Source: Pyrodictium delaneyi (GTDB lineage Archaea > Thermoproteota > Thermoprotei_A > Sulfolobales > Pyrodictiaceae). From it: a stretch of DNA of 32,000 nt. This document shows, piece by piece, positions 1 through 32,000 of this stretch. The notes beneath the pieces were generated by a model that ran no database searches, was not told where the DNA came from, and worked only from the letters and a program-made list of their open reading frames with translations. Each line of letters starts with the position of its first letter. Within the stretch, counting starts at the first letter, position 1. The DNA lies in NCBI RefSeq assembly GCF_001412615.1, contig NZ_CP013011.1:300001-332000 (forward strand), written 5' to 3'. The position numbers and the translations under genes were made by a program.

Positions 1-402
1 CTTTTTCTCCTTTGCAGCTACTAGGAATCCCCCTACATCCTCGATAACACAGTTTTTTACAACATATTCTTCAACTTGTGCAGCATTTTCAAAAACTGCG
101 TACTCTTTCTTATCATATTTCCTGAACACTTCTTCATTGCTGTGCTTGAGAAATATTCCCTGGCTGCATGCGTTGCAGACGGGTATGTTTCTCTGCTTTG
201 CTATCTCTGCTAGGAGCCGCTGGTAGTGGTGGGCGAGGCTCTCGCCGCTGATCACGGGTACGTAGCGGAGTACGAAGCCTTGGTCTGTGCGGAGTACTAC
301 GGGGGCGCGGCGGTGCCGGACGACGTTGCCCACGTTTTCGGCCATGTTTAGAGCTTCGAGGTTTACGAGTAAACGGGCTGAGAGCGAGAAGAAGACGGGC
401 AA
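1..402 (-). CDS. cas7: Cas7 (Csa2 family, type I-A backbone subunit), N-terminal 134 codons; gene runs off the left window edge
   Basis: Absent from the ORF track because it is truncated by the window. My minus-strand translation starts at TTG 402, with GGAGGTG 8 nt upstream. It reads LPVFFSLSARLLVNLEALNMAENVGNVVRHRRAPVVLRTDQGFVLRYVPVISGESLAHHYQRLLAEIAKQRNIPVCNACSQG...VIEDVGGFLVAAKEKK. The blocks HRxAPVV, RYVPVISGExLAHxYQ and DVGGF are the N-terminal signature of Csa2-type Cas7 as I recall it from Sulfolobus Csa2. The gene lies directly downstream of a csa5-sized gene. Confidence 0.85.
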   Translation of the reverse strand, partial: MPVFFSLSARLLVNLEALNMAENVGNVVRHRRAPVVLRTDQGFVLRYVPVISGESLAHHYQRLLAEIAKQRNIPVCNACSQGIFLKHSNEEVFRKYDKKEYAVFENAAQVEEYVVKNCVIEDVGGFLVAAKEKK

Positions 403-427
403 GAGGGTTCCACCTCCTCTCGGGGGG

Positions 428-754
428 TTATCTCCCGAGTGCGAGGAGTGCAGCAGTGCGGGCTAAGCGAAGTCCCTCTTCGGCCCTACGGGGGTCTAGG
501 AGGAGCTCTGCTATCTTTTCAACCTCGTACTTAGCCTTTTCAACTACTTCCTTTGCGTTGCTGGGGCAGTCCTCTCCCCGGTCTCCGCTTAGACAGCTAC
601 TGCGGAATATGCGGAGTGCATCGTAGAGAGCAGCTAGGGCTTGGTCAGGGCCTAGCGCGTTAGCTATACGGTCAAGTACGCCGAAGCGCCGGGTCCTGGC
701 GAAGAAGGAGAGTAGCTCCGGTAGCCTGTAGAGCCGGAGCTGTTGCTCCTGCAA
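428..754 (-). CDS. csa5: probable Csa5 (type I-A small subunit, Cas11-like)
   Basis: 108-aa ORF with a TTG start, ending 25 nt upstream of the cas7 start on the same strand. Size, helical/charged composition and position immediately 5' of csa2/cas7 fit the csa5-cas7-cas5 order of type I-A operons. No motif-level identification is possible by eye. Confidence 0.5.
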   Translation of the reverse strand: MQEQQLRLYRLPELLSFFARTRRFGVLDRIANALGPDQALAALYDALRIFRSSCLSGDRGEDCPSNAKEVVEKAKYEVEKIAELLLDPRRAEEGLRLARTAALLALGR

Positions 755-1131
755 GATCCGCCGCCGCTTTATACAGAGTTCTTGTAGACAGACTTAAGTG
801 TTGCTGATATAGCGTTCACGGCACCGTGGAGGAGGCTATCATCTCCATCTACTTAACTCCCTGAAGGATTTAGACGACGTTGAAGCTGTCGGGTGAGCAC
901 AGCACTCTGGCACTTGTAGCTAGTACATGGTCCTCCCTGACAAGTTCTGTATAATTCAGTTTTGCTTCTACTTGGCGCTCCTCGGTAAGGTCTTACGTCA
1001 ACCGTGTAGTTGACAGTACAAGTCTATCCAGCCAGCCTCGCCAGCATTCTCTGTTTACACTGCCATGAACGTGATGCCTGGCCGGAGGCCGTTGCATTAT
1101 TAGGTTGCTGCGCTGGGCGCGTGTCTAGTCT

Positions 1132-1806
1132 TTGGGAGTTACAGTGGAGCGGCAACGTCTGGTTGTTGCGACGCTGGGTTTCGACGAGAGGTTTGCATTG
1201 AGGGCCCTCACTGAGCACCGTCCTGACCGGCTGTATGCTCTAGCTCTCTATACGGATGAGTCTTCGTGGAGCCGGGTGAGTAGGGCTTTCTCCCAGCTGA
1301 GACTGTTTGCGGAACAGCTCGGCGTCGGGGCAGAGCTTGTCCGGATAGACTATCGTGGTGAAAGAATTTCCGTGCTTGCTGGCCGCCTTAAGGCCCTGCT
1401 AGAGAGTTACGCGGAGAGCTCTGGTGAGCTTGTGTTGGCGCTTACCGGGGGGCCGCGGCTTCTCGTGGTGGCTGCCCTTGTGGCTGCATTGTCTCTGCCG
1501 GAGAGACTCGTGGAGAGGATGGTGCTCCGGCTGGAGGGTGAGGGCTTCGACGTCGTTGCCGAGGAACAGTTGGCGAACCTCCGGTATGTCGAGCTCGACC
1601 CGACTGCCCGGAGGGTGTTGGGGCTCCTTGTCGAGGTTCGCCGGGAGGGCCGCTGGGTGGGCCCTACCGAGGTCTCGGAGAGGCTTGGGATACCAAAGTC
1701 TACGGCGTATAAGAAGCTCCAGGAGCTAGTGGCGCGTGGGCTCGCGGAGTATGACCAGCGGAGCCGCCGCTACACGGCGACAGAGAGGGCGTATGTGAAC
1801 GCCTAA
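1132..1806 (+). CDS. csa3: Csa3-type CRISPR-locus transcriptional regulator (CARF-like N-domain + C-terminal winged HTH)
   Basis: 224 aa. The N-terminal VVATLGFDERFALRAL and the later LALTGGPRLLVVAAL occupy the two CARF signature positions typical of Csa3. The C-terminal GPTEVSERLGIPKSTAYKKLQELVARGLAE is a clear HTH. The gene is divergent from the csa5-cas7 operon. Confidence 0.85.
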   Translation: MGVTVERQRLVVATLGFDERFALRALTEHRPDRLYALALYTDESSWSRVSRAFSQLRLFAEQLGVGAELVRIDYRGERISVLAGRLKALLESYAESSGELVLALTGGPRLLVVAALVAALSLPERLVERMVLRLEGEGFDVVAEEQLANLRYVELDPTARRVLGLLVEVRREGRWVGPTEVSERLGIPKSTAYKKLQELVARGLAEYDQRSRRYTATERAYVNA

Positions 1807-2482
1807 ACGGTTCTCTGAATAGTTTTCTGGATCGCATTACGCCTCTTCGCCGGCTATGCTTAGCTATTGAGGCTAGTGCTGCTAGGACTTGGAGCGAGAG
1901 TACGAGCTTCTTAGCCTCCACGACCCCCTGTACCAGAGGGTAATGGTGGCAAGGTCTCTGGCCTTGTTATTACTGTGAGTTCGCCCTACTTCGCCACGTA
2001 TGTGTATACTTCTCCCTGGTTGATCGCGCTTGCTCACCGGCGTACCAGAATCATAGTCTTCTCCTTCCCGTCTAGGAGTTTTAGGAACTCGTCTGGCTCT
2101 ACGACGAGGAAGCAGTATGCGTATGTGCCTGCACGGGCAGTCACCGGGGCTCCCGTAATTGTGGAGCTAGTGTAGACCACCATAATTTACACCACAGCTA
2201 TTCGGTAATAGAGTACTGCTGATTTTTATTATCTCTATGTAACGCTTCTTGAGCCCTAGTGAGGGCTATAGCGTGGCGCTACTTGTCCCTTGTAGACGGC
2301 TTATGAGGATGCTCAGTTGCCGAGCCTAGCCTGGCGCCGGCAGGAGCTGTTGTGCTCCTTGTCCGGTGAATAACTCACTATGTGCTGGTCTAGCCTTGTT
2401 ATAGCTCCTTTGCATGGTTACAGCGCATAGTAATGATATTTATAGCTCTGTCTACGAAGTTGTGTATACTGGTGACCGTTTA

Positions 2483-2707
2483 TTGAGCACTGTAATCTCT
2501 GTGAGGGTTCCGCGTAGGCTCCGGGAGGAGCTGGAGAGACTTGGCATCGACTATGCTGAGGAGATTAGGAGGTTTCTCGAGCGGAGGATCCGGGAGGAGA
2601 AGGCTAAGAGGATACGCGAGAGGCTAGCCAGGCTTAGGAGCAGGATCGGCAGCGTCGAGGGAAACGTTGCTGCGGAGCTTATCCGCGAGGACCGGGAGCA
2701 GCGATGA
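2483..2707 (+). CDS. vapB: VapB-like antitoxin (ribbon-helix-helix type)
   Basis: The ORF is open from 2414 (ATG), but TTTATA at 2439-2444 predicts a transcription start near 2466-2468, so TTG 2483 (or GTG 2462) is the more likely start. ISVRVPRRLREELERLGIDYAEEIRRFLERRI reads as beta-strand, helix, helix (RHH). The stop overlaps the vapC start (ATGA at 2704). Confidence 0.7.
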   Translation: MSTVISVRVPRRLREELERLGIDYAEEIRRFLERRIREEKAKRIRERLARLRSRIGSVEGNVAAELIREDREQR

Positions 2708-3144
2708 CGCGGTTCATAGTCGTGGATGCGAGCATTCTCGTTAAGTGGTTCGTACCAGAGGAGTTTAGTGACAGGGCAGAGGCCATTCTTAACGACCACC
2801 TAGACGCCAGGGTTGCGGTAGCTGCGCCATCTTACGCGCTGCTAGAGCTTGCTAACGCTCTGAGAAAGTACGTCGCAAGAGGGGTCATGGGTCCCCGAGA
2901 GGCTGGAGAAGCTTTCAGCCTCCTACTCGAAATGGACATAGAGTTTAGGGAGATGGATGAGGAGCTTGCAAGGGAGGCTCTAGGCTATGCTCTCGACAAT
3001 GGAGTTACTGTGTATGATGCCTACTACATTGTTCTCGCGAAGAGGCTTGGTACGGTCTTCTACACGGCTGACGGGAAACTGCTAAGACAGCTGAGGGGAC
3101 GAGAACACATAGTCAGGCACGTCTCTGAGTACAAGCCGCCATAG
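2704..3144 (+). CDS. vapC: VapC toxin, PIN-domain ribonuclease
   Basis: 146 aa. The four PIN acidic positions are readable: VVDAS, LLELAN, VYDAYY, YTADGK. It has a 4-nt overlap with the upstream antitoxin gene. Confidence 0.85.
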   Translation: MTRFIVVDASILVKWFVPEEFSDRAEAILNDHLDARVAVAAPSYALLELANALRKYVARGVMGPREAGEAFSLLLEMDIEFREMDEELAREALGYALDNGVTVYDAYYIVLAKRLGTVFYTADGKLLRQLRGREHIVRHVSEYKPP

Positions 3145-3201
3145 AACCGGTGCACGGCATAGAGCCTAGGCGCGCTTGGACATGGCGGCATTTTCGACGT
3201 G

Positions 3202-3843
3202 CTATGCCTGAATGCTCGGGCATACGCCTCTGTAGCTACAGGCCCGGCAGCGGCTTCTCCGTGGCCTAGTCCATGGCGTGATTCCGGTCTCCAGTATCCT
3301 CCATAGTTCTCTGGCTGCTTCTTCTACTAGTCTGCGGTGCCTAGGGGTTATCCGAACCTCTATCAGCCTGGCCGCCTCCGTGGCGTAGACTAGGGTTTTC
3401 TCGCTTGGCATTGCTAGGGTCTCCTCGGCCGCTATCGTGTAGGCTGCTAGCTGGGCTAGGATGTGCTGTGCCCGGCTATAGAGGCTCCTCCTAGAGACGC
3501 TGAGCTTTGCCTCAACTACTACCAGGGTCTCTCTCGGTGTGACTGCTACGAGGTCTACCCGGCCTACTAGGCCGAGGCGCCGGCTCTGGACAGGCTGCTC
3601 CCATAGAAGCTCCTGAACCTCTATTCTGGCTTCTTCTAGCCTCTCTACCAGCTCCGCCCGTTGCTCGCCAGTGAGGCCTCCCGACTGCATGCTCTGCGTT
3701 GGGCGCTCACTCCAGAGGAGCAACTTGTGGTACGCTATCATTGGACACCAGTAATACTCCTTCACCAGGGTTATTGGGAGGAGCCTCTCCTCGTCCACAA
3801 TGCTATACGACTGTGACTTGGCGTGCTGCACGGCCAGGGTCAC
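3202..3843 (-). CDS. cas4: Cas4 (RecB-like PD-(D/E)xK nuclease with 4-Cys cluster)
   Basis: 213 aa. It has the N-terminal Cys ([11 protein letters not shown]), a nuclease core (GRVDLV ... VVVEAKLS), the QxxxY motif (AQLAAY) and the C-terminal [10 protein letters not shown]. It is co-directional with and overlaps cas2. Confidence 0.85.
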
Positions 3844-4103
3844 CCATAACCTGGCCAGCTACCAGCATGCGGCGAACGTAGTCGTCCGGGACGACCACGG
3901 CTACAACGCTGTCCGTAGCGCGGTCTATGATGCGCTGAGCTGCCCGTATCGCCTCCTTGGCCTTGGTCTGGCCGCCGCGGCCTATGAAGACGCTCCGTTG
4001 CACCCGTGTCATACCTAGGGCTTCTAGGAGCTTTGCCATGCGCTGGCGGCGGTTGTCGTCGCTTATGTCGTAGAAGACTACTACGTAGGGCGCGACCCCA
4101 CAC
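3803..4103 (-). CDS. cas2: Cas2, with an N-terminal start/frameshift problem (canonical-start ORF is only 3803..4039)
   Basis: The track ORF is [20 protein letters not shown]... (78 aa). The same frame read upstream gives ...[19 protein letters not shown], the conserved Cas2 beta1 with catalytic Asp. That frame has no ATG/GTG/TTG before the in-frame TAG at 4109-4111. GTG at 4103-4101 is out of frame by one base across a G4 run (plus-strand CCCC 4096-4099). Confidence 0.8.
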
Positions 4104-4227
4104 CCCCGCTAGGTATTACCTGGTATTACTTTGCAGAGGTTATTGATAAACAATTCTATCATAAAGCAGCCACGGTACTACTTATCACTAGAGCCTCCAT
4201 CTAGTAGTAATACTAGGCGCTGCCGGG
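4104..4227. promoter_or_regulatory. divergent cas2-cas4 / csa1-cas1 control region with repeated GGTATTAC motif
   Basis: AT-rich 124-bp gap between divergent starts. It has a tandem 10-mer GGTATTACCT/GGTATTACTT at 4112-4131, an inverted GTAATAC at 4207-4213 inside the palindrome CTAGTAgtaaTACTAG (4201-4216), and TATA-like TCATAAAG around 4159-4166. Confidence 0.4.
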
Positions 4228-5046
4228 TTGGTGCTGCCCCGCCGCGTCTGGGACTACATAAGGAGCCTAGGCAGCGAGGGAGCAGCCTACGCCGAGATAC
4301 GGGGCTGGCGCTTCGACTATGTTGCACCCCGCTACCGTTACCGGCCTAGCGTCAGCGAAGTAGCGAGCTACTGCCCCAGCCGCCGCGACATATACCTCCG
4401 CCGGGTAGTAGGGGTGAAGCCTCCGCGCAGCCAGCAGGCTGTCTACGGGATGCTCGTCCACGAGTTCTTCCTAGAGCCTTTTAGGCTCGTGGACCGCGGT
4501 GTCACCGACGTGGAGGAGCTTGCGGCTGCGCGGCGCCAGCTAGCCCGCCGGCTCGGTGTCCGGCCGGACCGGTTTCTCCTCCGGGTCTACAGCCTCGGCG
4601 CCGCGCTAGCCCTCCAGTCCCTAGTAGAGGGCGGGGTCCCGGTCCGTGTCGAGCCCCAGCTCCCCGGGGCGCCTGTAGGCCTAAGCGACATGGTGAAGCC
4701 TGACCTCCTCGTGGGCTTCATCCCGGTCGAGGTGACTACGGCGGATCCCTATAGCACATATGGCGGAAGGAAGGAGCTACAGCTCGCTGGCTATGCTCTA
4801 GCCCTTGAGGCGTGGACAGGGTTCCCCGTAGACTATGGGGTTGCCGTCTACATCCGGCGGCGCGAGAGCGGCGATCCCTTTCCCGAGTGGCGTGTCGTAC
4901 CGATAGATGATGGTCTGAGGCGTAGCTTCCTACGCGCCCGCGACGAGGCGGCGATGATTGTTGAGAACGGGGTAGACCCGGGCCCAGCAGGAGACGGGTG
5001 CCCCGCATGGTGCCCCTTCCGCGGCACAGTCCAGGGCTGCTCCTAG
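4228..5046 (+). CDS. csa1: Csa1 (Cas4-like RecB-family nuclease of type I-A adaptation modules)
   Basis: 272 aa with TTG/GTG start. It has an N-terminal Cys motif (SYCPSRRDIYL), a nuclease core (VKPDLLV ... IPVEVTT), the QxxxY motif (LQLAGYALALE) and a C-terminal Cys cluster (CPAWCPFRGTVQGC). It lies immediately upstream of cas1, as in Sulfolobus-type I-A loci. Confidence 0.75.
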   Translation: MVLPRRVWDYIRSLGSEGAAYAEIRGWRFDYVAPRYRYRPSVSEVASYCPSRRDIYLRRVVGVKPPRSQQAVYGMLVHEFFLEPFRLVDRGVTDVEELAAARRQLARRLGVRPDRFLLRVYSLGAALALQSLVEGGVPVRVEPQLPGAPVGLSDMVKPDLLVGFIPVEVTTADPYSTYGGRKELQLAGYALALEAWTGFPVDYGVAVYIRRRESGDPFPEWRVVPIDDGLRRSFLRARDEAAMIVENGVDPGPAGDGCPAWCPFRGTVQGCS

Positions 5047-5062
5047 CGTAGGGTACACGGGG

Positions 5063-6064
5063 GTGTCCATCCTGGAGAACGTACTAATAGTCTCGACCCC
5101 AGGGTCGCGTATATACGTCCGGCACGGCGTTGTCTACATCCAAGCCCCTGACTCCAAGCCCATACCCGTCACCTTTGACACGGAGCTCCTCGTACTCGCT
5201 ACGGGCGGCGTATCGATATCGGGGCGTGCCCTCCGCCGCCTCTCGGAGCTGGGTGTACGCCTAGTCGTCCTCGGCCAGAGGGGCCAGGTAGCGGGCGAGC
5301 TGCGGCCCGTGGATAGGGTTAACCGGACCATAGAGAGCCGGCTGGCCCAGTACCGAGTCAAGCTCGAGGGCCGGGGCCTAGCCTACGCTGCCGAGATGGT
5401 GTACGCGAAGATAGTGAACCAGGCCAGGCTCCTACGATACCTCGCCAAGAGCCGGCGAGAGCCCTGGCTCCGCGACGACGGCTATGCGGTAGAGGAGTAC
5501 GCGGCTCGGCTACGCAGCACCCTAGACGAGGGGCGCCGGCTAGACGAGAACCTCGTAAGAGGCCTCGAGGCACAGGCTGCCCGCCGCTACTGGTCAGCCC
5601 TAGCGGCGCTGATACCCTGGGACACAGGGTTCCGGGGCCGCGACCCACGGGGCGAGGACCCGGTGAACAAGGCGCTCAGCTACAGCTACGCGATACTCTA
5701 CAGCGTGGCCAGCGACGCGCTCACCGTGGCGGGCCTGGACCCCTACGCGGGGTTCCTCCACCGCGACCGGAGCGGGAAGCCGAGCCTCGTCTACGACTAC
5801 AGCGACACGTTCAAGCCAATCGCGGTAGATAAGGCGCTCTTCACTAACATCGACCAGCAGCTATTCGAGCTATACCAGGGCAGCCTCACCTACACAGCAC
5901 GCCGCGAGCTAGCCAGGAGGGTGCTCGAGAACCTAGCATCGCCCTACACGGACGCAGCAGGCAAGAGGAGGAGGCTCCGAGACCATATATACGGCTACGC
6001 GTGGAGTCTAGCACAGAGTCTCCGCGAGAACCGCCGATACCAGGCCTTCCGGGCCCGGCTTTAG
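5063..6064 (+). CDS. cas1: Cas1 integrase
   Basis: 333 aa. It starts with a typical Cas1 N-terminus (LIVSTPGSRIYVRHGVVYIQ). Catalytic-region blocks are present: LEAQAARRYW, DPVNKALSYSYAILY, GLDPYAGFLHRDRSGKPSLVYDYSDTFKP. Confidence 0.95.
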   Translation: MSILENVLIVSTPGSRIYVRHGVVYIQAPDSKPIPVTFDTELLVLATGGVSISGRALRRLSELGVRLVVLGQRGQVAGELRPVDRVNRTIESRLAQYRVKLEGRGLAYAAEMVYAKIVNQARLLRYLAKSRREPWLRDDGYAVEEYAARLRSTLDEGRRLDENLVRGLEAQAARRYWSALAALIPWDTGFRGRDPRGEDPVNKALSYSYAILYSVASDALTVAGLDPYAGFLHRDRSGKPSLVYDYSDTFKPIAVDKALFTNIDQQLFELYQGSLTYTARRELARRVLENLASPYTDAAGKRRRLRDHIYGYAWSLAQSLRENRRYQAFRARL

Positions 6065-6081
6065 CAGAGCGTGGCCGGGGT

Positions 6082-7197
6082 ATGAGCTGGACACTCCTAG
6101 CCCTCGTAGGAGCTGACAAGCTAGAGATACACGCCCTAGCCTCGAGCATAGCCCGGGTCTACGAGGACTACCCGGTAGAGAGCCTCGTAGTAGCCAGTTC
6201 AGAGCGGCTATGGAGCCGGAAGAAGCTCGAAGAAACCGTCCAGGCTATATTGGGAGAGTTGGGCATAAGCCTCCAAGCCAGAGCTGTGACGGTGTCTAGT
6301 TGGCTTACACGGCGGGAGGGCAGAGAGGCTACCGCATCAGAGGAGATCCACCAGATACTCCGCTCCACGGCGGCAAAAGGCTGCACCGTAGTCACAGCCA
6401 CACCTGCGAGCCGCCGGCTAGCAATGGAGGCCGGTATCGCAGTAGGCCGCGCCATAGCCCGGGGTCTCTGCGTGGAGACAACGTTCCTGGACTTCCTCTG
6501 GGGCCAGTGGCGGGGCCTACCCTACCCCTATGTACCCCGTGTAGTCGAGCCGCTAACAGTCATACCACCCCGCTATCGTCCCCTAGACTGGCACGGCCGC
6601 AATACAGCCGATAAGACGCCGAGCCTGACTGGTAGAGGCTGCAGAGACCGCATAGCAGGCAAGTTGCCTCCTCTCCGTTGTCTAGTCGCAGAGCTAGCTA
6701 GAAGGATAAATGCTGCCACAGGGCCGGGGCCCCTAATAGCTGAAGACACCAGGGAAGAATGGCCCAAAGACGGCTGCGGCAGGCTCGAGGCAATTACAGA
6801 GCCCGGGGGCCAGAGCCGAAGAATCGTAATCCGCGATACATGTAGCCTCGGAGACTGGCAAGAAGCCGCAAGAGACCTCCGAGCAATGCTACGCGATCTC
6901 GCCGAGTACTTCGTCACAAAGGATGGCCGGAAACCTCTTGACCAGCTACCAGCATTCACCGGGCTAGAGCATCTGACGATAACAGGGAGACGCCTCTCCG
7001 AGCTAGCAGCACCTGTGCTTGCAGATACAAACCTCATCTACGCTGGACTCCACAATGAAGCCTTTCTGGATACTCATATACTGGCTCCCATATTGTGTAG
7101 TATTAGAAGTAACCAGAAGGTACGCAGAGCACTCCAAGAAACATGTCAACCCCGCAGAGACATTCATGGATACACTAGCTTATACAGCTATAAGTGA
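6082..7197 (+). CDS. CRISPR-associated candidate, upstream ORF: CARF-like Rossmann N-domain, ending in the first strand of a PIN-like domain
   Basis: The track ORF opens at 6001 inside cas1; ATG 6082 (MSWTLLALVGADK) is the sensible start. TLLALVG and VVTATPASRRLAMEAG sit where CARF domains carry their signatures. The C-terminal PVLADTNLIYAGLHNE reads as PIN beta1. The last ~35 codons (ILCSIRSNQK...) look like out-of-frame read-through. Confidence 0.55.
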   Translation: MSWTLLALVGADKLEIHALASSIARVYEDYPVESLVVASSERLWSRKKLEETVQAILGELGISLQARAVTVSSWLTRREGREATASEEIHQILRSTAAKGCTVVTATPASRRLAMEAGIAVGRAIARGLCVETTFLDFLWGQWRGLPYPYVPRVVEPLTVIPPRYRPLDWHGRNTADKTPSLTGRGCRDRIAGKLPPLRCLVAELARRINAATGPGPLIAEDTREEWPKDGCGRLEAITEPGGQSRRIVIRDTCSLGDWQEAARDLRAMLRDLAEYFVTKDGRKPLDQLPAFTGLEHLTITGRRLSELAAPVLADTNLIYAGLHNEAFLDTHILAPILCSIRSNQKVRRALQETCQPRRDIHGYTSLYSYK

Positions 7198-7567
7198 GCT
7201 GAAGACTGCAGGCGCATCGCTAATCCCTTCACACCACTATATGTGTGATATAGCAATACCTCTTATAGACCCTCTACTTCTAAACGGCACAATACTAGCT
7301 ACCCGTGATGCCGGAGCACACCAACTATGGAGCCAACATCCAGCTACATCAAAGATAGCAAAGCCAGTACTTGTAGCCACAAGTAGCCTAGCCAGCGAGG
7401 AACCAGGTGAACCCGTCTACGCAGTACTACAGACACTAGTTGCGCTAAAGACCCTAGAGAAGCTCCTACCCAATAAAGAGTTCAGAGTCAAGCTGGTAGC
7501 CAAAAGAGACAGCAAAGAAACACATATAGACATTCCAGCCCTAAACCTAAATACAAAGCATCCATAA
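7019..7567 (+). CDS. CRISPR-associated candidate, downstream ORF: remainder of the PIN-like domain (probably the same gene as 6082..7197, offset by +1)
   Basis: Frame-2 ORF overlapping the previous one. From about 7090 it reads PYCVVLEVTRRYAEHSKK ... MCDIAIPLIDPLLLNGTILATRDAGAHQLW, which supplies the E, D and D of a PIN acidic set. Host-like CTA/ATA codon usage continues to the stop at 7567. Confidence 0.5.
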   Translation: MQIQTSSTLDSTMKPFWILIYWLPYCVVLEVTRRYAEHSKKHVNPAETFMDTLAYTAISELKTAGASLIPSHHYMCDIAIPLIDPLLLNGTILATRDAGAHQLWSQHPATSKIAKPVLVATSSLASEEPGEPVYAVLQTLVALKTLEKLLPNKEFRVKLVAKRDSKETHIDIPALNLNTKHP

Positions 7568-7845
7568 CCGAGCCTAATGTAGAAACACCCTCAACCTAGC
7601 ATAGGCATGCTCTATGAGTAAAAGCATTAGACACAAACATTATCATATAAGAATCATAAAAAGAGCCATTAAAGAGCGCCGTGAGGAGTTCAACAAGCTC
7701 CACGAGTACGACATGAAAGCAGAAACTGCTAGGCCGGTCTGGCCTTCTGTATCCCTGCCGGCCACTTATAGACGTTTAATTCCAGACATAATAATATCTC
7801 TGTTTACATTATTAATCACAAGTCTAGACTCCCTAAGCTTGTAAT

Positions 7846-10800
7846 CTTAGTAATTCTCCGTTGAGTCAAGCTTTCGTCGTTGTTGAGACTACATCTGGCA
7901 CGGCAGCATTGCATTACAATTCTCTTTTGAGTTATGCTTGACGCGTATGTTGGTGAACTCCACCTCGCGGCACGAGAACCACGCTTACAATTCTCTTTTG
8001 AGTTATGCATGCCGATGGTGCGTACGGCACGCTGAGCGCATGCTACGTGACACCTTACAATTCTCTTTTGAGTTATGCCGGTACTTTGCGAATATCCTGC
8101 CGGCTATTAGCGCGGCGCGTCTTACAATTCTCTTTTGAGTTATGCTCCCGGGCCTGAAACCGTGGCCGGGCGCCCTGCCTGTGCTGAGCTTACAATTCTC
8201 TTTTGAGTTATGCGTGCCCCTGTTCTAGCGTCTAGCCCACACATTTCTTCGGCTTACAATTCTCTTTTGAGTTATGCATACTTGGCTACGGCTGTTAGGT
8301 CTAGACTCTGTGCCCGCTCTGTTACTTACAATTCTCTTTTGAGTTATGCATACGTCGATGAGATAGAGATACCCGGCGGCACGTCAACATCGACCTTACA
8401 ATTCTCTTTTGAGTTATGCACCCCGGGGGCATTGTTTGCAGCGAGAAATCCAGAAACTCTATAGAGCTTACAATTCTCTTTTGAGTTATGCCAACGAGCA
8501 GACTGGCACCCTCAGCGCAGTGGCTTTCATAGTCTACATCTTACAATTCTCTTTTGAGTTATGCCTCCGCCAGCCGCCCCGAGGCAGCGAGGTATGTTAG
8601 CGCTTACAATTCTCTTTTGAGTTATGCACAGACCAAAGACAAGTACCAGTACAACGTAGACCCCATGACCTTACAATTCTCTTTTGAGTTATGCCGAAGT
8701 ATATCCACTTCATAGACACGGAGACCGGAGAGAAATTCACTTACAATTCTCTTTTGAGTTATGCGTGAGCAGGGAGCTCAGCGTCACGGGAGCACACTAT
8801 CTCGACACACTTACAATTCTCTTTTGAGTTATGCACTGCATAGAGGCGTGCGACAAGGACTGTGCAGAAGAACACACTTACAATTCTCTTTTGAGTTATG
8901 CCCGCATAAGGAACGTGGCTCCCTATGCTGCGAAGGCTGCTAGGCTTACAATTCTCTTTTGAGTTATGCCAGTATTTTACTTGGCTTAAAGAAGCATTAG
9001 AAGAGAGAAAGACTTACAATTCTCTTTTGAGTTATGCTTGTTATCTTTAGGTGTATGTTGTGGCCGGGCTCTAGGACCATGCCTTACAATTCTCTTTTGA
9101 GTTATGCTGGTGCAGGCCGTGGCTGCTAGCTTGTTGCTGGCTTGTTCTTTAGCTTACAATTCTCTTTTGAGTTATGCTAGAGAAGGCTGTATCAGACATA
9201 GCCCGCTTCTGCGCCGCCACCTTACAATTCTCTTTTGAGTTATGCAGCATAGATCTTGGCGTCGTGTAGTGGCGCCGCGAGCTTCAACTTACAATTCTCT
9301 TTTGAGTTATGCATATACATCATCGACACGGCTAAGCCCCCGCTACAACGAGACTTACAATTCTCTTTTGAGTTATGCAAGAAGATGGTCTACTACCTCG
9401 GTAGGCGCTACGGGGTGTGTCAGTCTTACAATTCTCTTTTGAGTTATGCCATTTCTTAGAGACGCACAAGTTTGCAATAGCGAAGTAACCTTACAATTCT
9501 CTTTTGAGTTATGCAGAAACAAGACAGTGTGCTGGAAGTACGTGGATTGCAATGGAGTCATCTTACAATTCTCTTTTGAGTTATGCACCACACATTGCCT
9601 CCTCTGGCATTTATTTCTAGCAGGGTGCCTTACAATTCTCTTTTGAGTTATGCCGCTATCGTGATGCCGCCGTCCATGGCCTTCCTGGCTATTATCCGCT
9701 TACAATTCTCTTTTGAGTTATGCCTCGCGCGCGCCATGGGCTTCGCGCTGGCCGGCGGCACGCTGCTAGCTTACAATTCTCTTTTGAGTTATGCCAGCCG
9801 AGCAGGCCCAGGTCATGCAGGCAGTCAGGCGGGCGCAGACTTACAATTCTCTTTTGAGTTATGCCCGCCCATGAAGCCCACGCCGGCCATCGGCGCCAGG
9901 CTGGGCGGGAACTTACAATTCTCTTTTGAGTTATGCCTCGCGGTAGGCTCGTATGCCCCAGCGGGCGATGAAGTAGCCGACTTACAATTCTCTTTTGAGT
10001 TATGCACATGAGAGTACTGCCAAGCTTGTCAGCGAGTTGTTAGGAATCGCTTACAATTCTCTTTTGAGTTATGCAACCGAAATGCTTACAGTTGCATGGA
10101 TAGTCCCGGCATCCGTTATCTTACAATTCTCTTTTGAGTTATGCTTGTGGCCCCTTTGCAGCATCCATACCAGCAGCTCCTCAACTTACAATTCTCTTTT
10201 GAGTTATGCATATCCCTTTGGAGGATTAACTCCGGCAGAAATAGGATAGGAAAAACTTACAATTCTCTTTTGAGTTATGCGGCTCCGGGATGTCTGGGCT
10301 AAGGCTGCTGAGCGGTTGGCTTACAATTCTCTTTTGAGTTATGCATGCTGAATTCGGATAGATTCAGCACTCATGACTTGTGCAGAATCTCTTACAATTC
10401 TCTTTTGAGTTATGCATAGTCGGGGCAGCTAACCAAACCATTCTCACCTCACTTTAAACTTACAATTCTCTTTTGAGTTATGCAGGTGTATGTCCCCGGT
10501 GGCACTAGCACATCGACCGGTAACACACTTACAATTCTCTTTTGAGTTATGCCGCATCGGTCTCCGCCGGAATAGCGGCGGACGCGGTAATGCTATCTTA
10601 CAATTCTCTTTTGAGTTATGCCGGTATCATGTGTCTCATCGAACCATACACGTACGGTGCCACCTTACAATTCTCTTTTGAGTTATGCAAGAACCCCAAC
10701 CTGCTGGCCTTCATCCCGAGCGCTGCCCCGACTTACAATTCTCTTTTGAGTTATGCGGGCCTTCACCCAGGGGGTTCCCCGGCCCGGCTACTCCCCTTAC

Positions 10801-11362
10801 AATTCTCTTTTGAGTTATGCGCAGAGTCACTCATTGAGAGCGCTACTGCTGGCGAGGAGACTTACAATTCTCTTTTGAGTTATGCCGGTGGATGCTAGCC
10901 CGCTGGTCTGCTATCTCTCGGATGAAGATCTTACAATTCTCTTTTGAGTTATGCCATGGCTCCCACTCCCGCTGCGCCGTCTGAGCGTGTTTACTTACAA
11001 TTCTCTTTTGAGTTATGCACACCGATTAGATGCTTGCAGAAGAAGCACTTAGCCAGCTTACAATTCTCTTTTGAGTTATGCCTTTATGCTGTCGAGCTCT
11101 ATCGCCTCATCCGCTACCGTGTTGCTGCTTACAATTCTCTTTTGAGTTATGCAGGAATGCAGCCATGAGCACTCGGCCCGGGGGACCTTGCACTCCCTTA
11201 CAATTCTCTTTTGAGTTATGCCAAAACCACCACCTCCATAAACCTTGCATACGCTCTGGCGAGACGACTTACAATTCTCTTTTGAGTTATGCTTCTCTCG
11301 GTAGAGTCACCTGGTCTACTTCTGCTTCTAGGGTCCTCTTACAATTCTCTTTTGAGTTATGC
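7846..11362 (-). CRISPR. CRISPR array: 51 canonical 25-nt repeats plus 1 decayed terminal repeat, 51 spacers of 38-48 nt
   Basis: The plus-strand repeat is CTTACAATTCTCTTTTGAGTTATGC. First copies lie at 7913, 7984, 8054 and 8121, the last at 11338-11362; period is 63-72 nt. The 7913 copy has one mismatch (A for C), and a decayed copy CTTAGTAATTCTCCGTTGAGTCAAGC lies at 7846-7871. The reverse complement GCATAACTCAAAAGAGAATTGTAAG resembles crenarchaeal type I-A repeats ending ATTGAAAG, so I place the transcribed strand on minus. All spacers looked unique by eye. Confidence 0.97.
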
Positions 11363-11815
11363 TTTGTGTGGAATGTATGGTTCCCTGTTGGGTCTAGTGG
11401 TGTAGGATTCTATAGTTCCTGTATTTATTTGTTTCTCCTCCTTGGGAACAGCCCCGATCCCTACCATCGTATACTTCGTGTACGTGGGATGTGTTCCCAT
11501 GAATGCTTATTAGGGGCCTGGCGTGCCCCCACGGCAGCTTTCAAATCCAGCCAAGAAGTGTTCCCATAGATTAGAAAGAGGAGTCGAAACACTTCAGAAC
11601 AGAGAATCAACACAGCAGACAAAACCAAGAAAGAGTAACGCAGCGTTAGCTATACTAGTACTGCCTCGGGCTACATGAATTGCTATGTGGCATAGTGTGA
11701 GACCATAAGTGAAGTTATTTCCTATCAACATCTGGTTCTGTTTCATCGCCACGTAGTATTTTAGTGCACTCTGTTCACGCTCTTACTGCCTGTAGCCTAG
11801 AGGTGGTGATATATC
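11363..11815 (-). promoter_or_regulatory. CRISPR leader (inferred), shared with the divergent V4R gene promoter
   Basis: AT-rich, ORF-free stretch abutting the intact end of the array; repeat decay is at the opposite end. A candidate TATA box on the minus strand is AAATAAATA (plus-strand 11422-11430), about 60 nt from the first repeat. GTGTTCCCAT recurs at 11491-11500 and 11558-11567, with related GTTCCC/GGGAAC at 11380-11385 and 11444-11449. Confidence 0.6.
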
Positions 11816-12355
11816 GTGGTTGCAACATCTATAAGACTTAGTGAGGGTGAACTCCGAATAGGTGAAGGCAATGAGCGGTACATACTGATACCTATGAGGG
11901 CCTACGCAGAAATTGTCGCATCGTTCTTTGACCTAGTGGGTGTTGCGGCAGGTGGACCTCTTTACTATCTGGGTAAGAGGATAGGACACGGACTTGTTGA
12001 AGAGCTTGAGAATAGGCTACGCGAGGGTGTAACTAGGCGGGAACTCACAGATGTCATAATGGTTGTTGCTAAGCTTTTTGAAGAGCTGGGCTTTGGCACT
12101 ATAGAGGTTAATGCTGTCGACAAGACTAGGATTATTTTGAAAATGAAGAATCCTCCTAGCCTGGCTGGTACAAGGTATGTCCAGGGTATCTTTGACAAGC
12201 TCAAGTCTAGTAATATGCATGTATGCTACCTTGAGGCTGGTATGATTGCTGGGAGTTTGGAGAAGATTCTTGGAAAGCGGTTTAGAGCGAGGGAGGTGGA
12301 GAGCAAAATAGATGGTGACTCCATGTACTGTTTTATAGAAGTTACAGAGGTATAA
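11816..12355 (+). CDS. V4R-domain protein (4-vinyl-reductase-like small-molecule-binding domain)
   Basis: 179 aa, GTG start preceded by GAGGTGGTGAT. The pattern ILIPMRAYAEI ... GGPLYYLGKRIGHGL ... ELGFGTIEV ... HVCYLEAGMIAGSLEKILG ... E..IDGDSMYCFIEV matches the V4R layout, including the C...G...G and C-F-I-E C-terminal signature. Confidence 0.7.
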   Translation: MVATSIRLSEGELRIGEGNERYILIPMRAYAEIVASFFDLVGVAAGGPLYYLGKRIGHGLVEELENRLREGVTRRELTDVIMVVAKLFEELGFGTIEVNAVDKTRIILKMKNPPSLAGTRYVQGIFDKLKSSNMHVCYLEAGMIAGSLEKILGKRFRAREVESKIDGDSMYCFIEVTEV

Positions 12356-12558
12356 GCATGGTTTGAGTTCCCGGATGAAATCCTTATTACGTTTACCATT
12401 TTTATCGATATCCAAATCGTTAAAACTATCATTTAGATCTAAAAATTAAGTTTCTGCAAGCCCGAAGTGTGACAGTAGCCCTGCTGACAGGAGTGTATGG
12501 GTGGCTTGGTTGCAGTTACACTAGGGGTCAAGGCAGGATAGTTCTGAGGTGAAAACAC

Positions 12559-14433
12559 GTGAGGAGAGAGTCCTACAACTATATTAACTATGTTATCTCT
12601 GTGGGCTTGATACTGCTTGGTGCTTCCGCATTCGCTGCTAGCACTATACTGCGTGTCCCCTCCTATACCCCGTTGCATAGTGCTAGTGATCTACGTCACT
12701 CTGTGCTGGCTATCCTGGAGGATGGGTTGGATCCAGTAAGTCTCGCAGTAATCGCGTCGACTACCGGCTTAGCTCTATTGTCAGTGGGGCTCCTTATTGC
12801 TGCCTATCTAAACTACTCTGCTGTAAGCCTTGTATGCGGGTTGTCCATAATGCTCCTCCTATCGGCGGCTATCCTAAGCTGGGATACACTCGTCCTTGAC
12901 TATGCTTGGATCGTTAACCCAGCGATATACATTATTATCGGGATAGGAGTCTCCTCTGTCGTGGAGTCCGTCGCTGCCGGCGTACCCCTCACTGTGCTGG
13001 GCCTATTGCTGCTAGTGGGCGGGCTTGTGGAGCACGGTTTCGTGTACGAGCCGCTACTGACGGGTAGTGCTGCCCGGCTCGCGGGGATGCTCTCGGGCGG
13101 TATTCCCGTGGCTGGCTTCATGGCGCTTACTGTGCTACTCGTACTAGCCTCGGGTGTCCAGCCAGAGCACCCGCCGATGCTCCCCAGTGAGCCCCTGCCA
13201 GCGAGCTCCGCGCGCACACGGGTCGAGGAGCAGCCGGCGGCGACCCGCCAGCGAGGAGGGCTGGGCGGCGAGAATGCTGTCGTTGATGCAGTTGTGTCTG
13301 GGATTGGGGGCTCTAGGGGGCAGCAGGGCGCCAGGAGAGTGTGTCCGCGTCTCTCGGAGTGGCCTCGGCTCCTCGCCTCTGAGCCGGGAAGGGTGGAGGA
13401 GTGCTGGCTCGGCAGGGAGGTCTACGGGTACCGGGTCGAGGCTGTCATTGGCCGTGGTGGCTTCGGCCTGGTGCTCCGGGCCCGGGAGAAGTACACCGGG
13501 GAGCCGGCGGCGGTGAAGGTTATCCTCCCGGCGCCTGTCGAGGCTGATGGCTCTACTGTGACGCGTACTGCGCTGGAGCTTGTCTACGAGCTGGAGAGGG
13601 AGTCTTCTAGCCTCCGGGAGCTGAGCCGCAGGAGCCGCTACATAGTAGCCCTCAAGGCCGTGCACATTGACGCTGAGAAGTTCCGGCTAGCCGTGGCGCG
13701 GGACGACCCGGGGATCTACCTGGAGAGCCCACCGGCCCTGATAATGGAGTACATGGCTGGCGGCGACCTGAAGAAGCTCCTAGACCGGGCCATAGCCGCT
13801 AACGGCGCGGATACGCTACGCCGTAGCAGGGACTGGGCCCGGGCAGCCTCGGCGATACTAGCGGCCGCCGCGGAGGCGCTGGCGGCGATACACGCTGGGG
13901 GCTACATCCACGGCGACGTCAAGCCCCAGAACATACTCTTCACTGAGCAGCCGCCCGCGTCCCCCAGCGTGCTCGCCCGGGGCCTGGCCTCGGCGCTCCG
14001 GGGCGGACCCGGCCCTCTACCCAAGCTCTCCGACCTGGGCAGTGCCACGAGGATAGGAGAGCCAGTGCAGAATATCACCCCGCTCTACGCGGCACCGGAG
14101 CTGCTACTCTACGATGCGCTGTGCCAGGACCCGGAGACTCGCCGGAGCAACCAGAGGTGTCTAGAGCCGCCCCGGGCAGACCCGAGCCTCGACGTATACT
14201 CGCTCGGTGTGGTGGCGCTTCAGCTCCTAGCCGCCCTGGGCCGCGGAGAGCTAGAGGCGTGGAGAAGGAGCGGCGTACTCGACTCGCCCCAGAGTACGCG
14301 GCAGCTCTTAGAGAGGCTCGGCGTCGAGGGGGAGACAGCGGACTTCATAGCCCGTATGCTCTCCCCGGAGCCCGGGGAGAGGCCGAGCGCAGATGAGGTT
14401 GTCCGGTTCTTCCGCGGGAGGGCGGGGCTCTAG
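12559..14433 (+). CDS. membrane-anchored eukaryotic-like Ser/Thr protein kinase
   Basis: 624 aa. The N-terminal ~200 aa contain about six hydrophobic helices. Kinase motifs are present: GRGGFGLV (G-loop), AAVKV (Lys), YIHGDVKPQNILF (catalytic loop, HGD instead of HRD), LSDLGSA (DLG instead of DFG), YAAPELL (APE). Confidence 0.85.
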   Translation: MRRESYNYINYVISVGLILLGASAFAASTILRVPSYTPLHSASDLRHSVLAILEDGLDPVSLAVIASTTGLALLSVGLLIAAYLNYSAVSLVCGLSIMLLLSAAILSWDTLVLDYAWIVNPAIYIIIGIGVSSVVESVAAGVPLTVLGLLLLVGGLVEHGFVYEPLLTGSAARLAGMLSGGIPVAGFMALTVLLVLASGVQPEHPPMLPSEPLPASSARTRVEEQPAATRQRGGLGGENAVVDAVVSGIGGSRGQQGARRVCPRLSEWPRLLASEPGRVEECWLGREVYGYRVEAVIGRGGFGLVLRAREKYTGEPAAVKVILPAPVEADGSTVTRTALELVYELERESSSLRELSRRSRYIVALKAVHIDAEKFRLAVARDDPGIYLESPPALIMEYMAGGDLKKLLDRAIAANGADTLRRSRDWARAASAILAAAAEALAAIHAGGYIHGDVKPQNILFTEQPPASPSVLARGLASALRGGPGPLPKLSDLGSATRIGEPVQNITPLYAAPELLLYDALCQDPETRRSNQRCLEPPRADPSLDVYSLGVVALQLLAALGRGELEAWRRSGVLDSPQSTRQLLERLGVEGETADFIARMLSPEPGERPSADEVVRFFRGRAGL

Positions 14434-14504
14434 CCCCTAGGCCCGGGGAACCGGTTTTAACCAGGCGCCGTGTATATGGTTCTGCTCCTGGGCTGTCGCC
14501 CGCG

Positions 14505-15695
14505 TTGCGGCTCCTAGACCCCTACAGCGGCGAGGCCATCCCGGGCCTGCCCCGGTTCTGCCTCGAGAGGTGGCAGAGCCTCCACGAGACCCGGGCCCGG
14601 GTGTTGCTCAGCGAGAGCGGCGTAGAGCCGCTGACGCTGCACGAGCTGCGCGAACGCTACGGGCTAGACCTGGGCCTCGACGGCGTGGAGCTGGGCTATG
14701 GCTGGACCCAGGGGAGCCCCGAGCTACGCGAGGCTGTAGCAGGCCTCTACGAGGGCGCCGGGCCCGAGAACGTGCTAGCGACGTGCGGTAGCGCGGAGGC
14801 CAACCTCCTGGCAGTGGCTGCGCTCGTAAAGCCCGGCGACACCGTTGTCGTGGATATGCCGAACTACATGCAGGTGTGGGGCCTCCTAAGGCTCCGCGGC
14901 GCCCGCGTCCTGGAGGCGTGGAGGAGCCCAGCAAACGGCTGGAAGCTCCCCGTGGACAGGCTCGTACACCTCATCGAGGAGCACCGGCCCAGCGCCGTCT
15001 TCATCACCAACCCAAACAACCCCACGGGCAGCGCCGCCTACGAGAGGGAGCTAGGGGAGCTCGCCGAGGCAGCGGCAAGGAGGGGCACCATACTAGTCTT
15101 CGACGAGGTCTACCGGGGCCTAGAGCACGGCACGGGGCGCCGCGTACCCAGCATAGTCGAGGTAGCGGGGCTCAGCCAAGCGGTCGCTACCAGCGGGCTC
15201 TCCAAGGTCTACGGGCTCCCCGGGCTCCGGGTAGGCTGGCTAGTAGCAGACCAGAAAACCATCGAGAGAGCGTGGAGCGTAAAGGACTACACGACTATAG
15301 CAATACCGGTCCTCAGCGACCACATCGCCTCCAGGGTGTTAGGCAGCCCCGAGGTGCGGGCTGCGCTTGAGGAGCGTGCCCGCAGGATAGTGGCAGCCAA
15401 CCTCGAGGCCCTCCGCGGGATGCTGGAGGAGCAGGGGCACCAGGGGCTCCTCGAGCCCTACTGGCCCTCGGCCGGCGCCTACCTACTAGCCAGGGTCCCA
15501 TGGGCACGGGGCACGATGGAGCTAGCGGAGAGACTCTTCGAAGTCTACGGCATACTAGTCAACCCCGGCGAGTGCTTCATGCTCCCAGGCACGCTGCGCA
15601 TAGGCTTAGGAGCAGACCCAGCCAGGTTCCCCAAGGCTGCCCGGGAGCTGCTAGAAGCCCTCCAAAGCCTCCAGAGAGAAACGGCACCCAGCTAG
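14505..15695 (+). CDS. PLP-dependent aminotransferase, class I/II
   Basis: 396 aa. It has NPNNPTG, the PLP-lysine block SGLSKVYGLPGLRVGW, and a C-terminal RIGLG. Confidence 0.9.
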   Translation: MRLLDPYSGEAIPGLPRFCLERWQSLHETRARVLLSESGVEPLTLHELRERYGLDLGLDGVELGYGWTQGSPELREAVAGLYEGAGPENVLATCGSAEANLLAVAALVKPGDTVVVDMPNYMQVWGLLRLRGARVLEAWRSPANGWKLPVDRLVHLIEEHRPSAVFITNPNNPTGSAAYERELGELAEAAARRGTILVFDEVYRGLEHGTGRRVPSIVEVAGLSQAVATSGLSKVYGLPGLRVGWLVADQKTIERAWSVKDYTTIAIPVLSDHIASRVLGSPEVRAALEERARRIVAANLEALRGMLEEQGHQGLLEPYWPSAGAYLLARVPWARGTMELAERLFEVYGILVNPGECFMLPGTLRIGLGADPARFPKAARELLEALQSLQRETAPS

Positions 15696-15761
15696 ACGTA
15701 GCCCCCTGCAAACCCCGAAGGATCCCGCACCCACCATGCTATATTACACAGTTACTACCCG

Positions 15762-16811
15762 CTAAGGCACCCCGGGCATCGAGGACGGCTCGTAGCCCGT
15801 CTCCAGTACAACCTTGAAGCTACCACGCTCCAGTGCCTTCTCGAAGGCCTCTAGGGCGTTCTCTAGGCCGCGGACCCGGTGAGTGACCACGGGCTCGACT
15901 ACGCGTCCCCGGAGTAGCTCTATCGCTGCCTCGAACTCCCGCCAGGTGCCGCACCTAGACCCGACTATGCGGAGCTCCTTGACCACCGCCCTGGTGGTGT
16001 CTAGCCAGCCGCCCCCACCATGCGTGGACTTCACGTGAACCGTGGCCATGGGCGCAGCCGCCTCGACTGCTAGTTTTAGGCCCTCACTACTCCCGGTGGC
16101 CTCGAAGACGACCTCGTAGCCCATGCCCCACGGAGTCTCCGAAGCGACAACCTCGGCTAGCTCGTCGACCCAGCGTACCCGGAGCCCCATGGACTCCAGA
16201 ACCCGGGCCTTCGGGCTGCCACGGCGAGCGAACACTGTGACTCGGAGCCGGTAGACCCGCTCCATTACCTGAGCCGCCAGGAGGGCAAGATTACCCGAGC
16301 CTATCACGGCGGCGTAGGCCCCGGGGCGTGGCGGGTACAGAGTGAACGCCCGGAGAACCGCAGCGAGAGGCTCCACGAACACAGCCTTTAGCGGCTCGAG
16401 CCCCGAGACGGGGTGCAGCACGTGCCCGGGCACCGCGAAGTACTCGGCCATGGCACCGTCGTAGTCTATGCCGAGGACCCGGCGGCCCGGGCAATGAGTG
16501 TACATGCTGCGGCAGGGCTCCCTCCATAGGTCCCCAGGCTTCACCAGGTTGATCTCCGGGACGACAAGTCTCCCCACGAGGCCCCGGTACTCCGGCGGCG
16601 CAGAGACAACCACGCCCACAGCCTCATGGCCCGGGATCAACGGTGTCTTACGGAGCCGGTAGCCTCCAGTGTACATCGATTTATCTGTGCCACAGACACC
16701 CACAGCAACCGTACGCACCAGAACCCAGCCACCCGGAGGCTCCGGCACCGAGACCCTCTCCACCCGGAGCCGGCGGGGCCCGTAGAGCCGGACAGCAAGC
16801 ATACTGGGCAA
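15762..16811 (-). CDS. zinc-dependent alcohol/threonine-type dehydrogenase (MDR family)
   Basis: 349 aa. It has VGVCGTDKSMYTG (catalytic Zn Cys), GHEAVGVV, and Rossmann AVIGSGNLALLAAQ. Confidence 0.9.
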   Translation of the reverse strand: MPSMLAVRLYGPRRLRVERVSVPEPPGGWVLVRTVAVGVCGTDKSMYTGGYRLRKTPLIPGHEAVGVVVSAPPEYRGLVGRLVVPEINLVKPGDLWREPCRSMYTHCPGRRVLGIDYDGAMAEYFAVPGHVLHPVSGLEPLKAVFVEPLAAVLRAFTLYPPRPGAYAAVIGSGNLALLAAQVMERVYRLRVTVFARRGSPKARVLESMGLRVRWVDELAEVVASETPWGMGYEVVFEATGSSEGLKLAVEAAAPMATVHVKSTHGGGGWLDTTRAVVKELRIVGSRCGTWREFEAAIELLRGRVVEPVVTHRVRGLENALEAFEKALERGSFKVVLETGYEPSSMPGVP

Positions 16812-17150
16812 GCCACTGGCACCCGCTAGAGAGACAGCGGCAATAATACCCCCAAGAAGCCTCCTATACTATACAGTAGGGGCCAGAGAGCCCCAGACTC
16901 CAGAGAACGCCTGTATGGAGGTGGCTAAAGCGGCATGCCCAGGCCCCTAGCCGGGCTGCTAAAGCGGGGTAGATACGTATAGTAGCGGCTTCAACCCGCC
17001 GAATCCTAGCCATAGCTCTCGCCCTACTCTTCACCTACAAAGCCCTAGAAGAGGCAAACACAGACCCCACATGGAGCCTAATCTATATACTCATAAGCCT
17101 AGAATACCTAGCTGAAACACCACTACACCCCAAGAAAAACTAACCGAATG

Positions 17151-18296
17151 CTACTCTACCAACCGGAACTTCTTCAACGCCTCAGCCACATCATGCGGCC
17201 TCGTATCCCACCGATTACGCCACGGATCAAACATCTCAACAGGCATAGGAACAGCACGCGAATACACAATAGTACTCTCCGAGAGAACCTTACCACTACA
17301 ATACTTCTCCAAGAACTTACCCAGAAGAGGCTTAATCTCACTATTAACTAGCAAGGCTGTGACAGCATATTCATTACCGGCAAATACTTGTGTACCCGTA
17401 AGAGTAGCAGCTGCAAATACATAAAGTTGCTCCGCGCATTCGCGACTAGTGATTACCATAATAGCTTCAATATCACCCTGAGTACCATGGAGGAAGCTGC
17501 CAATCCAAGTACGGCCGACATAACGAAGCTTACTCAATCTATCATAGTGATTTTTCATGAATCGGAAACGAAAGCTTATATCAGATGAAAATTTTTCGTT
17601 CAACTCTTCTACACGAGCTCGTGCGAGTAAGTTAACAGCACGTAGATCTATATTCTTAAGAAGCGGATAATACTCTATCATAGCTACAATTATCACATCA
17701 ATGAGTTTCATGCGTGAACCTATAGGGACAACATCAAGAACACTGTTATACATATCAGAATGAGCATCATACGTAAATCTAATACTCTCGAGATCTCTTG
17801 CAACAGCTTGTGTACAATTGTATACGGGAAGTGCACTACCATTATCAATTATAAATATTTTATCTTTAAATTTTTTCTCAAATTCGTGAACTAGATCTGA
17901 GACCAAGTCTTTAGGTAAACGATATGTAAACATTAGTCTACCGCCGAATAGTTTATTGATTGATATCAGATATCTATTATATGGCAAATCTAACCTAAAC
18001 CAGATATTCATGGTACGCTTATTCTCCACCTTGTCAAAGAAATCAATAATATCTCTAATACTTTTCGTTACTATCGTTACTGATTGTAAGTCTAATGCCC
18101 TATAATCTATTATGGCTATAGATTTTCTACGATGACGTGCTAACTCTTCCTTATCTATATTCCTTATCTTTCTCACTATGCTTCGCACATGCTGATCGCT
18201 TACACCTAAATGATCTGCTATTCGTTGTGCCTCCAGCCTGAAATCATAACAGGATAGAAGCGCTGCTATCTTGTCTAGGTCTTTGTGTATTTTCAA
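17151..18296 (-). CDS. low-GC hypothetical DNA-binding protein; N-terminal Lrp/AsnC-like HTH, possibly two tandem HTH+RAM-like modules
   Basis: 381-aa uninterrupted ORF in a strongly AT-rich block. DLDKIAALLSCYDFRLEAQRIADHLGVSDQHVRSIVRKI followed by IAIIDYRALDLQSVTIV resembles the Lrp/AsnC HTH-to-RAM transition. A second similar stretch is MKLIDVIIVAMIEYYPLLKN...MKNHYDRLSKLRYVGRTWIG...IEAIMVI. Confidence 0.55.
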   Translation of the reverse strand: MKIHKDLDKIAALLSCYDFRLEAQRIADHLGVSDQHVRSIVRKIRNIDKEELARHRRKSIAIIDYRALDLQSVTIVTKSIRDIIDFFDKVENKRTMNIWFRLDLPYNRYLISINKLFGGRLMFTYRLPKDLVSDLVHEFEKKFKDKIFIIDNGSALPVYNCTQAVARDLESIRFTYDAHSDMYNSVLDVVPIGSRMKLIDVIIVAMIEYYPLLKNIDLRAVNLLARARVEELNEKFSSDISFRFRFMKNHYDRLSKLRYVGRTWIGSFLHGTQGDIEAIMVITSRECAEQLYVFAAATLTGTQVFAGNEYAVTALLVNSEIKPLLGKFLEKYCSGKVLSESTIVYSRAVPMPVEMFDPWRNRWDTRPHDVAEALKKFRLVE

Positions 18297-18452
18297 GCCT
18301 CCCTACCTTCGGGCATTTTGCTCAACTTGCGTGCAAGGTAAACCAGTCCTCTCCCCCAGTATAGCTCTGGACAAAGCACAGAGGGTGAAAGAGAGATGCT
18401 CGCTCGCGAACCAGTGGATGTTCCTCTTCCAATATGGTAATGTAAGGGTCAA

Positions 18453-18498
18453 GCCCGCAGAGAGGGTTCATCCCCCGCCGCTCGCCCTCTCTGCGGGC
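18453..18498. repeat. perfect 14-bp GC-rich inverted repeat (hairpin/palindrome) with 18-nt loop
   Basis: GCCCGCAGAGAGGG (18453-18466) pairs exactly with CCCTCTCTGCGGGC (18485-18498). A T5 run follows at 18522-18526. It lies in a stretch without a convincing CDS. Confidence 0.9.
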
Positions 18499-18592
18499 TC
18501 CGCGGCCCCGATGGACGACGGTTTTTCCTCCCCCGGGTACCCCAATCGGCATCTTGTTCTCGGGTTTCTCTTCTTAATTTATCGCTTGGAGT

Positions 18593-18862
18593 CTAGGCGC
18601 TTGCCTGTAGCTTTTTCTGGAGTGTGTGCCAGAGGATGCGTGCCTTGTATGCTCCGGCTATTGTTTCTAGTAGCTCGTAGGCTTGTTTGGGGTTCTCTAC
18701 GACGAGGCGGGCGTATGTTTTGCCGTAGCGGCTTACTGCGTAGTAGTTTAGTGTAGTGTAGATTCCGAGGCCTATGCGGTACATTATCTGCTCTACCATG
18801 GTTTCGTCGCTGCAGCTGCTGCATGGCAGTATTGCTGGTGTTGCTGGAGCGATTGTGCTCAC
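18593..18862 (-). CDS. small hypothetical protein (68-89 aa)
   Basis: Host-like codon usage. The sequence is ...MVEQIMYRIGLGIYTTLNYYAVSRYGKTYARLVVENPKQAYELLETIAGAYKARILWHTLQKK. The start is GTG 18862 or ATG 18799. A GTAATACC motif lies 12 nt upstream of the GTG. No family recognised. Confidence 0.5.
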   Translation of the reverse strand: MSTIAPATPAILPCSSCSDETMVEQIMYRIGLGIYTTLNYYAVSRYGKTYARLVVENPKQAYELLETIAGAYKARILWHTLQKKLQASA

Positions 18863-19115
18863 CCCGGGCCCCCGGGTATTACTGGGCCGTGGCCCCTTTT
18901 ACCTGGGCCGAAGAAGGGCTCCCAGGGTTCATGACTCGCTGGGTTTATAAGTGGAAGGCTGGTGGGAGAGAGGGGCGCTGGTTTGACACTATTGTTTCTG
19001 GTTGTGTGCCTACATATCCCTATGCTACGTTTGCGTGTTGCTTTGTTGCCGGTGTAGCCTGATGCGGGTGGTTTTTGAACCCTAGAGCTGGCCGGGGTAT
19101 CCTGGTGTCCTACCC

Positions 19116-20960
19116 GTGGGCTCCCAGGGTTCTAGCAATCTGTTTGGCTGGAGTAAACGGGTACTCTGGGTTGACCTCTCCCGCGGCGAGTTCCGGGAGT
19201 GGCGTTACCCGGGCGAGATGGCTCGGATGTTCATCGGGGGCCGGGGGTTCGCGGCTAAGATTCTCTGGGACTTCCTGGAGCCGGGAGCCGATCCTCTAGG
19301 CCCCCGTAACCTGTTCATCGCTGCTGTGGGGCCTTTGACTGGGCTCCCGGGGCCTAACACGGGTAAGCTCGTGGTTGCCGCTAAGAGCCCGTTGACTGGT
19401 GGTTACGGCGACGGGAATATCGGCTCGTGGGCTGCTGTGCAGATGAGGGCTGCGGGCTGGGACGCTATAGTCGTGGAGGGTGTCTCGGAGAAGCCTGTGG
19501 TCCTGGTCGTGGAGGATGACCGTGCGTGGTTGGAGCCGGCGGAGGACCTCTGGGGGCTCGACGCGTTCCGGGCCTATGACCGGCTCGTGGAGCGCTATGG
19601 CCGGGACGCGGGGATACTCCTCATAGGGCCTGCGGGAGAGAACCTAGTGCGCTACGCCACCGTGGTGTCGATGAAGGGAAGAGCTGGCGGCCGCCCCGGC
19701 ATAGGCGCTGTTATGGGTAGCAAGCGGCTGAAAGCGATAGTTGTCCGGGGCTCGGGGAAGCCGGAGCTATTCGACCCCGACGCGGTTATGAAGTATGCTG
19801 TGGAGGCTATCCGCGAGATCAAGACCAGCCCCAACTACGGGTTCTGGATGCGGCAGGGCACGATGTTCACGATAGAGTGGGCGCAGGAGGCTAGCGTGCT
19901 CCCCGCCTACAACTTCCGCGAGGCCGTATTCGAGGGCTATGAGGGGATAAGTGGCAGCTACATGGAGCGGATAGAGGTCGATCTCCGTAGCTGCCCTCTC
20001 TGCGTAATGGCTTGTGGCCATGTGATAGACGACTCTGAGGGGCGCCGGGTAGAGCTAGACTACGAGAACGTGGCTATGCTGGGAAGCAACCTGGGTATAT
20101 CCCGGCTAGAGGAGGTTGGGCTGCTAAACAGGCTAGCCGACGTCTACGGCCTAGACACGATAAGCCTCGGCGGCACCCTCGGCTACGCCCTCGAGGCGGC
20201 TGAGAGGGGCAAGCTCGAGCTAGACGCGGGCTGGGGCGAGACTAAGAAGATAGCCAGGCTCATAGAGGACATCACGTTCCGCCGCGGCGTCGGAGACCTA
20301 CTAGCCGAGGGCGTGGCGAGGCTCTCCCAGAGGGTCGGCGAGACCTGGTATGCTATGCACGTGAAGGGCCTAGAGGTGAGTGCCTACGACTGCCGCGCAG
20401 CCCCCGGCATGGCGCTCGCGTACGCTACGAGCCCGATAGGGGCACACCACAAGGATGCCTGGATGATAGGCTGGGAGGTGCAGCACGGCCGCACCGAGTA
20501 CAACCGGGAGAAGGTACGGAAGCTGATATGGATGCAGAGGTTCCGCGGCGGCCTCTTCGAGACAGCCGTGGCCTGCCGCTTCCCTGTAGTCGAGACTGGT
20601 CTCGGCCTGGAGCACTACGTGCGCCTCTTCCAGGCAGCCACCGGGCTAAGCTACAGCCTCGATGACATCTTCACCGTGGCTGACCGAGTCTACGCCCTAA
20701 TAAGGATGATATGGGTGCGGGAGCACGGCGGCTGGAGCATCGAGAAGGATATGCCGCCAGAGCGCTGGTTCCGCGACCCCCTCACTAAGGGGCCGCTGAA
20801 GGGTGCTAAACTTGACCGTGACAGGTTCATTGATATGCTCCGGATGTACTATGAGGAGCGTGGCTGGGCACCCAACGGAGTCCCACGGCCCGACACCCTC
20901 CGGAGCCTAGGTCTAGACGGGGCTGCAGAACTCGCAGAGAAGTACACGATACCACGCTAG
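19116..20960 (+). CDS. aor: tungsten-containing aldehyde:ferredoxin oxidoreductase (AOR family)
   Basis: 614 aa. The N-terminus is typical of AOR (GWSKRVLWVDLSRGEF...GGRGFAAKILWD). It has the Fe-S Cys motif CPLCVMAC (CxxCxxxC) and the pterin-binding block DVYGLDTISLGG. Confidence 0.93.
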   Translation: MGSQGSSNLFGWSKRVLWVDLSRGEFREWRYPGEMARMFIGGRGFAAKILWDFLEPGADPLGPRNLFIAAVGPLTGLPGPNTGKLVVAAKSPLTGGYGDGNIGSWAAVQMRAAGWDAIVVEGVSEKPVVLVVEDDRAWLEPAEDLWGLDAFRAYDRLVERYGRDAGILLIGPAGENLVRYATVVSMKGRAGGRPGIGAVMGSKRLKAIVVRGSGKPELFDPDAVMKYAVEAIREIKTSPNYGFWMRQGTMFTIEWAQEASVLPAYNFREAVFEGYEGISGSYMERIEVDLRSCPLCVMACGHVIDDSEGRRVELDYENVAMLGSNLGISRLEEVGLLNRLADVYGLDTISLGGTLGYALEAAERGKLELDAGWGETKKIARLIEDITFRRGVGDLLAEGVARLSQRVGETWYAMHVKGLEVSAYDCRAAPGMALAYATSPIGAHHKDAWMIGWEVQHGRTEYNREKVRKLIWMQRFRGGLFETAVACRFPVVETGLGLEHYVRLFQAATGLSYSLDDIFTVADRVYALIRMIWVREHGGWSIEKDMPPERWFRDPLTKGPLKGAKLDRDRFIDMLRMYYEERGWAPNGVPRPDTLRSLGLDGAAELAEKYTIPR

Positions 20961-21339
20961 GAGTTTAGCCGTCACGGCATTCCTAGCGCTGATTAATGGT
21001 TGAAGCGTGCCAGCCTAGTGTATGTCCATGCCATGTACATAGAGTTTTTCTGCTATGCCTACGCTGCCTATTTCTATCACCTCTGTCTAGCTGTCATACA
21101 CTGTGCAGCAACTTACTATCACGATCCCCGCGTATCTAGCAGCATACGCCTCTTAGCGTCCTGGGTAGCTGTTCTATAATGCTCCGGACCTCTCTGAGAG
21201 CTCTCCGGCCTCTAGGAATCTGCGGATCCCTTCACCCTAGTCCACTTCGTCATTAAACTCGTGGAGATTGGTGTAGCCCAGTGCATAGACGGAGTTCTTC
21301 TTTTACCGCTGGAGACCCATAGGGCTCCAGCCGACATGG

Positions 21340-22461
21340 GTGGCTGCTGTGGCCCGGATTCTCATAATTGGTAGCGGGTTCGCGGGCGTAGAGGCTATAC
21401 GCCGGCTCCAGGAGCTCGGGTTATGCGATCGCAGCGAGTGTATATGGGTGTCAGCTAACTCCAAGCTAGTCTTCCTGCCCCTACTGCCGGCGCTGGTTAG
21501 CCGCCGCTACCGGCCCGGAGACGTAGAGTGGAGTGTCGAGGCCTACGCAAAACGTGTCGGCGCCGAGCTCATAGATAAACGTGTTACAGCACTCGAGCCC
21601 GGCCGCGTACACCTCGAGGACGGCGAGGCTCTAGAGTACGACTACGCTGTGATAGCGGCTGGCGCCAGGCCTGCATTCTACAACGTGCCTGGGGCTGAGG
21701 AGCTGAGCGTCACGGTGTACGGCGTAGACGAGGCCTGGGGGCTCGGCGAGAAGATAGAGCGGGGCGAGATCTCCAGCATGGTTGTGGTCGGCGCCGGGTT
21801 CGTAGGCGTAGAGGTTGCCGCGGAGGCGCTGTGGCTGGCCCGGAGGCTGGGCAGGGAGCTACGAGTGACGCTCGTGGATATGCTTGAGGAGCCTATCCAG
21901 CTCCTGGGCAACAAGAAGGCCTCCAAGCTGACACGGGAGATACTGGAGAAGCTCGGCGCCAAGTTCGAGATGGGCAGACCGGTAACCAGGGTGTACGAGG
22001 GCGGCGTAGAGCTGAAGGATGGGACCCGGGTGGAGGGCGACGTAGTGGTCTGGTCTGCTGGGCTCAGAGGCCCAGGGATAGAGGTGCCCCGGGAGGCGCT
22101 GGCACGGGGCGGCTTCCTACAGGTAGACGAGTACCTCCACGTAAGCGGGCTCGGCGGTAACGTCTACGCAGTCGGCGACGCCATGGCGTTCCGGAAGGAC
22201 GACTGCATCAGCCTAAAGATGGCCCGGGAGGCGCTCCGCAGCGCCGCGAGGGCCGTCGAGAACATTGCTGCCCGGCTCCGCGGCGAGGCGGAGAAGCCCT
22301 ACAAGCCGCTGATAACCAGCTGCCGGCCTATGGCGGGTATAGGTCTAGGCCCCGACCAGGGCGTACTAGTACTGGGCAAGAAGATAGCGTTCAAGAGCAC
22401 CCTGGTCCACTGGTACCACGAGAAGCTACGCAAGAGCTATGCCAAGCTCCTATCCGGCTAG
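21340..22461 (+). CDS. FAD-dependent pyridine nucleotide-disulfide oxidoreductase (type II NADH dehydrogenase / SQR-like)
   Basis: 373 aa. It has two dinucleotide folds, ILIIGSGFAGVE and VVVGAGFVGVEVAAE, plus YAVGDA near the C-terminus. Confidence 0.85.
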   Translation: MAAVARILIIGSGFAGVEAIRRLQELGLCDRSECIWVSANSKLVFLPLLPALVSRRYRPGDVEWSVEAYAKRVGAELIDKRVTALEPGRVHLEDGEALEYDYAVIAAGARPAFYNVPGAEELSVTVYGVDEAWGLGEKIERGEISSMVVVGAGFVGVEVAAEALWLARRLGRELRVTLVDMLEEPIQLLGNKKASKLTREILEKLGAKFEMGRPVTRVYEGGVELKDGTRVEGDVVVWSAGLRGPGIEVPREALARGGFLQVDEYLHVSGLGGNVYAVGDAMAFRKDDCISLKMAREALRSAARAVENIAARLRGEAEKPYKPLITSCRPMAGIGLGPDQGVLVLGKKIAFKSTLVHWYHEKLRKSYAKLLSG

Positions 22462-22478
22462 CTCTAGACCCGCATCTT

Positions 22479-23591
22479 TTACTCCCTCCCTGCCTCAGCA
22501 ACTCTAATCCTGTATATCGCGTAGCTGGCTAGCTTGCGGCCTGGGAGAACCGGCTTGTAGGCAAGCTCGGCTAGTCCGCCGCCTAGTAGCTCTAGGAGAG
22601 CCCGTGCAGCCTCAGCAACTCCAGTTACGTCGAGTAGGCTAGGCGTGTAGACCGCCAGGTGGACTGGCTCCCGGGGCTCAAGAGGCGTCTGGACCCGCGT
22701 CAGCCACCCGGCACGCCTCCCCTTTACTAGCCCGGCTAGCTCCTTTACTAGCCGGGCTCGCGCGTCACGTGTGAGCACAATTACCCAGGCGCCTTCGAGC
22801 TCGTCGAGGGCCTCGTAGAGCGGCTTCTCGCAGAGCCCGGTGGATAATAGCGCCTCTAAATGCGTCTTGACCCGGCGCGTCTCGGCCTCAAGGCCCGCCT
22901 CCCGGGCCCTGGCGGTGAGCGTCTCGGCTGAGAGCCTGCCTTGGCACAGAGCTTCCAGCTCCTCGGCTACTCGGCCCCGGCTAGCCTCTGCGCCCGGGTT
23001 GGTTACTACAAGCTCGGTCTCCTCTACAGTGTATGGCCCATTGACGATCTCTCTCGCCAGGGTCTCTAGGGGGCCCGGCTGTACACCGTGTCTGGCGAGC
23101 CCCGGCATCTCGACCCTCCAGCGGCGAACCCTGTTGGCAGCCCGCCACTCGCTGAGCAGCCTCTCTACCACCTCTAGCGCCCTATCGCCCGGTACCCTGT
23201 TGACGGCTGCTACCCGCTCTACAGCAGCGGGTAGGAGGTTCTTCTCAGCTGCACGGCCCAGCCTGTATGCTACAAGGCACCGACTACAGAGAGGCACCAA
23301 ATCCTCGAGGAGCGCGTGACCCTCACCATTGGCTAGCTCTATCTCCCAGGCGCCAGCCACCCCCGCAGCCCGCTCACCGCAGTAGAGGCAGCTGCCCTGG
23401 GAGAACCTCTCTATGACCTCTGTCAGCCTGGCTAGCTGCTCCTCGTAGAGGCTGGACTCTCCGCCTGCTATGCTGGTAGCTAGGAGGGGGTCAATCCGGG
23501 CCAGGATCGTGGGCTCAGCAGCCTGGAGAGGTACTGGCAGGGGGCGGGGGCAGAACCGGAGCCCCCGGCACGTCTCGACGTAGAGCCTCAT
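22479..23591 (-). CDS. hypothetical protein with CxxC...CxxC zinc-ribbon (degenerate HNH-like) and an uncharacterised C-terminal domain
   Basis: The track ORF starts at 23690 and overlaps the upstream gene; ATG 23591 (MRLYVETCRG) removes the overlap. The zinc-ribbon stretch is CLYCGERAAG...GHALLEDLVPLCSRCLVAY. It is the last gene of a three-gene minus-strand operon with 23-34-nt gaps. Confidence 0.65.
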   Translation of the reverse strand: MRLYVETCRGLRFCPRPLPVPLQAAEPTILARIDPLLATSIAGGESSLYEEQLARLTEVIERFSQGSCLYCGERAAGVAGAWEIELANGEGHALLEDLVPLCSRCLVAYRLGRAAEKNLLPAAVERVAAVNRVPGDRALEVVERLLSEWRAANRVRRWRVEMPGLARHGVQPGPLETLAREIVNGPYTVEETELVVTNPGAEASRGRVAEELEALCQGRLSAETLTARAREAGLEAETRRVKTHLEALLSTGLCEKPLYEALDELEGAWVIVLTRDARARLVKELAGLVKGRRAGWLTRVQTPLEPREPVHLAVYTPSLLDVTGVAEAARALLELLGGGLAELAYKPVLPGRKLASYAIYRIRVAEAGRE

Positions 23592-23613
23592 ACCGGCCAC
23601 GCTCTCCGTGCTC

Positions 23614-24543
23614 CTACCCGGGCAACTCCTCAGGGTAGCGTAGGAATACCATCCCTTCCTCTGTGACCAAGGCCGCGCCAGCACCGGCACCGTGATAGAG
23701 GCTTGAGAAGACTGTTACAACACTGTAGCGGAGCTCCTCAGGATTCATGACTGCGCCGTGGTCTATCCGGTAGCGCTGGCTGCCGTCGGGGAGCCAGACA
23801 TGGAAGGCGTCGAGAGACTCGTGGCCCCGGACTATGAGGCTGAGACTGTTTGCTTCCATGAAGGTCTTCCAGGCCTCTCGGCCGTAGTAGTATATTCCGG
23901 GGCCCCGGGCGCTCGGCAGGAACCAGTCTATCGTGCCACGGGGGTCGTTCCATAGCAGCTGCATCGCGACATGGTCCTCCGGGTCGAGGCCCCGGCGGCT
24001 ACCATGAAGCTCTTCTAGCCTCTCGCGTATCTCCGCAAGGCTGATAGGCTCTTCCGGCTCGTTGCCACATACTCTACAGGGCACGCCGCCATGGACGTAG
24101 AGGATACCGTCGGCGAGCAGCATGTATGGGAGGCTGGTGTAGAAGTCGTAGAGCGGCTCAAGAATGTCTATACCGAGCTTTGAGACCACCTCGTCGCGGA
24201 ATCCATAGTAGAGGTTCATCAGGGGGGACTCGTGGTTGCCCCGTAGCAGCACGATCCTATCGGGCTCGTCGAGGAGCCGGCGTACGAGCAGCTCGAGGTT
24301 CTCGGAGCCCCGGGTGCCACGGTCCACGTAGTCGCCGAGGAAGACTACGAGGTCGGCACCAGCCTTGTCTGCGAGGCTCAGTGCCCACTCAGAGACCTCA
24401 GGGTAGCCGTGTGTGTCCCCAACGACCAGGACGCGGCCCGCCTTGGCCTCGAGTACGGGGCCGCGGCTACGCAGCAGCTCGGCTGCCTCGCGTAACAGCT
24501 CCGGCAGCTCCTCTAGAGCCAAGACCGCCACCTCTCGCAACAC
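23614..24543 (-). CDS. PPP-family Ser/Thr protein phosphatase (PP1/PP2A-like metallophosphoesterase)
   Basis: 309 aa. It carries the full motif set GDTHG, GDYVDRG, GNHE, HGG and RGHE. Confidence 0.85.
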   Translation of the reverse strand: MLREVAVLALEELPELLREAAELLRSRGPVLEAKAGRVLVVGDTHGYPEVSEWALSLADKAGADLVVFLGDYVDRGTRGSENLELLVRRLLDEPDRIVLLRGNHESPLMNLYYGFRDEVVSKLGIDILEPLYDFYTSLPYMLLADGILYVHGGVPCRVCGNEPEEPISLAEIRERLEELHGSRRGLDPEDHVAMQLLWNDPRGTIDWFLPSARGPGIYYYGREAWKTFMEANSLSLIVRGHESLDAFHVWLPDGSQRYRIDHGAVMNPEELRYSVVTVFSSLYHGAGAGAALVTEEGMVFLRYPEELPG

Positions 24544-24577
24544 ACCCAGGGGTCTTGCCGTGGCTCAAGCTGCCCCC

Positions 24578-25753
24578 TTAGACGTGGCGTAGCCTGCGCG
24601 TGGCCTCGCTTAGTAGGCGGCGTGTGGCATCCTCTACTGCTGCCCGGTCCCCCAGCCTCCGAGTCTGCTCGGCAGCTGCCAGCAGCCTACGGGTAGCCTC
24701 AATGTAGCTTATCTTCCTCGTCTGCTCGGCTAGTCTCGCTGCCTCGCTGAGCTTCTGTGTAGCCTCGTCTAGTTTACCCTTTAGCAGAGCCTCCCTGGCC
24801 CGGGCCATGTATAGGAAGTAGTTGTACTCGTCCAGGACTTCTCTGTCTATCCCCTTGAGGAAGAGGTCGCGGCTATGCACCGGGGATATGTCAGCTTCCC
24901 TCACCTCTTCTACAATTTCGTCCGTAGCTGGGTCCTCGTAGCGTATCCTGGCACGGAGCACTGTGCCCTCGTATAGCGGTGGCACCTCGACCTCACCGAG
25001 GACTGTAACGGACTCCTTCTCTATGCTTGGCAACCTTATCACTGGCTCCTCGTAGTTCAGTAGTTTGATGCCACCAACCGGGCTCTCTAGTACTAATTCC
25101 ACGCTCCGGGCAGCTACCGTCTCTACGCTGAAACTCCCCAGTATCTCGGGCAGCTTCTCGACCTCGGCCTCGCTCACGTGGTAGAAGTCGCCGCCACTCA
25201 TATCGGCTAGCAGAGTGAATAGCTCGTGGTTATAGTCTAGGCCTATGCCTACTAACACCATCCGGTAGCCTGGCGGCTGCTCTAGCTCCCTGAACCGCTC
25301 CAGGCTGCTAACATCCGTCGGCTGGCCGTCGCTTAGCAGCACTATGTAGCCGGGCAGGCCCGAGGCCCGGGCTATCTGGTAGGCGTCGCGCAACGCTCGG
25401 TAGAGGGGAGTACCGTCATGAGGTTCTAGCTCGTCTATGAGTCTCAGCAGTCTCTCCCTCTCTGTGTCCATTGGTGTTCTCGACGCTAGTACGCTGACTA
25501 GCTCCCTGGTGCCAAAAGCTATCAGCGTCACATAGTTGCCTTCCGGGATATTGCGGAGCAGGAGCCGTGCACCCTCCTTTGCTAGCTCTATCTTCCGGCC
25601 CTTCATCGAGCCGCTAGTGTCTATTAGGAGTATATAGTGGAGTCCCTCAGCCTTGCCGGACGATGAGGGGAGAAGCGTGAGTTTGAATGCAAGCTTGACT
25701 GGCGTCCTGAAGCTGTACCTGTGGCTTGTACGTAGATCCACGAGGAGAGCCAC
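24578..25753 (-). CDS. von Willebrand factor A (vWA) domain protein, ArnB-like, with C-terminal TR[RK][LI] repeats
   Basis: 391 aa. It has the MIDAS motif ILLIDTSGSMKG, then TPLYRAL and VLLSDGQPTD. The C-terminal tail is EQTRKISYIEATRRLLAAAEQTRRLGDRAAVEDATRRLLSEATRRLRHV. Confidence 0.85.
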   Translation of the reverse strand: MALLVDLRTSHRYSFRTPVKLAFKLTLLPSSSGKAEGLHYILLIDTSGSMKGRKIELAKEGARLLLRNIPEGNYVTLIAFGTRELVSVLASRTPMDTERERLLRLIDELEPHDGTPLYRALRDAYQIARASGLPGYIVLLSDGQPTDVSSLERFRELEQPPGYRMVLVGIGLDYNHELFTLLADMSGGDFYHVSEAEVEKLPEILGSFSVETVAARSVELVLESPVGGIKLLNYEEPVIRLPSIEKESVTVLGEVEVPPLYEGTVLRARIRYEDPATDEIVEEVREADISPVHSRDLFLKGIDREVLDEYNYFLYMARAREALLKGKLDEATQKLSEAARLAEQTRKISYIEATRRLLAAAEQTRRLGDRAAVEDATRRLLSEATRRLRHV

Positions 25754-25916
25754 AGCACGTACACCCTCACCAAGCCAGCTGCCGGTGAATGCCGAGAGAC
25801 GTGACTCTCTCCCGGGGGCTGCGGAGGCTAGCCAACCTTATACGCCGCCACGTAGCCGCCTAATTACCAGTATTACTCATGGCACTAGTAGTTGTTGTAA
25901 AGGATTATGCAAGAGG

Positions 25917-26555
25917 TTAACCACCTAGAGCCTCTACCACGAAGGGGTTGCTCCTTTTCTCCTGCTCGAGCGTCGTGGCGGGGCCGTGGCCTGGGTAGAT
26001 CTTGGCCTCGAGGGGGAGGAGGCTGTAGAGCCTCCGGATGCTCTCCAGTAGCTCCTCGTAGTCGCCGCCGGGGAAGTCCGTCCTCCCGACACTCCCCGCG
26101 AAGAGCAGGTCGCCGGTGAACACTACGTCGCCTCCTAGTATGAAGACCATGTGGCCTGGTGTGTGGCCGGGAGTATGCACTGCCAATAGTTCTCCACCGC
26201 TAAAGGCTATCCGTGTACCGTCGGCCAGCTCTACGTCGGGCTCCTCTGGGGGCTCCCAGTCAGCCTCGATACCCCATATCCTGGCTAGCTTCCTGGAGAA
26301 CTCTAGAGCAACCTTGTCAGCCGGGTTCGCGGCGAAGACCGCGCCGAGCCCGCGGAGACAATTAACGCCAGCTACGTGGTCTATGTGCATATGTGTCGCC
26401 AGTACTGCCTTGACTCTCCGGCAGCCCAGCTCTGGGAGCTTATCGGCAATGCATTCTCCCGGGTCTATGACCAGGCAGTCCTCCTGGGGCCCTACTAGCA
26501 CGTACGTATTGGTCTCGAGCGGGCCGGTAACGAGCCGGACTAGCTGCACCTCCAC
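25917..26555 (-). CDS. metallo-beta-lactamase-fold hydrolase (glyoxalase II-like)
   Basis: It has HMHIDHVAG (HxHxDH), HTPGHTPGH, TGDLLFAGSVGRTDF and YPGHGP. The track ORF extends to 26696, but the conserved fold begins at VEVQLVRLVTGPLETNTYV. I therefore prefer GTG 26555 or 26549, which also avoids overlap with the divergent gene. Confidence 0.85.
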   Translation of the reverse strand: MEVQLVRLVTGPLETNTYVLVGPQEDCLVIDPGECIADKLPELGCRRVKAVLATHMHIDHVAGVNCLRGLGAVFAANPADKVALEFSRKLARIWGIEADWEPPEEPDVELADGTRIAFSGGELLAVHTPGHTPGHMVFILGGDVVFTGDLLFAGSVGRTDFPGGDYEELLESIRRLYSLLPLEAKIYPGHGPATTLEQEKRSNPFVVEALGG

Positions 26556-26648
26556 GGACTCCCCCAGGGGCTCCTCTCCCGGCAACCTTGTAGGGTTGTG
26601 GTTTTTGCTTGCCCCCGGCAGCCGTGTTACGTCTAGGGGCTCCAGGTC

Positions 26649-28043
26649 TTGGCGTTTATCCGTAACCGTAGCCTGTTGGAGAAGACTAGTCTCCACCGGG
26701 ACCTGCTCGACGCGCTAGAAGCAGCCCTGGAGGCCGTAGAGCCTCGGAGACTCCTACGACGCTGGCTAAGGCGTTGCGGAAGCTGCGTGGAGATACAGAA
26801 TGTCGGCAGGCTTTGCCCCGCCGGTGGCGTCTACGTTGTAGGCTTTGGGAAGGCCTCTAGGGGGATGGCCGAGGCTGTTGTAGAGACGCTCGATGGACTA
26901 GTAGAGGCCGGGGTCGTTATCGCGCCTCCCGGGATGGCAGGCCGTGTAGGCCCCATAGAGGTGCTTGAGGGTGACCACCCGGTACCGGGAACACGGACCC
27001 TCGGGGCGAGCCGTAGGCTGCTCGAGTTCCTGGAGAGTGTCCCGGACGATGCTCTGCTCCTAGTGCTTGTCTCGGGTGGTGGTAGCGCGCTCTTCGAGGT
27101 ACCCGCCGACGAGATGAGCCTAGAGGATGAGGCCGCGGTTGTCCGGGAGCTCCTCCGCCGGGGCGCTGAGATATACGAGCTGAATGCTGTCAGGAAGCAT
27201 ATCTCTGCCGTGAAGGGCGGGCAACTGCTCCGCTATACGCGGGCCCAGCAAGTAGTATCGCTGATCATAAGCGACGTTGTCGGCGACAGGCTCGACACTA
27301 TCGCGTCGGGCCCTACTGCGCCCGACGAGACTAGTTTCCGCGACGCATACGAGGTACTCAGGAAGTACGGTGTATGGGGCTCCATCCCCGATAGTGTGAG
27401 GAAGTGGATAGAGGCTGGGCTCCGAGGCGAGGCGCCGGAGACGCCTAAGCCGGGCGATCCTATCTTTGAGAGGGTCTACAACGTTATAGTTGCTGGTAAC
27501 CGTGACGCGCTCCAGGCTGCCGCGAGGCTCCTATCCTCCAGGGGCTACCGCACGGTTATCCTCACCGACAGGATGAGAGGCGAGGCCCGCGAAGCAGCCC
27601 GGCTACTGGCTGGTGTAGTCGAGTCTGTGGCAGCCGGGGGCCCCTCGCCGGTAGAGCCACCTGCGGCTATCATCGCTGGTGGCGAGACCACTGTGACTGT
27701 CCGGGGACAGGGCCGTGGGGGACGTAACCAGGAGCTATGTCTCTCCCTCGTTCTAGAGCTCCACCGAGGGCGTGCAGCCGGCCGCTACGTTGCCGCGTGT
27801 CTTGGCACCGATGGTGTAGATGGGAATAGCCCTGCTGCCGGAGCGCTTGTCGACTGGGAGACCATAGGACGGGCGCTGAGGCTCGGTCTTGACCCGCGCC
27901 AGGCGCTCGAGGAGAACGATAGCTATGGGTTCTTCAGCCGTGTAGGAGGCGTGATTGATACAGGCGGCTTCACGGGCATCAATGTGAACGACGTATTCGT
28001 AGCATTGATACCCGGAGGGAAGGTTTCTTCAGCGGGCGTTTAA
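26649..28043 (+). CDS. glycerate 2-kinase (MOFRL family)
   Basis: 464 aa. It has LVLVSGGGSALFE, KHISAVKGGQL, TIASGPTAPD and IIAGGETTVTVRGQGRGGRNQE, typical of MOFRL-type glycerate kinase/hydroxypyruvate reductase. Confidence 0.85.
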   Translation: MAFIRNRSLLEKTSLHRDLLDALEAALEAVEPRRLLRRWLRRCGSCVEIQNVGRLCPAGGVYVVGFGKASRGMAEAVVETLDGLVEAGVVIAPPGMAGRVGPIEVLEGDHPVPGTRTLGASRRLLEFLESVPDDALLLVLVSGGGSALFEVPADEMSLEDEAAVVRELLRRGAEIYELNAVRKHISAVKGGQLLRYTRAQQVVSLIISDVVGDRLDTIASGPTAPDETSFRDAYEVLRKYGVWGSIPDSVRKWIEAGLRGEAPETPKPGDPIFERVYNVIVAGNRDALQAAARLLSSRGYRTVILTDRMRGEAREAARLLAGVVESVAAGGPSPVEPPAAIIAGGETTVTVRGQGRGGRNQELCLSLVLELHRGRAAGRYVAACLGTDGVDGNSPAAGALVDWETIGRALRLGLDPRQALEENDSYGFFSRVGGVIDTGGFTGINVNDVFVALIPGGKVSSAGV

Positions 28044-28157
28044 GGGGGTTAAAGAGGCTATGCCCTAATGACATTATGGGAGTAGACATAAATACCAGAA
28101 ACAACTTCTAGAGAGAAACTGGAACGGAAAACTGAGGCAGCATAGGTGAAGAGAGCC

Positions 28158-28856
28158 ATGCCCGGAAACATACCCCTAATAGGCGAGCGCTTCCCAGAGA
28201 TGGAGGTAGTCACCGACCACGGTGTCATCAAGCTACCAGACCACTTCAAGGGCAAGTGGTTCGTCCTCTTCAGCCACCCAGCAGACTTCACACCAGTGTG
28301 TACGACAGAGTTCGTAGCCTTCGCCAAGAGGTACGAAGACTTCAAGAAGCTCAACACTGAACTAATAGGCCTAAGCGTCGACAACACCTTCAGCCACATA
28401 AAGTGGAAGGAGTGGATCAAGGAGAAACTAGGCGTAGAGATACCATTCCCAATAATCGCTGACCCCATGGGCGAGGTAGCCAAGAAGCTAGGCATGATAC
28501 ACGCCGAGAGCGGCGTAGTCACCGTACGCGCAGTATTCGTAGTCGACGACCAGGGCGTGATAAGAGCGATACTCTACTACCCACTAAACGTCGGCAGGAA
28601 CATCGACGAGATACTAAGGCTCGTAGAGGCGCTCCAGCTAAGCAGCAAGTACGGCCGCGCCGTGCCAGCCAACTGGCCGAACAACGAGCTAATAGGCGAC
28701 CAGCTAATAGTGCCGCCAGCAAGCACCGAGCAGGAGGCTAAGGAGAGGCTACAGAAGTTCAAGTGCTTCGACTGGTGGTTCTGCTACGAGGACAAGGCTA
28801 GCCAGGAGGAGAAGGAGCAGGCACGCCGCTTCCTCAAGCGCGTCGCCAACTGCTAA
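28158..28856 (+). CDS. peroxiredoxin (thioredoxin peroxidase, archaeal Prx6-like)
   Basis: [17 protein letters not shown]...[15 protein letters not shown]...HIKWKEWI...CFDWWFC. From memory it is almost collinear with the A. pernix ApTPx sequence. I prefer ATG 28158, with AGGTGA 10 nt upstream, over the track's GTG 28146. Confidence 0.95.
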
Positions 28857-29018
28857 CAACCAATCCACCATACGCAGGTATGAGCCCCTTTTTCCTACCC
28901 GAAAGGCAGGTCCTCTCCGCACAATGAATGTTTCATCCCACTTCTTTGACCCTTGTCGTGATAATCCCCCTCGGAGACAACATTCTGGTGAGCCGCACGC
29001 TATAGCGGATATAGCCCC

Positions 29019-30452
29019 TTGGCCCTAATCCTAGGTAGCCCCATGGGTGGCCCTGTGCCTTCGCATCGTCTCGCAGCCTTCACGCTCATAGTCCCGGTCG
29101 TCGGCTGGGGTATCCTACTCTCCCCTCCATTCGAGAGTATCCGACCCCTCCTAGGACTCCCAGAGCACTTGCCCGCCTCGCGGTTCAACGGCCATGCTGC
29201 CGAGATAGTGCCTCCCGATAGAGGGGATGCAGAATGGTTCTTGGCACGAGTAGCTCACTACTACCACGTGGTCTTCGCAGCCCTCCTCTACTCGATGATA
29301 GTTCTGGGCTCCCGGCTCTACCCCGGAGAGTGGCGTGATACCCGGCTGCTAGGCCTAGCTGGGGCCGTTATGACTGCTGTGGGCGGGCTGGGCTACGCCT
29401 ACTACTCTCGTAGCCCCCCGCTACACGGGCTCTTCATAGCCGGGCTTGCGGTCCTCTTCGCATCTGGTCTGCTCGTGGCCGTGCGGTTGAGGCCCCGCGA
29501 CGTGCTCGACCATGCGCTGAGAGCCACGCTGACACTGATGCTCGTGGGTGGCGTTATCGGCGGCTACCTCGGCAGCAGCTTCATGGACGAGGAGGCCCAC
29601 AAGGGCTTCGTTGAGGCAAAGATAGCGGCCCGGTTTAACCCCGACTATGCCGAGGATAACGAGCTCTGGCGGGCGATGGTGGCGCACGAGCACGCGATGG
29701 TGGCGCTGGCGGATGTCGCCGCGTTCCTCGTTGCGCTCCGGGCGCTCCATCTACGCTGGGGGCGCTCTACGAGGCTTGCCTCCTACATGGTTCTAGTCGG
29801 GCTAGTAGCTACTGCTGTTGCCTCCTACGCTGTCTGGCCAGTAGGCGGCATAGCACACCTAGTCATAACGCCGGCCTCGTTAATACTGCTCATCGGAGTC
29901 ACAATCCTAGCCTTCAAGACCACCACGACGGGCACCCAGCCCCAAGAGAGGCTGCTAGCCCTGGGCATCCGGGTCGGCACCCTAGCGCTCTGGGCATCAG
30001 TGGTAGTGCCCGGCGCTATCGTGGCCTCTAGCCTCCGCAAACCAACAGTCTTCATTAACCCGGCTTTCCGCGACCCCGCCTGGGACTGGGCAGAGCTAGC
30101 ATACAACATTGGCCACTGGCACATACTCCTCGCCGCGTGGGGCATTGTCCTCCTCCTAGCCGCGCTCGCGACACAAGAGTACACCAGGACGAGGAGAGTA
30201 GCTATCCTAGGCGGGTGGCTAGCCCTAGCAGGCTTCACTGCTGCACCGGTGACCGTGAACCTCTACATGCTCGGCAACCCGCCGGAGCCCTACCAGCCAA
30301 ACCCCTACGACAACATCTGGCTACGGCTCCTAGTCGAGCCCTCACTAGCAGTCATGGCGGCTGGCGTAGCACTAGCCTACCTCGCGGTCGTGTACGAGGA
30401 GGCACAGGCCTCCCTCCGAGGGCTAGCACCTAGAGCCTTTGAGAAGAAATAG
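29019..30452 (+). CDS. polytopic integral membrane protein, unknown function
   Basis: 477 aa with about 12 hydrophobic segments. His-containing motifs lie in or near the helices (HYYHVVFAALLY, HEHAMVALADV, NIGHWHILLAAWG). The start may be ATG 29043. Confidence 0.7.
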   Translation: MALILGSPMGGPVPSHRLAAFTLIVPVVGWGILLSPPFESIRPLLGLPEHLPASRFNGHAAEIVPPDRGDAEWFLARVAHYYHVVFAALLYSMIVLGSRLYPGEWRDTRLLGLAGAVMTAVGGLGYAYYSRSPPLHGLFIAGLAVLFASGLLVAVRLRPRDVLDHALRATLTLMLVGGVIGGYLGSSFMDEEAHKGFVEAKIAARFNPDYAEDNELWRAMVAHEHAMVALADVAAFLVALRALHLRWGRSTRLASYMVLVGLVATAVASYAVWPVGGIAHLVITPASLILLIGVTILAFKTTTTGTQPQERLLALGIRVGTLALWASVVVPGAIVASSLRKPTVFINPAFRDPAWDWAELAYNIGHWHILLAAWGIVLLLAALATQEYTRTRRVAILGGWLALAGFTAAPVTVNLYMLGNPPEPYQPNPYDNIWLRLLVEPSLAVMAAGVALAYLAVVYEEAQASLRGLAPRAFEKK

Positions 30453-30474
30453 AGGCGCGTAAACAATGGCGAGG

Positions 30475-31191
30475 TTACACTAGCGGTTCAGCCTCGACGC
30501 GTAGTACCGTTGCCTCGCCTAGGCGTACGAGCATACCCGGCTTTAGAACTGCCCTATCTACTCTCCTGAATACCGCTTCACCGGGGTCGTAGATGTAAGT
30601 GCCGTTTGTGCTACCCAGGTCCTCGAGCACCACCTTGTCGTCCTCGATGTATACTAGCGCGTGGCGCCGCGACACACTCGGGTCGGGTACTACTATGACG
30701 TTTTCCAGGCTCCTGCCGAGGCTTATCCTGCCGTAGACCTCGAACTGTAGGGGGATCTTCATCCCCATGAGTTCCGTGACGGGACTATTTATGACGACTA
30801 GATAGTAGCGATGCGTCCTAGGGTTGGGTGGTGCCTCTGTCCCAGCCGTTTGCTCGGCTTCACCGGCCTCGGGGCTAGGAGTCTCCGGTACTCCATGCTC
30901 CGCAGTGGCAGCCTCCATACTCTCCGCTTCTCCTGGCGTTTCCGTTTCGGCCTCTACCGCCTCAGCCGCTTCTGGTGCTTGCGCTTCCGCCATCGTCCTG
31001 CCCGGCATGCCTGCTGTAGTCTCCGCCTCTGTTGCCCTGGGCTCTATATCCCGGGGCGTGCCGCATACTAGGCAGCGGTCCGCGTCATCAGGGTTCTCTG
31101 CACCGCATACACTACACTTCCAAGGCACACCAGAAGCACCAGGGGGAATATCTAGCCAGCTTGGAGGATAAGAGCGTACACACGCAACCAC
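30475..31191 (-). CDS. zinc-ribbon + FHA domain protein (ArnA-like)
   Basis: 238 aa. The zinc ribbon is WKCSVCGAENPDDADRCLVCGTPR. An acidic, Ala/Glu/Thr-rich linker follows. The FHA core is ISLGRSLENVIVVPDPSVSRRHALVYIEDDKVVLEDLGSTNGTYI. Confidence 0.85.
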   Translation of the reverse strand: MVACVRSYPPSWLDIPPGASGVPWKCSVCGAENPDDADRCLVCGTPRDIEPRATEAETTAGMPGRTMAEAQAPEAAEAVEAETETPGEAESMEAATAEHGVPETPSPEAGEAEQTAGTEAPPNPRTHRYYLVVINSPVTELMGMKIPLQFEVYGRISLGRSLENVIVVPDPSVSRRHALVYIEDDKVVLEDLGSTNGTYIYDPGEAVFRRVDRAVLKPGMLVRLGEATVLRVEAEPLV

Positions 31192-31264
31192 TCAGCAGCC
31201 AGCAGCTCTGAGTTCTTTACCCTCCCGCTCCGCTGCTAACACGTGTCTACAAGGGCTCATAGCC

Positions 31265-31828
31265 GTGGAGCAGCAGAGCCGCCTTATAGTCCTCGTCTCG
31301 GGCATGCCGGGCAGCGGCAAGAGCATGTTCTCCAGTATCGCCAGGAACATGGGGATACCCGTCTACGTCATGGGCGACGTGATAAGGGAGGAGGCGCGGC
31401 GACGGGGGCTTGAGCCGACACCCGCCAACCTCAACATGATCGCGCGCCTCCTGAGAGAGGAGTATGGCCCTGCAGTAGTGGCCGAGCGTATAGCGGAGAA
31501 GCTGCGGGAGGATCCCAGCCCCGTGGTGCTCATCGATGGTGTCCGGAGCCTCGTAGAGGTCGAGGTGTTCGAGAAGCTCGGCAGAGTAGTCATAGTGGCT
31601 GTCCACGCTTCGCCCCGGACACGTTTCGAGAGGCTACGGCGGCGTGGCCGCCCAGGAGACCCCCAGACCTGGGAGGAGTTCCGGCAGCGCGACCTCACCG
31701 AGCTAGGCTTTGGCTTGGGAAGCGTCATAGCCTTAGCTGACTACATGCTGGTAAACGAGGGCCCTGCTACAGAGTTCAAGGAGAAAGCCCGGATGCTCTT
31801 AGCCGGGCTCGTAGCAGACGGAAGCTAA
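31265..31828 (+). CDS. P-loop nucleotide kinase-like protein (adenylate/dephospho-CoA-kinase fold, archaeal UPF0200-type)
   Basis: 187 aa. It has the Walker A motif VSGMPGSGKS followed by GDVIREEARRRGL. Size and layout match the small archaeal kinase-like family. Confidence 0.7.
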   Translation: MEQQSRLIVLVSGMPGSGKSMFSSIARNMGIPVYVMGDVIREEARRRGLEPTPANLNMIARLLREEYGPAVVAERIAEKLREDPSPVVLIDGVRSLVEVEVFEKLGRVVIVAVHASPRTRFERLRRRGRPGDPQTWEEFRQRDLTELGFGLGSVIALADYMLVNEGPATEFKEKARMLLAGLVADGS

Positions 31829-31886
31829 GGCTATTCCGTCAAGAGGGCTGGGAATGTAGGAAAAGGGAGGAAGAAGCAAGCTAGAG

Positions 31887-32000
31887 CTAGGCTGTTAGCG
31901 GTGAGTCGCTGGATAATGTTGAGCCCTTGGCGAGCATCTTGGGGAGGTCTTCTTCGGGGGTGCTTATTAGCCGTAGGTCGAACTTCTTCCTCAGCTCCTC
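31887..32000 (-). CDS. C-terminal end of an unidentified gene entering from the right edge
   Basis: My minus-strand translation is in frame to the window edge: EELRKKFDLRLISTPEEDLPKMLAKGSTLSSDSPLTA, then stop (TAG at 31889-31887). It is too short to identify. Confidence 0.3.
   Translation of the reverse strand, partial: EELRKKFDLRLISTPEEDLPKMLAKGSTLSSDSPLTA

Follow-up and report, generated by a model that had tools for sequence, protein, structure and literature searches.

A disrupted CARF_m3 CARF-PIN gene between cas1 and the CRISPR leader of Pyrodictium delaneyi

The DNA between cas1 and the CRISPR leader of Pyrodictium delaneyi carries a disrupted member of the already catalogued CARF_m3 CARF-PIN family, and the locus is not a new kind of system. 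Within the window (the whole stretch of 32,000 nucleotides analysed here, positions 300,001 to 332,000 of contig NZ_CP013011.1), this locus most probably represents one 'CARF-(HTH)-PIN' CRISPR accessory effector gene that was recently inactivated by a single inserted G at 7083/7084. A single continuous polypeptide with both the CARF and the PIN domain is absent in P. delaneyi, where the frame is broken at this position, and is present in the conceptual repair only. The novelty suggested by a preliminary description of the same DNA is thus set aside, since the family had already been catalogued.

All features of the locus lie on the plus strand. The genes csa1 (4228-5046) and cas1 (5063-6064), identified by their matches to Pfam Csa1 (E 2.5e-52) and Cas1 (E 4.1e-57), are spaced by gaps of 16-17 nt, and the ATG at 6082 lies about 17-18 nt past the cas1 stop, so that csa1, cas1 and the CARF-PIN gene, all on the same strand, likely share an operon context. 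Two overlapping reading frames occupy the space between cas1 and the leader: frame 1, from 6001 or from the ATG at 6082 to 7197 (371 aa from the ATG), the product of which is identical in sequence to Pyrde_0316 (P0002), and frame 2, from 7019 to 7567 (182 aa), with an overlap of 179 nt. Removal of one base fuses the two into a protein of 494 aa, referred to below as the repaired protein. Its CARF domain, a Rossmann-like sensor (residues 1-136; 6082-6489), its middle domain (residues 137-295; 6490-6966) and the first part of its PIN domain (residues 296-334; 6967-7083) are all read in frame 1, while the remainder of the PIN domain together with a C-terminal helix and beta-hairpin extension (residues 335-494; 7085-7567), recognized from the profile match of ORF2 and a model of the C-terminal domain, is encoded in frame 2 only and ends with the stop TAA at 7565-7567. 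Without repair, frame 1 runs on from 7084 as an out-of-frame tail of about 37 codons to the stop TGA at 7195-7197, the translation that is found in Pyrde_0316. An AT-rich leader (7568-7912) lies directly 3' of the CARF-PIN gene and is followed by a CRISPR array of 51 repeats (CTTACAATTCTCTTTTGAGTTATGC), which extends from 7913 to about 11340; this end is approximate, with flank homology resuming at 11338.

The repaired protein matches the PADLOC model PDLC01984, "CARF_m3--CARF_PIN", with an E-value of 4.8e-87 over residues 10-450, corresponding to profile positions 10-402 of 433. Taken singly, the two frames align to complementary halves of the same profile, ORF1 to positions 10-306 and ORF2 to positions 282-403 (E 1e-32). 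Hbut_1444 of H. butylicus matches the model with an E-value of 1.5e-195, and the repaired protein is 43% identical to it (P0125/P0004, E 3.9e-77) over 79% of the repaired length. This protein had been listed as "CARF_HTH_PIN" by Makarova et al. (2014, Front Genet 5:102, Suppl. Table 1, PMC4012209), in a family whose members include Hbut_1444, Pyrfu_0473, APE_2119.1, Igni_0567, ST0035, Smar_1499, DKAM_0747, and Vdis_1148. An exhaustive profile search yielded 122 family clusters at 50% identity, mostly single proteins of 420-555 aa, with named members from Ignicoccus, Thermofilaceae, Stygiolobus, and Acidianus. Close and distant orthologues alike are single genes (437-555 aa) and not pairs with separate starts, and aside from contig-end fragments, no natural two-gene or shortened version was found among the 122 clusters. 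The complementary profile halves and the intact single-gene orthologues bear out the earlier proposal that the two frames belong to one split gene. Scans of the repaired protein and 64 relatives against Pfam and NCBIfam gave weak noise at most. A protein search with the 64-sequence profile returned the same five proteins and none further, and phmmer and hmmsearch comparison with PDB sequences gave no match, the S. islandicus protein SiRe_0806 being reached through structure and profile-profile comparison alone.

Structural modelling of the repaired protein with AlphaFold2, run with a 65-sequence alignment, gave a model with a pLDDT of 93.3 and a pTM of 0.94 that divides into three parts: residues 1-136 form a Rossmann-like domain built of six beta-alpha units, residues 137-295 a middle domain, and residues 296-494 a C-terminal domain of alpha/beta type. 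The best Foldseek matches in the PDB are the structures of SiRe_0806 with and without cA4 (9jxx/9jxw; E 1.8e-8, TM 0.45-0.55), followed by T. thermophilus Csm6 (TtCsm6), Can1, and Csa3, with probabilities of 0.77-1.0 for the CARF matches. Profile, structure and fold search therefore agree on a CARF N-terminus, as the preliminary description had anticipated. Its two signature positions were also well chosen: LALVGAD, after beta1, and TATPASRRLA, after beta4, align with LATLGSDKS and DITPGRKYMA of SiRe_0806. Within the family, a loop of small residues (G/S/T/A) follows beta1, and the motif after beta4 reads [ST]107-P-[GA]-S-R111, with Ser or Thr in 60 of 65 sequences, S110 in 50 and R111 in 47. 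In hhalign comparison these ligand-site motifs line up with LGSDKS and TPGRK of the cA4-bound SiRe_0806. The domain would be predicted to bind cyclic oligoadenylate (cOA) as a dimer.

The middle domain bears the most conserved motifs of the family, DFLWGxWxGLPYPYVPR and LPPLRCxVAELARRxN, and its residues W143, P149 and N210 are invariant in the 65 sequences. It was named 'HTH' by Makarova et al. (2014, PMC4012209), and is here regarded as a putative HTH on the strength of that label.

When modelled alone, the C-terminal domain reached a pLDDT of 93.7 and showed an alpha/beta fold with parallel strands. PIN domains head its Foldseek matches, with 3ix7_A (E 4e-4), 5f4h, 5k36_K, 5oql_P, 1v8o, and 2hwx retrieved at probabilities of 0.94-1.0, and include PINA (5f4h), Rrp44, Utp24, the VapC protein PAE2754, and SMG6. 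Together with the PDLC01984 profile, these results place the C-terminus among PIN domains, and the combined profile, AlphaFold and Foldseek analysis thus recovered both folds that had been read by eye. The D-E-D-D set of acids that had been proposed for the 494-aa fusion is likewise confirmed by conservation across the 65 sequences, in which D315, E342 and D409 are present in every one and position 389 is Asp in 55 and Glu in 10. All four acids are encoded in the DNA of the window and are divided between the two frames, D315 (7024-7026, in the ..LADTN.. of beta1) being read in frame 1 and E342 (7106-7108), D389 (7247-7249) and D409 (7307-7309) in frame 2. D315 lines up with DTNVYI of SiRe_0806. 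The intact form is predicted to be a metal-dependent nuclease. The possibility had also been raised that the effector is a HEPN domain of the Csx1 type rather than a PIN domain, by virtue of an Rx4H string, RRYAEH. This string does exist at residues 345-350; its His350, however, occurs in only 2 of 65 relatives (35 have Ala) and its Arg346 in 23 of 65, and the alpha/beta fold with parallel strands retrieves PIN domains and not HEPN domains in Foldseek. On grounds of both conservation and fold the HEPN reading was rejected, and practically no likelihood is left to it.

Alignment of the window gene with that of the closest relative (L002, encoding P0001; 76% nucleotide identity) revealed exactly two indels over 1.5 kb, a 3-nt difference at 6911-6913 that keeps the frame and, as the sole non-triplet indel, one surplus G at 7083/7084. 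The latter falls within CTGG, where a GG run in the window stands against one G in the intact orthologue (ATACTGGCTCCCATA versus ATAGT-GCTCCCATA). The preliminary description had placed a +1 shift in the CCC run at 7087-7089; a single-base +1 shift is indeed present, while its site has to be moved, as the extra base is the G that sits 3-5 nt upstream of that run. With this base removed, the ancestral junction, judged from the sequences, reads HILLPYCVV and not HILAPYC, and resembles RILLPYC of H. butylicus. The junction is uninterrupted in the intact P0001 (493 aa, 75% identity), in both gene models of Hbut_1444 (P0004/P0125, 495/518 aa) and in P0005 (530 aa), and the partial sequence P0003 is likewise open across it; in these orthologues it takes the form ..VLPYC.., ..LLPYC.. 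or ..RLPYC...

The extra G is present in a second strain. Contig NCQP01000006 of strain Hulk, the data for which are Illumina MiSeq reads at 380x (PMC5556600), is 100% identical to positions 1-8277 of the window and carries the same 371-aa ORF and the same frameshift. The frameshift is therefore real DNA and not a sequencing error, because it is identical in a separately sequenced assembly. Single-base indels in short homopolymers are a typical error on some platforms, and an artefact of sequencing or assembly, with the gene intact in the organism, would leave just such a trace; however, the same sequence was obtained from two separately sequenced strains, one of them by Illumina MiSeq at 380x, and the run at 7083-7084 is just two G long, which makes an error of this kind extremely improbable. 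As a separate matter, recent transfer of the cas module, to which the complete inter-strain identity might point, was considered and rejected, since the strains are almost identical throughout; a divergence of 3.5% between them was traced to one hypervariable gene.

The lesion is recent, because the sequence downstream of the shift shows no decay. No stop codon has appeared in the 160 codons downstream of the shift, and every position there with a family conservation of 70% or more has been kept. Relative to L002, dN/dS is 0.13 downstream of the shift and 0.20 upstream, and lineage-specific changes at conserved sites number three in P. delaneyi and three in the intact sister, showing no excess. 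Against inactivation it should be said that an intact downstream frame is equally expected if that frame is still translated. One way in which this might occur is a programmed +1 shift of the ribosome: if tRNA-Pro slipped from CCC to CCA at 7087-7090, a little full-length protein with the junction HILAPYC would be made, and the amount of a toxic nuclease would be kept low. The site is of the CCC-N type, which is known to be prone to +1 shifts, the frame is open as far as the ancestral stop, and the dN/dS of 0.13 resembles purifying selection. Programmed frameshift sites are conserved, however, and the shift is missing from every orthologue, including those with 75-90% identity. Nor would a slow codon drive slippage, since the zero-frame codon that follows is ATA, which accounts for 91 of 168 Ile codons here and is the most used of them, and the low dN/dS is equally explained by recency, the two strains being identical over the locus. 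Programmed frameshifting is accordingly considered very unlikely.

The 371-aa product might instead be co-transcribed with csa1-cas1 and functional as it stands: a CARF and middle 'HTH' protein, detoxified by the frameshift through loss of its nuclease, could sequester or sense cOA, or could bind DNA as a regulator similar to Csa3. ORF1 does encode the CARF and middle domains in full, with none of their invariant residues lost, it lies close behind cas1 on the same strand, and stand-alone CARF-HTH proteins (Csa3) are found in the same locus. Against this, ORF1 ends within the PIN fold, after beta1 and alpha1 only, with a nonsense tail of 37 residues, and such a tail inside a fold normally destabilizes a protein. 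Apart from contig-end fragments, the 122 clusters hold no truncated or two-gene counterpart, and too little time has passed since the event for any effect of selection to be judged. A functional truncated product is for these reasons regarded as unlikely. Put more generally, there is little probability that the break goes beyond simple decay, whether by leaving a truncated CARF and middle-domain protein as a nuclease-free sensor of cOA or nucleotides, or a regulator, at the leader and adaptation operon, or by dosing a toxic effector through low +1 frameshifting at CCC-AUA. If true, either version would mean that a type I-A adaptation module is coupled to the sensing of second messengers in a genome that reportedly lacks type III. 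Recent inactivation by the inserted G remains the preferred reading.

The presence of a CARF effector beside type I-A genes had been described as unusual, a view that is contradicted by the distribution of the family. In the survey of Makarova et al. (2014, PMC4012209), a type I-A linkage is scored for ST0035 and for a Metallosphaera member, and a III-B linkage for Vdis_1148. Among 18 metagenomic loci, eight have type I-A cas genes in their flanks, and one family member directly adjoins a Cmr (III-B) operon. In H. butylicus, the context of which was read from the alternative gene model P0125, and in two other long contigs, no cas genes occur within 10 kb of the family gene, and in L002 the gene is intact while the counterpart of window positions 2825-5778 (vapC, cas4, cas2, csa1, and most of cas1) is deleted. 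Because a number of intact members are distant from all cas genes, the family may also serve a function unrelated to CRISPR signalling. With regard to CRISPR types, a published survey assigns subtype I-A alone to P. delaneyi Su06, and I-A together with III-B to H. butylicus, P. fumarii, and I. hospitalis (PMC12195208, Table 1); the latter three species carry intact copies of the gene. The absence of type III from P. delaneyi is thus as reported in one published table. A tblastn search with the Cmr proteins of locus L026, a search of low sensitivity, detected type III genes neither in the window nor in the other loci.

With the CARF_m3 CARF-PIN family represented by PDLC01984, the P. delaneyi gene shares the three-part architecture, the conserved motifs, the Thermoprotei range, and the loose linkage to I-A and III-B, and it differs by the insertion of 1 nt that severs the PIN catalytic core and by its unusual position between cas1 and the leader. 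SiRe_0806 (9JXW, apo; 9JXX, with cA4) belongs with SSO1365 and Msed_1167 to a sister family and matches its PADLOC model PDLC01982, 'archaeal_CARF_PIN', also CARF_m3. Its sequence is the S. islandicus REY15A row of the Makarova supplementary alignment, identical at 417 of 417 residues to the PDB entry named 'PIN domain-containing protein', and according to the PDB title it binds cA4. Comparison of family against family with hhalign gave a 96% probability of homology over 391 columns and paired the motifs SPGSR/TPGRK, DTNLVY/DTNVYI, the Glu, CD/GD, and ATxD/ITAD. Unlike the P. delaneyi family, SiRe_0806 is shorter (417 aa), gives no phmmer or hmmsearch match, and has neither the DFLWGxW nor the LPPLRC motif of the middle domain. 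A literature search on SiRe_0806, 9JXX and 9JXW found no open paper on its activity. The type I-A regulator Csa3, a copy of which lies at 1132-1806 of the window, likewise has a CARF domain (Foldseek probability 0.99-1.0 to 2wte/6wxq) and is found in type I-A loci; in contrast, it combines CARF with a winged HTH and no nuclease domain in about 220 aa, and is a transcription factor rather than a toxin-type effector. Csm6/Csx1 (CARF-HEPN) and Can1/Can2 (CARF-PD-D/ExK) share CARF sensing coupled to a promiscuous nuclease, and their CARF domains superpose on that of the P. delaneyi protein, whereas their nucleases adopt a HEPN or a restriction-endonuclease fold in place of PIN.

From the architecture, the structure of the cA4-bound homologue and the general CARF literature, a mode of action can be suggested for the intact protein. 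Briefly, it would form a dimer by way of CARF, and the dimer would bind a cyclic oligoadenylate (most likely cA4) that a type III Cas10 complex synthesizes upon detection of foreign RNA. The bound cOA would then allosterically activate the C-terminal PIN nuclease, in which D315, E342, D389 and D409 would hold the metal ions, and the active enzyme would cut RNA non-specifically so that the infected cell is slowed or killed. ST0035, the only close relative to have been tested directly, gave a weak cross-link with cA4, and no RNase activity was induced (PMC6546367). In P. delaneyi, translation ends 37 codons past the shift and gives a 371-aa fragment of the CARF and middle domains. The nuclease cannot work in this form because the product stops inside the PIN fold with only the first of the four catalytic acids. 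As to the reason for the loss, the effector may have been orphaned and lost its purpose in a species reported to have type I-A only and no Cas10 to generate the signal; such an orphaned cOA effector fits, because the published survey gives type I-A only for P. delaneyi.

Taken together, the importance of the finding is limited overall, and lies in three points. The annotation is mended, as Pyrde_0316 and the next ORF of 133 aa, both entered as 'hypothetical proteins', are one disrupted CARF-PIN gene. The locus provides a clean and datable case of the loss of a cOA-responsive effector in a lineage reported to keep type I-A only. Finally, a little-studied Thermoprotei family is tied to the recently solved structure of SiRe_0806 with cA4, which offers a template for testing whether CARF_m3 PIN nucleases are activated by cA4.

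The gene callers do not render the broken CARF-PIN gene (window 6082-7567), which lies between cas1 and the CRISPR leader, as a single unit, but annotate a separate 133-aa ORF on the plus strand (7166-7567) starting at an internal ATG (MDTLAYTAISELK...). This ORF represents nothing more than the C-terminal remainder of the disrupted PIN domain. The protein libraries searched for relatives carry it as a stand-alone "member" of the family, where it probably corresponds to entry P0047.

Within the cas locus itself, a VapB-like/VapC toxin-antitoxin pair (2414-3144, plus strand; VapC a PIN protein, Pfam E 2.4e-12) is located with csa3 on one side and cas4 on the other. A PIN/antitoxin pair also occurs directly upstream of the CARF-PIN orthologue in H. 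butylicus and no more than 8 kb away from a further family member; these two pairs are located at 9166-9805 in locus L025 and at 2252-2891 in locus L026.

Comparison with the Illumina draft of P. delaneyi strain Hulk (contig NCQP01000006, L001) revealed an array of 51 repeats in the window (7913-11340) versus about 21 in Hulk (L001 11832-13178). The leader-proximal end, up to 8277, is identical in both and the remainder differs; the shorter Hulk array could reflect either loss of an internal segment or repeats collapsed during short-read assembly. Directly 3′ of the window array, a 179-aa V4R-domain protein is followed by a 624-aa protein (together 11816-14433, plus strand) whose N-terminal half is long and hydrophobic and whose C-terminal half is a Ser/Thr protein kinase, the Pkinase match being recorded for its Hulk copy. 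Nearly all window-Hulk divergence in the region stems from a hypervariable 381-aa ORF without a Pfam match (17151-18296, especially 17338-18338, minus strand), which displays about 21% DNA divergence and several indels between flanks of >99% identity.

In the closest relative (L002, Logan SRR26701711 contig), a deletion (L002 2040-2432 against window 2825-5778) has removed most of vapC, cas4, cas2, csa1, and most of cas1, and no CRISPR array is present within the following 1.2 kb. The CARF-PIN gene is intact there despite the cas deletion, while P. delaneyi exhibits the reverse pattern. Synonymous divergence between the two copies (window 6082-7567, L002 2699-4180) is highly variable along the gene, with pS values of 0.29, 0.50, and at least 0.75 for the CARF part, middle domain, and PIN core, respectively, which suggests either a mosaic, recombinant history or strong codon or structural constraint at the 5′ end adjoining cas1.
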